Source: Myxococcota bacterium
GTDB taxonomy: Bacteria; Myxococcota_A; UBA9160; UBA6930
Assembly: GCA_965223415.1 (NCBI GenBank)
Contig: OZ245002.1
Location: 3,616,001 to 3,680,000, forward strand
Direction: 5' to 3'
Length of the DNA: 64,000 nt
Both the position numbers and the translations under genes were made by a program. Shown piece after piece: positions 1 to 64,000 of this stretch. Numbering within the stretch: the first letter of the stretch is position 1; every line of letters begins with the position of its first letter. Under the pieces are notes generated by a model. That model was not told the DNA's origin. It saw only the letters and a list, made by a program, of their open reading frames with translations, and made no database searches.

Positions 1-300
1 GATCGGCCAGCGCAGGGCACCCTGGCGTGCCATGACCATGCGGGCGAGGGAGGGGGTGAACTCGCTCCGCAGGGCCAGGTGCCGGTCGTGCAGCTCGAAG
101 TGGTAGAGCTGCTCGACGATCTCCTCGCCGGCCTTGCGCATGTAGAGCTCGGCATGCTCGACAATCGGTGCGTCGACCTCCTCGAAGCCGAAGCGGTGGG
201 CCACGTCCCGCCACAGTCCGAAGAGCCAGCGGCGCAGGCGCAGGTCCTCCGGGAAGAAGTCCCGGGTTCCGCGGGGAGGCTGGGTGTTGATCTTCGCCAC
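1..300 (-). CDS. hisS: Histidyl-tRNA synthetase, N-terminal part (runs off the window's left edge)
   Basis: Not in ORF track; manual translation from GTG at 300 gives VAKINTQPPRGTRDFFPEDLRLRRWLF...FEEVDAPIVEHAELYMRKAGEEIVEQLYHF...LALRSEFTPSLARM, the class II HisRS N-terminal signature. Confidence 0.93.
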   Translation of the reverse strand, partial: MAKINTQPPRGTRDFFPEDLRLRRWLFGLWRDVAHRFGFEEVDAPIVEHAELYMRKAGEEIVEQLYHFELHDRHLALRSEFTPSLARMVMARQGALRWPI

Positions 301-441
301 GGGCAGTCACTAACACAGTTCCCCGGGGCGGCCAGGTCAAGCCCTCCCGGCGAAGAACCGACATGGGTACGCGGGGTTCCGAGTTTGCTACACCCCCGGC
401 CCGAGGGCCCTCATGGCCCCGCCAGCGTCCAGGAGACCGCC

Positions 442-1746
442 GTGACTCGCCGCCTTCTGCCCGTCCTCTCCCTACCCTTCTGCCTGCTCGTCGGCCTGGC
501 CCTGGCCTGCGGCTCCGCCGAGGAGGCCCAGGCCCCGGCCGCCAGCGCCCCGGAGCCCGCCCCGGCCCCCGCCGCCCCGGCTCCGGAGCCCGCGTCAGCC
601 ACCCCGGCCGACCTGCCCCAGGGGCTCCTGGTGGCGATCTCGAAGTTCGAGCGCAAGGACGGCAAGCCCCTTCCCAAGAGCGAGCTGATGGTGCTCGTGC
701 GGGAGGGCGGCGCCTGGGTGGCCAGCGCCTACGACGATCCGGAGAGCAACGTCTTCCACAAGGCCATGGTCTACGCCCCGCCGGGCCGGGAGCCCGGCGT
801 ACTCACCCTGGGCGGCACCGGCGCCGTGCTGAAGCTCTGGCGCAAGGGCGAGGACGGCCGCCTGGCGCCGGCCGAGACCCTCTGGCAGGAGGACTTCGGA
901 GGCAAGTGGAGCCGCATGCGCGACGCGGAGCAGGCGGATCTCTACGGCGACGGCGGGTCCGCCCTGGCGGTGGCGACCCACGATCAGGGTGTGTTCGCCG
1001 TCGTGCGGCCGAAGGCCGGCGGTGGCTGGGACGTGAACAAGATGGACGAGCAGCCGGACAAGTTCATCCACGAGATCGAGATCGGCGACCTCGATGGCGA
1101 CGGTGTGCCCGAGGTGTACGCGACGCCCAGCGACCCGAACAAGCTCGACGGCAAGCCCCAGCACGGCGAGGTGGTGCGCTACGTGCCGGCCGCGAACGAG
1201 GGGCGCGTGGTGGTCGCCGACCTGGGCGGGCGCCACGCGAAGGAGATCCTGGTCGACGACGTGGACGGCGACGGACGCGACGAGCTCTACGTCTCCATCG
1301 AGGCCGCCGAGGGCGGTGACCTGGAGGTGCGCCGCTACGACGCCGGTACCGATCCGGCCGCCGGGCACACCATCGCGACCCTCAGCGATCCGATGGCGCG
1401 CTTCCTCACCGCCGGCGACGTCGAAGGCGACGGCGTCAAGGAGATGGTGGTCGCCGCGAAGGACACGGGCCTGTGGCTGCTGCGGCCCGGCGGGGATCCG
1501 AAGGGCGCCTGGGAGAAGGCGCTGATCGACGCCGACTCGAAGGGCTTCGAGCACGCGGCGCTCCTCGCCGACCTGGACGGCGACGGCAAGGACGAGCTCT
1601 ACGTCGCCAGCGATGACGACAAGGAGCTGCGCCGCTACGTCTGGCAGGACGGCGACTTCCAGCGCGAGGTGATCCACGCCCGCAGCGAGGCCCTTCCCAT
1701 CCTCACCTGGAACCTGATGCCGGTGCCCGTCGAACTCGTGCGTTAG
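442..1746 (+). CDS. FG-GAP/VCBS-repeat lipoprotein (Ca-binding beta-propeller type)
   Basis: AGGAG SD at 431-435 then GTG 442; lipobox LALAC; Pro/Ala linker; five DxDGDG-like motifs (DLYGDG, DLDGDGVPE, DVDGDGRDE, DVEGDGVKE, DLDGDGKDE). Confidence 0.8.
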   Translation: MTRRLLPVLSLPFCLLVGLALACGSAEEAQAPAASAPEPAPAPAAPAPEPASATPADLPQGLLVAISKFERKDGKPLPKSELMVLVREGGAWVASAYDDPESNVFHKAMVYAPPGREPGVLTLGGTGAVLKLWRKGEDGRLAPAETLWQEDFGGKWSRMRDAEQADLYGDGGSALAVATHDQGVFAVVRPKAGGGWDVNKMDEQPDKFIHEIEIGDLDGDGVPEVYATPSDPNKLDGKPQHGEVVRYVPAANEGRVVVADLGGRHAKEILVDDVDGDGRDELYVSIEAAEGGDLEVRRYDAGTDPAAGHTIATLSDPMARFLTAGDVEGDGVKEMVVAAKDTGLWLLRPGGDPKGAWEKALIDADSKGFEHAALLADLDGDGKDELYVASDDDKELRRYVWQDGDFQREVIHARSEALPILTWNLMPVPVELVR

Positions 1747-1909
1747 GCGATCCAGCCTTCGCACCACGCGCACCACCCGGCGAAGACCCCAGCCGAGTGG
1801 GTCCGGAGCCGTGCGCGGGCGTGCAATCCGGTGTCCGCACCCCAAGACGCGGATTCGCGGACTCGGTAGGGATCGCGGGCAGTTACGCCCGCAGGAGATC
1901 CCCGATCCG

Positions 1910-3124
1910 ATGCTTGGCGTTCCGATCCTGGACACCGCCCTCGGCGAGCCCGAACCGGGAATGCCGATCGTGCTCTTCGGTCCGATGGGGTGTGGGCGGA
2001 CGGTGTTCGCGTTGCAGGCGCTGCACGCGGCCGCCGCTCGGGGACGAGCGCGCCCTGCTGCTGACGAGCGAGCCGCCGGCGGTTCTGCTCCGGCAGGCGC
2101 GGGCGCTCGAGCTCGACCTGGAGCCGGCGATCCGCGCCGGGCGGCTGGCGATGGACACGGAGGACGAGCTCGAGAACGCCGGCGCCGTGGCCGAGGCCGC
2201 CGAGGCGGACGGCTTCCCGGTCACCTACCTGGTCGTCGCGCGCCTGGCCCGGGAGCACCCGGAGCTCGCTCGCCGGCTCGTCCGGGAGGGCGAGGTGGGC
2301 AGCCGCGCCGACGGGCACGCGCCCCTGGCGCCCCTCTCCCGAGCCCGGCAACGGGATCGCCTGCGCACCGCCGTGGGCCTCACCGAAGCCGCCGTCGGCA
2401 CCCGCCCCGTGGGCTTCCTTCCTCCCTCCGAGGCCTACGCCGAAGGCACCCAGGCACTCCTCGCCGGGCTGGGCTTCGAGTACCAGCTCGGGGAAGCACT
2501 GCTCGATCGCGCCGTGCCCCGGGTCGAGGAGCTCGGCCCGGGGCCGCGGGCGTTCGTCACGGTTCCGCGCACGACCCCGGATGACGACTTCGAAGTACGC
2601 GGCGGCAACGAGGTTCCGACACGCCTCGCGGAGGCGATGCTCGTTCCGATCGCGCGCAGCCGTCGCGTGGGGGGGCTCCACCATGTCTCGCTCCACACCC
2701 GGACCTTCGGCGCACCGGCCCGGGTGGAGGTCTGCGCCGCCTGGCCCGCGAGCTTCGGGCCCAGGGGGCGTGGCTCGCCACGGGCCGGGAGCTGGCCCGC
2801 TGGGCCCGTGCCACCCACGAAGTCGACGTGGCCTTCCAGGCGCGCGGCCCCCATCGGGTGCGCATTCGCGTCTCCAACCGCGGAGGCGAGACGGTTCACG
2901 GCCTCGCCGTCCGCGTGATCGCGAACCGGCCGATCGTCGGCGGCGAGGTGCACGCCACGGAGGTGATCGAGGCGTTGTTCGCTGCCGGCCCGACGCTGCG
3001 GCCCGCCGGCCAGGACGGTCTCGACCTGCTGCTGCCGGATCTCCGGGCGGGCGCGAGCCGCAGCTACGATCTCGACCTGCAGGAGATCGCGGAGCCTTCC
3101 GCCGCGCGGCACGCGGGCGCGTAG
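1910..3124 (+). pseudogene. Frameshifted chimeric remnant: KaiC/RAD55-like ATPase N-terminus joined to a polysaccharide deacetylase-like C-terminus
   Basis: ATG 1910 frame gives LGVPILDTALG...VLFGPMGCGRTVFALQ (Walker A); shift near 2040-2045 continues ERALLLTSEPP...AGRL, then MDTEDE...VTYLVV...RPVGFLPP...VSLH; second shift at ~2732 continues LRRLARELRAQGAWLATGRELARW to stop 3124. Confidence 0.6.
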
Positions 3125-3135
3125 AGGAAGCGGCA

Positions 3136-3225
3136 GCCGTCCGCTCGCGTCCGGCGCCGTTCGCCCGCATCCGGTGCCGTTCGCCCGCGTCCGGCGCCGT
3201 TCGCCCGCATCCGGCGCCGTTCGCC
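3136..3225. repeat. 20-bp tandem repeat, ~4.5 copies (CCGGCGCCGTTCGCCCGCRT)
   Basis: Units at 3151-3170, 3171-3190, 3191-3210, partial 3211-3225, degenerate 3131-3150; no spacers. Confidence 0.9.
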
Positions 3226-3364
3226 GGTCCGTCGGTTCGCTCCGGGATGCGGGTACGCGCGGCGGGGCGCCGGGGGCGCGCGAGCGGCGCCCTCGCTCGC
3301 CGGGCGCCGGCACGCGATCTGCACAGGCCTTCGTGACGCCCCACGGTCCCGCTGGAGCGCAACC

Positions 3365-6300
3365 ATGCGCCGATCCGTGCAGGCGGCCCCCTGGCCGTTC
3401 CTCCTCCTCCTCCTCGTCTTCCTCCTCGCCTGTCCCAAGGGCTCCACCATCCCGGCGGGGGACGTCGACTATCAACGTCTCGCGCACCTACCCGTCCCGG
3501 GCGGGGTGGTGAACGGCGCGGGCGGCAACCTGCTGCTGCGGCGGGTCGATCTCTCGATCGATACCCGCCTCGGCACCCGCCGGGTCGGCGCTCGCTACAA
3601 CTCGGTCGACGGGCTCTGGCGCTGGTCCTTCGAGCCCACTTTCGACGGCGCCACCTTCGTCGACGGGAGCGGGGCGCGCCTCGGCGTCGGGGGCGTCGCT
3701 CCCGGCCAGGCCATTCCGGGGACCGAGTGGGTGGTGGTCGACGGGACGACGCTCCAGACGAAGGGCGGCCTCGTTCACGCGTTCCGTCCGGACGGGCAGC
3801 TCGCCCGCATCCACTGGTCGAGCGGTGCCTACCCCTCCCTGGAGCTCGCCTACGCACACAGCGCCGGCGCCGATCGCGCCGTGCGGATCGACCAGTGCAC
3901 CGGACCGGGTGTCTGCAGCCTCGTCTTCGACCTGCAGCGCGACGCCGCAGGACGCGTGGTGGCGATTCAGGACCGCGCCGGCCGCAGCGCCGACTTCGCC
4001 TACGACGCGAGCGGACGACTGGTGGCCGCTCGCGACGGCCTCGACACGGCCAGGGGCTGGAGCGGCCGCTTGTACGGCTACGACGTCGCCGGCCGGCTGG
4101 CGTCGATCACCAACTCCGAGGGCGAGCGCGTCGAGGTCGACCTCGACGCCGCCGGGCGGCTCCTCGAGCTGCGCCAGATCGGCGGCGGCGATCCCACCTG
4201 GCGACTCTCCCACCAGACGTCCTCCCGCCGGACGGAGCTCACCGATCCCACCGGCGCCGTGACGCGGGTGGCCTACGACAGCCGACGCCGCGTCGTCTCC
4301 CGCACCAACGGGGCCGGCGAGGAGACCCTCTTCGAGTGGACGGGCCTGCGACCGACCCGCCGCACGGCGCCCGACGGCACGACGACCGAGTGGACCTGGC
4401 AGAACGACGACATGGCGACGGCGCGCTCTCCGAGCGGGAACGTCGTGACGTTCACCTGGGCGCCCCACGGCGTGAACCGGGCGGATCCCCACCGGCGCGC
4501 CCTGGCCCGTTCCGAGGACGGCCTCGGGCTGATCGAGGAGCGGATCTACGACGCCGCGGGACGCCTCGTCGAGAAGCGCAACGGCGCCGGCGAGGCGACC
4601 ACCTGGGAGTACGGCGCCGACGAGATGGTCGCGCGCAGGACGACACCGGATGGTGTCGTCCTGGACTTCGCGGGCCACGGCGATCACGGCCACCCCACGA
4701 TCGTCACGAACCCCCACGCCACGGTGCACCCGCGCTACGACGCGGTGGGCAACCGCCTCGAGGGCCCGGGCACGGGTGAGGCTGGCGGCAGCGTGGGCGG
4801 CATCGTCGAACGCGCCTTCGACGAGGACCGCAACCTCTCCCAGGTCGTGCTGGCCGACGGCTCCCAGGCAGGGGCGGTGCTGCGGAGCCTGGTCCTCCAG
4901 TACCGCAGCGACCACCAGCGCACGGCGGTCCTGCGCCCCTACGGCGCCGACACGGTCTGGGTCCACGACGCCCACGGCCGCGCGATCGAGCGTCGGGACA
5001 AGAGCCAGGGGGCCTGGGCCTCGACCTCGATCGAGCGCGACCTTCGCGGCCGGGTCGTCGCCCGGGAGCGGCCCAACGGCATGCGGGAGGAGTGGTTCCA
5101 CGACGCCGCCGGGCGCACGATCCGCCACGCGATCCTCCGGGGAGGGCTGCTCGAGAGCGAGGCGTTCTTCGCCTACGCGGCGGGTCGCCTCGTCTCGGTG
5201 AGCGACAGCGCCCACGGGGCCGTGCCGGAGACCCTCAGCTACGACGCCTACGGGCGCCCGGCCCAGGTGAACCACCCCGGTGGCGAGCAGACCTGGCTCG
5301 TCTACGACGCCCGTTCCCGGGTCGTCCTGCGCGGCTTCGGCGACACCGCGACCGGCTTCCTGCGCACGGTCGCGGTGAGCTACGACGCCGCCGGACGCGA
5401 TCGGACACTCTGGGACGGTGCCTCGATGGTTCGGGACCGTCAGTATGCGAACGGGCTCGTCACCCAGGAGAGCTACGGAAACGGCCTGGTGCGTAGCTTC
5501 AGCTACGGGCCGGGCGGCGAGCGCATCGGCGCCGTCACCGTCAACGGGCAGGGCCAGACGATCGAGACCACGGCCGTCACCGAGAGCTGCGCGTTCTTCA
5601 TACCGCTCTGTTGGCACGCGCACACCCAGACGTACGGCGCCGTCTCCGGCGACACCCAGGAGAGCTATCAGCTCCTGGCGGCCACTGACGGCGGACCGGG
5701 GAGCGAAGGCGGCGCGCGCATCGAACGCGGGTTCACCTGGGGCGGCGGCGCCGAGTCCTTCTTCTTCGACGCCCAGAGCAACCGGACCGGCGGCGTGGGC
5801 GCAGCGCCGGTCTGCGGAGGGATCGACACCTGGTCGTTCACCTACGACGCGGAGCGCTCGAGGCTCCTGCAGGCGACGACCGTCACCTGCGGAACCGGAC
5901 ACGCCTATGCCTACGATTCGGCTGGCTTCGTCGTGGACCGCGACGGCGTCTCTCTCGAGTGGGACGGCGCCGGCCGGATCCGCGCCATCGGAGCCGACAC
6001 CTTCGCCTGGGACACGCGGGGACGCCCGCTGTCGCGGACCCTGGGCGGTGTCACCACCACCTGGCGCTTCGGCGGCGCGATCGAGGCCGACGCAGCGGGC
6101 CTGCCCGCCGCCCTCGACCTGGGCGAGGTGCGCATCGCCCTCGGCAGCGGTGCACGGCTCTACCGCCACATGGACTTCCGGCAGAACGTCCGCTTCGTGA
6201 CCGACGACGCCGGGGCGGTGGTCGCCCACTACCGCTACGCGGCGTACGGGGTGCAGAGCGTGATCGGCGATGCCAGCGCCGATCCGGTGCGACGCTTCGC

Positions 6301-6862
6301 CCAGGGACACGACCTGGGTGGCCTCGTCCTCCTCGGGCACCGCGTACTCGACCCGGACGTCGGCCGCTTTCTGGCGCCGGACCCGGTCTTCCAGCTGATC
6401 AACCAGTACACCTACACGATCGGCAACCCGATCGACTTCTGGGATCCGTCGGGTCGGTTCCAGGTCAAGGTCTCGACCGGTCTGGCGGTCGTGGCCATCG
6501 CGGTCGGCCTCGCCGGCACCTTCGCGACCGCGCCGGTGTGGGCTGTCGGGCTCGGCCTCGCGAGCGCGGGGCTCTCGATCGCCTCGCTCGTAGTAGCGGA
6601 GTTCGAGGGCGTCCCGAATCCCGAGCCCGGCTCGACCCCCCAGTGCGGCTGCGGCCCGCCCGGTCCTCCCCGGGGGCCCCCGGGCGGCAGCCCCGGGTCT
6701 GGCGGTGGCGACGAGGCCGGCGCTGATGGCGAGGGCTCGGGCGGATCCGGCGGCACCATGATCAAGACCCTCACCATCGAGGTCGCTCCGGGCGGCAGCC
6801 TGGGGTTCGACTGGAGCTTCGCCCTCGGTGTCGCACTGCAACTCGGAGGATTGAACCTGTGA
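3365..6862 (+). CDS. RHS/YD-repeat protein with N-terminal lipoprotein signal and RHS-associated core
   Basis: Lipobox FLLAC; VNGAGGNLLLRRVDL N-terminal motif; many YD-xx-GRL repeats; core HRVLDPDVGRFLAPDP...YTYTIGNPIDFWDPSG; ~135-aa C-terminal tip. Confidence 0.92.
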   Translation: MRRSVQAAPWPFLLLLLVFLLACPKGSTIPAGDVDYQRLAHLPVPGGVVNGAGGNLLLRRVDLSIDTRLGTRRVGARYNSVDGLWRWSFEPTFDGATFVDGSGARLGVGGVAPGQAIPGTEWVVVDGTTLQTKGGLVHAFRPDGQLARIHWSSGAYPSLELAYAHSAGADRAVRIDQCTGPGVCSLVFDLQRDAAGRVVAIQDRAGRSADFAYDASGRLVAARDGLDTARGWSGRLYGYDVAGRLASITNSEGERVEVDLDAAGRLLELRQIGGGDPTWRLSHQTSSRRTELTDPTGAVTRVAYDSRRRVVSRTNGAGEETLFEWTGLRPTRRTAPDGTTTEWTWQNDDMATARSPSGNVVTFTWAPHGVNRADPHRRALARSEDGLGLIEERIYDAAGRLVEKRNGAGEATTWEYGADEMVARRTTPDGVVLDFAGHGDHGHPTIVTNPHATVHPRYDAVGNRLEGPGTGEAGGSVGGIVERAFDEDRNLSQVVLADGSQAGAVLRSLVLQYRSDHQRTAVLRPYGADTVWVHDAHGRAIERRDKSQGAWASTSIERDLRGRVVARERPNGMREEWFHDAAGRTIRHAILRGGLLESEAFFAYAAGRLVSVSDSAHGAVPETLSYDAYGRPAQVNHPGGEQTWLVYDARSRVVLRGFGDTATGFLRTVAVSYDAAGRDRTLWDGASMVRDRQYANGLVTQESYGNGLVRSFSYGPGGERIGAVTVNGQGQTIETTAVTESCAFFIPLCWHAHTQTYGAVSGDTQESYQLLAATDGGPGSEGGARIERGFTWGGGAESFFFDAQSNRTGGVGAAPVCGGIDTWSFTYDAERSRLLQATTVTCGTGHAYAYDSAGFVVDRDGVSLEWDGAGRIRAIGADTFAWDTRGRPLSRTLGGVTTTWRFGGAIEADAAGLPAALDLGEVRIALGSGARLYRHMDFRQNVRFVTDDAGAVVAHYRYAAYGVQSVIGDASADPVRRFAQGHDLGGLVLLGHRVLDPDVGRFLAPDPVFQLINQYTYTIGNPIDFWDPSGRFQVKVSTGLAVVAIAVGLAGTFATAPVWAVGLGLASAGLSIASLVVAEFEGVPNPEPGSTPQCGCGPPGPPRGPPGGSPGSGGGDEAGADGEGSGGSGGTMIKTLTIEVAPGGSLGFDWSFALGVALQLGGLNL

Positions 6863-7119
6863 GCGACGATGGGAACCGACGGACCGGAGGTGTGCGCCGC
6901 GGCCAGGCGGGGCCCCTGATCGGGCTCGCCGCCACCCTGGTGGTGCTGGGGCAGCTGCGTCACCTGGAGCTGACGTCCGACGGGGGGATGGTCTGGACCC
7001 TCTCCCTGGGCCTCGTCCTCGCGGGATTGGGCCTGCTCAACCTGGTGGTCTGGATGCTCTACCGCGAGGTCCGGAGGCTCCAAGACGAGAGGGAGCTCGA
7101 AGCGCGCACCCGCCGCTGA
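6859..7119 (+). CDS. Small 2-TM membrane protein, candidate RHS immunity protein
   Basis: GTGA start/stop overlap with RHS, GGAGG SD upstream; two hydrophobic segments and a charged C-terminus. Confidence 0.6.
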   Translation: MSDDGNRRTGGVRRGQAGPLIGLAATLVVLGQLRHLELTSDGGMVWTLSLGLVLAGLGLLNLVVWMLYREVRRLQDERELEARTRR

Positions 7120-7142
7120 GGCGCCGTGGCCCGGGGCGGCCG

Positions 7143-7922
7143 CTAGCCCCGGGCCACCTGCGCCATGGCGGCGAGGGCGATCTCGATGCACTGGCCCATG
7201 TTGCGGTCGAGGTCGATCTCGGCGGGGCCGGGCCAGGGCGTGCGATCCGACACGACGCAGATGCAGCCGGCCCGCACGCCGAAGAGCCCGGCCAGGGTCA
7301 GGAGCACGCCACTTTCCATCTCGCAGTTCTGCACCCGGGCCGAGCGCAGGTCGGCAATGCGGTTCGGGTGATCGGCCGTCCAGTAGTCGCCGACGCTCAT
7401 CGAGCCCATGCCGCCGCTCTCGGTGAGCACGGCGTTGCGCATGTAGAAGGCGTCGAGGCTCCAGGTGATGCCGGCCCGGCAGCGGGCGCCGCGCTCCCGC
7501 GCCGCGGCCAGGAGCGCGCCGACGATCTCGTGGTCGGCGACCGCCGGGTACTCGGGCAGCACGTAGCTCCGGCTCGTGCCGTCGTCGCGCACGGAGCCGG
7601 TGGTCACGACCAGGTCGCCGAGCTCCAGGTCCGGCGCCAGGCCGCCGCTGTTGCCGATCCGCAGGAACGTGTGGACGCCCAGCTTCACCAGCTCTTCCAC
7701 CAGGATGGCCGTGCTCGGGGCGCCGATGCCGGTCGATGCCGCGGCCATGGGAATTTCACCCCATTTTCCGGTGACGACGCGATACTCCCGGACGTTGCAC
7801 ACCTCCGCGGCGTCCTCCCAGCCCGCGCTGATCCGGTCGATGCGGGCCGGGTCGCCGCACAGGAAGGCATGGGGCGGCACCTGGCCGGGGGTGAGACCGG
7901 TGATGGGTTGGGCGTCACTCAC
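7143..7922 (-). CDS. udp: Uridine/nucleoside phosphorylase (PNP_UDP_1)
   Basis: GDPARI, STGIGAPS, RIGNSGG, RDDGTS, CEMES motifs; AGGAG SD before GTG 7922. Confidence 0.85.
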   Translation of the reverse strand: MSDAQPITGLTPGQVPPHAFLCGDPARIDRISAGWEDAAEVCNVREYRVVTGKWGEIPMAAASTGIGAPSTAILVEELVKLGVHTFLRIGNSGGLAPDLELGDLVVTTGSVRDDGTSRSYVLPEYPAVADHEIVGALLAAARERGARCRAGITWSLDAFYMRNAVLTESGGMGSMSVGDYWTADHPNRIADLRSARVQNCEMESGVLLTLAGLFGVRAGCICVVSDRTPWPGPAEIDLDRNMGQCIEIALAAMAQVARG

Positions 7923-8211
7923 GATGGGGCCTCCTGCTGGGGTCGAGCGGGCGGGAGGCTGGCCGACGGGCCGGCTCGCCGCAACCCGGCGGTCCCGGGT
8001 AGGGGCCCGAAACGACACCGCAATTCGCCCGCCCGGCGCCCGGTCGAGGCGGGCCGCACTCAAGTTTTGGGGGCGAGGCCCCGACCGGGGGGCCCGAACC
8101 CGAACTTGTCACTCCCGGGGCCTCGGGCTAAGGGTGGCCCGCCCCCAACAGGACCGAACGCACTCATAGAGAGGGGAGCCCCGAGGGGTAGGGGCCGAGA
8201 GGACGCAGCCG

Positions 8212-11028
8212 GTGGCGAAGGCGCTGATCATCACCGAGAAGCCGAGCGTGGCCCGCGACATCGCCGAGGCCCTCGGCGGCTTCAGCGAGGAAGACGGCTA
8301 CTGGGAGAGCGACGACAAGGTGGTCACCTTCGCGGTGGGCCACCTGTTCGAGCTGCCGCCGCCCGAAGAGGTAGACGAGAAGTACAAGCGCTGGACCCTC
8401 GACGTCCTCCCGATCATCCCCGAGTCGTTCTCCCTCAAGAAGAAGAAGGGGCAGAGCGACCGCATCCGCACCATCCAGAAGCTGGTGCAGCGCGACGACG
8501 TCGACCGGGTCGTGAACGCCTGCGACGCCGGCCGCGAGGGCGAGCTGATCTTCCGCGAGGTGGTGAAGTTCCTGGGCGTCGAGAAGCCGATCGATCGGCT
8601 CTGGCTCCAGTCGATGACGGCGAACGCCATCCGCCAGGGCTTCGAGCAGCTGATCCCGGGAAGCGAGATGGAGGGCCTCGCCCAGGCCGCCGAGTGCCGG
8701 GCCTGGAGCGACTGGCTGATCGGGATGAACGCCACCCGCGCGCTCACCAAGCGCTTCGCCAGCCGCAAGGAGCGCACCGCCTGGTCCGCCGGCCGCGTGC
8801 AGACGCCGACCCTGGCGCTCCTCGTCGAGCGGGAGCTCGTCGTGCTGGCCCACGTGCCCGTCCCCTACTGGAAGGTGGAGGCGACGTTCCAACACGGCGC
8901 CGAGACCTATACGGCCACCTGGTACGACCCGGCCTTCGAGGCCGGCGACGACGACCAGAAGAAGGACGACCGGATCTTCGACGAGGCCCGGGCCCAGGCC
9001 GTCGTCGAGGCGGCGCGCGGCGGCGCCGGCACGGCCAGCGAGACGCGCAAGCCCTCGCGGGAGAGCGCGCCGCCGCTCTTCGACCTCACGAGCCTCCAGC
9101 GCGAAGGCAACCGCCGCTTCGGCTGGAGCGCGCGCCGAGCCCTCTCCGCGGCCCAGCGCTGCTACGAGGGACACAAGATCCTCACCTACCCGCGGACCGA
9201 CTCGCGCTGCCTGCCGAGCGACTACCGCGCCACCGTCGACGAGGTGCTACGGAGCTTCGCGGGCCAGAGCGAGGGCCCGGGCGCCGAGTTCTCCGAGGGG
9301 GCGGCCCGCCTCCTGCGCGACGGTCTCCAGAACGACAAGAAGATCTTCGACGACACCGGCGTGTCCGATCACTTCGCCATCATCCCCACCGGCAGCGCGC
9401 CCCGCGGCGAGCTCTCCGGCGACGACAAGCGGCTCTACGACCTGGTGGTGCGACGCTTCCTGGGCGCCTTCCACCCGCCCGCGCTGTGGGAGCGCGTCGA
9501 GCGCACCACCGTCGTGGAGGGCGAGTACTTCCGCACCCGGGCCCGCGCCCTGATGGAGCCAGGCTGGCGCGCCGTGCTGCCGCCGGCCCAGGAAGAGGGG
9601 GACAGTTCGCCGCTCTCGCCCCTGGCCCCGGGCGAGAACGATGCCAGCGGCGTGGCCGTGGCGACGAGCGAGGTGGAAGCCAGTGCCGAGGAGACCAAGC
9701 CGCCCGCCCGCATCAGCGAGGCGCGCCTCCTCTCGCTGATGGAGAACGCGGGCCGCCAGGTCGACGACGAGAACCTGGCCGCCGTGCTCCACGAGAAAGG
9801 CATCGGCACGCCTGCGACCCGCGCGGAGATCATCGAGAACCTGATCCGCAAGGGCTACGTGGTGCGCGTCGGCAAGGCGCTGCGTCCGAGCGTGAAGGGC
9901 ATCCGACTGATCGACAGCCTCAACCGGCTCTCGATCGATCGCCTGGCCTCGCCCGCCCTGACCGGCGAGCTCGAGCAGCACCTGCAGGAGGTCGAGCGCG
10001 GGGAGCGCACCGCCGCCCAGTTCATGGAAGAGATCGAGAGCTACGCGAAGGAGGTGGTCGAGCGGGCCAAGACCTTCGACTACGACGAGCTCTACGGAAA
10101 CGACGAGCCGATCGGAAGCTGCCCCTACAGCGGGCGGCCGGTGGTCGAGCAGGCCTGGTTCTACACCTGCGAGAAGGACCCGGACCTGCCCCGGGACGCC
10201 AAGGCCGACGAGAGCTGCCCCCACGAGAGCTGCCCCCTCCTGCTCTGGAAGGACACCTCCGGGCGCTACCTCGACAAGGCCGCCGCCCAGGCCATCCTGA
10301 AGGATGGGCAGACCGGCATCCTCGACGGCTTCACCGCCCGCAACGGCCGCACCTACAAGGGCCACCTGGAGCTGGACCGCGAGGAAGGCAAGGTCAAGGT
10401 CGTCAGCGAGGGCTGGAACGAGGAGAGCGCCAGCGACGTCCCTGAGTACGAGGTGAACACGGAGCCCCTCGGTCGCTGCCCCTTCAACGAAGACTGCGAG
10501 ATCATCGAGACGGCGACCCACTACACGTGTCCGAAGCGGCTCAAGGACGAGGAGCTGACCGCGGCCTTCAAGGCGGCGAAGAAGGCGGCCAAGGCCGCCG
10601 GTGAGCCGGCCCCCGAGAAGCCCGAGACGCCGGACCACTGCGGCTTCGTCTTTCCGCGCACCGTGTGCAAGCGGGAGATCACCCGGGACGAGGCCCAGTA
10701 CTACCTGGCCCACGGCAAGACCGAGCTGCTGACCGATTTCACCTCGCGCTTCGGCCGGCCCTTCTCCGCCACCCTGGTGCTGAAGGAGAACGGACGCCAC
10801 GGCTTCGAGTTCCCGCCGCGCGGCAAGAAGGCCGAGGGAGCGAGCGAAGGTGAGGCCAAGACCCCTCGCCGCAAGACCACGAAGAAGAAGACGACGCGGA
10901 AGAAGACCGGGGCGAAGACCACCCGGAAGAAGGTCGCCGCCAAGGCCACGCGCAAGAAGACGGCGCGCAAGGCCACCAAGAAGGCGACCCGCAAGAAGAC
11001 CGCGCGCAAGAAGCCCGAGCCGAGCTGA
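8212..11028 (+). CDS. topB: Type IA DNA topoisomerase III with C-terminal repeats and Lys-rich tail
   Basis: ITEKPSVA, NACDAGREGELIF (TOPRIM), SAGRVQTPTL, catalytic TYPRTDS, DHFAIIPT, GIGTPATRA. Confidence 0.9.
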   Translation: MAKALIITEKPSVARDIAEALGGFSEEDGYWESDDKVVTFAVGHLFELPPPEEVDEKYKRWTLDVLPIIPESFSLKKKKGQSDRIRTIQKLVQRDDVDRVVNACDAGREGELIFREVVKFLGVEKPIDRLWLQSMTANAIRQGFEQLIPGSEMEGLAQAAECRAWSDWLIGMNATRALTKRFASRKERTAWSAGRVQTPTLALLVERELVVLAHVPVPYWKVEATFQHGAETYTATWYDPAFEAGDDDQKKDDRIFDEARAQAVVEAARGGAGTASETRKPSRESAPPLFDLTSLQREGNRRFGWSARRALSAAQRCYEGHKILTYPRTDSRCLPSDYRATVDEVLRSFAGQSEGPGAEFSEGAARLLRDGLQNDKKIFDDTGVSDHFAIIPTGSAPRGELSGDDKRLYDLVVRRFLGAFHPPALWERVERTTVVEGEYFRTRARALMEPGWRAVLPPAQEEGDSSPLSPLAPGENDASGVAVATSEVEASAEETKPPARISEARLLSLMENAGRQVDDENLAAVLHEKGIGTPATRAEIIENLIRKGYVVRVGKALRPSVKGIRLIDSLNRLSIDRLASPALTGELEQHLQEVERGERTAAQFMEEIESYAKEVVERAKTFDYDELYGNDEPIGSCPYSGRPVVEQAWFYTCEKDPDLPRDAKADESCPHESCPLLLWKDTSGRYLDKAAAQAILKDGQTGILDGFTARNGRTYKGHLELDREEGKVKVVSEGWNEESASDVPEYEVNTEPLGRCPFNEDCEIIETATHYTCPKRLKDEELTAAFKAAKKAAKAAGEPAPEKPETPDHCGFVFPRTVCKREITRDEAQYYLAHGKTELLTDFTSRFGRPFSATLVLKENGRHGFEFPPRGKKAEGASEGEAKTPRRKTTKKKTTRKKTGAKTTRKKVAAKATRKKTARKATKKATRKKTARKKPEPS

Positions 11029-11082
11029 CCGCCTCCGGCTCCCCCCGCCCCCACCCCGCGGGGTAACCCCGGGGAATTTCTC

Positions 11083-11111
11083 TTGTCTTCGCAGGTGGTT
11101 CGGCGTATACA
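11083..11111 (+). promoter_or_regulatory. Putative sigma70 promoter for the DUF1302 gene
   Basis: TTGTCT (11083-88), 17-nt spacer, TATACA (11106-11). Confidence 0.35.
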
Positions 11112-11338
11112 TGCCACTTGCCGAGCCCGGGGTGAGAGTGGCAGGGATGCCACGCTGCCACACCGAGCTGGGGCGGACCGACCCGAATGGGTCGACCGCA
11201 GCGGTGTTAGGGGGAAAGCGCACCGGACGTTCGGTTCGAGTTGTTCGACGCAAGTCGACGTTGCAGAAGGTCGGTAGACGCGATGTCTCCGGCGGTGGCG
11301 TAAGCGCAGCACGGACGGTCCGGGCATCAGGAGGGGTC

Positions 11339-14300
11339 ATGCAGGGAGCTTTTGCGGCTCGCCGGACGCGCGGTGTCGTCGCCGCGATTCTGCTCGTCAT
11401 GGTGTCGATGCCGTCGGCGGCGATCGATCTCTGGGACGGCAAGATCGAAATCCACGGCTTCTACGAGCAGCAGATCCGCTCGATCTGGGACGACTTCAGC
11501 GGCGCGGACGACTGGGACCTGACCCAGTGGTACCACGTGCTGAACCTCGAGATCGAAGCCGACATCGCACCCGACGGTTTCGGTCCCTTCGACCTGGTGG
11601 GCGCCTTCGCCCGCGTCGAGGCCCGCTTCGACTGCGTGTGGCGGCGGGGCTGCTGGATGTTCCCCAACGTCGACGTCTACGGCGATCGCCCCGGGCGGCT
11701 CCCCCGACGCATCCAGAGCGGTCGCGAGAGCGGCTATAGCGGCACCCAGTTCACCGGCGACGTGCGGCGGCCGGTGCCGGACAATATCCCCGGTGCGGCC
11801 TTCCGTTACCGGAACACCGTGGTCCCCGGCTCCCGGATCGCCACCAACGCGGCCGAGAACAACTACCTGAACGCGTTCTTCGGGGCGAGCGCCGGCTTCG
11901 ACGGCGTGATCGACCCCACTTTCCCCGACGCCGACAGCGACGACCCGGCACAGCTCGTCTTCGCGAACCTCGGTGAGTGCCTGTTCGCGAGCAACCGCAC
12001 CCGCGGCCCCGTCGACGGCTTCGGCAACCGTACCCTCATCCACAACATCAAGTGCGAGATCGAGCCGATCAACGACGTGCGGGGCGTGCCGAACCCTTTC
12101 CGCTCCCGCGACTTCAACGAGCGCGTGCTCGGCGGCGCCGGCGGCGGCTCGGCGCTGCCGTTCCGGCCCGCACCCGAGGCCCGCTTCGACGCGGGCGCGC
12201 CGGACCACGTGCCCCACGGCCTCTGGTATCCGAACGAGCGGCTCCAGCAGGCTCTGAAGGACGGCGACTTCGACGCCTTCGACCAGAACTTCACCGTGAA
12301 CGAGCTGCAGTGGAACCGCGGTGCCTCCCAGCAGGACGAGAAGGAGCTGAAGGAGGCCTACCTCGAGCTCGAGATGTTCGACAGCCGGCTGTGGATGAGG
12401 ATCGGCAAGCAGAACATCATCTGGGGCAAGACCGAGCTCTTCAGCACCACCGACCAGCTGAATCCGCGGGACCTGGCCCTCGCCTCCCTGCCCACCCTCG
12501 AGGAGAGCCGCATCGCCCAGTGGGCGTTCCGCGCGGTCTACTCCTTCTACGAAGTGGGCCCCTTCGAGGACGTGCGCGCCGAGGTGGCGCTGATCTTCGA
12601 CCAGTTCGAGCCCAATGACATCGGGCGCTGCGGCGAGCCCTACTCGCCTCTCGTCGCCTGCGGAAAAACCTTCGGCCTGCTGAACCACGGCCAGAACGCC
12701 ATTGGCCTGGCCGGCGAGATCCGCCCGCCGAACCCGTGGAACAGCTGGAAGGGCATCGACATCGGCGGACGCATCGAGTGGCGCTACGACCGCTTCTCCT
12801 TCGCGCTGACCGACTTCTACGGCTACAGCGACCTGGCCTACGCCGATTTGCTGTTCACCTACAGCCGGAACGTCGATCCGAAGAGCGGTCGTCCGCGCCA
12901 CACGAACACCACCGGCAGCTGCCGGACAGGCAGCGAGGACGCGTGTCTCACCACTGACAACGTGCTGCTTCGCCACAGCGCCAACCAGACGGCCTTTGCC
13001 TGGGTCTGTGCCGGCACGGTTGCCGTCTCCGCCCTCGACCCGGCGTCCTGTGCTCAGACGATTTTCAACAGCCAGGTCGTTCCCCCGCCGCCCGCATTCC
13101 TTCCGATCTCGTCGACCTTCTCTGTCATCGGCGCCGGCGACAATGCGAACCCCTTCGGCCTGGGCAGCAGTGTGTTCTGGTATGGCCTTGGCGGTCTGAC
13201 GGGCGTCAACGGCCCCGCCGCCCCCTTCACCGGGACTGCGGCCGCGATCGCGGCCAACGCACCGTTCGCCGTCACCTTCTTCGACGCGGCCACCTTCACC
13301 AACTTCGTGCCGACGATGCTGGTACCGCTGAACGCGGGCCCCAACGACGGGCCTGCCGCGACGACGGCCCTGTTCCCCGCTTCGACCCTGGCGAACATCC
13401 CGAACGTGGGATTCGCCAACGCGGCTCTCGCGTCGGGCCTCTCGTCCTTCCTGACCAACGAGCAGGAGGCACTGCTCGGGTGTGGTCCGTTCTACGGGAC
13501 GAACTGCGACATCCACGGGATCGACTTCCTCAACATGGACGCCAGTGTGTTCTTCGAGTCGTGGCCCGGCGTCCAGGGCACCTTCCTGCCCGGAGGTGCC
13601 ATCTGGGACGCCGCCGACGCCAGCCGCCCGCAGCCCGGTACCCGGGGCTTCATCGGCGAGGTCGTCGGCTACGCCGGCGGCGGATGCACCCTGCCCGGCA
13701 GCCGGGGGCCCGGTGAGCCCTGCTACGACCCGCGGGTCGACGGCTCGCCCGGCGGCGCCGTGCACCCGATCACGGGTCAGCCCTGGCGCAGCGAGATGTC
13801 GATCGTGTCCTGGAACTTCCTGATGGCGCTGGTGGCCCTGAGCCAGGGCGAGCAGGGCACCACCTTCACGCGGGACGACTCGACACGGGCCGACGTGTTC
13901 AACCCGAACCAGCCGTTCCGGACCAATGGCTGCTCCTTCCGCCAGCCGATCTGGTGCTCGAGCGTGAAGGGCCTGCTCGGTCTCTCCGGCGTGACGCGCA
14001 AGAGCATCAAGGCGGGGGGAAACGGGCGCTTCGGTCGCCGCCAGTTCCTCTGGCACGGCGGCAGTGATCTCGTGCTCCGCTACGAGAAGCGCAACGTGCT
14101 CGGCTTCTCGATGGACTTCGCCGAGGACACGACCAAGTCGAACTGGAGCTTCGAGTTCACCTGGCAGGAGGGTGTGCCGAGCGCCGACGCCGACGAGTTC
14201 GACGGCAACTCCGAGATCGACACCTTCAACCTGACCATCTCGGCGGACCGGCCGACGTTCATCAACTTCCTGAACGCCAACCGGACCTTCTTCTTCAACA

Positions 14301-14686
14301 CCCAGTGGTTCTTCCAGTACATCGAGGACTACAAGCAGAGCCACACCCGGACCGGCCCGTGGAACGCGTTCTTCACATTCACCGTCTCGACGGGCTACTT
14401 CCAGGACCGGCTGCTGCCGTCCATGACCTTCGTGTACGACGTCCACTCGAACTCGGGGGCCTGGCTCCCCCAGGTGACCTACCGGTTCACCGAGAACTTC
14501 TCGGCGAGCTTCGGTCTGGGCGTCTTCGCGGGCCGTTGGAAGGAGTTCGACGCTCCGATCAACTCTCCGGGCGCGGGTGCTGACAACCGGGTGGGCAAGG
14601 ACGCCAACAGCCAGTTCGGCGAAGCGGGCCTCTCGGCGGTGCGCGAGCGGGACGAGATCTTCATGCGTCTCCGCTACACCTTCTAG
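11339..14686 (+). CDS. Large DUF1302-family outer-membrane protein with Cys-rich insertions
   Basis: AGGAGG SD, signal peptide, LKEAYLE...RIGKQNIIWGKTE...DQLNP segment typical of the family, amphipathic beta-strands, C-terminal RLRYTF (BAM-type terminal Phe). Confidence 0.8.
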   Translation: MQGAFAARRTRGVVAAILLVMVSMPSAAIDLWDGKIEIHGFYEQQIRSIWDDFSGADDWDLTQWYHVLNLEIEADIAPDGFGPFDLVGAFARVEARFDCVWRRGCWMFPNVDVYGDRPGRLPRRIQSGRESGYSGTQFTGDVRRPVPDNIPGAAFRYRNTVVPGSRIATNAAENNYLNAFFGASAGFDGVIDPTFPDADSDDPAQLVFANLGECLFASNRTRGPVDGFGNRTLIHNIKCEIEPINDVRGVPNPFRSRDFNERVLGGAGGGSALPFRPAPEARFDAGAPDHVPHGLWYPNERLQQALKDGDFDAFDQNFTVNELQWNRGASQQDEKELKEAYLELEMFDSRLWMRIGKQNIIWGKTELFSTTDQLNPRDLALASLPTLEESRIAQWAFRAVYSFYEVGPFEDVRAEVALIFDQFEPNDIGRCGEPYSPLVACGKTFGLLNHGQNAIGLAGEIRPPNPWNSWKGIDIGGRIEWRYDRFSFALTDFYGYSDLAYADLLFTYSRNVDPKSGRPRHTNTTGSCRTGSEDACLTTDNVLLRHSANQTAFAWVCAGTVAVSALDPASCAQTIFNSQVVPPPPAFLPISSTFSVIGAGDNANPFGLGSSVFWYGLGGLTGVNGPAAPFTGTAAAIAANAPFAVTFFDAATFTNFVPTMLVPLNAGPNDGPAATTALFPASTLANIPNVGFANAALASGLSSFLTNEQEALLGCGPFYGTNCDIHGIDFLNMDASVFFESWPGVQGTFLPGGAIWDAADASRPQPGTRGFIGEVVGYAGGGCTLPGSRGPGEPCYDPRVDGSPGGAVHPITGQPWRSEMSIVSWNFLMALVALSQGEQGTTFTRDDSTRADVFNPNQPFRTNGCSFRQPIWCSSVKGLLGLSGVTRKSIKAGGNGRFGRRQFLWHGGSDLVLRYEKRNVLGFSMDFAEDTTKSNWSFEFTWQEGVPSADADEFDGNSEIDTFNLTISADRPTFINFLNANRTFFFNTQWFFQYIEDYKQSHTRTGPWNAFFTFTVSTGYFQDRLLPSMTFVYDVHSNSGAWLPQVTYRFTENFSASFGLGVFAGRWKEFDAPINSPGAGADNRVGKDANSQFGEAGLSAVRERDEIFMRLRYTF

Positions 14687-14710
14687 CCGAAGGGCTCGAG
14701 GACCCTACGG

Positions 14711-14748
14711 GGGCCCGGCGGGAGGGATCCTGCCGGGCCCTTCTCTTT
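14711..14748 (+). terminator. Rho-independent terminator
   Basis: GGGCCCGGCGGGA-GGGA-TCCTGCCGGGCCC stem followed by TTCTCTTT. Confidence 0.75.
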
Positions 14749-14788
14749 GCGGGACGTTTCGCGATGAGGCGTCTCTTGCCAGGCACCA

Positions 14789-14978
14789 GGGCGGGGGACG
14801 GGTGTCGCTGCTTCCGCTCCTCGGGCTTGGTAGGGCGTGGCGGGGCCGCTCTTGCCGAACGCGTCGGCACCGGGGCTCGAACCGGGGCCGCGGCCTCATC
14901 GGCAGTGACGCAGCCGCACGTCACCTGGGGCTGCGAGGTCTCCTGACGTCGCTACGCAGCGACACCCGCCCCCCGTCC
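14789..14978. repeat. 190-bp segment bounded by 23-bp inverted repeats (MITE-like or RNA stem)
   Basis: GGGCGGGGGACGGGTGTCGCTGC (14789-14811) vs reverse complement of 14956-14978: 21/23 identical. Confidence 0.5.
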
Positions 14979-15107
14979 CCGGGGCCGCCTCGGCGATGCG
15001 GCTCGCGGTGGGGTAGGGGACGTCTCGGTGCGTCGCTGCGGACGCATGGAAGTGGGGGATGGGGTGGGGGGCGTTGCGCGGCTTCGGGGTGGATTCCGCC
15101 GATCGGG

Positions 15108-16595
15108 CTAACGGCCCTTCATGAGCTCGTCGGTGGAGGTGAGCTTGCGGAGCTTGCCGGGATCGACGGGGACCGACTGGACGTCGTAGGACTCGCGGCG
15201 CCAGCCGGCGCCGCCGCCGGGGACGTAGTAGAAGACGGCGGCGACCGGGTCGAAGACGCGAGCGCGCTCGCCGCCGGGCCAGGCCGGGTAGCCGGCACGG
15301 TCGCCGCTGAAGCGGTGGACGAGGATGCCGATGTCGAGCAGGAAGCCGTTCTTGCGCTGGGAGATGAAGTAGAGGGGCTGCTGGGTCTGGACGTCGATCC
15401 AGAGGGTCACGGCGGCCACCTGGTCGATCACCTTGCGGGCGCGGCCGCGGATGACGACGGCGTAGCGCACGTCCCAGCGATCGCTCGCTACCGAGAGACC
15501 GGTGGGCCCGTAGTTGCGGTCGCCCTCGTTCGGCCAGCCCTCTTCCTCGCCGTTCAGGGGCGCGAGCACCTCGCGCATGCCGAGCAGGGTCCAGTCGTAG
15601 GCGTTCGGCCGCACGGCGAGGCCCGTGAAGCCCTTGCGGATGTCCTCGGTGGCGGCGAGCAGCAGGCCGGCGGTGGGTGCGATGGCCTCGATGGCGCCCG
15701 GCGTGAACTGGGTGCCCGGCTCGGTCACGAAGGGAACCGAGCCGCCGGCTCCTTCCACGCCGGAGACCGAGTAGCGCGGGGTGTAGATGCCGTCGGTCCA
15801 GGTGCTGGCGGCCCGGCGGGGCTTCCGGAGGTCCGGGACGTAGACGAAGGTGTCGTCGGGCTCGGTGTAGTCCTGGGCCGCCTCCCGGGGGCGGGCCTGG
15901 CGCCAGGCCAGGTGGCGGGCGTTGGTGGGCTCGGTGAAGCGCCCGCCGGCGACCCACTCGGTCTTGGTGCTCTCGGCGACCCGGTAGTCGCTGGCTACCA
16001 GGTCCGAGCGGTGGCCCGTCCGCACGATGTGCCACTCGCCCTCGTAGGTCTGGGGCGTGCCGATGCGGGACGGCATGTCGGTGAGCTGGAAGGTGCCGAC
16101 CGGGCCCGAGCCCCGGTAGCGGTGCTCGAAGTTCCAGGCCCAGCGCATGGCCGCGTCCTGGCTCTCCGGGTCGATCGTCTCGGGCGGGAAGGGCAGGCCC
16201 GCCACGTAGCCGCTCAGGTTGCCCTCGTCGTCGAGCTCCGACCGGCCGCGGAAGGCCTCGGTGGCCTCGCGGTAGAAGTCCGGCACCGGATAGCGCCGGT
16301 GGCAGAAGCCGATGGTCATGCGCATGCCTTCGTAGAAGAAGGCCTCCCGGTAGCTCCAGACCTCCTCCGGCAGGAGCTGCCGGAGGGAGAGCAGGTCCTC
16401 CAGGTTCAGCACCGCCCCCTCCTTCACGAGGGGGGTGCCGGAATCGATCTCAGGCTCACCGGAGGGAGCACCGGTGAAGTCCGGGCAGCGCCCCTCCGGG
16501 GGCAGACCGCTGACGTCGCCGGGGGCGGCCGATCCGGTGAGCAGCAGGACGACGGTCGAGGTGGCGACCAGCCACGGGCGGGGAGCAATGTGCAT
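15108..16595 (-). CDS. DUF1329-family periplasmic protein (LolA-like fold)
   Basis: Signal peptide; YVAGLPFP, WAWNF, DDTFVYVPDLRKPRR motifs; GGAGG SD. Confidence 0.8.
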   Translation of the reverse strand: MHIAPRPWLVATSTVVLLLTGSAAPGDVSGLPPEGRCPDFTGAPSGEPEIDSGTPLVKEGAVLNLEDLLSLRQLLPEEVWSYREAFFYEGMRMTIGFCHRRYPVPDFYREATEAFRGRSELDDEGNLSGYVAGLPFPPETIDPESQDAAMRWAWNFEHRYRGSGPVGTFQLTDMPSRIGTPQTYEGEWHIVRTGHRSDLVASDYRVAESTKTEWVAGGRFTEPTNARHLAWRQARPREAAQDYTEPDDTFVYVPDLRKPRRAASTWTDGIYTPRYSVSGVEGAGGSVPFVTEPGTQFTPGAIEAIAPTAGLLLAATEDIRKGFTGLAVRPNAYDWTLLGMREVLAPLNGEEEGWPNEGDRNYGPTGLSVASDRWDVRYAVVIRGRARKVIDQVAAVTLWIDVQTQQPLYFISQRKNGFLLDIGILVHRFSGDRAGYPAWPGGERARVFDPVAAVFYYVPGGGAGWRRESYDVQSVPVDPGKLRKLTSTDELMKGR

Positions 16596-16660
16596 GAGGG
16601 GCCTCCGAGGGTCGGCAGAGTCTAACTCCGCTACACGTTCAGGGAGCCCATGGAGGCCCC

Positions 16661-17578
16661 GTGAACCGTCGCTCGATCGGCTTTCCCCTCGCGGTCGGCA
16701 TCACCCTGATGGTGCTGGCGCTGGTGCTCGCTGTCGGCTGGCAGGTGCTGGTGGTGGGAGACCTCGGGCCGGTGACGCGCGGGCTCACGGCCGTCCACTG
16801 GACCTTCCTGATCCTGGGATCGGCCTTCTTCGTGCTGATCATCGTGGGGCTCCTGCTGCTGATCGTGTGGCTGGTGCGCGAGATCCGCCTCAACCAGCGC
16901 CAGCAGGCCTTCCTCGACGCGGTGACCCACGAGATGAAGACACCGCTCGCCTCCCTGCGGCTCTACGTCGAGACCCTGGGACGCCACGATCCGGCGCCGG
17001 ACCGGCGCCGGGAGTTCCTGGGCCGCATGGGGGAGGACGTGGAGCGCCTGGAGCGCACGGTCAACCAGGTGCTGATCGCCGCCCGGGCGGACGCGCGGGC
17101 CAAGGCGCCCGACGAAGTGACGGACCTGACCCAGCTCGTGGCCGAGGTGGCCGAGGAGATCCGCGGCCACTACGGGCTCGCGCCCGGGGCCATCGTGCTT
17201 CCCCGGCGGGCGCCGCTCCCGGCCCTGGGCGATCCGGGCGAGCTGGCGGTGGTGGTGCGGAACCTGCTCGAGAACGCCGTGAAGTACTCGGCGCCGGAGG
17301 TCTCCATCCGCGTCGACCTGGAGCGCGTCGGGGATCGCGTCGAGCTGGTGATCGCCGACCGGGGCATCGGCATCGCCGCTGCCGATCTCGGGCGGATCTT
17401 CGACCGCTTCAGCCGGGTCGGCCGGGACGTGCAGCGCCAGGCGGGCCTCGGGCTCGGGCTCTTCATCGTCTGGAACCTCGTCCGCCGCAACGGCGGCCGG
17501 GTGGTGGCGCGCAGCGAGGGCCTCGGGCGGGGCAGCGAGTTCCGCGTGAGCCTTCGCGCTGCGGAAGCCGGGGCCTAG
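16661..17578 (+). CDS. Sensor histidine kinase (2 TM, HisKA + HATPase)
   Basis: VTHEMKTPL H-box, NLLENAVKYS N-box, DRGIGI, GLGLGL; GGAGG SD. Confidence 0.93.
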   Translation: MNRRSIGFPLAVGITLMVLALVLAVGWQVLVVGDLGPVTRGLTAVHWTFLILGSAFFVLIIVGLLLLIVWLVREIRLNQRQQAFLDAVTHEMKTPLASLRLYVETLGRHDPAPDRRREFLGRMGEDVERLERTVNQVLIAARADARAKAPDEVTDLTQLVAEVAEEIRGHYGLAPGAIVLPRRAPLPALGDPGELAVVVRNLLENAVKYSAPEVSIRVDLERVGDRVELVIADRGIGIAAADLGRIFDRFSRVGRDVQRQAGLGLGLFIVWNLVRRNGGRVVARSEGLGRGSEFRVSLRAAEAGA

Positions 17579-17614
17579 CGCCGTGCTCGATGCCGTCGAG
17601 GCCAGCGCCTAGCC

Positions 17615-18319
17615 GTGTCGCGGATCGTCGTCGTGGAGGACGAGGCCCACATCGCCGACGGGCTGGCCTTCAACCTGGAGGCGGAAGGCCATGAGGTGGT
17701 GGTGATCTCCGACGGGGCGGAGGCGGCGGAGCGGCTCGGAGGGCCCGACCGCGAGGCGTGCGACCTGGTGATCCTCGACCTGATGCTGCCGGGCCTCTCC
17801 GGCCACGAAGTCGCCCGGCGCGCCCGCGCCGCGGGCAACTACGTCCCCATCTTGATCCTCACTGCCAAGGACGCCCCGGCCGACGTGGTCCGCGGCATCG
17901 AGGAGGGCGCCGACGACTACCTGACGAAGCCCTTCAAGCTCGACGAGCTGCTGGCGCGGACCCGCTCGCTGCTGCGCCGCCGGCGCTGGGACGGGGCCCG
18001 GAGCGAGGACGACGGCGAGAGCGAGCTGCGGCTCGGGCCCGTCTGCGTGCGCTTCGATCGCTTCGAGGTGGTGGGACCGGACGGCGTCCAGCCGCTCACC
18101 CCCCGCGAGGTGGGTCTCCTGCGCGCGCTCCTCGACCGGGAGGGCGAGGCCGTGAGCCGCGGGGAGCTGCTCGAGAGCGTCTGGGGCCTGCACCCGGAGA
18201 CGCGCACGCGGGTCGTCGACAGCTTCGTCGTGCGCCTGCGCCGCTACCTGGAGCCGGATCCGGCCCGGCCCCGCCACATCGTCTCGGTCCGCGGCCACGG
18301 CTACAAGTTCGTGCGCTGA
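17615..18319 (+). CDS. OmpR/PhoB-family response regulator
   Basis: VVEDE, LDLMLPG, LTAK, DDYLTKPF, winged-helix SVRGHGYKF. Confidence 0.93.
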   Translation: MSRIVVVEDEAHIADGLAFNLEAEGHEVVVISDGAEAAERLGGPDREACDLVILDLMLPGLSGHEVARRARAAGNYVPILILTAKDAPADVVRGIEEGADDYLTKPFKLDELLARTRSLLRRRRWDGARSEDDGESELRLGPVCVRFDRFEVVGPDGVQPLTPREVGLLRALLDREGEAVSRGELLESVWGLHPETRTRVVDSFVVRLRRYLEPDPARPRHIVSVRGHGYKFVR

Positions 18320-18345
18320 TCCGGCCGGTCTGTCACTCTCCCGCC

Positions 18346-19125
18346 ATGGCGGACGCGCTCCAGCTGCACGCGCTGCCGACCCTCGACGAGCCGATCCTGA
18401 TCCTGGCCTTCGACGGCTGGAACGACGCGGGGGATGCCGCCACGTCGGCGGTGCACTTCCTCCGTGACGCGCTGCCGATGGCGCCTCTCGCCGAGATCGA
18501 CCCGGAGATCTACTACGACTTCACCGTGCGCCGGCCCACGGTGCAGCTCGGTGAGGGCCAGGTGCGGCGCATCGAGTGGCCGAGCTATCGCTTCCACTAC
18601 GCCTCGGTGGCCGGGCGATGCGACATCGTGGTCGGGATCGGAGGCGAGCCGCACCTGCGCTGGCGGAGCTTCTGCGACGAGCTGCTCGAGCTCGTCCACC
18701 GGGTCGGGGTGCGCCGCGTCGTGTTGCTCGGCGCCTACCTCGCGGACATTCTCTACTCGCTTCCGGTGCGGGTCACCGGCTTTGCCCATCCTTCCGTGGA
18801 GCTCGAGTCCCTCGGCATCGAGGCCTCCGGCTACGAGGGCCCCACCGGTATCGTCGGTGTGCTTGCCGACCGGCTGCGGGAGCAGGGGCTGCCGGTGGTG
18901 AGTCTGTGGGCTTCGCTGCCCCACTACATCAGCGTCACGCCGAACCCCCGCGGCGCCCTGGCCCTGATCCAGGCGCTCACCCGCACCGTCGACCTGCCCC
19001 TCGACCAGTCCCCCCTCCGCGCCGAGGCGGCCGAGTTCGAGGTGCGCATCAACGAGCAGGTCGCCGCCGACCCGGCCCTCGCCGAGTACGTCCGCGAGCT
19101 CAAGAAGCGCGAGTTCGCCCAGTAG
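18346..19125 (+). CDS. PAC2 (proteasome assembly chaperone)-family protein
   Basis: AFDGWNDAGDAA, YYDFTVRRP, EPHLRW, YEGPTGIVG, LPHY motifs. Confidence 0.85.
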   Translation: MADALQLHALPTLDEPILILAFDGWNDAGDAATSAVHFLRDALPMAPLAEIDPEIYYDFTVRRPTVQLGEGQVRRIEWPSYRFHYASVAGRCDIVVGIGGEPHLRWRSFCDELLELVHRVGVRRVVLLGAYLADILYSLPVRVTGFAHPSVELESLGIEASGYEGPTGIVGVLADRLREQGLPVVSLWASLPHYISVTPNPRGALALIQALTRTVDLPLDQSPLRAEAAEFEVRINEQVAADPALAEYVRELKKREFAQ

Positions 19126-19139
19126 CAACCCGCAAGGGT

Positions 19140-19207
19140 GGGGACGTTCCTTGCAACTTGCACAACGCCCCGGGGGGCAAGAAACGCAAGTTGCAAGGAA
19201 CGTCCCC
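19140..19207. repeat. REP-like palindrome, perfect 22-bp arms; probable bidirectional terminator
   Basis: GGGGACGTTCCTTGCAACTTGC (19140-61), 24-nt spacer, GCAAGTTGCAAGGAACGTCCCC (19186-207), between convergent genes. Confidence 0.85.
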
Positions 19208-19224
19208 GTTCTTGCGTTCTTGGG

Positions 19225-19476
19225 TCAGAGCTCGATGGATTCCTCGATGAGCATGACGGGGATGCCGTCGTCGACCCGGTAGAGGACCTTGCCGTCCTCG
19301 CGGACGAGGGCTTCGGCGATCTCGTGCTCGGGCTGGGCGCCTCCGCGGTTGCGGAGGCTGCCGTCGCGTATGCCCGCGTTGACCCGCTCGAGCTGCTCGG
19401 CGGTGGCGAGGACGACGGGCTGCTTGGTCTCCGGGCAGACCAGGATCTCGACCAGTTCGGGGCTGACGGTGGGCAT
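19225..19476 (-). CDS. Trm112-like (YcaR/UPF0434) protein
   Basis: LVEILVCPETKQP...YRVDDGIPVMLIEES; ATG 19476 with GAGG SD. Confidence 0.85.
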   Translation of the reverse strand: MPTVSPELVEILVCPETKQPVVLATAEQLERVNAGIRDGSLRNRGGAQPEHEIAEALVREDGKVLYRVDDGIPVMLIEESIEL

Positions 19477-19496
19477 GGTGGTGGGTCCTCTCGGTC

Positions 19497-20723
19497 CTAG
19501 CGGAGCATGCTGGACGGGTAGTCCAGGATGCGGCGGGCGACGATCAGCTGGTTGATCTGCTGGGTGCCCTCGTAGATGTCGTTGATCTTGGCGTCCCGCA
19601 TCCACTTCTCGACGAGCAGCCTCTTCGACCAGCCCGGCGGGCCCAGCAGCTCCACGGCCTTCTGCGTGATGCGGGTGACGGCGAGGCCGGCCTTGGCCTT
19701 CGCCATGGAGGCCTCCAGGTTGTTGGGGCGGCCGCGGTTCATCATCGAGGCGGCGCGCCAGGTGAGGAGCCGGGCCGCCTGCAGCTCGGCCTCCATCTCC
19801 ATGACGTCGCGCTCGAGGGCCGTGAGCTCGGACGGCGGCGCGTCGTAGCGGATCCGCACGCCCTGCCGATCGAGCTCCTCCTTCACGAAGTCGAGGGCGG
19901 CGCGGCCGACGCCGACCGCCATGGCCGCGACGATCGGACGGCTGGCGTCGAAGGTCGCCATGGCGCCCTTGAAGCCCTTGTCGCCGCCGCTCCCGCTCTT
20001 CGCATCCTTCTTCTTGACCTCGGCGCTGCCGAGCAGGTTCGCCATGGGCACCCGGCAATCCTCGAACACCAGGGTCGCCGTGTCCGAGGCGCGGATGCCG
20101 AGCTTGTTCTCGAGGCCGACCAGGGTCATCCCCGGCGTCCCCGCCGGCACCACGAAGGCCTTGATCCCGCCGCGGCCCGCGGACTTGTCGACGGTGGCCC
20201 ACACCACCACGAAGCCGCCCTCTGCCTGGGAGGCGCCCTCGCCGCCGGTGCAGAAGATCTTCGTGCCGTTCAGGATCCAATCGTCTCCGTCGCGGGTGGC
20301 GGTGGTCTCGATCGCCGCGCTGTCCGAGCCGGCGGAGGGCTCGGTGATCGCCATCGCGCCCCAGGCCGGCGGCCCGTCGCCCTGGAACACGGAGAGGAAG
20401 CGCTGCTTCTGCTCCTTCGTCCCCGCCGCCGCCACCGCGGAGCCGCCCAGACCGGCGAAGGGCGTGCGCAGGTAGAGCCCGGCGTCGCCCCAGCAGAGCT
20501 CCTCAGTCTGCACGCAGACCTGGATGAAGCCGTCGCTGGGCCCGGCCTTCTCGGGCCCGCCCTTGCGCCCCTCCTTCCAGTACCAGTCCACCCACTCGCT
20601 GGGCAGGTCGTGCTCCTGGGTGTCGTACTTGCGGGAGATCGGTCGCAGGTGGTCCGCGGCCATCGCGTGGAAGTGCTCCCGGGCCAGGCGCGTCGTCTCG
20701 CTCATCTCGAAGGAGATCGCCAT
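19497..20723 (-). CDS. Acyl-CoA dehydrogenase, FadE23-like
   Basis: AITEPSAGSD, NGTKIF, KLGIRASDT, RDAKINDIYEGTQQI. Confidence 0.9.
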   Translation of the reverse strand: MAISFEMSETTRLAREHFHAMAADHLRPISRKYDTQEHDLPSEWVDWYWKEGRKGGPEKAGPSDGFIQVCVQTEELCWGDAGLYLRTPFAGLGGSAVAAAGTKEQKQRFLSVFQGDGPPAWGAMAITEPSAGSDSAAIETTATRDGDDWILNGTKIFCTGGEGASQAEGGFVVVWATVDKSAGRGGIKAFVVPAGTPGMTLVGLENKLGIRASDTATLVFEDCRVPMANLLGSAEVKKKDAKSGSGGDKGFKGAMATFDASRPIVAAMAVGVGRAALDFVKEELDRQGVRIRYDAPPSELTALERDVMEMEAELQAARLLTWRAASMMNRGRPNNLEASMAKAKAGLAVTRITQKAVELLGPPGWSKRLLVEKWMRDAKINDIYEGTQQINQLIVARRILDYPSSMLR

Positions 20724-20735
20724 TCCGTTCCCCTC

Positions 20736-21824
20736 TTACACCAGGGCCGTGGCTTCGAGCACAGCCAGGCCCCGCGCGTTGCGCAGGTGCATCTCGGGCA
20801 GGTACTCGCGGATGTAGCCGTGGCCTCCGAACACCTGGACGGCGCCGTCGGCGGCTTCGAGGGCCACCCGTCGCACCTGCTGGATGGCGAGGGTCGCGCA
20901 GCGCAGCGCGTCCTCGCCGCGGTCGAGCTGCCAGGCGGCTTCCCAGGTGAGCAGCCGCGCGCCGTCGATCTCGATGGCCATGTCGGCGAGCTTGAAGGCG
21001 ATGGCTTGCTTCTGGGCGATCTTCACGCCGAAGGCCTCTCGTTCCTTCGCATAGTCGCGGGCGACCTCGAAGGTGGCCCGCGCGACGCCCAGCCCGGCGG
21101 CCGCCAGCGCTACCCGCCCCTGGGCGACGATGCGCCGCAGGTCCGAGCCGGCGCCTTCGCCGAGCCGGGCCGAGGCCGGTACGCGCACGCCGCCCATGCG
21201 GAGCCCCGCGGTGGCCAGCGCCTGGAGGCCCATGTTCTGCTCGGCGGTCGCCGTGAGGCCGTCCGCGTCCCGGGGCACGAGGAAGCCCTGGGGCGAGCCA
21301 TCCTCGTCGGCGAAGACGAGCACGACGTCGTCGCCGTCCTGCCACGGAACGAGGGCCTTCTCGCCGACGAGCACGTAGCCTTGGCCGTCCCTCTTCGCGG
21401 TCGCCTGGGGCCGGAAGGGATCCGAGCCGAAGCGCGGCTCCTGCAGCGCCAGGGCTCCGGGGACGAAGTGCGGCCCCGCGTAGCGCGGGAGCCACGCCTT
21501 CTGCTGGGCCTCGCTGCCGAACTCCGAGACGGGCAGGGCGACGAGCCCCGGCGAGAGGATCGCCAGTGCGAGGGCGAGGTCTCCCCAGGCCAGCTCCTCG
21601 GCGATCAGCGCGCCGGTCACCGCGCTGCGCTCGCCGCCGCCCCCGAAGGCCTCGGGCAGCCCGTTCGCCACGAGCCCCAGCTCGTGGGCCCGGGCGAGCA
21701 CCGCGTCCGGCAGCTTGCCGGCTTCGTCGCACTCCCGCGCCACGGGGCGGAGCTCCTGCTCTGCGAACTGGCGCACCGTGTCGACGATGAGCTGCTGCTC
21801 CTCGCTCGGCTCGAAGTCGATCAT
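20736..21824 (-). CDS. Acyl-CoA dehydrogenase, FadE24-like partner subunit
   Basis: EELAWGD, YAKEREAFG, QAIAFKLADM, QVFGGHGY; truncated C-terminus lacking IYEGT. Confidence 0.85.
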   Translation of the reverse strand: MIDFEPSEEQQLIVDTVRQFAEQELRPVARECDEAGKLPDAVLARAHELGLVANGLPEAFGGGGERSAVTGALIAEELAWGDLALALAILSPGLVALPVSEFGSEAQQKAWLPRYAGPHFVPGALALQEPRFGSDPFRPQATAKRDGQGYVLVGEKALVPWQDGDDVVLVFADEDGSPQGFLVPRDADGLTATAEQNMGLQALATAGLRMGGVRVPASARLGEGAGSDLRRIVAQGRVALAAAGLGVARATFEVARDYAKEREAFGVKIAQKQAIAFKLADMAIEIDGARLLTWEAAWQLDRGEDALRCATLAIQQVRRVALEAADGAVQVFGGHGYIREYLPEMHLRNARGLAVLEATALV

Positions 21825-21830
21825 CGGGGG

Positions 21831-23066
21831 CTAGACGCGCTCGACGATCGTCGCGATGCCCATCCCGCCGCCGATGCACATCGTCACGAGGCCGGTGGTC
21901 TTGTCCTGGCGCTCGAGCTCGTCGACGACCGTGCCGATCAGCATCGCGCCGGTGGCGCCGAGCGGGTGGCCGAGGGCGATGGCGCCGCCGTTCATGTTGA
22001 CCTTGCCGTGGTCCATGCCGAGATCCCGCATCACCTTCATCGGGATCGCCGCGAAGGCCTCGTTGATTTCGATCAGGTCGACGTCGCCGAGCTCCATGCC
22101 CGCCTTCGCGAGGCACTTCTCCGTCGCCGGGGTCGGCGCTGTCAGCATGATCACCGGCTCGTCGGCGGCGGTGGCCGTGGCGACGATGCGCGCCCGCGGC
22201 GTGAGGCCGTGGCTCTTCGCGTATTCCGGTGCGGCGAGCAGCACCGCCGCGGCGCCGTCGACGATGCCCGACGAGTTGCCCGCGGTATGGATGTGCTGGA
22301 TGCCGTCGATCTGCGGATAGACCGAGAGCGCCTTCTCATCCATCGAGCGCGTGTCGCCCTTCTGCACGTAGGCGCCCATTCCCTCGAAGGACGGCGTCAG
22401 CTTGCCGAGGCTCTCGACCGTGCCGCCGGGCCGCGGGTGCTCGTCGCGCTCGAGGGCCAGGTTGCCTTCGGCGTCGCGCACCGGAATCAGGCTCTTCTCG
22501 AAGCGCCCCTCCTTCTGCGCGGCCTCACAGCGGGCCTGGCTCTCGGCGGCGAAGGCGTCGGCATCCTCCCGGGTGAAGCCCTCGAGGGTGGCGATCAGGT
22601 CCGCCGAGATGCCCTGGGGCACCAGCGGGTGGAGGGCCGAGAGCTGCGGGTCCTTGCCGTCGAGGCCGCCGCCGGACGATCCCATCGGCACGCGGGACAT
22701 GCTCTCGACGCCGCCGCCGATCACCAGATCCTGCTGGCCGCTCATCACGCCCATGGCGGCGAAGTTCACCGCCTGCTGGCCCGAGCCGCAGAAGCGGTTC
22801 AGGGTGACGCCGCTCGCGGTCTTCGGGTCCCAGCCCGCCGCCAGCACGCCGTTGCGGGCGATGCAGGCGGCCTGCTCGTCCACCGCGGAGACGCAGCCGG
22901 CCACCACGTCCTCCACGTCGCTCGGGTCGAAGCCGTTGCGGTCCTTGAGCGCGTTCAGGGTCTGGGCCAGTAGCTGCTGGGGATGCACGCCGGAGAGGCT
23001 GCCCGTGTCCTTCTTGCCCTTGCCGCGGGGGGTCCTCACCGCGTCGATGATCCAGGCTTCGCCCAT
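21831..23066 (-). CDS. Acetyl-CoA C-acyltransferase (thiolase)
   Basis: [42 protein letters not shown] before ATG 23066. Confidence 0.93.
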
Positions 23067-23416
23067 GGCCGAGTGCTCCTCTTGCAGAGAATGCAGGATC
23101 GGCGCTGGGCCGACCTCCGCGGGTGAGATTCCTCGCGGTGCGTGACCGCGCGAGTGGCGCTCCCCCATGGGGAAGCGGGCGGGATGGTATCGGATCGACC
23201 GGAGCGCCGCATCGCGCGGAGATGGCCGTCAGAACACCGTTCTGGGGGTTTTCCCGGCCCCCCCTCAGGGTTGACGCATGCAGGCTGAAGTTCTAATGAA
23301 CCGTCGCCCGCGCCCGGGTCCGCAACGCTTTTTCGTGCACCCCGTGAGGTGTACGAGCGCGCGCTCAGGTGACGGGAGTCCGGACCTTCCCACGCAGGGG
23401 GCGCTTCAGACACGTC

Positions 23417-24142
23417 ATGGGAACGCACCGCTCGCCCCGTCGTTCCATCGGCCTGCTCCTGTTCCTCGCGGTCGCCGGCTTCTGGCTCCTCGCCGGCTCG
23501 GGAGAGCGCGCGTCCGCCGACACCGCCCGTCGGGCCTCGAGTGTCTGCGAGGCGCAGGAGCTCAAGGCGCTCGCGGCCGAGGATCCGCACCTCCAGGTCG
23601 AGATCCCGCCGGAGTACGACAAGTCCTTCCCGACCCTGGCGGCCTGCCGTTCCCACGAGGCCGCCTGGGACCCCGCGGCCGAGGGCCCCCAGCAGCCGAT
23701 CCCCTTCAGCCACAAGCACCACGCCGGTGACTGGGAGATCGACTGCCTCTACTGCCACTCCGGGACCGATCGCTCCCGCGTCGCCGGCGTGCCCTCGACT
23801 GAGGTCTGCATGGGCTGCCACGAGCACTTCCCGGCCGAGTACGACGAGCTCGAGGGGATCCAGATCCTGAAGCAGTACTGGGCGGAGCAGAAGTCGATCC
23901 CCTGGACCCAGATCCACCGTCTTCCCGAGCACGTGAAGTTCCAGCATCAGGCCCACGTGCGCGCCGGTTTCGAGTGTCAGACCTGTCACGGCCAGGTGGA
24001 GGAGCTCGACAAGCTCTACCTCACGCCTGACACGAAGTGGTGGCAGTACGGGCTGCCGACCCAGAAGCTCGAGATGGGGTGGTGTGTCATGTGCCACCGC
24101 GACAACGGCGCCTCGCAAGACTGCCTGGCCTGCCACTACTAG
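23417..24142 (+). CDS. actA: Alternative complex III pentaheme cytochrome c subunit
   Basis: N-terminal TM/signal; QPIPFSHKHH; five CxxCH motifs (CLYCH, CMGCH, CQTCH, CVMCH, CLACH); first gene of the act operon. Confidence 0.9.
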   Translation: MGTHRSPRRSIGLLLFLAVAGFWLLAGSGERASADTARRASSVCEAQELKALAAEDPHLQVEIPPEYDKSFPTLAACRSHEAAWDPAAEGPQQPIPFSHKHHAGDWEIDCLYCHSGTDRSRVAGVPSTEVCMGCHEHFPAEYDELEGIQILKQYWAEQKSIPWTQIHRLPEHVKFQHQAHVRAGFECQTCHGQVEELDKLYLTPDTKWWQYGLPTQKLEMGWCVMCHRDNGASQDCLACHY

Positions 24143-24158
24143 GACCTAGGACTTCCGG

Positions 24159-27152
24159 ATGCCTGAGACCTCTCGTCGTGACTTCCTGAAGCTCGTCGGA
24201 GTGAGCGCCGGGGCGGCGGCCGCCGCCGGCTGCTCGGACCACGTCGAAAAGCTGATTCCGTACGTCGTGCAGCCCGAGGAGGTGACCCCGGGCAATCCGG
24301 TCGTCTACGCCTCCACCTGCACCGAGTGCCCGGTGGGCTGCGGCCTGCACGTGCGGACGCGGGAGAGCCGGCCGATCAAGCTGGAGGGCAACCCGGACCA
24401 CCCGATCAACGAGGGCCGGCTCTGCGCCAAGGCCCAGGCCTCCATCGCGCGCACCTACCTGCCCGATCGCTTCACCGGCCCGCGCAAGGGCGCCGAGGCG
24501 ACGACCTGGGACGAGGCGATCGGCGCCGTGGCCGAGGCGATCCGGGGTGCCGGCGGCAAGACCCACATCCTCGGCGGCAACACCGGCGATACGCTCTCGG
24601 GGCTGATCGACCGCTTCGCCCAGGCCACCGGCGCGAAGCGCACCATCTACGACCCCGCCGTCGACGAGGCCCTGCGCGAGGCGACCCGCCGCGTGTTCGG
24701 CGTCGCGAGCGAGCCGATCTTCGACCTGTCCGGCGCGGACCTGGTCGTCGACTTCGGCGCCGAGCTGCTCGAGACCGGCCCCTCGCCGGTCGAGCACCAG
24801 GGCCAGTGGGCGAAGGCCCGGGACGTGGGCGCTCATCACGACGGCGGGGCGCGCTTCGTCTACGTGGGTCCGCGGCTCTCGATGACCGCGTCCACCGCCG
24901 ATGAGTGGCTGCCGGCCAAGCCCGGCAGCGAGGGGCTGATCGCCGCGGCCCTGTCCGGCGGCGACGTCGCCGCCGCGGCCTCGGCCAGCGGCGTGCCGGC
25001 CGAGACCCTGCAGCGCCTCGCGAAGGCCCTGCGCAGTGCCAAGAGCCCGGTGGCGCTTCCGCCCGGCGCGGCCCTGGCCAGTCGGCGCGCCGTCGCTACC
25101 ACCGCCGCGGTGCTGAAGCTGAATGCCTCCCTCGGCGCGATCGGCAAGACCGTCACGATTCCGCCCGCCGGCGAGACCGCCAAGGACCGCTCCAGCTACG
25201 CCAATGCCCTGGCGCTGGTGGCGGCCATGGAGGCCGGCGAGGTCGACGTCCTCCTCGTCCACGACGCCAACCCGGTCTACAACCTGCCCGCCGGCGCCGG
25301 CTTCGCGGCGGCCCTCGCCAAGGTGAAGACGGTCGTCTCCTTCGCCACCTCGAAGGACGAGACCACCGAGCAGGCCCACTGGGTGCTGCCCGACCACGCC
25401 CCCCTCGAATCCTGGGGCGACGCGCGTCCCCGCCCCGGCGTGCGCGGCCTGGTGCAGCCGACGATCCGGCCTCTCCACGACACCCAGGCCCTCGGCGATT
25501 CGCTCCTGGCGATCGCTCGTGCCATGGGCGACGACGTCGGCGGCCAGCTGCCCTCGGGCAGCTTCCGCGACGTGCTGCAGGCGGCCTGGTCCGGCACGAG
25601 CTTCCGCTCCGCCCTCAAGCGGGGCGGCGTCTACGGTCCGACGCCCTCGGCCGTGGGGGCAGCCGGCGGCAGCGGCGCCGACGTCGAGCTGGCGGAGCCG
25701 GCTTTCAACGGCACGGGCAGTTTCACCCTCGTCGCGTTCCCCCACGCCCTGCTGGGCGATGGCCGGGGCGCGGCCCTGCCGATCCTCCAGGAGATCCCGG
25801 ACCCGGTCACCAGCATCGCCTGGGAGAGCTGGGCCGAGATCAGCCTGGCCGCGGCCGATCGTCTGGGCGTCGAGTCCGGCGACGTGGTCGCCATCGAGAC
25901 CTCTGCCGGCCGCATCGAGGTGGCCGTCTACCTACGAGGCGGGATCCGCGACGACGTGATCGCCGTGCCGACGGGGCAGGGTCACACGGTCGGCTGGTTC
26001 GCCTCCAAGGAAGGGCAGGGCCTGCCCGGCATGGCGCGCGGCGTGAACGTCGGCGACGCTCTGCCGGCCCTCACCGACGAGGGCGGGGGGCGCGCCTGGC
26101 TCACCGAGAAGGCCAGCGTGACGCCGACCGGCCGCCACCGCCGTCTGCCCTACCAGCAGACGCAGGACAACAAGCGCGAGCGCCAGCTCGGCGAGGTGGT
26201 CTCGTTGGCGGCGCTGGCCGAGAGCGACCATGGCGACGGGCACGGCGGGGAGCACGGGAGCGGCCACGGCGGCGGGCACGACGGCCCCCACGAGATCCGC
26301 GAGCCCTTCGACCCGGCCGACGACGCCGCCGATCTGGAGCGCGAGCGCGTGTTCCTCGAGGAGCGCTCGGTCAAAGCCTCCGACTACCGCTGGGGCATGA
26401 CCGTCGATCTCGACAAGTGCACCGGCTGCAGCGCCTGCATCGCCGCCTGCTACGTCGAGAACAACATCCCGGTGGTGGGCGAGGACGAGACGCGCAAGAT
26501 GCGCCAGATGCCCTGGATCCGCATCGACCGCTTCGTCGGCCCCGGCGACCGCAAGGAGCTGCTGGCCGGCCGCGACCCGATCGGCCCGAACCACGAGAAG
26601 CTCGGCGAGACCGACATCCGCAACTCGCCGATGTTCTGTCAGCATTGCGGCGCCGCTCCCTGCGAGCCGGTGTGTCCCGTCTTCGCGACCTACCACAACG
26701 AGGAAGGTCTCAACGGGATGATCTACAACCGCTGCATCGGCACGCGGTACTGCGCGAACAACTGCCCCTACAAGGTCCGCCGCTACAACTACTTCGACAA
26801 CCAGATCACGAAGTGGCCCGGCCAGATGGACCTGGGGCTCAACCCGGACGTGACCGTCCGCGGCCAGGGCGTGATGGAGAAGTGCACCTTCTGCGTGCAG
26901 CGGATCCAGCATGCGCGGCAGGAGTCGAAGAACGCCGGGCACGAGACGATCCCCGACGGCTCTGTCCAGACGGCCTGCCAGCAGACCTGCCCCTCCGACG
27001 CGATCGAGTTCGGGAACCTGCGGGACGACGCCAGCGCCGTCTCCAAGAAGGCCGACGATCCGAAGCGCGGTTACTCCGCGCTGCACGTGCTGAACACGAG
27101 ACCCGCGGTGACCTATCTGGCGAAGGTCGTCCGGGGCCCGGTGGAAGGTTGA
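24159..27152 (+). CDS. actB: Alternative complex III ActB (molybdopterin-oxidoreductase-like domain fused to Fe-S domain)
   Basis: Tat motif SRRDFLK plus AAAGC lipobox; PIKLEGNPDHP; C-terminal CTGCSACIAAC, CQHCGAAPCEPVC, CIGTRYCANNC, KCTFC, ACQQTC. Confidence 0.93.
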   Translation: MPETSRRDFLKLVGVSAGAAAAAGCSDHVEKLIPYVVQPEEVTPGNPVVYASTCTECPVGCGLHVRTRESRPIKLEGNPDHPINEGRLCAKAQASIARTYLPDRFTGPRKGAEATTWDEAIGAVAEAIRGAGGKTHILGGNTGDTLSGLIDRFAQATGAKRTIYDPAVDEALREATRRVFGVASEPIFDLSGADLVVDFGAELLETGPSPVEHQGQWAKARDVGAHHDGGARFVYVGPRLSMTASTADEWLPAKPGSEGLIAAALSGGDVAAAASASGVPAETLQRLAKALRSAKSPVALPPGAALASRRAVATTAAVLKLNASLGAIGKTVTIPPAGETAKDRSSYANALALVAAMEAGEVDVLLVHDANPVYNLPAGAGFAAALAKVKTVVSFATSKDETTEQAHWVLPDHAPLESWGDARPRPGVRGLVQPTIRPLHDTQALGDSLLAIARAMGDDVGGQLPSGSFRDVLQAAWSGTSFRSALKRGGVYGPTPSAVGAAGGSGADVELAEPAFNGTGSFTLVAFPHALLGDGRGAALPILQEIPDPVTSIAWESWAEISLAAADRLGVESGDVVAIETSAGRIEVAVYLRGGIRDDVIAVPTGQGHTVGWFASKEGQGLPGMARGVNVGDALPALTDEGGGRAWLTEKASVTPTGRHRRLPYQQTQDNKRERQLGEVVSLAALAESDHGDGHGGEHGSGHGGGHDGPHEIREPFDPADDAADLERERVFLEERSVKASDYRWGMTVDLDKCTGCSACIAACYVENNIPVVGEDETRKMRQMPWIRIDRFVGPGDRKELLAGRDPIGPNHEKLGETDIRNSPMFCQHCGAAPCEPVCPVFATYHNEEGLNGMIYNRCIGTRYCANNCPYKVRRYNYFDNQITKWPGQMDLGLNPDVTVRGQGVMEKCTFCVQRIQHARQESKNAGHETIPDGSVQTACQQTCPSDAIEFGNLRDDASAVSKKADDPKRGYSALHVLNTRPAVTYLAKVVRGPVEG

Positions 27153-27156
27153 ACTG

Positions 27157-28527
27157 ATGACGCCGCCTCCTGCCATGTCCGTCGCGGAGACCATGCGCCC
27201 GACCCCGGCGCCGCCGGACAGCAAGATCAACACGGACCTGCTCGGGGTCATGTACCACCGGCTCTCGCCCGGGTACCTGCTGTTGCTGGGCGCTGCGATG
27301 CTCTCGGTGGTCGCGGCCGGCGCCACCTGGGTGTGGCAGGTCTACATCGGCCTCGGCGTCGGCGGCTACACGCACCCGATCTTCTGGGGCGCCTACATCA
27401 TTACCTTCGTCTTCTGGGTCGGTATCGCCCACGCGGGCACGCTGATCTCGGCGATCCTCTACCTCTTCCGCGCGAAGTGGCGGAACGCGATCAACCGTGG
27501 GGCGGAGGCCATGACGGTCTTCGCCGTGCTCACGGCGGCCCAGTTCCTGGGCATCCACGTGGGCCGGATGTGGAAGAGCTACTTCATCCTTCCGTATCCG
27601 AACCAGCGCGGGCTGTGGGTCAACTTCAAGAGCCCCCTCGAGTGGGACACCTTCGCGATCTCGACCTACGCCACCATCTCGATCGTCTTCTTCTTCATCG
27701 GCCTGATCCCGGACCTGGCGATCGCTCGCGACCGCACCCGGGGCTGGCGGAAGCTCGTGTACACGGCGCTGGCCCTCGGCTGGCAGGGCACCACCCGCCA
27801 GTGGAAGTCCCACACCCGCTCGGTGCTCCACCTCTCGGGCCTGGCGACACCGCTGGTCCTCTCGGTTCACTCGGTGGTGTCCTGGGACTTCGCCATGTCG
27901 ATCGTGCCGGGCTGGCACGCGACGATCTTCGCGCCCTACTTCGTGGCCGGCGCGATCTTCTCGGGCTTCTCGATGGTGCTGACCTTCTTCATCCCGCTGC
28001 GTCGCATCTACGGGCTCGAGGAGTACATCACCGACTACCACTTCGACAACATCGCCCGCTTCATCCTCTTGACGGGGTGGATCGTCACCTACGGCTACGC
28101 GAGCGAGTACTTCGTCGCCTGGTACAGCGCGGTCGAACCGGAGCAGACCTCGTTCTGGCTGCGCGCCTTCGGGCCCTACTGGCTCTCCACCTGGGTGATG
28201 CTCTTCTGCAACTGCATCGCGCCCCAGATCTTCTGGTTCAAGTGGGCACGAACCACGCCATGGATCCTCTTCACCGTGGCCACGCTGGTGAACATCGGCA
28301 TGTGGTTCGAGCGCTACGTCATCATCATCACCGGCCTCTCCCGCGAGTACGAGCCGGCGGTGTGGGGCATCTACACGCCGAGCTGGGCGGAGCTCACCAT
28401 CTTCGCCGGCAGCTTCGGCTTCTTCGCCATGCTGTTCCTGCTGTTCATGAAGATCTTCCCCGTGATCGCGATCTACGAGGTGAAGGAGCTGGCCATCCAC
28501 GACAAGGCCCATGGAGGCGCGCACTGA
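27157..28527 (+). CDS. actC: Alternative complex III quinol-binding NrfD/PsrC-type subunit
   Basis: FVFWVGIAHAGTLISAIL, NFKSPLEWD, SVHSVVSWDFA, PGWHATIFAPYFVAGAIFSG, GMWFERY. Confidence 0.95.
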   Translation: MTPPPAMSVAETMRPTPAPPDSKINTDLLGVMYHRLSPGYLLLLGAAMLSVVAAGATWVWQVYIGLGVGGYTHPIFWGAYIITFVFWVGIAHAGTLISAILYLFRAKWRNAINRGAEAMTVFAVLTAAQFLGIHVGRMWKSYFILPYPNQRGLWVNFKSPLEWDTFAISTYATISIVFFFIGLIPDLAIARDRTRGWRKLVYTALALGWQGTTRQWKSHTRSVLHLSGLATPLVLSVHSVVSWDFAMSIVPGWHATIFAPYFVAGAIFSGFSMVLTFFIPLRRIYGLEEYITDYHFDNIARFILLTGWIVTYGYASEYFVAWYSAVEPEQTSFWLRAFGPYWLSTWVMLFCNCIAPQIFWFKWARTTPWILFTVATLVNIGMWFERYVIIITGLSREYEPAVWGIYTPSWAELTIFAGSFGFFAMLFLLFMKIFPVIAIYEVKELAIHDKAHGGAH

Positions 28528-29039
28528 TGCCCTCTCTCCTCGGCATCTACGAATCGCCCGGCCCGGTGGCCGAGGCCGCCACGAAGCTGAAGAACCGCGG
28601 GTTCGGCGAGCTGGAGATCTACGCTCCCGCCGCCTTCCCCGAGCTGGACGACGTGGTGCAGGAGAAGCCCTCGGCGGTGCGCCTGTGGACGCTGATCGGC
28701 GGCCTGCTGGGCGTCGTGACCGGCTTCGCCGTGACGATCTGGATGTCGATCGACTATCCGATCGTCGTCGGCGGCAAGCCCTTCGCCTCGATTCCGCCCT
28801 ACGTGATCATCGGCTTCGAGCTGACGATCCTGTTCGGCGGCCTCGCCACCCTGCTCGGCCTGCTGGTCGTCGGGGGGCTGCCCTACGGGACCTTCGGCGT
28901 GAACGATCCGGGCTACAGCGCGCGCTTCTCCGGCGAGGAGTTCGGGCTCGTCGTGTCCTGCCCCGAGCGGGATGTCCCCGAGGTGGATGCACTGCTGCGG
29001 GCGACCTCGGCCAAGGAGGTGAACCTTGTCGAGGCCTAG
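28527..29039 (+). CDS. actD: Alternative complex III ActD (DUF3341)
   Basis: TGATG overlap with actC; YPIVVGGKP, FELTILFG motifs; 2 TM. Confidence 0.9.
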   Translation: MPSLLGIYESPGPVAEAATKLKNRGFGELEIYAPAAFPELDDVVQEKPSAVRLWTLIGGLLGVVTGFAVTIWMSIDYPIVVGGKPFASIPPYVIIGFELTILFGGLATLLGLLVVGGLPYGTFGVNDPGYSARFSGEEFGLVVSCPERDVPEVDALLRATSAKEVNLVEA

Positions 29040-29589
29040 CCGACATCTTCCCGCCCACCTCCTCTTCTTCGTAGTGCTGCTGGGCGTGTCGGGCTCCGTG
29101 GGCTGCTGGGAGCAGTGGTCGGAGACTTGGTTCCCGCAGATGAAGTGGCAAAAGGCCGTCCAAGCCTTCGAGCGCGTCGACTTCGAGGGGCAGGTCGATC
29201 CCTTCATGCCGCCGGAAGGCGCCGTGGCGATCGACGCCGAGCTGCCCGCCGTTCCCCAGTACGACCCCTCGGTGGATCGCCTGCGCAACCCGCAGCCCGC
29301 GAACTTCAAGTCCGTGGCCCGGGGCCAGGAGGTCTACGAGATCTACTGCGAGACCTGCCACGGCGCGACCGGGCAGGGCGACGGCCCGGTCAGCATGGCC
29401 GGCACCCAGCAGGGCCCCTTCGCCGGCGTGTTCCCCCTGGTCACGGCCATGGCCCGCAGCGATGGCTACCTCTACAACCTCGTCCGCGCCGGTGGCCAGC
29501 GGATGCCCGGCTACGCGCGCATTCCCAGCGAAGACCGCTGGCACCTCGTGAACTACGTGCGGTTCCTGCAGAAGGGAGGACAGCCGTGA
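29026..29589 (+). CDS. actE: Alternative complex III monoheme cytochrome c lipoprotein
   Basis: AAGGAGG SD then TTG; lipobox SVGC; CETCH; MPGY; DRWHLVNYVR. Confidence 0.88.
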   Translation: MSRPSRHLPAHLLFFVVLLGVSGSVGCWEQWSETWFPQMKWQKAVQAFERVDFEGQVDPFMPPEGAVAIDAELPAVPQYDPSVDRLRNPQPANFKSVARGQEVYEIYCETCHGATGQGDGPVSMAGTQQGPFAGVFPLVTAMARSDGYLYNLVRAGGQRMPGYARIPSEDRWHLVNYVRFLQKGGQP

Positions 29590-30866
29590 GCGGCGTGTCC
29601 GAACGAGCCAACCCCCGGCCGCTTCCGGTCGGGCCGTTCTTTATTGCGGCCTTCCTCACGATGGTGGGGGTGCTGGCCTTCGCCGCCGGCCTGACTCGGG
29701 ATCCCGCCGCCGCCTGGCGCGCCTTCCATGTGAACACCCTCTACTTCGGCAGCATGGCCCAGGGCGGGCTCGTGCTGGCCTGCGCCTTTGTGATCGTCGG
29801 CGCGAAGTGGCCCGGAGCGGTGCGTCGCATCGCCGAATCGTTGGCGGCCTGGGTGCCCGTCACGCTGGTGCTGTTCGTGATCGGCTGGCTCGGCGGTCGC
29901 GAGTTCGTCTACGAGAACTGGCTCCACGGTCCGCCCCCCGGCAAGGAGCCCTGGCTCAACGAGCCCCGGCTCTTCTGGAGCAACTTCGCCGTGCTGGGGC
30001 TCCTGGCGGTCCTCTCGATCGCCTTCCTGAAGGCGTCCGTGCGGCCGCACCTGAACGGCGCCGCCGAGGGCGCCGAGGGCATCGCCAAGGGCCTGTTCGG
30101 CCGCTGGACCGCGGGCTGGCGCGGCGACGAGGGTGAGCGGGATGCCTCCGCCAACCGGCTGCGCGTGCTCGCGCCGATCATCGCGCTGACCTACGCGCTC
30201 GGCTACACGCTCGTGGCCTTCGACCAGGTCATGTCGCTCACGCCGACCTGGTTCTCCAACCTGTTCGGCGGCTTCTTCGCCTGGGGCGGCTTTCTGTGCG
30301 CCGTTTCCGCGACGACGGTTATGGCCGTGCTCTACCGCCGCTCCCCGGGCCTCGAAGGCAAGATCACGACGGACCAGTACCACGACCTGGGCAAGATGAT
30401 CTTCGCCTTCTCGATCTTCTGGATGTACCTCTTCTTCTCCCAGTACCTGGTGATCTGGTACGGCAACCTGCCCGAGGAGACCCAGTTCTTCTACGCGCGC
30501 CTGGGCAGCGAGTTCCTCCAAGGCACCTGGTACTGGCAGGGTTGGGCCGAGCGCATCACTGGCGAGCCCTGGGTGGTCGTGAGCCTGTTCGCCTGGGTGT
30601 GCATCTGGGTCATCCCCTTCTGGTGTCTGCTCGGGCAGAAGCCGAAGAAGACGCCAGCCTTCCTGGGCAGCATCGCCGCGATCTCCCTCACCGGCTTCTG
30701 GGTGGAGCGCAACGTGCTCGTGTGGCCGTCGCTGGTTCCGGACGACACCTATGCCTTCCTCGGCACCATCCAGGTCGGCATCGCCCTCGGCTTCCTCGGG
30801 CTCTTCGCCATGACGGTGATGGCCTACCAGCGCATCTTTCCGACGCTGCTCGTTCCCAAGGACTAG
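29586..30866 (+). CDS. actF: Alternative complex III membrane subunit F
   Basis: GTGA overlap with actE; MSLTPTWFSNLFG, HDLGKMIFAF, SQYLVIWYGNLPEET. Confidence 0.92.
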   Translation: MSGVSERANPRPLPVGPFFIAAFLTMVGVLAFAAGLTRDPAAAWRAFHVNTLYFGSMAQGGLVLACAFVIVGAKWPGAVRRIAESLAAWVPVTLVLFVIGWLGGREFVYENWLHGPPPGKEPWLNEPRLFWSNFAVLGLLAVLSIAFLKASVRPHLNGAAEGAEGIAKGLFGRWTAGWRGDEGERDASANRLRVLAPIIALTYALGYTLVAFDQVMSLTPTWFSNLFGGFFAWGGFLCAVSATTVMAVLYRRSPGLEGKITTDQYHDLGKMIFAFSIFWMYLFFSQYLVIWYGNLPEETQFFYARLGSEFLQGTWYWQGWAERITGEPWVVVSLFAWVCIWVIPFWCLLGQKPKKTPAFLGSIAAISLTGFWVERNVLVWPSLVPDDTYAFLGTIQVGIALGFLGLFAMTVMAYQRIFPTLLVPKD

Positions 30867-30892
30867 CCCTCCGTCCGGCTACACTTCGGGCC

Positions 30893-32272
30893 GTGGACGC
30901 CCATTCCCCGAACGTGGAGCTGCTGGAGACGGGCGTGCGGCTCGGCCGCACGGGGCGCGCGGCGTCCTTCGTCGCCTACCGCGATCTCCTGCACGTCGTG
31001 GGCATCGGACGGGGCCTCCGGCTCGCCACCGCGCGCGGCGTCCTGGCCGTTCCCCGCAGCGCCGGGGAGCCGCCTGCGGCGCCGATCGCCGCCGGCCAGG
31101 CACTACGGGAGCGGGTCCTGGCGCTGCCGGACGGCTCCGAGCGGATCCGCCGCATGGAGGACCTGGATCTCCTGATGCTGCGCGCGGGTCCTCCGCGGCT
31201 CAGTCAGGCCATCGCGGCACTCTGTGTCACCGCCTTCGCGCTCCAGCTGTGGATTCCCGGCTTCACCGAGCAGGGCGCCCTGCGGCCCGGCTGGCTGGCG
31301 GTGGAGCCCTGGGGTGCGGTGACGGCCCACTTCCTCCACGGGGCCTTCGCGGGCTTTCCCGCCTTGCTGTCGCCGCATCTGATCCTGAACGTGCTCTGCC
31401 TGCTCGGCCTCGGCGCCTTCGTCGAGCGCATGCTCGGCCAGGCGCGGACCGCGGTCGTTCTGCTGGCGGCCGGCGGCGGCGCGGCCCTCGCGTCCCTCGT
31501 CGCCGACTACGTTCGGGTCGTCGGCGCCTCGGGGCTGGTGATGGGGCTCGCCGGTGCCCTGGTCGTCCTGGAGTTCGGCCGGCCCGAGCGCATTCCGGCC
31601 CCCTGGCGGTTGCCGCGACGGCTGCTCATCGGCCTGCTGGGGGCGGACCTGTTGTTGACCGGCTTCATCCCCGACGTTGCCCACGCCGCCCACTGGGGCG
31701 GGCTCACCGCCGGCGGCCTCGCGGCGTGGCTCGCGACCTCCGACCCGGTGCCTCTCGCCCCTCCGCCCCGCTGGGTCGTGGCCGGCGCCGGGCTGGGTCT
31801 CTTCTCGGTGGTCGTGGCCGGGGCGGGCCTGGGCTGGGCCGTTCTCGACCCCGGCGCCGCCAGTCTCCGCCGCGCCGCCTACCTGGCCGACGATCCCGAC
31901 GCGTCTCCCGGGCTCCTGAACGACGCCGCTTGGACGATCGCCATCTCGGACGCGCCGGATGCGGAGCTGCTGGCCGCAGCGGAGGAGATGGCCGAGCGGG
32001 CGGTCGACGCCACCTCACGCAGCAACCCCAACCTGCTCGACACGCTGGCGGAGATCGCCTTCATCCGGGGCCGGCCGGAGGACGCCGTCGCCCTGATCGA
32101 CGAGGCCATCGCCCTGGCCCCGGAAGAGCCCTACTACCGGGAGCAGCGGCGCCGCTTCACCGGTGAGCGTGCCGCCGACGATCGCCCGGCGGACCCGTCG
32201 CTCCCGCCGCCGCGGCAGCGGCACCCCCCTCCGTCTCGCGAGCCGCTTCCGGAAGACGGCTTGCGGGTGTAG
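30893..32272 (+). CDS. Rhomboid-family intramembrane serine protease with C-terminal TPR-like domain
   Basis: HFLHG, HLILN, VGASG (catalytic Ser), AHWGGL (His); LLDTLAE...AIALAP TPR-like helices. Confidence 0.85.
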   Translation: MDAHSPNVELLETGVRLGRTGRAASFVAYRDLLHVVGIGRGLRLATARGVLAVPRSAGEPPAAPIAAGQALRERVLALPDGSERIRRMEDLDLLMLRAGPPRLSQAIAALCVTAFALQLWIPGFTEQGALRPGWLAVEPWGAVTAHFLHGAFAGFPALLSPHLILNVLCLLGLGAFVERMLGQARTAVVLLAAGGGAALASLVADYVRVVGASGLVMGLAGALVVLEFGRPERIPAPWRLPRRLLIGLLGADLLLTGFIPDVAHAAHWGGLTAGGLAAWLATSDPVPLAPPPRWVVAGAGLGLFSVVVAGAGLGWAVLDPGAASLRRAAYLADDPDASPGLLNDAAWTIAISDAPDAELLAAAEEMAERAVDATSRSNPNLLDTLAEIAFIRGRPEDAVALIDEAIALAPEEPYYREQRRRFTGERAADDRPADPSLPPPRQRHPPPSREPLPEDGLRV

Positions 32273-32298
32273 GTCGGGCCCGATCGCCCGGCGACCCG

Positions 32299-33260
32299 TC
32301 ACTCGACGAGCTCGCCGTCCTCCGGGATGACAACGGCGCCGCGGAAGCTCTCGCTCACCAGGTTCCGATACTGGGATTGGAATACCGGAGGAGGGCGCAG
32401 CCGCGTCAGGACGAGGCCGCGCACGCCAGCGCGCGTGGCCAGGGCGCCGGCGTCCTCGAGGCGCAGGTGGCGGGCGCCTTCCGCCTGGAGCTCCTCGAGC
32501 TGGTCCACCTCCGCTTCACTCGCGGCGTCGAGGGAGGCGCCGTAGAGGGCCTCGGTCCAAAGCCAGTCCGCGTCCTTGGCGAGGGCCGCCACCGCCGCCG
32601 TGGGGAGCCCATGGCTGGCGATCGCGATGGACCGGCCGCCGGATTCGATCCGCACGCCCAGGGTGGCCGGCTCGCTTCCGGCGAGCGGCACGACCCGGAC
32701 GGTCATGGCGCCGACCTCGAGCTGGGTCTCCGCCGAGATCTCGCGGACCGTGGTGAGCCCGCCCTCCGGCGGCAGGCCCCACCACTCGGCCAGGCGAAGG
32801 GCCTCGGCCTCGTGGGCGCTGCGCAGTCGCTCCACCAGGGCCGCCGTGCCCGGTGGCCCGAGCACGGTGAGCGGTGCCTCCCGCCGGCCGAGCCAGCCCG
32901 TGAGCCACAGGTCGTCCAGGCCCAGGGTGTTCTCCGGGAGCAGCGAGGTGAGGACGAGATGGGAGGGCTGCCAGACCGGGATCTCGGCGGCTCGCAGCGC
33001 TTGCGTGACGCCGCGGCCCGCGTCCACCAGCACCATGGCGTCGCTGGTCCCGACCGCCACCGCCGGACCGAGGCGGTTGTGGTTCTCGAAGGTCCCCCCG
33101 GTACCGACGGCCACGGCCGACAGGGTCTCGAACTTCCGGGCCTCGAGGGCGGCGATGCCTCCCGCCACCGCCTCGAAGCGCTTCGACGCCCAGGCCATCA
33201 CCCACATCACGACGACCAGGACGAAGAGCACCGCCAGCACACCCAGGCGCAGACCGCCGC

Positions 33261-33264
<4 letters not shown>
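32299..33264 (-). CDS. Membrane-anchored RNase Z/MBL-fold protein with degenerate metal-binding motif
   Basis: N-terminal TM; VGTGG, LVDAGRG, GPPGT framework, but TSLLPEN replaces THxHxDH; ATGA overlap with purU. Confidence 0.8.
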
Positions 33265-34127
<863 letters not shown>

Positions 34128-34159
34128 GGGCGGCGATGCTAGCCACGCCCCGGGCCGTC

Positions 34160-34168
34160 TGATAGGGT
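34160..34168 (+). promoter_or_regulatory. Extended -10 promoter (TGnTAGGGT) facing the structured intergenic region
   Basis: TGA-TAGGGT at 34160-34168, divergent from purU. Confidence 0.4.
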
Positions 34169-34233
34169 GCCGGACAGGGGAAATCACTCATTCCCGAGTC
34201 TCGGCGGGCGGTTCGTCCGCGCCGGCGAGGCGA

Positions 34234-34441
34234 CCCGGGGCGGTGGGATCGGCGCCCTCAAGGCACCCGGGACCGAAGCGAGAACTGGGTCTCGTGGGGT
34301 ACGACCAACGCCGAGAAGGAGGTGCACAAACTTGGACCAATCTCAACCTACGGCGAGTGAGGTGGCGGCGTTCTAGCCACCCGAGCCGAAGATTGATTCT
34401 TCTCGGTCGTTGGGACGTCGTCCCAGGCCACCGCCCCCGGG
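34234..34441 (+). ncRNA. Candidate structured RNA containing a sequestered SD and a 14-codon ORF
   Basis: Nested complementary segments: CCCGGGGCGGTGG/CCACCGCCCCCGGG, ACGAC/GTCGT, CAACG/CGTTG, CCGAGAAGGA/TTCTTCTCGG, CAATCT/AGATTG, GGTGGC/GCCACC. Confidence 0.5.
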
Positions 34442-34753
34442 AGCGCGGACGCCGTAGCCGCATCCGGGTCCACGAGGACCTGCTCCCGGGGGTCGCTCAT
34501 TCCGCGACCGGCTGCGCGTCGGCGACCTGAGGGCGTCGGAGCTCCGGGACGGCTCGAAGCCCGCGCAGCGCCCCGCTTCCTGCCCGGACGGGGAAGGAGC
34601 TCGGAACCTCCGGGCTCCGGCGAGGAGAGGGCGCCGCGCGGGCGGAACCTCGAACCGCATCCAAGCTGGCATGCCCGCCCGACGCAGGCTGTGCGCGCGG
34701 TCACAGGGGTGCCATCATCCCACTCCATGCAATCACTTCCGGATCGACACAGG

Positions 34754-36142
34754 ATGCGCCGCCTGCTCGCAGGGGTCGTGCTGGGGGCGGCCCTGGCCGC
34801 GAGCGCCAGCGCGGTCTCGCCGGAGGAGCGCCTCGCGGCGGCGCTCCGCTTCCCGACGGTTTCCCACCAGGATCCGGGACGTTTCGACCCGGAGCCCTTC
34901 CAGGCGCTCCACGCCTTCCTGGAGGAGAGCTTTCCCCGCGTCCACTCCGCACTCCGGCGGGAGGTCGTGGCCGACTACAGCCTCCTCTACACCTGGCAGG
35001 GAAGCGACCCCTCGCTCCAGCCCCTGCTCCTCACCGCCCACCTCGACGTGGTTCCCGTGCCCGAGGGCACCGAGGACAGCTGGGAGCAGCCCCCTTGGAG
35101 CGGCGTCATCGTCGACGATCACGTCTGGGGCCGCGGTGCCCTCGATGACAAGGTCGGTGTGCTCGCCGCCCTCGAGGCGGTGGAGAACCTGCTCACCGGG
35201 GGCTTCGCGCCGCGACGCACGGTGCTGCTGGCCTTCGGCCACGACGAGGAGCTGGGCGGAGAGGCCGGGGCCGGTGCGATCACCGCGCTCCTCGAGGAGC
35301 GCGGCGTTCGCCTCTGGTTCAGCCTGGACGAGGGGATGGTCATCGCCCAGGACGGGGTGTTCGGCCTCGGGGCCCCCGTCGCGCTCATCGGGATCGCCGA
35401 GAAGGGGTACCTGTCCCTTCGCTTGACGGCGCGCGCGCCCGGCGGTCACTCGAGCATGCCGCCGAGAAGCGGTGCGATCGGCGCCCTCGCCCGGGCCGTC
35501 ACGGCCCTGGAGGAGAAACCGATGCCCGCGCGCACGGGCGGCGTCTTCGGCGAGACGATCCGCGCGATCGTTCCCCACCTCTCCCTCGGCCGTCGGCTCG
35601 TGCTCGGGACACCGCTCCTCTCGCGGCTGGCCCTGGCCGGCGTCGCCCGCGACCCGGCAGCCAACGCCTTCGTCCGCACGACCACCGCCGTGACCATGGC
35701 CGGCGCCGGCACGAAGGAGAACATCCTTCCGCGAGAGGCGTGGGCGCTGGCGAACTTCCGGATCGTGCCCGGCGACACGAGCGGCGAGGTGGTGGAACGG
35801 GTGCGGGCGATCGTCGGCCCGGAGATCGAGATCGAGGTCGTCCGGGCCCGGGAGCCTTCGACCACCTCCGATCCGGGGTCGGCGCCCTACCTCCTGCTCC
35901 GGGACACCCTCGCAGCCGTTGCTCCGGAGACGCGGGTGGTGCCGGGGCTCGTGGTCGGCGGCACGGACACCAAGCACTACGGTCGCATCGCCGACCAGAG
36001 CTTCCGCTTCACGCCGATCCGCATCCAGCTCTCGGACCGGACCCGCATCCACGGGGTGAGCGAACGCCTGGCGGTGGACTCCTACCTCGAGGCCATTCGC
36101 TGGTACGAGGCCCTTCTCGAGCGGGGGGCCGGCGGCGGCTGA
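34754..36142 (+). CDS. Secreted M20 metallopeptidase/amidohydrolase (carboxypeptidase S / PM20D1-like)
   Basis: Signal peptide; TAHLDVV, GRGALDDK, GHDEE, DEG, GGHSS, GGTD, IHG. Confidence 0.9.
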   Translation: MRRLLAGVVLGAALAASASAVSPEERLAAALRFPTVSHQDPGRFDPEPFQALHAFLEESFPRVHSALRREVVADYSLLYTWQGSDPSLQPLLLTAHLDVVPVPEGTEDSWEQPPWSGVIVDDHVWGRGALDDKVGVLAALEAVENLLTGGFAPRRTVLLAFGHDEELGGEAGAGAITALLEERGVRLWFSLDEGMVIAQDGVFGLGAPVALIGIAEKGYLSLRLTARAPGGHSSMPPRSGAIGALARAVTALEEKPMPARTGGVFGETIRAIVPHLSLGRRLVLGTPLLSRLALAGVARDPAANAFVRTTTAVTMAGAGTKENILPREAWALANFRIVPGDTSGEVVERVRAIVGPEIEIEVVRAREPSTTSDPGSAPYLLLRDTLAAVAPETRVVPGLVVGGTDTKHYGRIADQSFRFTPIRIQLSDRTRIHGVSERLAVDSYLEAIRWYEALLERGAGGG

Positions 36143-36211
36143 GCCCGGGCCCCGACCGGCGGCGGCCCCGGGGCCGGTCCAGGTTTTCGCCCCATCTGCC
36201 GATGGAGGGAG

Positions 36212-36703
36212 ATGCGTCTCCCGCTCCTGGCCCTCGTCCTGCCGCTGCTCGCTGCGATCCCGGCGCTTGGCGAGGGGTCGTTCAACCGGTTGCCGTCGCC
36301 ACCGAAGCCAGCTCCCGCCGCGGAGACCGCTCCGGAGGTGTCGCCGGCCCCGGCGGCTCCGCAGGTCGCCGCGCCCGCCGCCGAGCCGTCGCCGGCCGTC
36401 GCGCCCGCACCGGCCGCGCCCGAGGAGGCCTCAGAGGAGGAGGCGCCCCTGGGCGAGCCCACCCACGGCGAGGTCTGCGTCTACGGACCCGAGGGCGTCG
36501 TCTACGGGCCCCGCGGACGGGACTGCGGAGACGAGGTTCCGGCTCCGTCGGCTGCCGCCGAGGGACGCCAGGGCCGCTGCATCTTCGGCGCCGGTGGCCG
36601 GGTGGTCTATGCGCCTCCCGGGGTCGATTGTGCCGGTACGCTCCAGGACTCGACGCCCGAAGCCTCGCGCCGGCGGCCTCGGGCGCGGCGCCTGCGCTAC
36701 TAG
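36212..36703 (+). CDS. Secreted hypothetical protein with Pro/Ala linker and two Cys-bounded repeats
   Basis: GGAGG SD; signal peptide; CVYGPEGVVYGPRGRDC and CIFGAGGRVVYAPPGVDC. Confidence 0.7.
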   Translation: MRLPLLALVLPLLAAIPALGEGSFNRLPSPPKPAPAAETAPEVSPAPAAPQVAAPAAEPSPAVAPAPAAPEEASEEEAPLGEPTHGEVCVYGPEGVVYGPRGRDCGDEVPAPSAAAEGRQGRCIFGAGGRVVYAPPGVDCAGTLQDSTPEASRRRPRARRLRY

Positions 36704-37311
36704 GCCCGTTCCGGCGTCTCGGGGCGACCCGCCCCCTCGAGCCCGGTGTCGAGGGCTGCCAGGGCCTCGCCCAGCCAGCGCCGCGTTCCGGCCGGGTCCG
36801 CCATGCCGACCTGCTCGTGCAGGGCCCGGGTGAGCAGCGTCGCCATCAGTACGCCGATCCAGGGGCCCGGGTCGGCGAGCTCGAGGCCCCGACCTCCCAG
36901 GAAGCTACGGAACGCCTCGCGGAGCCCCAGGGCCTCCTCGAGCAGGGCCGGGGCCTGGCCGGAGCCGGCTCGGAGCCGGTCCTCCCGGGCCGGGTGGGAC
37001 ACCACCAGGAGGGTGATCGGCATGGCCTCCCGCAGGGAGTCGAGGGCGGCCAGGGCCAGCACGCCGAGCCCCTGGCGGAGGGTTTTCGCGCGGTCCGCCC
37101 GGCGCAGGGCGTCGGTCAGGTCCGGCCGCGGCACGCGCATGGCGCGGAAGAAGAGCTCGTCCTTCGTCCCGAAGCGCTGGAAGAGCACCCCCTCCGAGAC
37201 GCCGGCGTCGGCGGCGATGGCCCGGGTCGAGGCCCCGACGCCGTCGGCCAGGAAGCGGTCGCACGCAACCTCGAGCAGGCGTTCGTCGCTGATGGAGCGG
37301 CGTCGGGCCAT
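36700..37311 (-). CDS. TetR/AcrR-family regulator
   Basis: ASTRAIAADAGVSEGVLFQRFGTKDELF HTH. Confidence 0.9.
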   Translation of the reverse strand: MARRRSISDERLLEVACDRFLADGVGASTRAIAADAGVSEGVLFQRFGTKDELFFRAMRVPRPDLTDALRRADRAKTLRQGLGVLALAALDSLREAMPITLLVVSHPAREDRLRAGSGQAPALLEEALGLREAFRSFLGGRGLELADPGPWIGVLMATLLTRALHEQVGMADPAGTRRWLGEALAALDTGLEGAGRPETPERA

Positions 37312-37338
37312 GACCGAGGATAGGGCGGGATCGGTTGA

Positions 37339-37352
37339 TGAGCATGTGCTTA
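37339..37352. promoter_or_regulatory. Putative TetR operator
   Basis: Imperfect palindrome TGAGCA-TG-TGCTTA in an AT-rich patch just upstream of the TetR gene. Confidence 0.45.
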
Positions 37353-37365
37353 CATATAAACCAGG

Positions 37366-37767
37366 GTGACCCTCTCTTCCGAGCCGACCCTGGGTGCCGC
37401 CTCCCTCCCCGCGCGGGCGGTGCGGGTCGGGCCTTCTCCGCTGAGTCGGGCGGGATGGTGGCGGTGCTCCTGGTCGTCGAGTGGTGCTTCCCCGTACCAG
37501 CGGCGATGGCGCATGACCTGGCGCCACCTGTGGCGGCGCGACAGAGCTGCACTGCGATCACCACAGCGCGTCCACCCCGAGGCCGCCAACGAGGGCGCCG
37601 CCCGGTCGCTCTTGGACCTGCTCGGCGGGACCCTCCTGTATCGGCCCGGCGTGTCGCCCGCGGAGCTCGGGCTCCGGGCGGAGGACGGCGATCCCGGGGC
37701 AGCACCCGCCCTGGCGGGCCTTCCGGCTGCCCTTCAGCACTCGCCCCGTCGAGCCCCGCCGCGCTGA
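37366..37767 (+). pseudogene. Decayed fatty-acid hydroxylase/sterol desaturase-like remnant
   Basis: Fragments in different frames: VLLVVEWCFP, ELHCDHHS (HxxHH box), RVHPE, SLLDLLGGT (like WDRLFGT). Confidence 0.4.
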
Positions 37768-37789
37768 GCCGGCGCTATCCTGCGCGGCC

Positions 37790-38461
37790 ATGCTGAACGA
37801 TCTCCGCCCCTTCGAGCGACGCGTCCACTCCCAGTGCGGGGAGGACGGGGTGCTCGAGCACCTCTTCGCCACGATCGGCCCCGGCCGCCGCTACTTCGTC
37901 GAGTTCGGCGCCAAGGACGGGCTCTCGGTCTCGAACACCGCCAACCTGCGGCTTCACCACGGCTGGACCGGGCTCCTGCTGGACGCGGCCGCAGCCGACG
38001 GCGACGGCCTGGTGCGCCGCGCCTTCGTGACCGCCGAGAACGTGGACGACCTCTTCGAGGCCCACGGCGTCCCCAGGCGCTTCGACCTGCTCTCGATCGA
38101 CATCGACGGCAACGACTACTGGGTGTGGAAGGCCCTGGATCGCTTCACGCCCCGGGTCGTCGTGGTCGAGTACAACATCTTCTTCCAGCCCGGCGACGCG
38201 CGGACGATGCCCTACGACCCGGACCACGTCTGGATGGACGACAGCTGCTACCACGGCGCGAGCCTCGCGGCCCTCCGCAAGCTCGGCGACGCCAAGGGCT
38301 ACGCCCTCGTCCACACCGACAGCTGGTCCCCGAACGCCTTCTTCGTCCTGCGCTCCGAGCTGCCCGCCGACTTCGTCGAGCGCCCGACCGAAGCGCTCAC
38401 CGACTGGCGCCACTTCCACGAGCCCCCGGGAACCGCGGGCCTCGAATGGACGCGCGTCTGA
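37790..38461 (+). CDS. FkbM-like SAM-dependent methyltransferase-fold protein
   Basis: SQCGEDG, FVEFGA, SNT, LLSIDIDGNDY, VEYN, GASL motifs. Confidence 0.7.
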   Translation: MLNDLRPFERRVHSQCGEDGVLEHLFATIGPGRRYFVEFGAKDGLSVSNTANLRLHHGWTGLLLDAAAADGDGLVRRAFVTAENVDDLFEAHGVPRRFDLLSIDIDGNDYWVWKALDRFTPRVVVVEYNIFFQPGDARTMPYDPDHVWMDDSCYHGASLAALRKLGDAKGYALVHTDSWSPNAFFVLRSELPADFVERPTEALTDWRHFHEPPGTAGLEWTRV

Positions 38462-38481
38462 ACACAGTACCGGTGTTGCGC

Positions 38482-40998
38482 TCACCTCGGCTCGGGCCAG
38501 ACCTCGGAGACGCTCGGGTCGGCGGGGGCGTTGGCGAAGACTTCCGGGGGCAGCAGGGCGGCCGCGGCGGCCATGGCCTGGCCCGCGGGCTCGCGGAGTC
38601 CGACCGAGTACAGCGCGCCCGCGGTCTGCAGCGCGTGGCCTCCGTCGCCGGCTCGGCGCTCCGCTTCGCCGAGGCCCGGGAAGGCTGGCGCCGCGGCGAG
38701 GCTCGCCTCGCGCAAGGCCTTGCCGATCTGCACCCAGGCGGGTCCGACGACCGGATCGAGCTTTCCTCGCCTCCCGCCGGCGTGGCCGCGGGCCGCCAGG
38801 TATTCCAGGTGGGGGCGATCATCGGTGTTGCGTGGCGCGCCCGCGCCGTAGGGGCCGAGGCGGCCTACGTAGAGGGACCAGAAGGCCTCCGGGTACGTCA
38901 CCCACCGGTCCGCCTCCCCGGCCTTCGACAGCGCGGCCACGCGCGCGGCGATCGTCTCCGCGTTCGGTACCTCGCCGCGCCATCCCACCAACGCCACGAT
39001 CGGGAAGCGCCCGTAGAAATCGCCGCGGAACACCACCGCTTCGGGAAAGACGCGGTCGAAGGTCGCGGCGATGCTCGAGAGCTCCGGCTCCGAGAGCTGG
39101 TAGAGCGGTAGCCACTGGCAGAAGAGCCCGCCTTCGTCGAGATGGGCGCGGGCCGCGGCGAAGTGCGCCTCGCTGTAAAGCGATCCGGTGCCCGCGCGCC
39201 AGGGAACGAACAGGTCGGCGACGATCACGTCGAAGCGCTGCCCGGTGCTGCGCAGGAAGCTCCGCGCGTCGTCCAGCACCACCCGCGTCCGCGGATCCAG
39301 GTAGACGCCGCGGTTCACGTCGGAGAAGAAGCCGGCGGCGCGCGCGACGCCCGGCACCAGCTCGACCAGGGTGAGCTCCTCCACAGGATGGGCCAGGGCG
39401 GCGCCGGCGCTGCTGGCGGTCGCCGAGCCCACGAAGAGGGCGCGCTTCGGGGCCGGGTGGAGCAGGAGGGGCAGGTGGCCCTGGCGTTCCTGATGCACCC
39501 GGTCCGCGCTGCCGCCGAGGGCGTAGTGGTTGTCGGTCTGCAGGAAGCGCCCGCCGTCGCGCTCGATCACCGCGACCAACCCCGCCGGCGTCTCCTCGCC
39601 GAACAACAGGCGGTCGTCGCCCTCGAGACGCAAGGCGGGCAGGTCCATCGGGCTGCCGCGAGAGAGGATCGCGAGCCAGGCCAGACCGAGGGCTGCGTCC
39701 CGGAGGAGGCGCGACTGGCCCGGCGCCGTCGGGACGACGACGGCGACGATGCCGTACAGCACAGCGACCGCAACGAAGCCCAGCCACAGCCCCAGGCCCG
39801 GAAGCAAGACGTAGGGCGCGAGCAGGGCGCCGGCCACTGCGCCGGCCGTATTGGCGGCCAGGAGGCGGCCTGTGGTGGCGGCCGCGCCGGGTGCACCGCC
39901 TTCCCGCTTGCCGGCCGCGTGCAGCACGGCCGGGAACACCAGGCCCGACGCGAAGAGCGGCAGGCCCGCCACGCCGAAGGCCAGGCCGAAGGCGCTCCAG
40001 AGGTAGCCGGGCCAGGGTCGCTCGCTCCCCCAGTAGGCGAGCCCGTCGGTCGCCCCGACGAACAACGCCGGGAACCCGGCCCAGCCGATCGTTGCCGCCA
40101 CCGCCGCCCATCCGAGCAGGGTGCGCGCGCCGAGCCGGCCGGCGAGGAGCGCCACCGTGGCCGCCGCTGCGGCCAGGGCGATCAGCACGGTGACCAGCAC
40201 CACGCCGAATGCGTAGGTCGACTGGTTGAGCACCCGCGCGAAGGCCTGGACCAGGAGCGGCTGGCACGCGAACACGGCCACGCCCGACGCGGCGGCCAGG
40301 CCGAGGAGCATCCCGTCGGAGAGGGCCGGCTCGCCGGGCGCCTCGGGCACCGGCTCCCGCGGCGGAGCCGCGCGGCCCTCGCGTCCCCAGGACCAGGCGA
40401 GCCCGCCGGCGAGGGCCAGGGTGGCGACGCCCGCGCCATAGCCTCCGCGCACGCCCAGCCACTCGGGCAGCAGGAAGCTCGCGAGGGCGGCGCCGCCGGC
40501 GGCGCCCAGGGTGTTGGCGCCGAGGAGCGCCGCGCCCGCGCGGCCGAGGGACGTGCCAGGCCCGACGCAGCTCGCGACCAGGGCGGGCAGGGTGGCGCCG
40601 AAGAAGACGCCGGCCGGGGCCGCCGCCAGGAGCGCCGCGGCCAGGCGCAGTGCCGCCAGGGCGGCCGGCGTCTCGCGCAGCCCGTCGGAGGCCGCGTCGA
40701 CGATGCCGCGCAGCGCCCACAGGAGAAGGGGCACGGCCGCCGCTGCCGCCGCCGCACCCAGCTCGAGCCGGCCGTAGGTCGCGAGGGGTCGTTCGGCCCG
40801 CGCCGCGAGCCGTCCACCCCAGGCGGCGCCCAGCGCCTGTCCGGCGAAGAAGGCGACCAGGGTGGCCGAGACCGCCGGCGCCGTGGCGCCGAGCAGCAGC
40901 CGGAACCAGCGCAGCCAGAGCGTCTCCACCACCAGCGCACCGGCGCCGGAGAGCAGGAAGAGGGTGCAGCCCCGGGCGAGCGCCCGGCTCGCCGTCAC
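38482..40998 (-). CDS. Fused membrane domain / spermidine synthase-like protein
   Basis: LSGAGALVVETLW, GATLP and ANTxG repeats; VELVP, DDARSFL, FDVIVADLF, GGLFCQWLP. Confidence 0.85.
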   Translation of the reverse strand: MTASRALARGCTLFLLSGAGALVVETLWLRWFRLLLGATAPAVSATLVAFFAGQALGAAWGGRLAARAERPLATYGRLELGAAAAAAAVPLLLWALRGIVDAASDGLRETPAALAALRLAAALLAAAPAGVFFGATLPALVASCVGPGTSLGRAGAALLGANTLGAAGGAALASFLLPEWLGVRGGYGAGVATLALAGGLAWSWGREGRAAPPREPVPEAPGEPALSDGMLLGLAAASGVAVFACQPLLVQAFARVLNQSTYAFGVVLVTVLIALAAAAATVALLAGRLGARTLLGWAAVAATIGWAGFPALFVGATDGLAYWGSERPWPGYLWSAFGLAFGVAGLPLFASGLVFPAVLHAAGKREGGAPGAAATTGRLLAANTAGAVAGALLAPYVLLPGLGLWLGFVAVAVLYGIVAVVVPTAPGQSRLLRDAALGLAWLAILSRGSPMDLPALRLEGDDRLLFGEETPAGLVAVIERDGGRFLQTDNHYALGGSADRVHQERQGHLPLLLHPAPKRALFVGSATASSAGAALAHPVEELTLVELVPGVARAAGFFSDVNRGVYLDPRTRVVLDDARSFLRSTGQRFDVIVADLFVPWRAGTGSLYSEAHFAAARAHLDEGGLFCQWLPLYQLSEPELSSIAATFDRVFPEAVVFRGDFYGRFPIVALVGWRGEVPNAETIAARVAALSKAGEADRWVTYPEAFWSLYVGRLGPYGAGAPRNTDDRPHLEYLAARGHAGGRRGKLDPVVGPAWVQIGKALREASLAAAPAFPGLGEAERRAGDGGHALQTAGALYSVGLREPAGQAMAAAAALLPPEVFANAPADPSVSEVWPEPR

Positions 40999-41026
40999 GA
41001 CGGAGCGCCGGCAGCCACGCCCGCCG

Positions 41027-41782
41027 TCACGACGAGGCGCCGGCGTTCCGGGCGGCCAGGGCTCGCTCCACGCGCTCCAGGTCTTCCGGCGTGTCCACCG
41101 GCACGCTCTCCCAACCCTCGATGACCGCGCAGCGGATGCGGTGGCCGTGCTCGAGGGCGCGCAGCTGCTCGAGGGCCTCGCTGCGCTCCAGCGGCGTCGG
41201 TGCCAGCCCGACGTACTCGAGGAGGAAGGGCCGACGATAGGCGTAGAGGCCGACGTGCTGCCAGATCGGGGCGGCCGCTTCACCCTTCCGCTGATGGGGG
41301 ATCGGGCTGCGCGAGAAGTAGAGGGCGTCGCCGTGGCGGGAGCGCACGACCTTGACCCGATTCGGGTCAGCGAGGGCCGCGGGCGGGGCGGCGTGGACCA
41401 GCGTCGCCATCGGCACGTCCGGGTCCTCGAGCAACGCCTCGACGACCGCGTCCACGACGAAGCCCTCGATCAGCGGTTCGTCGCCCTGGATGTTGACGAC
41501 CACCTCCGCGTCCAGGCCCGCGGCGACCTCGGCGAGGCGATCCGACCCGGTCGGATGGTCCGCTGCGGTCATCACCGCCTCTGCGCCGAAGGCCTGGCAC
41601 GCGCCGGCGATGCGCTCGTCGTCCGTGGCCACCAGCACCCGGGAGAGGCGCTTCGCCTGGCGCGCGCCCTCGACGACGTGCTGGATCATGGGCCGGCCGG
41701 CGATCTCCGCGAGGGGTTTGCCCGGAAACCGGCTCGAGGCCCAGCGCGCGGGAACCACGCCCACCGCCCGGAGGCTCGACAT
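41027..41782 (-). CDS. kdsB: 3-deoxy-manno-octulosonate cytidylyltransferase
   Basis: PARWASSRFPGKPL, TGSDR, NIQGDEP, LYFSR, HVGLYAY, LEQLRAL, VDTPEDL. Confidence 0.97.
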   Translation of the reverse strand: MSSLRAVGVVPARWASSRFPGKPLAEIAGRPMIQHVVEGARQAKRLSRVLVATDDERIAGACQAFGAEAVMTAADHPTGSDRLAEVAAGLDAEVVVNIQGDEPLIEGFVVDAVVEALLEDPDVPMATLVHAAPPAALADPNRVKVVRSRHGDALYFSRSPIPHQRKGEAAAPIWQHVGLYAYRRPFLLEYVGLAPTPLERSEALEQLRALEHGHRIRCAVIEGWESVPVDTPEDLERVERALAARNAGASS

Positions 41783-41814
41783 GACGGCATGCTAGCGGAC
41801 GGGTACCCTGAGCG

Positions 41815-42714
41815 GTGATGATGGACGCGTCCCCCACGCGTCGGCCGGTGCTGGCCGTCTCGTCCAACAAGGGCGGGGTCGGCAAGACCACGGTGGCGAC
41901 GAACCTGGCGGTCTACCTGCGTGCGCTGCACGAGGAGCTGGGCGTGCTGCTGATCGGCCTCGACGACCAGTCGATCATCGACCGCATGTTCCGGCTGCGG
42001 CCGTCGACCTCCGGCGAGCTCAACCTGAAGCACGGCTGGGCCCAGCGCAACCTGTCGGGCGTTCTGCAGCTCGGCCAGTACGGCATCCACTTCGTGCCGA
42101 CGCCGCCGGACACGGGCCCCCTGAAGGCCCGCGCCGGGGATCCGCTCATCCTGCGGAGCATCCTCCAGAAGACGGGCTTCGAGGGTCTCACGATCCTCGA
42201 CACGAAGAGCGATCTCGAAGCCTTGACCTGCAACGCCCTGGCGGCGGCGGACCTCGTCCTTTTGCCGGTCTCGGACTGGGCTTCCTTCGAGGAGGCGGAG
42301 AAGGCCTTCGACCTGCTGCGCCGTCAGCCTTCCGGCGAACGCCGCGGCCGCGTGCTCTTCACGCTGGTCGATCGCCGGACGCGGGTCGACGCATCCGGGC
42401 GGGACCTCTACGAGCGCCTGGCCCGGGCGAGCGACGAGCGCGGCTGGCCGCGTTTCCAGACCTTCCTGTCCCGCAGCCCCCGGGTCGAGGCCCTGAACTC
42501 CGGCTCGGGGATTCCCGGCTCGGTGTTGCACCACGCCCGCGGCACCGCCGTCCACCGGCAGTTCCGGGAGCTGGCCGAGGAGGTGAGCAAGCTCCTCGGC
42601 CTCGGCGATACCGGTCCCGTTCGCCGCCCTCCCGAGGCCCGCCGCGCGGAGCCGGCTCCGAGCCTCGGCGGCGGCCTCAAACGCGCCCTCCTGAAGGGCC
42701 TCCGCGCCCGCTAG
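41815..42714 (+). CDS. Orphan ParA/MinD-family ATPase
   Basis: Deviant Walker A NKGGVGKTT; NALAAADLVLLPV; start may be 41818 or 41821. Confidence 0.85.
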   Translation: MMMDASPTRRPVLAVSSNKGGVGKTTVATNLAVYLRALHEELGVLLIGLDDQSIIDRMFRLRPSTSGELNLKHGWAQRNLSGVLQLGQYGIHFVPTPPDTGPLKARAGDPLILRSILQKTGFEGLTILDTKSDLEALTCNALAAADLVLLPVSDWASFEEAEKAFDLLRRQPSGERRGRVLFTLVDRRTRVDASGRDLYERLARASDERGWPRFQTFLSRSPRVEALNSGSGIPGSVLHHARGTAVHRQFRELAEEVSKLLGLGDTGPVRRPPEARRAEPAPSLGGGLKRALLKGLRAR

Positions 42715-43445
42715 CGAGCCGCTTCGGCGCTGCGTTTCGCGTCGCGGACGGCGCGGCGGAGCTTGGTGTGGAGGGCGCGGACGACGACGAGGCGTTCCTC
42801 GGCGGCTTCGCGCTCGTCTCCGAAGACGCTCTCGGCGTAGTCGGCGAGCTCCCCGACGTTGCGCTTCGCCTGACGGAGCAGGCGCTCGGCGTCTTCGAGG
42901 CGATCGACCTCGAGCAGGGCGAGGCCGCCGCGCAGGCGTTCCTCCAGGGAGGGGCGCGCCGCGGGATAGCGCTGGGCGGCGTAGCGCAGGAGCCCCCGCT
43001 CCAGGTCCAGGTGCTCGGGCCGGGCGGGCCGGTAGCTGCGGCCGGTCTCGCAGCCGCTGTCGAAGGTGCCGTGGTCCCAGGCGAGCAGGCGATCGTCCTC
43101 GAAGATCATCCAGCTCGAGCGCTCCGTGCGTGTGAAGGTGAGCCCTTCGCGGTGGCGACACACCCGGTGGGCGGTCACACCGACCCGGCCACGGGAGGCG
43201 TCGCCGCGTCCGGCCTCGAGCGCCGTCCAGGGCAGCTCGTGGGCCGCGAGCACCCGCAGCTCCACGACTTCGAGCCGGTGCCCCTTTCCGGGCGCCTCGA
43301 AGAGCGAGGCGAGGGTGGCGTGCAGCGCGCCGCCGGAGGCCGGCGGCGCGGCGGTTCCATCGCCGGCCGCACGGTGCCAGGCCTCGGGGCTCCCGGCGCA
43401 GGCGGCCAGGAAGACCAGCAGGAGGGGGACGGGCGCGCACCGCAT
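42711..43445 (-). CDS. Hypothetical lipoprotein
   Basis: Lipobox LAAC; helical C-terminus; TACGCT -10 8 nt before ATG. Confidence 0.65.
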   Translation of the reverse strand: MRCAPVPLLLVFLAACAGSPEAWHRAAGDGTAAPPASGGALHATLASLFEAPGKGHRLEVVELRVLAAHELPWTALEAGRGDASRGRVGVTAHRVCRHREGLTFTRTERSSWMIFEDDRLLAWDHGTFDSGCETGRSYRPARPEHLDLERGLLRYAAQRYPAARPSLEERLRGGLALLEVDRLEDAERLLRQAKRNVGELADYAESVFGDEREAAEERLVVVRALHTKLRRAVRDAKRSAEAAR

Positions 43446-43509
43446 GGGGCCGAAGCGTAGCGCGCACCCCTGTTTGCAGGGCGGTTCGCGCGTAGGCTAG
43501 AACCCCTTC

Positions 43510-44331
43510 GTGCCCGAGTCTCCCGCCCTCCACGAAAGGAACGTCGACTTCCGCTGGGAGACCCCCGAAGGTCCCTATCGCTGCATCTCTGCCGAGCAGG
43601 GGTGCGCGTGGGACGAGCAGGGCTGGTTCGTGCTCGAAGATGCCTTCGACCCGGACACCATCGGGCGGGTGACCTCCGCCATCGATCCCCTCGAGGAGGA
43701 GGTGACCGCCTTCCTGAAGACGCGCCCGGACGGGAAGCTGCTGATCGCCGAGGACGGCAACATCACCTTCACCACCCACGTGGTCACGCGGGATCCGGTG
43801 CTCCGGGCGTTCTGTGCCCACCGCGTGTTCCAGGACCTGCTGCACGACCTGATCGGTCCCGACGTGCGGCTCTACTGGGACCAGGCCGTCTACAAGAAGC
43901 CGGAGCGTCCCGGCCGCTTCCCGTGGCACCAGGACAACGGCTATACCTACGTGGAGCCTCAGCAGTACGTCACCTGCTGGGTGGCGCTCACCGACGCCAC
44001 CGTCGACAACGGCTGCCCCTGGGTCGTGCCCGGGCTCCACCATCGCGGCACCCTGGCCCACTGGACCACCGACGCCGGCTACCAGTGCCTGCCGGACGAT
44101 CCGGAGGGCGCCGTGCCCGCGCCGGTCCGCGCGGGAAGCATCGTCGTCTTCTCCTCGCTCACGCCCCACGCCACCGGGCCCAACACCACGGACGGCGTGC
44201 GCAAGGCCTACATCGTGCAGTTCGCTCCTGACGGGGCCCGCTTCTTCCTCCCCGGCCAGGAGCCCGCGCCCTGCGACGATCCGGCGCGGCAGTTCCTCAT
44301 CCTGAAGGACGGCGAGCCCGTCCAACCCTAG
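43510..44331 (+). CDS. Phytanoyl-CoA dioxygenase (PhyH)-family Fe(II)/2OG oxygenase
   Basis: WHQD...HATG facial triad, CWVALTDAT, NGC, downstream Arg. Confidence 0.9.
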   Translation: MPESPALHERNVDFRWETPEGPYRCISAEQGCAWDEQGWFVLEDAFDPDTIGRVTSAIDPLEEEVTAFLKTRPDGKLLIAEDGNITFTTHVVTRDPVLRAFCAHRVFQDLLHDLIGPDVRLYWDQAVYKKPERPGRFPWHQDNGYTYVEPQQYVTCWVALTDATVDNGCPWVVPGLHHRGTLAHWTTDAGYQCLPDDPEGAVPAPVRAGSIVVFSSLTPHATGPNTTDGVRKAYIVQFAPDGARFFLPGQEPAPCDDPARQFLILKDGEPVQP

Positions 44332-44340
44332 GAGTCGCGC

Positions 44341-45465
44341 ATGCCCATCAGCCCCATGGACGACTACCTGGCCCACCAGACGTCGGAGACCTTCGACCAC
44401 GTCGCTACCTCCGACCGGAACTTCTACGACCGCTACTACTTCAATGCCCACCCGTCCTCCGACGAGCTCTTCCTCGTGACGGGTCTCGGCCAGTACCCGA
44501 ATCTCGGAGTGACCGACGCCTTCGTCGCCGTCTCCCATGGCACGAGCCAGTACGTCGTGCGCGCCTCCCGGGAGCTCGGCGCTGACCGCCACGACACCTC
44601 CGTCGGACCGTTCCGCGTCGACGTGATCGAGGGTCTGCAGAAGCTGCGCGTCGTGTGCGAGCCCAACGAGTGGGGCCTCGCCTTCGACATGACCTTCACG
44701 GGCCAGGTCCCCGCCCTCGAGGAGCCCAAGACCTTCCGCCGCAACCACGGCCGCGTGACCACCGACACCTCGCGCTACGCCCAGGTCGGGCGCTGGGAGG
44801 GCCGCCTCGAGGTCGCCGGCCAGACCTACGACGTCTCGCCCGACACCTGGAAGGGCGCCCGCGACCGCTCCTGGGGCGTGCGTCCCGTGGGCGAGGCCGA
44901 GGCCCCGGGCATCCGCTTGAAGGACCTGCAGGCCGGCACCGCCGGCTTCTATCACAACTGGTGCCCGATGCAGTTCGACGACTTCATGCTGAAGGTGCAG
45001 CTCGACCGGCACCACGACGGCGCCGTCGTGCTGGAGGAGGGCGTCAAGGTCTGGAACCACGGGATCGACAAGGAGCCCGAGCACCTGGGCTCGCCCTCCA
45101 TCGACATCACCTACCTGTCCGGGACCCGGGAGATCGACCACGCCGACATCACCCTGGCCCATCCGAGCGGCCGTGCCCTGAAGATCCGCAGCCACCCGGT
45201 GCGCACCGTCTACCTCCGGGCGGGCACCGGCTACATGGCCCACGACGGCTGGGGCCACGGCTACTACCAGGGTCCCCAGAAGGTCGAAGGCCTCACCTTC
45301 GACATGAGCAGCCAGGCGAAGCGCAGCGAGTGGGCCGGCCTGAACGAGACCCTCTCCCGCTTCGAGCTCGAGACCGGCGAGGTCTGCTACGCCATGCACG
45401 AGAACATGATCATGGGCACCTACCTGCCCGACGGCTTCGATTCACCAGGGGCGCTAGCGCCGTAG
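44341..45465 (+). CDS. Conserved hypothetical protein (AttH/tocopherol-cyclase-like beta fold suspected)
   Basis: AGGAG SD; DRNFYDRYYF and GARDRSWGVRP motifs; strong coding bias. Confidence 0.7.
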   Translation: MPISPMDDYLAHQTSETFDHVATSDRNFYDRYYFNAHPSSDELFLVTGLGQYPNLGVTDAFVAVSHGTSQYVVRASRELGADRHDTSVGPFRVDVIEGLQKLRVVCEPNEWGLAFDMTFTGQVPALEEPKTFRRNHGRVTTDTSRYAQVGRWEGRLEVAGQTYDVSPDTWKGARDRSWGVRPVGEAEAPGIRLKDLQAGTAGFYHNWCPMQFDDFMLKVQLDRHHDGAVVLEEGVKVWNHGIDKEPEHLGSPSIDITYLSGTREIDHADITLAHPSGRALKIRSHPVRTVYLRAGTGYMAHDGWGHGYYQGPQKVEGLTFDMSSQAKRSEWAGLNETLSRFELETGEVCYAMHENMIMGTYLPDGFDSPGALAP

Positions 45466-45467
45466 GC

Positions 45468-45540
45468 GTGAGACAAAGGGACGTTCCTTTCTGTCTCACG
45501 GCTCCGCCGTGAGACAGAAAGGAACGTCCCTTTGTCTCAC
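45468..45540. repeat. REP/BIME-like perfect palindrome, 35-bp arms
   Basis: GTGAGACAAAGGGACGTTCCTTTCTGTCTCACGGC-TCC-GCCGTGAGACAGAAAGGAACGTCCCTTTGTCTCAC, between convergent stop codons. Confidence 0.9.
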
Positions 45541-47504
45541 TAGGCCGCTCCGCGGGTCTGGAGGTCGACGAAGCGGCGGTAGGCGCCGCCGCTCCGGCCC
45601 ATGAGCTCGGCGTGGCTGCCCTCCTCGACAATGCGCCCGGCTTCCACGAAGGCGATGCGGTCCGCATGGCGGATGGTCGAGAGGCGGTGCGCGATCACCA
45701 GCACGCCGTGATCGCTGCGCGCCTCCTCCATCATCTCCACCAGGGCGCGCTCGGTCTCCGGGTCGAGAGCAGAGGTCGGCTCGTCGAGGATCAGGATCGG
45801 GGAGGGGCGCACGAGCGCCCGGGCGATGCCGATGCGCTGCTTCTGCCCCACCGAGAGCTTGCCTCCGCCCCGTCCGAGCCGCGTGCGGTAGCCCTGGGGC
45901 AGGTCGCGCACGAAGCTGTCGGCGCCGGCGCGTACGGCGGCGCGCCTCACCTCCGCCTCGCTCGCCCGCGGGCGGCCGAGGCGGATGTTCTCTTCCACCG
46001 TGGCGTCGAAGAGCACGGTCTCCTGGAACACGAAGGCGACCTGCTCGCGGATGGAGGCCCGCGAGAAGCCCCGCGCGTCGGCTCCGTCGAAGAGAACCTG
46101 GCCCCGGTCCGGCTCGTGGAAGCGCGGGATCAGCGAGGCCAGGGTGGTCTTGCCGGCACCGGCGGGGCCGACGAGCGCCACGATCTCGCCTTTGCGGAGG
46201 TCGAGGCTCACGCCATCCAGTGCCGGCGTGCCGTCCGGGTAGGCGTAGGCGGCGTCCTCGACCCGCACGTGCCGGACCGGCCGCGGCAGGGCCGGCGTTC
46301 CCGGAGGCTCCTCCTCCGTCGGCAGGTCCATGAGGAAGAAGACGCGGTGCAGCCCCACCGCGGCCTCCTGCAGGCGGATCCACAGGGCGCCCAGATCGAT
46401 GCAGGCGAACATCAGGTAGAGGAAGTAGGTGAACAGCAGCAGGAAGTCGCCGCGGGTGATGGCGCCGGCGATCACCATGTTGGCGCCGTAGAGGAAGACC
46501 CGCCCCGCGAAGAACATCCCGGGCAGGAAGGCGAACAGGAAGATGCCCATGCCGACCACCATCACCGACCGATGCCGGCTGAAGGCGCTCCAGCTGTCCG
46601 CGTCGAAGCGATCCTGCTCCCGGTCCTCGGCACCGAGGCTCTGGACGGCGAGGATGTTCGAGAGCCCCTCTTCGAGGCTGCTGGCGGTGGCGGCGCCGGC
46701 CTGGCGGCTGGCGCTGCTGCGGCGGCGGAGCACTCCGGTGAAGGGCAGGCTCACCACCAGGGCGATGCCGAACATCCACAGCGCGCTCTGCCAGAAGATC
46801 GGGTGGTCGCCGAAGAGGAGCGACATCACGACCACCGTCGCCAGGGCGAAGGCCGCGGCGGCGAAGGGCGTGAGGATGATGCGATAGACGCCGTGGGTGA
46901 TCGACGGCGTGTCGTACATGACGCGGAAGACCGCGTCGCCGATGCGCTCGTCGTCGAAGACGGTCATCGGCAGGGCCTGGATGCGTTCGAAGAGCCGCGA
47001 TCGGTAGTGGTGGTTCAGCGCCTGGGTCAACTGGATGGTGAAGCGGAAGTCGAGCAGGCCCAGCAGTCCGCTCGCCATCGACCAGCCCTCGTTGGCCTCG
47101 TTCTCGGTGCGGCTGGCCTGGTCGTGGCCCGAGGAGAGATGGGACTCGGCCCGGTCCCGCTCGGCACCGCCGGTGCCGACGGCGCCGACCAGCACGAGAA
47201 GCAGGAGCTGGACGACGATCATCCAGCCCAGGATCTCGCCGCCGGGCAGGCCGACCAGCGGCTCCATCAGCGGGCGCAAGAGCGCCGGATAGTCCGCGGG
47301 CACGACCGGGCGCGCCTCGACCACGTGGTCGACGATGATCTTCACCGGCCACGGTGTCAGGAAGAGGGGAACCAGGGAGGCCAGGAGCAGTGCGTACTTC
47401 CATGCGAAGCGCCGACGGAAGGGCAGGGCGTAACGGAACGCCCGCCCCAGCACGCGCACGGTCTCGCCGTGGCCGATCGAGCCTCGCTCCTGGAGCCGGC
47501 TCAC
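45540..47504 (-). CDS. ABC exporter, fused TMD-NBD (heterodimer subunit 2)
   Basis: [29 protein letters not shown] overlap with the upstream subunit. Confidence 0.9.
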   Translation of the reverse strand: MSRLQERGSIGHGETVRVLGRAFRYALPFRRRFAWKYALLLASLVPLFLTPWPVKIIVDHVVEARPVVPADYPALLRPLMEPLVGLPGGEILGWMIVVQLLLLVLVGAVGTGGAERDRAESHLSSGHDQASRTENEANEGWSMASGLLGLLDFRFTIQLTQALNHHYRSRLFERIQALPMTVFDDERIGDAVFRVMYDTPSITHGVYRIILTPFAAAAFALATVVVMSLLFGDHPIFWQSALWMFGIALVVSLPFTGVLRRRSSASRQAGAATASSLEEGLSNILAVQSLGAEDREQDRFDADSWSAFSRHRSVMVVGMGIFLFAFLPGMFFAGRVFLYGANMVIAGAITRGDFLLLFTYFLYLMFACIDLGALWIRLQEAAVGLHRVFFLMDLPTEEEPPGTPALPRPVRHVRVEDAAYAYPDGTPALDGVSLDLRKGEIVALVGPAGAGKTTLASLIPRFHEPDRGQVLFDGADARGFSRASIREQVAFVFQETVLFDATVEENIRLGRPRASEAEVRRAAVRAGADSFVRDLPQGYRTRLGRGGGKLSVGQKQRIGIARALVRPSPILILDEPTSALDPETERALVEMMEEARSDHGVLVIAHRLSTIRHADRIAFVEAGRIVEEGSHAELMGRSGGAYRRFVDLQTRGAA

Positions 47505-49462
47505 GGCGAAGCCCCGGCGGCCCGGGCGGGCTCGGCCTCCTGCCGGAAGAGCGTTCCGTAGACGCCCTCCTGGCGACCCAGGAGCTCCTCGTGGGTGCCG
47601 CGTTCGACGATGCGCCCGTCCCGGAGCACCAGGATCTGGTCGGCCCGGCGGATCGACGAGAGCCGGTGGGTGATCAGGAAGATGAGCCGGCCCCGGCCCC
47701 ACTCGGCGAGGTTCCCGAGCACGCGGATCTCGGTCTCCGCGTCGAGGGAGGCCGTGGGCTCGTCGAGGATCAGGATGGGCGTGTCCTTCAGCACCGCCCG
47801 GGCGATCGAGAGGCGCTGGCGCTGGCCGGTCGAGAGCTTGGTTCCACGCTCTCCCAGGAGCGTGTCGTAGCCCCCGGGCAGCTTGGCGATGAACTCGTCG
47901 GCGCCGGCGATGCGGGCGGCCTCGCGCACCTTGGCGTCGGTCGCGCCGGGCACCGCGTAGCGAATGTTCTCGCGCACGGTCGTCCCGAACAGCAGGTTCT
48001 CCTGCAGCGCAACCGCCACGGCGCTGCGCAGGCTCGCCGTCTGGAACCTCCGCAGGTCGCGCCCGTCGATTTCGACCGCGCCTCGTTCCGGCTCGAAGAG
48101 ACGCAGCAGCAGGGCCATCAGCGTGGTCTTGCCCGAGCCGGTCGGGCCGACGATCGCCGTCATGCTGCCCACCTCGGCCTCGAAGTCGACGCCCTCCAGG
48201 GCGGGGCGGTCCGGCTGGTAGCGGAAGTGCACGTCGCGGTAGGCGATGCCGCGGCCGATGCTCTCCAGGGGCACCGCGTCCGGCACATCCTGCACCTCGG
48301 GCTCGAGGTCGAGCAGCTCGAAGACCCGGTCGAGGCCGATCGCCACGTCCTGGGTGCGGCCCCAGGTCTTGAAGAGGAGCCGCAGCTGGCCCGCGCCATC
48401 GCCGAAGCGCATCTTGAAGAAGTTGTAGAGGCCGAGGGTCCAGATGCTGAAGCCCAGGACTTCGAGCATCAGAGGCGCGCTGGTCGCCGTGCGCGCCGCG
48501 GCGAAGGCGCCGCCGCCCACGAGCGCCAGGCCACAGACCCAGAAGAGCGAGACGGTGAAGACCGCCAGCCGGTCCCGGGCGCGGAAGGCCGCGTCGAAGG
48601 CGCTTCGGCTGGCCCCCTCGAAGACGTCCTGCCAGCGCCGCTCGGCCCCGTAGGCCTTGATCACCTTGATGCCGACCAGCGTCTCCTGGATGCGCGCCGT
48701 GAGCGACGCGTTCGTCTCCCGCGCCTCGCGGAACCCGACCCGCAGGCGCCGGGAGAACCACAGGCCCAGCAGGAGGAGCGGCGGCCACAGGAGCCCCAGC
48801 GCTAGCGCCATCCAGGGATCGAAGGCGGCGACGACGAGGACGCCGAAGGCATAGCGGCCGAGGGTGGCGATCGGCGCGAAGAAGAGCAGCTCGATCAGCT
48901 GCGTCACCATCGCCGAGTCCTGCATCATGCGGTAGAGCGCGTCGCCGATCGCGTGGTCGCTGTGGAAGCGCAGGGAGAGCCGCTGGAGCTGCTCGAGGAG
49001 CTGCACCCGCAAGAGCTGGTTCACCCGCTGCAGGATCCAGACCTGGTAGTAGTAGAGGGCTAGGATCAGGGGCGTCACCAGCACGGCGACGGCGCCGCAC
49101 GCGACGAGCGCGCCTTCCAGGAGATCCCGCCGCACCGGCGCCGCGAGCTCCTCCACGTGCGTCACCAGGGCCGGGTCGAGGCCGAGGAGCCGGGCCTGCT
49201 CCAGGGGCAGCGGCTGGCCTTGCAGGACGCGCGTCCAGATCAGGTCGAGCACCAGGAGGCCGAGGGGGAAGAGCGCCACGGCCACCAGGCCGAATCCGCC
49301 GAACAGCGCGAACATGTGCCGCCGCAGCGGGTGCAGCCACTGGAGACACCGGGCGAGCAGGCGAAGGACGAGCCGGAAGGGAAGCCGGTCCGCGCGGCCG
49401 CCCTGGCCCAGGTGGCCGAGGCCTCCCCATGCGGGACCGCCGTTCTGGGTGGGGTGCGCCAA
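47501..49462 (-). CDS. ABC exporter, fused TMD-NBD (heterodimer subunit 1)
   Basis: [25 protein letters not shown]. Confidence 0.9.
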
Positions 49463-49574
49463 GTTCTTCCCTCTCGGGCGCCCGACCCACCCGACACCCG
49501 ACGGTAATTCCTCCTGGGTCCGCCGCCAACGTCGCCGGCCTTGCCCCCCGCGGGGCGGCCTCTACCCTCCGGCC

Positions 49575-50924
49575 GTGCACATCGTCATCGTCGGCGGAGG
49601 CCAGGTGGGGACCACCCTCGCCTCCAAGCTCTCCGGCGAGGGTCACGACGTGGCGGTGGTGGAGCGCGATCCCGCCCGGCTGGCCGACCTCGCCGACACT
49701 CTCGACGTGCGGGTGGTGGCGGGCAACGGCGCCACCGCCGGCGCGCTGCGCCAGGCCGGGGCCGCCGACGCGAGCCTGGTGGTCGCGGCCACCGAGAGCG
49801 ACGAGGCGAACTTCGTCTGCGGTCGCATCGCGGCGTCGATGTTCGAGGTGCCCCACGTGGTGGTGCGTCTCCGCGAGCCGGACCACGAGGAGGCCTTCCG
49901 CGCGCTATCGCGCGGCGACGACGTCGACATCGCCTGCGTGAACCCGGAGGCCGCCGCCGTCGGGGAGATCGGGGCGCTCCTCGAGGTGCCCGGTGCTCTC
50001 GACGTCTGGCACTTCATGGGCGGCGACCTGCTGGTCGCGGGTTTCCCCATCCACGAGGGCTCCGAGTTCGCCGAACGTCCGGTGCTCGACATGCGGCTCT
50101 TCTTCGCCGAGACGCCGTCCCTCGTCGTCGCGATCCACCGCGACGACCACGTGCTGGTGCCCGGCGGCAAGGAGACGATCCGCACCGGCGACATCGTCTA
50201 CTTCGCCCTCGCCCGCTCCGACCTCGACGCCATGCTCGAGCTGATGGAGGTGTCCCGGGAGGCGAGTCGCAAGTTGATGATCGCCGGCGCCAGTCGCATG
50301 GGGTTGGACCTGGCCCGGCGCCTCGAGTCGAGCACCGCATCCCTCGTGGTCCTCGAGCCGGACGAGGGGCGCGCCCGCGCCGCCGCCGAGCAGCTCTCTC
50401 GCGCCGTCGTCGTCCACGGCTCCCTGACCAGCGAGCGCCTCCTGGACGAGGAGCAGATCGAGCGCGTCGGCACCTTCGTCGCCGTCGGCGACGACCACGA
50501 GACGAACCTGGTGGCGGGGCTGCTGGCCAAGCGCATGGGCGCCGGCCGCGCCTTCGCGCTGGTCGACAACCCGGCCCTCGCCAACCTGATCGGCGAGACC
50601 GCCATCGACGCCATCATCAGCCCCCGGCTCCTGGCCATCGGGCTCACCCTCCAGCACATCCCTGGAGCGGTCGTCCACGAGATGGCGGCCCTGCTCGGCG
50701 ACCGGGTCGAAGTCCTGGAGGCCGAAGTGGGGAGGGGCGCACCGGTGTGCAATCACGTCATCGCCAGCCTCGACCTGCCGCCGGGCCTGCTGTTCGTGGC
50801 GATCGGTCGCGGCGGCGGCCTCCGGGTGCCGCGCGGCGACGACCGGGTGGAGCCGGGAGACCGGCTGCTGGTCGTGGCGAAGAGTGGCCTTCGGAGCCGG
50901 CTGTCGGCGTTGCTGCTGCCCTAG
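49575..50924 (+). CDS. trkA: Trk system K+ uptake regulatory subunit (two RCK N/C pairs)
   Basis: VIVGGGQVG, TESDEAN, DDHETNL, IISPR; ~450 aa. Confidence 0.9.
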   Translation: MHIVIVGGGQVGTTLASKLSGEGHDVAVVERDPARLADLADTLDVRVVAGNGATAGALRQAGAADASLVVAATESDEANFVCGRIAASMFEVPHVVVRLREPDHEEAFRALSRGDDVDIACVNPEAAAVGEIGALLEVPGALDVWHFMGGDLLVAGFPIHEGSEFAERPVLDMRLFFAETPSLVVAIHRDDHVLVPGGKETIRTGDIVYFALARSDLDAMLELMEVSREASRKLMIAGASRMGLDLARRLESSTASLVVLEPDEGRARAAAEQLSRAVVVHGSLTSERLLDEEQIERVGTFVAVGDDHETNLVAGLLAKRMGAGRAFALVDNPALANLIGETAIDAIISPRLLAIGLTLQHIPGAVVHEMAALLGDRVEVLEAEVGRGAPVCNHVIASLDLPPGLLFVAIGRGGGLRVPRGDDRVEPGDRLLVVAKSGLRSRLSALLLP

Positions 50925-50950
50925 CTCCCGGGATCCGACGGGAGGCGGCC

Positions 50951-51499
50951 CTAGAGCCTGAGCCGGCTCGCTCGCCGGCGGCCCGAGATGCCGTGCAGGA
51001 TCGCTCCCAGGGCCATGCCGGTACAGAAGATCAGCGCACCCATCAGCCACTCGGCGGAGCGGGTGCCTGCCCGAAGCTTGTAGTTCTCCTGGGTGAGCCG
51101 CTCGATCTCTTCCTTCTGGCCGCCGTCCGCCGAGCTCAGCGTGTCGTTGGACTGGCGCAGGCGCTGGGCCTCCGCGGAGGTCGATTCCAGCGTGCTGCGG
51201 AGCTGCTCGGTCTCCGCCTCGAGCTGGGCGAGCCGCACGGTCGGCGGCGCGTCCGGCTCGAGATAGCCCTCGGCGATCCAGCCGGTCTTGCCCTCGCCGT
51301 CGCGGACCTTCGTCCAGCCGTCGCCCCGTTCGAGCACGCTCAGCCGATCGCCGGGCGTCGCCGACGCCAGGATCCGGAACTGGGTGCCCGGGCCGCTCCG
51401 CAAGTTGAGCGGCGCGCCGCGCACCCAGGCTTCCTCGGCCCCGGCGGCGCCGGCCAGTAGCAGGAGCCCCAGGACGGACGCCACGATCCCCCGCCTCAT
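50951..51499 (-). CDS. SH3-domain, coiled-coil, C-terminal TM protein (YgiM/TIGR04211-like)
   Basis: Signal peptide, NLRSGPGTQFRI, GWTKV...GWI, coiled coil, TM plus basic tail; TACAAT and GGAGG upstream. Confidence 0.85.
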   Translation of the reverse strand: MRRGIVASVLGLLLLAGAAGAEEAWVRGAPLNLRSGPGTQFRILASATPGDRLSVLERGDGWTKVRDGEGKTGWIAEGYLEPDAPPTVRLAQLEAETEQLRSTLESTSAEAQRLRQSNDTLSSADGGQKEEIERLTQENYKLRAGTRSAEWLMGALIFCTGMALGAILHGISGRRRASRLRL

Positions 51500-51613
51500 C
51501 CGATCCACCTCCACAGGACCGGGATTGTATCGACCCGGCCTGAAGTTGGGAGCCGGAGGCGGTTTCCCCTCACCCCACGACGCCGGCCCCGTCTTCCGAT
51601 ACGATCTCGCCCG

Positions 51614-52267
51614 ATGGGACGCCTTCGCCTCCTGCCGGGCCTCTTGTTCCCCTGGCTCGCTGTGGCCGCCGCCGCCCAGCCGCCCACCGTGCTTCCGACG
51701 CTCAGCGTGGAGCAGGTCGAGGTGCTCGAGCGGGGCGAGGTCGTGGTGACCGAGCTGCCGCCCACCGACGGCGAGGGCTTCGCCTACAAAACCTACGGGC
51801 TGGTTGATGCGGCGCCGCCCGAGGTGTGGGCGGTGCTCCGGGATTGCGAGCGCCTGGACGAGTTCATGCCGCGCATGGCGCGGGCCGTGGAGACGGAGCA
51901 GACCGACGACTCCTACGTCTGCGAGACGGAGATCGCGCTGCCGTTCCCGCTCTCGAACCGGACGAACGCGGCGCGCTCCTTCCTCGAAGAGCTGCCCGGC
52001 GGGATCTTCAAGCGGCAGTGGTCGCTGGTCGACGGGGACTGGGACTACCACCGGCACGACGGCTCCTGGACCATCCATCCCTGGGGCGAAGGCGGTGAGC
52101 GCTCGCTGCTCGAGAACTGGATGGACAGCTGGCCCAAGACCGGTGTCCCGGAGTTCGTGGTGCAGGCGGCCCAGACGGTGCAAGCGCCCGCCGCCTTCGA
52201 CGCGATTCGCGAGCGGGTGCGGGTGGTGCGGCGGCCCGACGTGGCGGCGGGGCCGCCGGCGAACTAG
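51614..52267 (+). CDS. Exported SRPBCC/START-fold lipid-binding protein
   Basis: Signal peptide; APPEVWAVLRD...EFMP; GSWTI. Confidence 0.75.
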   Translation: MGRLRLLPGLLFPWLAVAAAAQPPTVLPTLSVEQVEVLERGEVVVTELPPTDGEGFAYKTYGLVDAAPPEVWAVLRDCERLDEFMPRMARAVETEQTDDSYVCETEIALPFPLSNRTNAARSFLEELPGGIFKRQWSLVDGDWDYHRHDGSWTIHPWGEGGERSLLENWMDSWPKTGVPEFVVQAAQTVQAPAAFDAIRERVRVVRRPDVAAGPPAN

Positions 52268-53478
52268 CCCGGCCCGTCGTCGCTCTCCAACGCCGAGGCG
52301 ATCTCCGCCTCGCTCAGGCCCGCCGCGCGCAGGACGTCCGCGCCGTCGGCGCCGAGCTCCGGGGCAGGGCGCTCGCCCTCCATGGCGTGGGCCGACAGGC
52401 GGAGGGGCGGGGCGACGGTCTCGAAGGGCCCGGTGCGCGGGTGGTCGACCCGCGCGAACACGCCGTTCGCCCGGGCCTGGGGATCGTGCACCGCTTCCGC
52501 GAGCGTGCGCACCGGCGCCCAGATGACCGGCTCGCCGCCGAGGGTGCGCTCCCACTCGGCCAGGCTCCGGCTCGAGAAGACGTCGGCCAGGATCGCCGAC
52601 AGCGCTTCGCTGTTGCGGTAGCGGCCGACGGCGCCGTCGAAGCGCTCGTCCGCCTCCAGGTCCGGCTTCCCGATGGCCCGACACAGGGCGGGCCAGTAGC
52701 GATCCGATTCGATCATCACGAGGAAGAGCCAGCGGCCGTCGGCCGTGGGGTAGTGGTTCCAGAGCGGATTGCGCGGCCTGCGACGATCGTGGGGCGGGGG
52801 ATTGTCGCCGGTCGTGAGGGTGGGCGCCGCGTCGTTGCCCTGCACGTAGAAGCCGATGTGCATCAGGTTGACGTCGACGACCTGGCCCCCGCCCTCCCGA
52901 TCGCGCATGCGGAGGGCCGAGAGGATGCCGGTGGTCAGCGCGAGGGAGGCGGCGTGGTCGCCGACCCCGGGGCGCTGCCACGCCGGCGCGGCGTCGGGCT
53001 CGCGCATCAGGTCCATCAGGCCGGTGCGGGCCCAGTAAGCGGCGTAGTCGAAGGACGGTGTGTCGGCCTCCTCCCCCTCGCGGCCGTAGCCCGTGAGCGT
53101 GGCCACGACGAGTTCGGGCCGTCGGGCTCGCAGCTGCTCCGGATCGAGACCGTACTTCTCGAGGCGTCCGGGCAGCATGTTCGTGAGCACGACGTCGGCG
53201 CCGTCGATCACCCGCAGGAGCGCCTCCCGCGCCTCGGCCCGCCGCAGGTCGAGCGCGAGGGAGCGCTTGCCCCGGTTGTCCATGTGGAACTGGGGCGCGT
53301 CAGGGAAGTCGCTCTTCCAGCCCAGGAGCTTCGGCCGCGAGTGGCGCAGTGTCTCGCCTCCCGGCACCTCGACCTTGATCACCTCGGCACCGAGATCGGC
53401 CAGCAACGCTCCGGCCGCCGGCGCCGCCACGAAGCTCGCGATCTCCACCACCCGCACACCCGAGAGAGGCGCCTGCAT
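52264..53478 (-). CDS. CaiB/BaiF class III CoA-transferase
   Basis: PLSGVRVVE, LADLGAEVIKVE, NRGKRSLALDL, GVGDH (catalytic Asp). Confidence 0.92.
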   Translation of the reverse strand: MQAPLSGVRVVEIASFVAAPAAGALLADLGAEVIKVEVPGGETLRHSRPKLLGWKSDFPDAPQFHMDNRGKRSLALDLRRAEAREALLRVIDGADVVLTNMLPGRLEKYGLDPEQLRARRPELVVATLTGYGREGEEADTPSFDYAAYWARTGLMDLMREPDAAPAWQRPGVGDHAASLALTTGILSALRMRDREGGGQVVDVNLMHIGFYVQGNDAAPTLTTGDNPPPHDRRRPRNPLWNHYPTADGRWLFLVMIESDRYWPALCRAIGKPDLEADERFDGAVGRYRNSEALSAILADVFSSRSLAEWERTLGGEPVIWAPVRTLAEAVHDPQARANGVFARVDHPRTGPFETVAPPLRLSAHAMEGERPAPELGADGADVLRAAGLSEAEIASALESDDGPG

Positions 53479-53513
53479 GGCCCGGAGCATAGGACGGAAA
53501 CCGCGAGGACGAT

Positions 53514-55100
53514 TCAGGGGAGGGGGAAGACGTCGGCGGCGGTGCGGGTTCGGCCCAGGGCGTCGCGGTGGACGGCGTGATCGCGGGTGAACTCGGTGGG
53601 GGAGCGCAGGCCGGCGGCGGCCGTGAGCGAGGCGAGGCCGGCACGCAGCGTGGTGACGTAGTTGAGCACGCGGTACTGCTTCTCGTTCACGACGAGGGCC
53701 TTCATCAGGCGTTCGTCGGTCGTCGCGACGCCGACCGGGCAGGTGTTGTTGTGGCAACGCTGGGCCTGGATGCAGCCCACGGAGATCATCAGCCCCCGGG
53801 CGATCTGGACGGCGTCGGCGCCGAAGCACAGGGCCAGGGCGATGCGATCCGCGGAGAAGAGCTTGCCGGAGGCGATGATCTTCACCCGGTCGCGCACGCC
53901 GGCGCGCCGCAGGGCGTCGTCGGCTTCGACCAGGCCCGAACGGATGGGCAGCCCCATCGTGTCGGCCATCTCGCGGTAGGTGGCACCGGAGCCGCCCTCG
54001 CCGCCGTCGACGGAGATCCAGTCGGGGCCGTCGCCGCGCTGGGCCATCGCGAGTGCGAGCTCGTCGAGGCTCCCGGGTCCGCCGACCACGACCTTCACGC
54101 CCACGGGCTTGCCGCCCTCCTGGCGCATGCGGCCGATCCACTCGAACAGATCGTCGAGGTCGGCGATCATCGGGAAGCGGGCGGGGGAGTCGATCGTCTG
54201 CCAGGCCGGCACGCCGCGGATCTCCGCGATCTCCTGCGACACCTTCTCCCCCTCGACGTGGCCCCCGCGGATCTTCGCGCCCTGGTGGAGCTTCAGCTCG
54301 AAGCCGATCACCTCGGGAACCGCAGCCTGCTTGCGGAAGCGATCCCAGTCGAAGCGGCCCTCCTCGTCCCGCACGCCGAACAGCCCGGGACCGATCTGGA
54401 ACACGACCGGGCCGCCGCCGACGAGGTGATGGGGCGAGAGCCCACCTTCGCCGGTGTTCATCCACGCCCCGTGCGCCTTGCCGAGTCCGAGCGAGAGCGC
54501 CCGGATCGCGTGCTGGCCCAGGGCCCCGTAGGACATGCCGCTCATGCCCATGAGCCCGTGCAGCCGCCAGGGATGCGCCAGGTCGGCACCGATCATCGGC
54601 GCGAACGCGTCGTCGAGGGTCCAGGGCGCGACCCGGCAAGTCACCACGTGCTCGGCCCGGCTCAGGAGCCCGTCGTGGTCAGTGACATAGCGTTGGGTCT
54701 CGATCGACGGTTGGCGATCGAGGGCCAGGTCGTCCATCAGGGTGGGAAGCAGCCCGTTGCGCAGGAACCACCCGGGACGCTCGAAGTCGCGCTTCGATCC
54801 GAACGAGATCAGCGACTTCATGTACTTCCCGGAGAGCACGATGCTCTGGTAGTCGTCCCGGGAGAAGGGCCGGCCCTCGCGGTCGCCGTCGAAGAGGTAC
54901 TGGCGCATCTCCGGACCGAGGTGCTCGAACAGGTATCGAAGGCGACCGAGCAGCGGGAAGTTGCGCAGGACCGCGTGCTGGGTCTGGAAGCGGTCGTGGA
55001 GGTAGAGGCCGATCAGGAAGAGCGGCGGCCCGGCCATCATGAGGACGAGCAGTGCCAGGGTCGCGACCGACACCCACTCTCGAATCCAGGCCAGCTCCAT
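53514..55100 (-). CDS. FMN-binding glutamate synthase-family protein (membrane-anchored)
   Basis: MSYGAL, NTGEGG, LHQGAK, DGGEGGSGA, CIQAQRCHNNTCPVG [3Fe-4S] motif; no glutamine amidotransferase domain. Confidence 0.9.
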   Translation of the reverse strand: MELAWIREWVSVATLALLVLMMAGPPLFLIGLYLHDRFQTQHAVLRNFPLLGRLRYLFEHLGPEMRQYLFDGDREGRPFSRDDYQSIVLSGKYMKSLISFGSKRDFERPGWFLRNGLLPTLMDDLALDRQPSIETQRYVTDHDGLLSRAEHVVTCRVAPWTLDDAFAPMIGADLAHPWRLHGLMGMSGMSYGALGQHAIRALSLGLGKAHGAWMNTGEGGLSPHHLVGGGPVVFQIGPGLFGVRDEEGRFDWDRFRKQAAVPEVIGFELKLHQGAKIRGGHVEGEKVSQEIAEIRGVPAWQTIDSPARFPMIADLDDLFEWIGRMRQEGGKPVGVKVVVGGPGSLDELALAMAQRGDGPDWISVDGGEGGSGATYREMADTMGLPIRSGLVEADDALRRAGVRDRVKIIASGKLFSADRIALALCFGADAVQIARGLMISVGCIQAQRCHNNTCPVGVATTDERLMKALVVNEKQYRVLNYVTTLRAGLASLTAAAGLRSPTEFTRDHAVHRDALGRTRTAADVFPLP

Positions 55101-55280
55101 GGTGTCCGCGTCCCCCTCCGGGTCTTCGGCCGGCGGCGGCTCCGAGGTGAGGCTCCAGCCACGTCGAAGGGGCGCGAGGCCTCTGGTGACGACTCGAAAT
55201 GGTGGGAAGCCCCCACCTATGGGTGCCTGGAACGAGGGAACTCCTTCTCCTCGCCCCGCGTCCCACCGATGAGGTGCTGC

Positions 55281-56384
55281 ATGCGTTACGTCCACCTGGA
55301 GGGGACCCCGGCCGAAATGGGGGAGGCCTTCGGAGAGGGCTTCCGGGCCGAGATCCAGGAGCTCTCCCGCCTGCGCACGGCGAACGCCCTGGCCCAGGCG
55401 CGGCTCTACGGAGGGCGCCAGGTCGACGAAGGGGCGCTGCTGGCCCTGGCCGCCGCGAGCCTCGAGGCCTGCGCCGCCTACCATCCGGACGGCCACGAGG
55501 AGCTTCTCGGGATCGCCCGCGGCGCGGCCCTGGCCCCCGAGGCGGCCCTGGCGATGGGCGGCCTCACGGACCTGCGCGACGCCCTGGCCTGGGGCGGGCC
55601 CCTCGAGGCCCTGGGCGGCTGCACCGCGTTCCTCGTTCCCGAGGCCCGCGCGGCGGACGGCCGGCTGCGGCTCGGCCAGACCTGGGATCTCGGCACGGAC
55701 AACCAGCCCTTCGTCGTGGCCGTGCACCGTCGGCCGCGGCGCGGCCCCGCGACCTGGTGCGTGACCACGGTGGGATGCCTCTCCCTGATGGGCATCAACG
55801 AGCACGGCCTGGCCGTCGGCACGACGAATCTGCGCACCGTCGATGCGAGACCGGGCGTGCCCTACCTGCAGCTCATCCACAAGGCGCTCGGTGCCCGGGA
55901 GCTGGGCGAGGCGCTTCGCTGCCTCGAGACGGCGCCGCGGGCGGGCGCGCACAGCTACCTGCTGGCGGACGCCCACGGGAAGGCCGCCGTCCTCGAGAGC
56001 ACGGCGACACGTTCCCACCTGCGGGTCCTCACTCGGGACTGCGAGGTCCAGACGAACCACTGCCAGGCCCGGGAACTCGCCGCCCTGGAAGGGGCGACGC
56101 CGCGGGCCTCCTCCGAGGCGCGCCTCGGCCGCATGCGCGGGCTCCTCGCCGGCCGCGGCCTGCTCGACGACGGCGCCCTGCGCGCCTGCCTCTCGGATCG
56201 GCAGGGGGGCGCCCTCGCGATCAACCGGGACGATGTGGACGGCATCAGCACGAACGCGGCCGTCCTCGCGACGCCGGTGGCCCGGTGCCTCCAGGCCTGT
56301 CAGGGCGCGCCGGATCGGGGCCGCTGGCTCCGCTTCGGTCCTGCGCCCGCCGCCGATCAGCCGGCGCCGATGGCGCCGGCGTAG
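55281..56384 (+). CDS. Peptidase C45 / acyl-CoA:6-APA acyltransferase-family Ntn hydrolase
   Basis: GTPAEMG, GG|CT autocleavage site, GQTWD, GINEHGL, TNH. Confidence 0.85.
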   Translation: MRYVHLEGTPAEMGEAFGEGFRAEIQELSRLRTANALAQARLYGGRQVDEGALLALAAASLEACAAYHPDGHEELLGIARGAALAPEAALAMGGLTDLRDALAWGGPLEALGGCTAFLVPEARAADGRLRLGQTWDLGTDNQPFVVAVHRRPRRGPATWCVTTVGCLSLMGINEHGLAVGTTNLRTVDARPGVPYLQLIHKALGARELGEALRCLETAPRAGAHSYLLADAHGKAAVLESTATRSHLRVLTRDCEVQTNHCQARELAALEGATPRASSEARLGRMRGLLAGRGLLDDGALRACLSDRQGGALAINRDDVDGISTNAAVLATPVARCLQACQGAPDRGRWLRFGPAPAADQPAPMAPA

Positions 56385-56851
56385 CTCGCGCTCTGGCCGG
56401 CGGTCTCCTCCACCTCCACGACCAGCCGATCGACAGCGCCTCCGGCCAGGGAAGGCGCCAGCTCGTTCCACAGATGCATCGCCAGGAGCTCCATGGTCAC
56501 GTTGGGCAGGGGGAGGAGGCGGGTGTCCGCCGCGGGAAGGCGGTAGCGCCGAGCGCCGAAGCGCACCTCGACCTCGTCGCCGTCCCGGCTCACCTCGAGC
56601 CGGGGGCTCTTCTCCGGGATCAGGGTGCGCTCGTCGAGAGAGGCGCACAGGGCCCGCAGGGCGGCCTTCACCTCCGCCACCGGCACGAGCAGGCCGTCCG
56701 GGCCGGGCTCCCTGCCCTCGAGCTCGGCCCGCACCCGGTAGTTGTGGCCGTGGAGGCGCTCGGCCTCGTCGTTCGGGAACAGGGTGAAGTGGGCGGCCGA
56801 GAACTTGAAGTCCTGCTTGGCCAGCTTCACGACGAGGCGGGGTGAGCTCAC
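56357..56851 (-). CDS. queD: 6-carboxytetrahydropterin synthase / PTPS family
   Basis: FSAAHF, RLHGHNY, TMELLA, VEET. Confidence 0.8.
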   Translation of the reverse strand: MSSPRLVVKLAKQDFKFSAAHFTLFPNDEAERLHGHNYRVRAELEGREPGPDGLLVPVAEVKAALRALCASLDERTLIPEKSPRLEVSRDGDEVEVRFGARRYRLPAADTRLLPLPNVTMELLAMHLWNELAPSLAGGAVDRLVVEVEETAGQSASYAGAIGAG

Positions 56852-56912
56852 CGGGCGAGCTTGGCGCGAGCGGCCGGCCCACGCCAGTCCCCGTCGGTTA
56901 CCCTGCCGGTGC

Positions 56913-57569
56913 ATGTCGCACCGAGGCACGATCGCCCTGCTCTTGGTGGCCTCGCTCCTGGCGGTTCCCGCCTGTGAACGGGGCGACGTCGCCGGGGCCG
57001 CGGAGCCGCCCGCGAGCCGCCGCGTCGCCTGGCGGGGCCGGCCGCTCTCCGCGCCCCTCCCGCGTCCGGACTTCGAGCTTCGCGACACCGACGGAGCGCC
57101 CTACGCCTTCGCCGAGAAGACCGCCGGTCGCCTTACGCTCCTCTTCTTCGGCTACACGAGCTGCCCGGACGTGTGCCCGAACCACATGGGCCAGCTCGCC
57201 GCCGCGAAGCGCGCCCTCGCCGAGGAGGACCCGGCCCTGGCGGCGGCGGTCCAGGTGGTGTTCGTCGGCGTCGACCCGGCCCGCGATACGCCGGAGCAGG
57301 TCGCGCGCTGGCTCGCCCACTTCGACCCGTCCTTCGTCGGCCTGATCGGCGACGAGGAATCGCTGCGCAAGGCCCAGCTCGCCGCGGCGGTGCCCGCCGC
57401 CGAGCGCGACGCGGGGGAGGGCCTCGACTACACGGTCAGCCACGCGTCCTTCGTGCTCGCCTACACGCCCGACGACCAGGCGCACCTCCGCTACGGGATC
57501 AGCACACGCAGCGAGGACTGGCTGCACGATCTCCGCGTGCTGGCCCGCGAGGGTTGGCCGGCCTCCTGA
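56913..57569 (+). CDS. SCO1/SenC copper chaperone lipoprotein
   Basis: Lipobox VPAC; FFGYTSCPDVC; VDPARD; YTVSH. Confidence 0.92.
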   Translation: MSHRGTIALLLVASLLAVPACERGDVAGAAEPPASRRVAWRGRPLSAPLPRPDFELRDTDGAPYAFAEKTAGRLTLLFFGYTSCPDVCPNHMGQLAAAKRALAEEDPALAAAVQVVFVGVDPARDTPEQVARWLAHFDPSFVGLIGDEESLRKAQLAAAVPAAERDAGEGLDYTVSHASFVLAYTPDDQAHLRYGISTRSEDWLHDLRVLAREGWPAS

Positions 57570-57596
57570 GGCGGCCCCGGCGCAGGGTGCGCGGCG

Positions 57597-57672
57597 TGGC
57601 TCCCCGGGCAGGACTCGAACCTGCGACCCAGCGGTTAACAGCCGCTTGCTCTACCAACTGAGCTACCGGGGA
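57597..57672 (-). tRNA. tRNA-Asn (GTT)
   Basis: TCCCCGGTAGCTCAGTTGGTAGAGCAAGCGGCT-GTT-AACCGCTGGGTCGCAGGTTCGAGTCCTGCCCGGGGAGCCA; 76 nt with encoded CCA. Confidence 0.98.
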
Positions 57673-57716
57673 AGAGCGCGGAATTCTAGGCCCGCGGGCC
57701 CGAAACGCAACGTGGC

Positions 57717-59048
57717 TCAAGGGCCCGAGGAGTCCGCCTCGGGCACCTCGACGGCCACTTCCCGGGACGAGGGAGCCTCGCTGCCGTCCTCCCGAATGCC
57801 CACCACCCGGAAGCGGTAGCTGCGGCCGGGCTGAACCTCCGACACCGCGAAGCCGGGCTCCTTGGTCCGGCCCAGCTCACGGGTTCCGAAAGTGCCGATC
57901 TGGAGCACGCGGGCTTCGGCGAAGCCCGCCTGCACCTCCGGGCTCCAGGCGAGCTCGACGGCGCCGTCGCGCACCCGGGCGGTCGCTTCGTAGCCGACGC
58001 TCTCCACCTCGATCTCCGCCGAGGCGCCGCTCTCCAGTCCGTCGCGATCCACGGCGACCAGGCGATAGGCCACCGGCTCACCGGCGCCTACCTGGTCGTC
58101 GCGGGCCTGGTTCGCATCCGCCGGGATCATGGCGACCTCCTCCGGCTCCCCCTCTGCGCGGCGGCGCAGCAGGCGGTAGGCGCGGAGGTCCGGCTCGACG
58201 TTGGCGGTCCAGCTGAGCTGGTTCGAGCCGAGGGCCTGGCCGGTGACGGCCAACCCGATCGGAGGCAACGGCTCGGGCTTGGTCACCGCCCGTCGCGCGC
58301 GGGTCGGCTCGCCCTGTCCGCCGGCCGCGTTCACGGCGGCGATCCGGTAGTAGAAGACGCGCAGGTCGCCGAGACCCTCGTCGAGGTAGGTGGTCGCGAA
58401 GCGTCCGGTCAGGCGGGCGAGGGGCAGGAACTCGCCGCGGGCCGTCGGGCTGCGCAGCACCACGTAGCCGGCCGCCCGGGGATCCTCTGACGGCGTCCAG
58501 CGAAGCGCCACCTCCCGCGGCAGCTGGCTGAAGGCCTGGAACCGCTCCGGCGGCGAAGGCGCCTCGGCGGTGCGCGCCGCCACCGCCTCCTCGCCCGCCG
58601 CGGCCAGGTGCCCATCCACGTCGAAGGCCCGCACCCGATAGTAGTAGGTGTGACCGTCGCCCAGGTCGGCGCTGCCCTCCTGCTTGGGAGAGTGGTCGGT
58701 TCCGCGATCGACCCAGGTGGTGCGGTAGCGGCCGGGTACCGAGCCCACACGCTCGAAGCTTCCCTCCTCGACGAGAGCCCTCTCGATGGCGTAGCCGCCC
58801 ACGTCGCCGCTGAGCACCGGATCCCAGCGCAGCGGCACGGCGCGCAGCTCCTCGCCGACGGCGACCAGGCCTTCCACCCGCGGAAGCTCCGCCGCCGGTT
58901 TCTCCACCAGGACCGGCACCTCCGGCACCGCCCCGTTGGTTCGGACCAGGCCCCGCGCGCGCTCGAGATCGAGGAGAGTCTGGCAGCCGGCCGTGCCCGC
59001 CCCGACGACGAGCAGGGCCGCGATCCAAAGCAGACGGCCGGCGGTCAT
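57717..59048 (-). CDS. Fibronectin type III repeat lipoprotein
   Basis: Lipobox TAGC; repeated LxW...Y...YYYRV/IxAxD/NxxG FN3 units (about 4). Confidence 0.85.
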   Translation of the reverse strand: MTAGRLLWIAALLVVGAGTAGCQTLLDLERARGLVRTNGAVPEVPVLVEKPAAELPRVEGLVAVGEELRAVPLRWDPVLSGDVGGYAIERALVEEGSFERVGSVPGRYRTTWVDRGTDHSPKQEGSADLGDGHTYYYRVRAFDVDGHLAAAGEEAVAARTAEAPSPPERFQAFSQLPREVALRWTPSEDPRAAGYVVLRSPTARGEFLPLARLTGRFATTYLDEGLGDLRVFYYRIAAVNAAGGQGEPTRARRAVTKPEPLPPIGLAVTGQALGSNQLSWTANVEPDLRAYRLLRRRAEGEPEEVAMIPADANQARDDQVGAGEPVAYRLVAVDRDGLESGASAEIEVESVGYEATARVRDGAVELAWSPEVQAGFAEARVLQIGTFGTRELGRTKEPGFAVSEVQPGRSYRFRVVGIREDGSEAPSSREVAVEVPEADSSGP

Positions 59049-60136
59049 CGCGAGCTGCTACCGCCGCCCGGCTCACCGCGCAGGCGCTCGAGGTTCTCGA
59101 GCAGGCGCTCGGCCCGGGCCGTGTAGTCGCGGGCCTGCTCGTTCTCCGGATCGATCAGCAAGACCTTGCGCCACTGGTCGAGGGCGGCCTGGAGGTCTTC
59201 CTGCTGGTAGTGCTCGCGGCCGGCGCGGAGCAGGTCCGGCAGGCGCGGCTCCAGGCGACGCCGCGTGCGCGCCAGGTGGTTCCTCACGCGGGGGTGGGTC
59301 GGATGGGCGCGCAGGGCGGCCAGGTCGTAGCGGATCGCTGCGTAGAGGTCCGAGGCCTTCTCGGCCGCGAGGGCGTTCTGGAAGAAGCCCTCGGCCCGGA
59401 TCTCCGCGTCCGAGGCATCGATCTCCCTCGGGTCGATGCCGGCGGAGAGGGCCTGCTCCGTGTCCTCCCCGACACTGCGGATCTTGTCGATGTACGAGAG
59501 GTAGCCCTGGGCGCTCTCGTTGTCCTCGTCCAGGGTCAGCACTTCGCGGAAGGCCCGGCTGGCCCGGCGCAGGTTGCCAGAGGTGAAGCCCCGGCGCCCC
59601 CGGGCCAGGAGCTTGCGGATCCGCCCGTCGAGGGCGGCCTCGAGCTCACGTTCGTCCGCCGCGGCCCGGGCGGAGAAGGGATCCAGGGCCCGGGTCTGCT
59701 CGAGGGCGTCGCGGGCGCCGGCCAGGTCGCCGGCCTCGAAGCGCTCCCGGAAGCGCGCCCGCGCCTCGGCGCGCTTCGCCTCCAGCTCGCGGACCAGCTC
59801 CTGCACGTGGGCCAGGGTCTCTTCGTCGTCCGGCTGCAGCTTGAGGGCCAGCCGGTAGTTCAGCACCGATTCGCCCAGCCGATCGCGATCCTGGTAGTAG
59901 GCGCCGCGCTTGCGGTAGCGCACCACCAGCTGCTGGAACTCCTCCTCCACCTCGCCGATGCGACGCTGGGCGGCCTCGTAGGAGAAGGAGTCGCCGCGGA
60001 TCCCGCGCCAGATCTCCAAGGCGGCCAGCCGATCGCCCTCCCGGTAGCGCCGCTCGCCGAGCTCGAGTGGCGTGGTGCAGCCCGCGACGGTGAGCGCGAG
60101 GGCGAGGACGAGGCATTGGCAGCGAGGCCCGATCAA
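59045..60136 (-). CDS. TPR-repeat lipoprotein
   Basis: Lipobox VAGC; repeated ALKLQP, VLTLDE, VLLIDPENEQA TPR ends; ATGA overlap with the FN3 gene. Confidence 0.8.
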   Translation of the reverse strand: MIGPRCQCLVLALALTVAGCTTPLELGERRYREGDRLAALEIWRGIRGDSFSYEAAQRRIGEVEEEFQQLVVRYRKRGAYYQDRDRLGESVLNYRLALKLQPDDEETLAHVQELVRELEAKRAEARARFRERFEAGDLAGARDALEQTRALDPFSARAAADERELEAALDGRIRKLLARGRRGFTSGNLRRASRAFREVLTLDEDNESAQGYLSYIDKIRSVGEDTEQALSAGIDPREIDASDAEIRAEGFFQNALAAEKASDLYAAIRYDLAALRAHPTHPRVRNHLARTRRRLEPRLPDLLRAGREHYQQEDLQAALDQWRKVLLIDPENEQARDYTARAERLLENLERLRGEPGGGSSSR

Positions 60137-60179
60137 GCTCTCCCCCGAGACCGTTCGCCGCAGCTTCCCGCAGGGCTTG

Positions 60180-61526
60180 CTAGGCGCCGGCCTGGACGTC
60201 GACCGAGTATACGTGAACCGGCTCCACCCGCCCCGAGAGCTGCCGCTCGCCTTCGAATCGCAGGCGGACGACGTCCCGGACCCGGCGCTGGACGGCCTCG
60301 GACACCAGGATCTCGCCGGGTTGGGAGAGCTTCTCCAGACGGTGGGCGACGTTCACCGCGTCGCCGATGGCAGTGAAGTCCGATCGCCGGTCGGAGCCGA
60401 TCGTGCCCACCACGACCGGCCCGGTGTGGATCCCGACGCCCACCTCGACGCCGTGGGCCGGCGGGGGCTCGGCGGCGTTGCGCCTCGCCACGGCCCGCTG
60501 GATGTCGATGGCCGCCTGCACGGCCTGGGAGGCGTGGTCCTCGCAGGGGACCGGCGCACCGAAGTAGGCCATCACCGAGTCGCCGATGAACTTGTCGATC
60601 GTGCCGCTGCGGGCCAGGATGCAATCCGAGGCCAGCTGGAACACGTCGTTCAGCAGGCCCACCACGTCGCTGGCCTTGAGCCCCTCGGACAGCCGGGTGA
60701 AGCTGCGGATGTCGGCGAACAGGATCGTCACCTCGCGCTCGGCTCCGGCCAGCTGCGCCCCCTCCGGGCCCTCGAGGAGCGTGGTGAGCACGTAGTCGTT
60801 GACGTAGCGACCGAAGGCGCTCTGGATCCGCTCCTTCTGTTGGAGGGACTCGCCCATCTTGTTGAACGCCTGGGTCAGCTCGCCCACCTCGTCGTGGGAG
60901 GTGGGCGGGACCCGGGTGGCCAGGTCGCCGTCCGTGAGCTGCTCGACGCCGGCCCGGAGGCGCCGGATCGGACCCACCAGCAGCGCCACGAAGCCGATCC
61001 CGGCGACGACGCCCAGGACCAGGATCCCCGCCGCCACCGCCGAGAGCTGGTTCTGGCTGTCCGTGACCACGGGCGTGACCAGGCGGTCCAGGTCGAGGGC
61101 GATCTGGGCCTCGCCGATGCGGACGTCGCTGTACATCACCGGGGCGGCGATCCACAGCACGTCCTGGATGCGCCGCACTGCGGGGGCGTCGTCCTCGGCT
61201 CCGGTCTGGGGCTCGAGCACGAGGCCGGTCTCGTCCCGCGAGAGGGAGGCCACCACACTGCCGGCCTGGTTCAGCAGGCGCGACGCCACCAGGCCCTCCT
61301 CGGCACCGGCGTGGCCCACGAGGTTCTCGAGGGCGAGCTGGTCCTCGGCGAGGAGCGGTACCTTGGCGTCCTCCGCCAGGTTGGAGGCGAGAGCCAGGCC
61401 GCGCTTGCTCACCTCGGCCTCCAGGGCCGAGCGCTCGTGGCGGGTGGCCAGCCAGGTCAGGGCCAGGCTGGCGAGCACCAGCAGCGCCACCACGAGGGCG
61501 CTGAACTTGAACTGAAGGGAACGAAC
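60180..61526 (-). CDS. Membrane class III adenylate cyclase (2 TM, periplasmic sensor, HAMP, CHD); start codon uncertain
   Basis: FADIRSFT, DKFIGD, DFTAIGDAVNVAHRLE; HAMP DEVGELTQAFNKM; frame open to GTT 61526, 8 nt after GGAGGAGG. Confidence 0.9.
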   Translation of the reverse strand, partial: VRSLQFKFSALVVALLVLASLALTWLATRHERSALEAEVSKRGLALASNLAEDAKVPLLAEDQLALENLVGHAGAEEGLVASRLLNQAGSVVASLSRDETGLVLEPQTGAEDDAPAVRRIQDVLWIAAPVMYSDVRIGEAQIALDLDRLVTPVVTDSQNQLSAVAAGILVLGVVAGIGFVALLVGPIRRLRAGVEQLTDGDLATRVPPTSHDEVGELTQAFNKMGESLQQKERIQSAFGRYVNDYVLTTLLEGPEGAQLAGAEREVTILFADIRSFTRLSEGLKASDVVGLLNDVFQLASDCILARSGTIDKFIGDSVMAYFGAPVPCEDHASQAVQAAIDIQRAVARRNAAEPPPAHGVEVGVGIHTGPVVVGTIGSDRRSDFTAIGDAVNVAHRLEKLSQPGEILVSEAVQRRVRDVVRLRFEGERQLSGRVEPVHVYSVDVQAGA

Positions 61527-61583
61527 GGCGGGCCCCTCCTCCGGTCAGGCCTTCGGCTCACGCCCCTCGGCGAGGCGCTCCAT

Positions 61584-62066
61584 TCATGCGGGATCGAAGC
61601 GGATCTCGAGGATCTCCAGCTCCCGGGTGCCCTTGGGGACGCGGACCTGGACGCTGGCGTCCTGCTCCTTGCCCATCAGGGCCCGGGCGATGGGCGACGT
61701 GACCGAGAGCATGCCCTGGCCCACGTCGGCTTCGTCCTCACCGACGATGCGGTAGGTCACCTCGTCGCCGGAATCCGCGTCGGAGAGCACCACCGTGGCT
61801 CCGAAGCTCACCCGCTCGGTGCCCTGGCCGGTGCCGTCGATCACCTGGGCCCGGGCCAGCTTGTCCTCGAGCTGGGCGATTCGGCCCTCAATGTGGCCCT
61901 GGCGCTCCTTGGCGGCGTGATACTCCGCATTCTCGGAGAGATCGCCGTGGGCGCGGGCTTCCTCGATCTCACGCACGATCTTGGGGCGCTCCTCGCTCTT
62001 GAGCTGCTTCAGCTCGGTCTCGAGGAGGGCATGGCCCCTGGGCGTCATGGGGACGCGGTCGCTCAT
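61584..62066 (-). CDS. greA: Transcription elongation factor GreA
   Basis: ARAHGDLSENAEYHAAK, SPIARAL, VPKG. Confidence 0.97.
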   Translation of the reverse strand: MSDRVPMTPRGHALLETELKQLKSEERPKIVREIEEARAHGDLSENAEYHAAKERQGHIEGRIAQLEDKLARAQVIDGTGQGTERVSFGATVVLSDADSGDEVTYRIVGEDEADVGQGMLSVTSPIARALMGKEQDASVQVRVPKGTRELEILEIRFDPA

Positions 62067-62188
62067 GAGTCGGTCCACCCCACGGGAAGGGCAGGCACCA
62101 GCCGTGGGCCGGGCGCCAAAGGGAAGGGCGCCCCCTCGCCCTCCAGGGCCGAGGTGGCGCCGCTTCCCGGGAAGGCTAACCCTCGCCC

Positions 62189-62758
62189 ATGGCCGCTGCC
62201 ACGAAGCCGACCCCCCCGGGGCTGCCGCTCGTCCCGTCCCTCCTCTTCTACGGAGCGCTGGGGGGCATCGCCTGGATCTGGCGCTGGGCGGTCGACGGAG
62301 TGGGGCCTTGGGCCCCCGGCAGCCCCTCTTCTGGAGCTGGGATCGGGCTCTTCGCCGGTCTCCTGATCGGTCTCGGGGTGGGGCTGCTGCTGGTCGTGCT
62401 CTCGCGGTGGTGGACGCGCCGCACGGCCGCCGGCGCCACCCTGGCCGAGGCCCTGGCCGCGCTGGTACGCGGCCTCCCGCTCGGGGCCGTCGCCCTGCTC
62501 GCCCTGGCGAGCGGCGTCGGCGAGGAGATGCTCTTCCGCGGAGCGCTCCAGCCCCAGGTGGGCGTCGTCGCCGCCACCCTGCTGTTCGGCGCTGCCCACT
62601 ACCTGCCCCGCCCGGGCCTGCGCATCTGGGCCGTCTTCGCCCTCCTTGCCGGCGCGCTTTTCGGCCTCCTGTTCGAGTGGACCGGCAGCCTCGCCGCCCC
62701 CGCCGCCGCCCACGTCACCGTGAACGCCCTCAACCTCCATCACCTCGCCCGCGCCTGA
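62189..62758 (+). CDS. CPBP (CAAX/Abi) intramembrane metalloprotease
   Basis: GEEMLFRG, FGAAH, AHVTVN. Confidence 0.88.
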   Translation: MAAATKPTPPGLPLVPSLLFYGALGGIAWIWRWAVDGVGPWAPGSPSSGAGIGLFAGLLIGLGVGLLLVVLSRWWTRRTAAGATLAEALAALVRGLPLGAVALLALASGVGEEMLFRGALQPQVGVVAATLLFGAAHYLPRPGLRIWAVFALLAGALFGLLFEWTGSLAAPAAAHVTVNALNLHHLARA

Positions 62759-62788
62759 GCGCAGCCGGCGGGGACGCACCGGTTGCGT

Positions 62789-63172
62789 CTAGCGGCGGGC
62801 GATGGCGTCGATCTCGATGAGGGCGCCCAACGGGAGGGCGGCGACGCCGATCGTGCTGCGGGCGGGCTTGGGGCCGTCGCCGAACTGGCGGGCGTAGATC
62901 TCGTTGACGGTGGGGAAGAGGGAGAGATCGGTGAGGTAGATGCCGGCGCGCAGCACCTGGTCCATGGAGGCGCCGGCCGCCTCGAGCACGGCGCGCAGGT
63001 TGGCGAAGGCCTGCTCCGCCTGGGCCTCGATGCCGCCGGGGACGAGCTCGCCGGTGGCGGGATCGAGGGGCACCTGGCCCGAGGCGTAGACCACGTCGCC
63101 GTCGATGACGGCCTGGGAGTAGGGACCGACCGGAGCCGGCGCCGCGTCCGTGCGCACCTCGCGCTTGCCCAC
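62789..63172 (-). CDS. ridA: RidA/YjgF enamine deaminase
   Basis: APAPVGPYSQA, SGQVP, NEIY, PARST, IEIDAIA. Confidence 0.92.
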   Translation of the reverse strand: MGKREVRTDAAPAPVGPYSQAVIDGDVVYASGQVPLDPATGELVPGGIEAQAEQAFANLRAVLEAAGASMDQVLRAGIYLTDLSLFPTVNEIYARQFGDGPKPARSTIGVAALPLGALIEIDAIARR

Positions 63173-63198
63173 CTCGCGCGTTCCCAACGGCGCGCTCG

Positions 63199-63459
63199 CT
63201 AGGAGGGCGAGCCTTCGCCCGGGTCGTCGAGCAGCCGGTCTTCCAGCACCCGCAGCAGGTAGCCGACCAACATCAGGTTCGGCAGCCGCCCCCGCGTCAC
63301 GTCCGCCAGCTCCTCCGACTGCGCGAAGCTCTCGCAGTAGCTCGTGAAGAACTCCAGCGTCTCGAGCGGGACGTTCTTGGCGAGCATTTCGTTGATCTGC
63401 TCGGTGGGCAGCTCGCCGAAGACCTCGGCGAATTCCCAAGCGAGCTCGGCATGGTTCAT
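63199..63459 (-). CDS. Small acidic hypothetical protein (86 aa)
   Basis: GGAG SD, ATG 63459; MNHAELAWEFAEVF...NLMLVGYLLRVLEDRL; typical codon bias. Confidence 0.7.
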   Translation of the reverse strand: MNHAELAWEFAEVFGELPTEQINEMLAKNVPLETLEFFTSYCESFAQSEELADVTRGRLPNLMLVGYLLRVLEDRLLDDPGEGSPS

Positions 63460-63619
63460 GGGGGGCTCCCGCCCGCGAGCTGCATCCGGGCGCGCTCGGG
63501 CACGGCCGATCCTGCCACCGGGGGTATTCCTTGTCAACGCACGGGGCCGATTCGGCGGCGTTTCCGTCACCTCGCGCGACCGATCCACCGTCGGTGGGAA
63601 CGCGCCGAGCCCAATGGAA

Positions 63620-64000
63620 TCAGAGGCGAAGCTCCGGAACTTGCCGGTCCGCTGCGTCGTCGGGACGGAGCTCGATCCGAGGGCCCAGGAGTCCCTCGTG
63701 GACGAAGATCGGAGCACCGAAGCGCAGCGCCAGCGCGATCGCGTCGCTCGGCCGCGCATCCACCTCGAAACGCTCGCCCTCCCCGCCGGTCAGATGGATG
63801 CGTGCGAAATAGACGCCCTCGCTGAGATCCGTCACCACGACCCGCCGGATCTTCCCGGCCATGCGATCGACGAGTCGCTTGGTGAGATCGTGGGTGTTGG
63901 GCCTGGGCGGCGTCTCGCCGCCCAGGCGCGCGGCGATCGAACGCGCCTCGTTCACGCCGATCCAGATCGGCAGCTCGCGGCTGCCGTCCTCTTCGTGCAG
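63620..64000 (-). CDS. Bifunctional nuclease (DUF151) family, 5' end outside the window
   Basis: ELPIWIGVNEA, RPNTHDL, DARPSDAIALA. Confidence 0.92.
   Translation of the reverse strand: MHEEDGSRELPIWIGVNEARSIAARLGGETPPRPNTHDLTKRLVDRMAGKIRRVVVTDLSEGVYFARIHLTGGEGERFEVDARPSDAIALALRFGAPIFVHEGLLGPRIELRPDDAADRQVPELRL

Follow-up and report, generated by a model that had tools for sequence, protein, structure and literature searches.

A conserved, structured small RNA with a ribosome-binding site and a mini-ORF, beside purU in a Myxococcota bacterium and apparently akin to Ms_IGR-5

The window analysed here is a 64,000-nt stretch of a Myxococcota bacterium genome (contig OZ245002.1, positions 3,616,001 to 3,680,000, assembly GCA_965223415.1). 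It contains a 626-bp gap between a purU-like gene and an M20 peptidase gene, in agreement with the original prediction. The purU-like gene (33261..34127, minus strand; Pfam ACT and Formyl_trans_N) starts at 34127. The M20 peptidase (34754..36142, plus strand; Pfam Peptidase_M20 and M20_dimer) most likely starts at the ATG at 34754. Our analysis supports the presence in the gap of a small RNA that has escaped annotation, is structured and transcribed on its own, and carries a conserved ribosome-binding site followed by a mini-ORF; it is divergent from purU and ends ∼ 260 nt before the peptidase gene. The genome has a GC content of 72%; the claim that the core is locally less GC-rich proved correct (55.8% in 34316–34410 vs 70.7% and 77.0% in the flanks). 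At homologous loci purU is the divergent upstream neighbour in at least 62 of 100 cases, a lower bound because many loci reach only ∼ 400 nt upstream. The downstream side varies: among the loci scanned, 13 of 23 have a co-directional AMP-binding enzyme and 6 of 23 a convergent gene, the RNA being fully kept at the latter, and an M20 peptidase follows at 8 loci. A conserved role in cis regulation is hard to reconcile with such variable downstream genes and with terminators that are strong.

The extended −10 element TGATAGGGT is present at 34160–34168 as predicted, and relatives read GATAnnnT at this place (consensus GATAnGnT). Upstream of it by 17 nt is a −35-like TAGCCA (34140–34145, plus strand), a putative promoter element of which TAGCC is kept in the alignment of relatives. 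Conservation starts at TAGCCA, takes in the −10 and then AGGGGA (34176), and ends past a GC-rich stem and a T-run that is strong in most relatives and weak in this genome. Judged by these limits, the RNA gene would span 34176..34497 on the plus strand, from the conserved A of AGGGGA to just after the terminator. The resulting transcription unit of ∼ 320 nt, with a putative promoter at 34140–34168, a probable start near 34176 and, at its far end, an intrinsic terminator (34435–34492), replaces the length of ∼ 210 nt given originally. A sigma-70 promoter and terminator consensus scan found no site in this region at the stringency used. The start of TAGCCA lies in a palindrome, GCTAGC, and the other strand reads a −10-like TAGCAT there, 7 nt before the purU ATG.

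Metatranscriptome contigs were collected from four RNA libraries (runs) of three studies, and relatives' contigs of at least 80% likeness cover 34184–34491; this is a record of presence only, without strand, ends or level. Several pieces join the 5′ domain to the core (34185–34439, 34222–34431 and 34219–34424), and the summed contig depth on the conserved core reached hundreds to thousands in one run. Neither purU nor the M20 gene had contig cover in two runs; purU was covered in two of the four. One relative's contig extends 112 nt past the terminator stem. DNA carry-over into such libraries is possible, and the uncovered segments (34138–34171 and beyond 34511) are not to be equated with transcript ends. 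Compared with shuffled controls, the plus strand folds better (−150.6 kcal/mol, z −3.29, a level attained by none of 100 shuffles) and so does the minus strand (z −3.94), so that energy does not pick the strand. We assign the plus strand because of its many G-U pairs, the promoter, the Shine-Dalgarno (SD) sequence with its ORF, and the T-run. We conclude that the RNA is real, conserved and stand-alone, and that it is probably abundant.

The RNA is a near-constant feature of its order. With blastn the stretch was found in 38 of 41 relatives, and a sample of the phylum gave the RNA in 45 of 47 same-order genomes and in 0 of 10 sister-family genomes, with short weak matches elsewhere. When a covariance model of the RNA core, built from 66 sequences, was run on 23 same-order genomes, 22 gave matches, with E values between 1e-23 and 1e-38; in this genome it detected a single copy. 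Strong scores with the same model (107.6 and 87 bits) came from two large genomes that belong to another family, and weak ones (28–30 bits) from two of four sister-family genomes and two others. For the ORF counts, an nhmmer profile matched 137 of 257 loci, from which 100 distinct sequences were used. A loose three-box DNA pattern matched in many phyla and was discarded: the actinobacterial matches were chance occurrences in coding sequence, and only three loci of this pattern matched the nhmmer profile. A stricter pattern returned 82 records, almost all of them MAGs labelled Myxococcota, Deltaproteobacteria or Myxococcales, with a minority under other labels.

The SD sequence AAGGAGGT (34316–34323), the TTG at 34332 and the 14-aa ORF with a stop ending at 34376 were all found where the original prediction placed them. 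Read one nucleotide further, the SD AAGGAGGUG (34316..34324, plus strand) forms nine contiguous Watson–Crick pairs with the 16S tail of this genome, GGAUCACCUCCUUUCU; a run of at least nine occurs in 69 of 100 homologs when scored against this same tail. The mini-ORF (34332..34376, plus strand) consists of TTG, 13 further codons and TAG (34374–34376), and reads MDQSQPTASEVAAF. GGAGG followed by a start codon 5–9 nt on is present in 91 of 100 distinct homologs (7 nt in 73). Within these 91, starts are GTG (55), TTG (34) or ATG (2), and frames have 14 codons (85) or 15 (6). The stop is TAG (44), TGA (37) or TAA (10), keeps its position and is never replaced by a sense codon. Eight further homologs, read by eye, have a GGGGG SD and an in-frame 14-codon frame, and in one other homolog the frame extends to 20 codons; changes in frame length are multiples of three throughout. 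The two halves of the frame evolve differently. Codons 2–5 are variable and A-rich (CAA 52 vs CAG 1; AAA 18 vs AAG 0). Codons 7–11 read ACG GCG AGU GAG GUG in 81–85 of 85 sequences, wobble positions and the rare AGU included. Because third positions are invariant in this part, we conclude that the frame is kept open as a frame, whereas conservation of its 3′ half acts at the level of RNA. An open frame is by itself weak evidence, since the +1 frame is likewise open in 68 of 100 sequences. Ribosomal translation of the mini-ORF in this organism is nevertheless the probable meaning of the conserved SD, spacing and stop.

A fold model of 67 pairs in 12 helices was tested on an alignment of 101 homologs against 500 shuffles. 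It accounts for 92.3% paired cells compared with 88.2% in shuffles, and 40 of its pairs are changed on both sides compared with 22.9; neither value was reached in any of the 500 shuffles, and models slid along the alignment gave 41–50% paired. The model thus has the support of covariation, though the helix originally said to close the structure (34234–46/34428–41) has not. That helix is present in the minimum-energy fold of this sequence. In the 101 homologs it is 78.9% paired, a value equalled by 145 of 500 shuffles, and its covariation (0.048) shows no excess over shuffles (0.046). The nucleotides of its 3′ arm serve as the 5′ arm of the terminator, and those of its 5′ arm make a hairpin of their own. 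The data support a multi-domain, pseudoknotted fold in place of the rod-like RNA first described.

All of these elements lie on the plus strand. The 5′ domain comprises four hairpins. P1 (34177-81:34191-95, within 34177..34195) is 97% paired, with three of five pairs changed on both sides. P2 (34200..34230), placed by RNAalifold at columns 77–83 and 136–142 of an alignment of relatives, varies in length and sequence; each pair is changed on both sides in 3 to 11 of 30 sequences, and the sequence of this genome itself aligns poorly there. P3′ (34242-47:34255-60, within 34242..34260) is 78% paired with five of six pairs changed on both sides, and its loop (34250–54) is an invariant CGGCG. P4 (GCGAGA/UCUCGU, 34278-83:34290-95, within 34278..34295) is 90% paired and changed on both sides at all six pairs. 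The CGGCG loop may pair with CGCCG at 34309–13 (99.2% paired, with one compensatory change from G-C to A-U in two sequences). It is also complementary to 34450–54, and the single compensatory event favours 34309–13. Since the latter pairing overlaps P5, alternative states are possible, though unproven.

In P5, the 5′ arm at 34310..34317, which abuts the SD, pairs with UUCUCGGU (34400..34407), helix 5 of the model (91.4% paired). The pair 34317:34400 alternates between A-U (25), C-G (25), U-G (18) and U-A (13). The original prediction had part of the SD pairing with TTCTTCTCGG (34397–34406). This pairing is indeed conserved and covarying (34310-17:34400-07), and it involves the 5′ flank of the SD. 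The further claim that the SD is buried did not survive: conserved pairing ends at 34317, short of burying the GGAGG core. A local hairpin alternative to P5 (34385-88:34404-07) is 65–95% canonical in a poorly aligned segment. Downstream follow a small hairpin (GGGA/UCCC and then AG; 34412-15:34421-24, within 34412..34424; 97% paired) and a 3′ three-way junction (34435..34492; helices 10–12). The junction is closed by the terminator stem (34435-44:34482-91). Its first arm (34445-48:34458-61) carries the loop ACGCCGUAG and its second arm is a variable hairpin (34466-71:34476-81). In the terminator stem (helix 10), all ten pairs are changed on both sides at 97.9% paired; the pair 34441:34485, for example, is G-C in 86 and A-U in 15 of the 101 rows (82 and 15 in an earlier alignment).

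Twenty invariant nucleotides within the ORF (34348..34367, plus strand), which we refer to as the hub, have complements at three further places in the RNA. The hub sequence GGUGGC is complementary in 100% of cases to a GCCACC box (34427..34432, plus strand), giving helix 7 with ORF codons 11–12. Compensated variants of this ORF:box helix exist in other lineages (GGUGACG:CGUCACC, GGUGGUG:CACCACC and GGUGAUG:CAUCACC) and in Streptomyces (GGUGACUGC:GCAGUCACC). As the helix crosses P5, the core is a pseudoknot. GAGUGAG of the hub is complementary to the P1 loop of the CUCACUC type (34183–89; 98% paired, two pairs changed on both sides), a box altered in one lineage only, by two compensating changes and one new mismatch. 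The third partner of the hub, complementary to its CUACGGCG, is the junction hairpin loop CGCCGUAG (34450–57), at 99.9% paired and invariant within the order. Within the order no pair of this last helix is changed on both sides in the 101-row alignment, and for this sequence the RNAduplex energy of the contact between ORF and 3′ domain was no better than that of shuffles (45 of 200 as good). In a sister-family homolog this contact is replaced by other complementary segments in the corresponding position, CGGUGAC:GUCACCG. The junction-loop contact is thus suggestive only. Because the three partners are almost invariant, support for the hub comes mostly from constant complementarity and less from covariation. 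The hub starts at +17 from the start codon. Toeprints of the initiating ribosome end at about +17, and the hub would thus begin approximately at the edge of its footprint.

No Rfam family matched in the gap at gathering score when the whole window was searched. In a relaxed search of 801 nt, RF02471 (Ms_IGR-5) was the only family with E < 0.1 at this locus (27.7 bits vs a gathering score of 45 bits, E 2.7e-4, 34308–34501). It was also the sole Rfam match of a sister-family homolog (23.7 bits, E 0.0069). RF02471 gave nothing at E ≤ 0.01 in the loci of 20 relatives searched together and nothing at E ≤ 1 for the two large-genome homologs. In a whole-genome search with RF02471, in which 150 of 641 candidates were scored and this locus was not among them, the best score elsewhere was 18.4 bits. 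True members in five actinobacterial genomes score 54.6–169.5 bits, one per genome, and have a 12–13-codon frame ending ..[C/R/S]-E-V-[A/V/T]-[A/V]-x-stop. The reciprocal search with our covariance model found the annotated site in all five actinobacterial loci, with E values of 5.5e-6 and 0.0019 in two and non-significant values of 1.4–4.1 in the other three. On the strength of the reciprocal match and the shared architecture, we conclude that the RNA is probably a distant, longer relative of Ms_IGR-5, and not a member by the Rfam threshold. Of the originally proposed new sRNA, the small RNA stands; the kinship to RF02471, though below threshold, speaks against novelty in full.

Rfam lists Ms_IGR-5 just as an actinobacterial sRNA of unknown function. 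The available portions of the literature describe it as IGR-5 of Mycobacterium smegmatis, located between MSMEG_5794 and MSMEG_5795 (alias ncMSMEG15794c) and termed ‘validated but yet uncharacterized’ (bioRxiv 10.1101/2021.12.14.472595; PMC10454040). The same portions report that it is NAD-capped (bioRxiv 10.1101/2021.12.14.472595), that its homologs in mycobacteria carry ribosome footprints (PMC4974804), that it forms a stand-alone sRNA transcription unit in S. avermitilis (PMC8780764) and that it has an Rfam match in S. lividans (PMC8079986). Within them, work on Ms_IGR-5 is confined to catalogues, a Ribo-seq remark and the NAD-capping preprint.

The interpretation that we believe slightly more than we doubt is that of a stand-alone RNA that engages ribosomes, the form taken in this order by the Ms_IGR-5 type and enlarged by a 5′ domain; translation would switch its fold, and the peptide would be a by-product. 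The RNA would offer a long complement of the 16S rRNA tail, then a weak start codon (GTG or TTG) 5–9 nt on and a 14-codon frame. The first five codons would serve as an A-rich variable spacer, and the next 20 nt (34348–34367) would owe their invariance to their place as the hub of the fold, in contact with the 5′ hairpin loop, the 3′ junction hairpin loop and, immediately ahead of the terminator, the GCCACC box. Docking and initiation could leave the hub untouched, since it begins only at +17, but on the way to the conserved stop the ribosome would have to melt all three hub contacts. We infer that translation remodels the fold; the remodelled RNA might then act by ribosome parking or titration, or by making conserved loops accessible to a partner. 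The coupling that the original prediction expressed as translation gated by folding is plausible as such, in a different form and without burial of the SD.

Among the alternatives, a non-translated regulatory RNA, in which the SD-like and start-like elements are bound by the 30S subunit or by an RNA-binding protein, or have a structural role only, and which may act as a sponge or base-pairing sRNA, is unlikely yet deserves most attention. It would suit the nucleotide-level invariance of the 3′ half of the ORF, the lack of conservation in the N-terminal half of the peptide, the weak start codons and the elaborate covarying fold. It is at odds with a stop that stays at one position in 91 of 91 sequences while switching between TAG, TGA and TAA, with in-frame indels that are only multiples of three, and with an SD-start spacing of 5–9 nt in all 91. 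The ribosome footprints on the mycobacterial cousins, as given in the available part of PMC4974804, also speak for translation. Another proposal is an ordinary small-protein gene, where the 14-residue peptide (..T-A-S-E-V-A-A-S/F) is the product and RNA structure is secondary. It has the conserved frame and stop in its favour, as well as the C-terminal E-V-A/V-A/V-x-stop common to the actinobacterial Ms_IGR-5 frames. We think it quite improbable: codons 7–11 lack synonymous variation, even though AGU and NCU codons are disfavoured at 72% GC, residue changes at positions 11–13 track compensating changes in the box (for example A to T with C to U), and residues 2–6 are not conserved.

A leader-peptide attenuator, in which translation of the mini-ORF decides on termination and so controls M20 here and the AMP-binding enzyme in many relatives, we regard as improbable. 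The convergent gene at 6 of 23 loci with a fully conserved RNA, the strong T-run in most relatives, the absence of a run of regulatory codons in the ORF and an ORF:box helix that uses no terminator nucleotides all count against it. So does the stand-alone MS_IGR-5 unit of S. avermitilis reported in the available part of PMC8780764. The co-directional AMP-binding enzyme at 13 of 23 loci, the M20 gene at 8, the weak T-run in this genome and the contig running 112 nt beyond the stem are what it would explain. The leader-peptide switch of the original prediction is therefore weakened, its downstream gene being neither conserved nor always co-directional. The least credible alternative, to which we give very little weight, is an RNA that binds RNA polymerase in the manner of 6S or Ms1. 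The RNA is structured and ∼ 300 nt long and probably abundant, this genome has no RF00013 match, and the locus adjoins a folate gene as 6S adjoins ygfA in proteobacteria (PMC9130861, available part). However, the region matches no such family, a long rod interrupted by a central bubble is missing from the conserved fold, the Ms1 synteny (HAD-IB hydrolase, oxidoreductase) was not found here, and neither family has an SD or mini-ORF.

Returning to the preferred reading of a ribosome-engaging RNA, its wider form is a speculation that will probably prove wrong: the RNA would be one clade of ‘translation-gated’ RNAs found across phyla, whose shape reports the capacity for initiation and elongation and which are coupled to one-carbon/folate metabolism. 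Such a class would be defined by an abundant RNA with extra-long SD docking, a weak non-AUG start and a fold hub inside a mini-ORF. In this order the promoter-like elements of the RNA overlap that of purU back to back (GCTAGC), and PurU hydrolyses 10-formyl-THF, the formyl donor for the initiator tRNA; on these grounds the RNA could couple translation initiation to one-carbon/folate metabolism. If true, it would be the ribosome-side counterpart of the linkage between 6S RNA and ygfA. Nearly all genomes sampled from this largely uncultured order retain a recognisable relative of Ms_IGR-5, with mini-ORF, box and terminator domain in common. This shared design argues for an element that is ancient or repeatedly selected, and for the ribosome, not the peptide, as its partner. 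The hub of 20 invariant nucleotides inside the frame, contacting three domains, provides a testable anatomy and would permit a direct test of abundant mini-mRNAs as ribosome sensors or sponges in bacteria.

Several known systems resemble this RNA in part. Dual-function sRNAs such as SgrS/SgrT, RNAIII/hld and SR1/SR1P also bear a translated small ORF, as predicted here. In these, the peptide can be separated from the base-pairing region and its conservation is that of a protein; in the present RNA, the conserved part of the frame is kept as RNA and lies at the centre of the fold. The leader-peptide attenuators trpL, hisL and pyrL share a short ORF upstream of an intrinsic terminator, where the position of the ribosome could alter pairing. 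Unlike them, our RNA has no regulatory codon runs and no conserved regulated gene, and the pairing partner of its ORF is clear of the terminator arms. The sole helix that could act as an antiterminator by overlapping a terminator arm is the closing helix 34234–46/34428–41, which the 101 homologs do not support. tmRNA (RF00023) is comparable in its abundance, its pseudoknotted structure and an internal mini-frame that ribosomes read; it differs in possessing a tRNA-like domain and in lacking both SD and start codon. ARAGORN found nothing in this region, and the tmRNA of this genome is encoded elsewhere (135 bits). 6S and Ms1 RNAs are abundant, conserved, structured and 200–300 nt long, adjoin a folate gene in the case of 6S, and may be compared in binding a core machine rather than acting by antisense pairing. 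Their partner is RNA polymerase, as opposed to the presumed ribosome here, and they differ in the promoter-mimic bubble, the synteny and the lack of SD and mini-ORF. The 6S model (RF00013) had no match in the region or in this genome. As Ms1 is described as lying beside a HAD-IB hydrolase and an oxidoreductase (available part of PMC9130861), identity with Ms1 was dropped.

The closest resemblance is to Ms_IGR-5. Both are stand-alone units from promoter to terminator, present in one copy per genome, with a long SD, a GTG, TTG or ATG start and a 12–15-codon frame ending ..E-V-A/V-A/V-x-stop (five of five members). In both, the end of the frame is encoded by GUGAGGUGRCnGC and pairs with a YCACC box that follows UUCCCnGC (UUCCCnGC-RYCACC in actinobacteria), and the 3′ terminator domain appears to be branched. 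The present RNA comes from another phylum, scores below the gathering threshold and lies beside purU, a synteny absent from the five actinobacterial loci. P5 pairs the 5′ flank of its SD, whereas the Rfam consensus of Ms_IGR-5 pairs the 3′ part of the SD with Ala codons. Finally, while the five actinobacterial RNAs begin ∼ 10 nt before the SD, the RNA described here adds ∼ 140 nt of conserved 5′ structure (P1 to P4), with promoter-like elements before it.

The mini-ORF of the RNA (34332–34376) very rarely starts with AUG. Among the 91 distinct homologs that carry GGAGG, a start codon and a frame of 14–15 codons, the start is GTG in 55, TTG in 34 and ATG in 2. Position 34332, where the start codon begins, co-varies in alignment A3 with 34317 and 34400, the last P5 pair beside the Shine-Dalgarno, but this may reflect clade structure and not pairing. 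GCCACC is present twice in the source genus, directly after the stop codon (34376–34381) and in the distant box (34427–34432). Because of the copy directly 3' of the stop, the GGUGGC of codons 11–12 can form two alternative pairings: one with the distant box and one with the nearby GCCACC, which would leave the stop codon inside a loop of 9 nt. The stop codon in other genera is instead flanked by GGCG..CGCC. One homolog in alignment A2, L173, has lost the usual stop and its frame extends to 20 codons; its altered codons remain matched by a compensated box (GGUGAUG:CAUCACC).

The region between the RNA and the divergent purU contains a GCTAGC palindrome (34136–34145, both strands). On the plus strand it reads as a −35-like TAGCCA, a candidate element for the RNA, and on the minus strand as a −10-like TAGCAT that lies exactly 7 nt upstream of the purU ATG. 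Accordingly, purU may be leaderless, and the two predicted promoters overlap back to back. TAGCC is kept among relatives whose RNA adjoins purU. In one relative (L013), purU (1707–2801) is not a divergent upstream neighbour but follows the RNA in the same orientation.

The sole Rfam match at gathering score in the 64-kb window is a tRNA gene (57600–57672, minus strand). A tmRNA was found elsewhere in the source genome, a single contig of 97% completeness, in which the Rfam model of 6S RNA (RF00013) had no match at E ≤ 0.01. The RNA also occurs in several MAGs titled Spirochaetales, Geobacter, Gemmatimonadota or Alphaproteobacteria (L179, L180, L183, L186, L190, L232 and others). The presence of the RNA with an adjoining purU suggests that the bins or taxon labels of these deviating MAGs are wrong.

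Folate-related genes recur beside loci of the RNA and of its distant actinobacterial relative Ms_IGR-5, all on the minus strand (33261–34127 in the window; 1756–2748 in L258 and 74–1051 in L262, both actinobacterial). This recurrence may be chance, because the other three of the five actinobacterial loci have no such neighbour. The RNA adjoins purU in the order of the source organism, and Ms_IGR-5 of Mycobacterium deserti adjoins a class IV aminotransferase gene; MSMEG_5795, one of the two genes flanking Ms_IGR-5 in Mycobacterium smegmatis, is reportedly named in a study of a folate/peptidoglycan enzyme (PMC8105722). The Nonomuraea copy adjoins a gene for a GCV_T folate-binding-domain protein.
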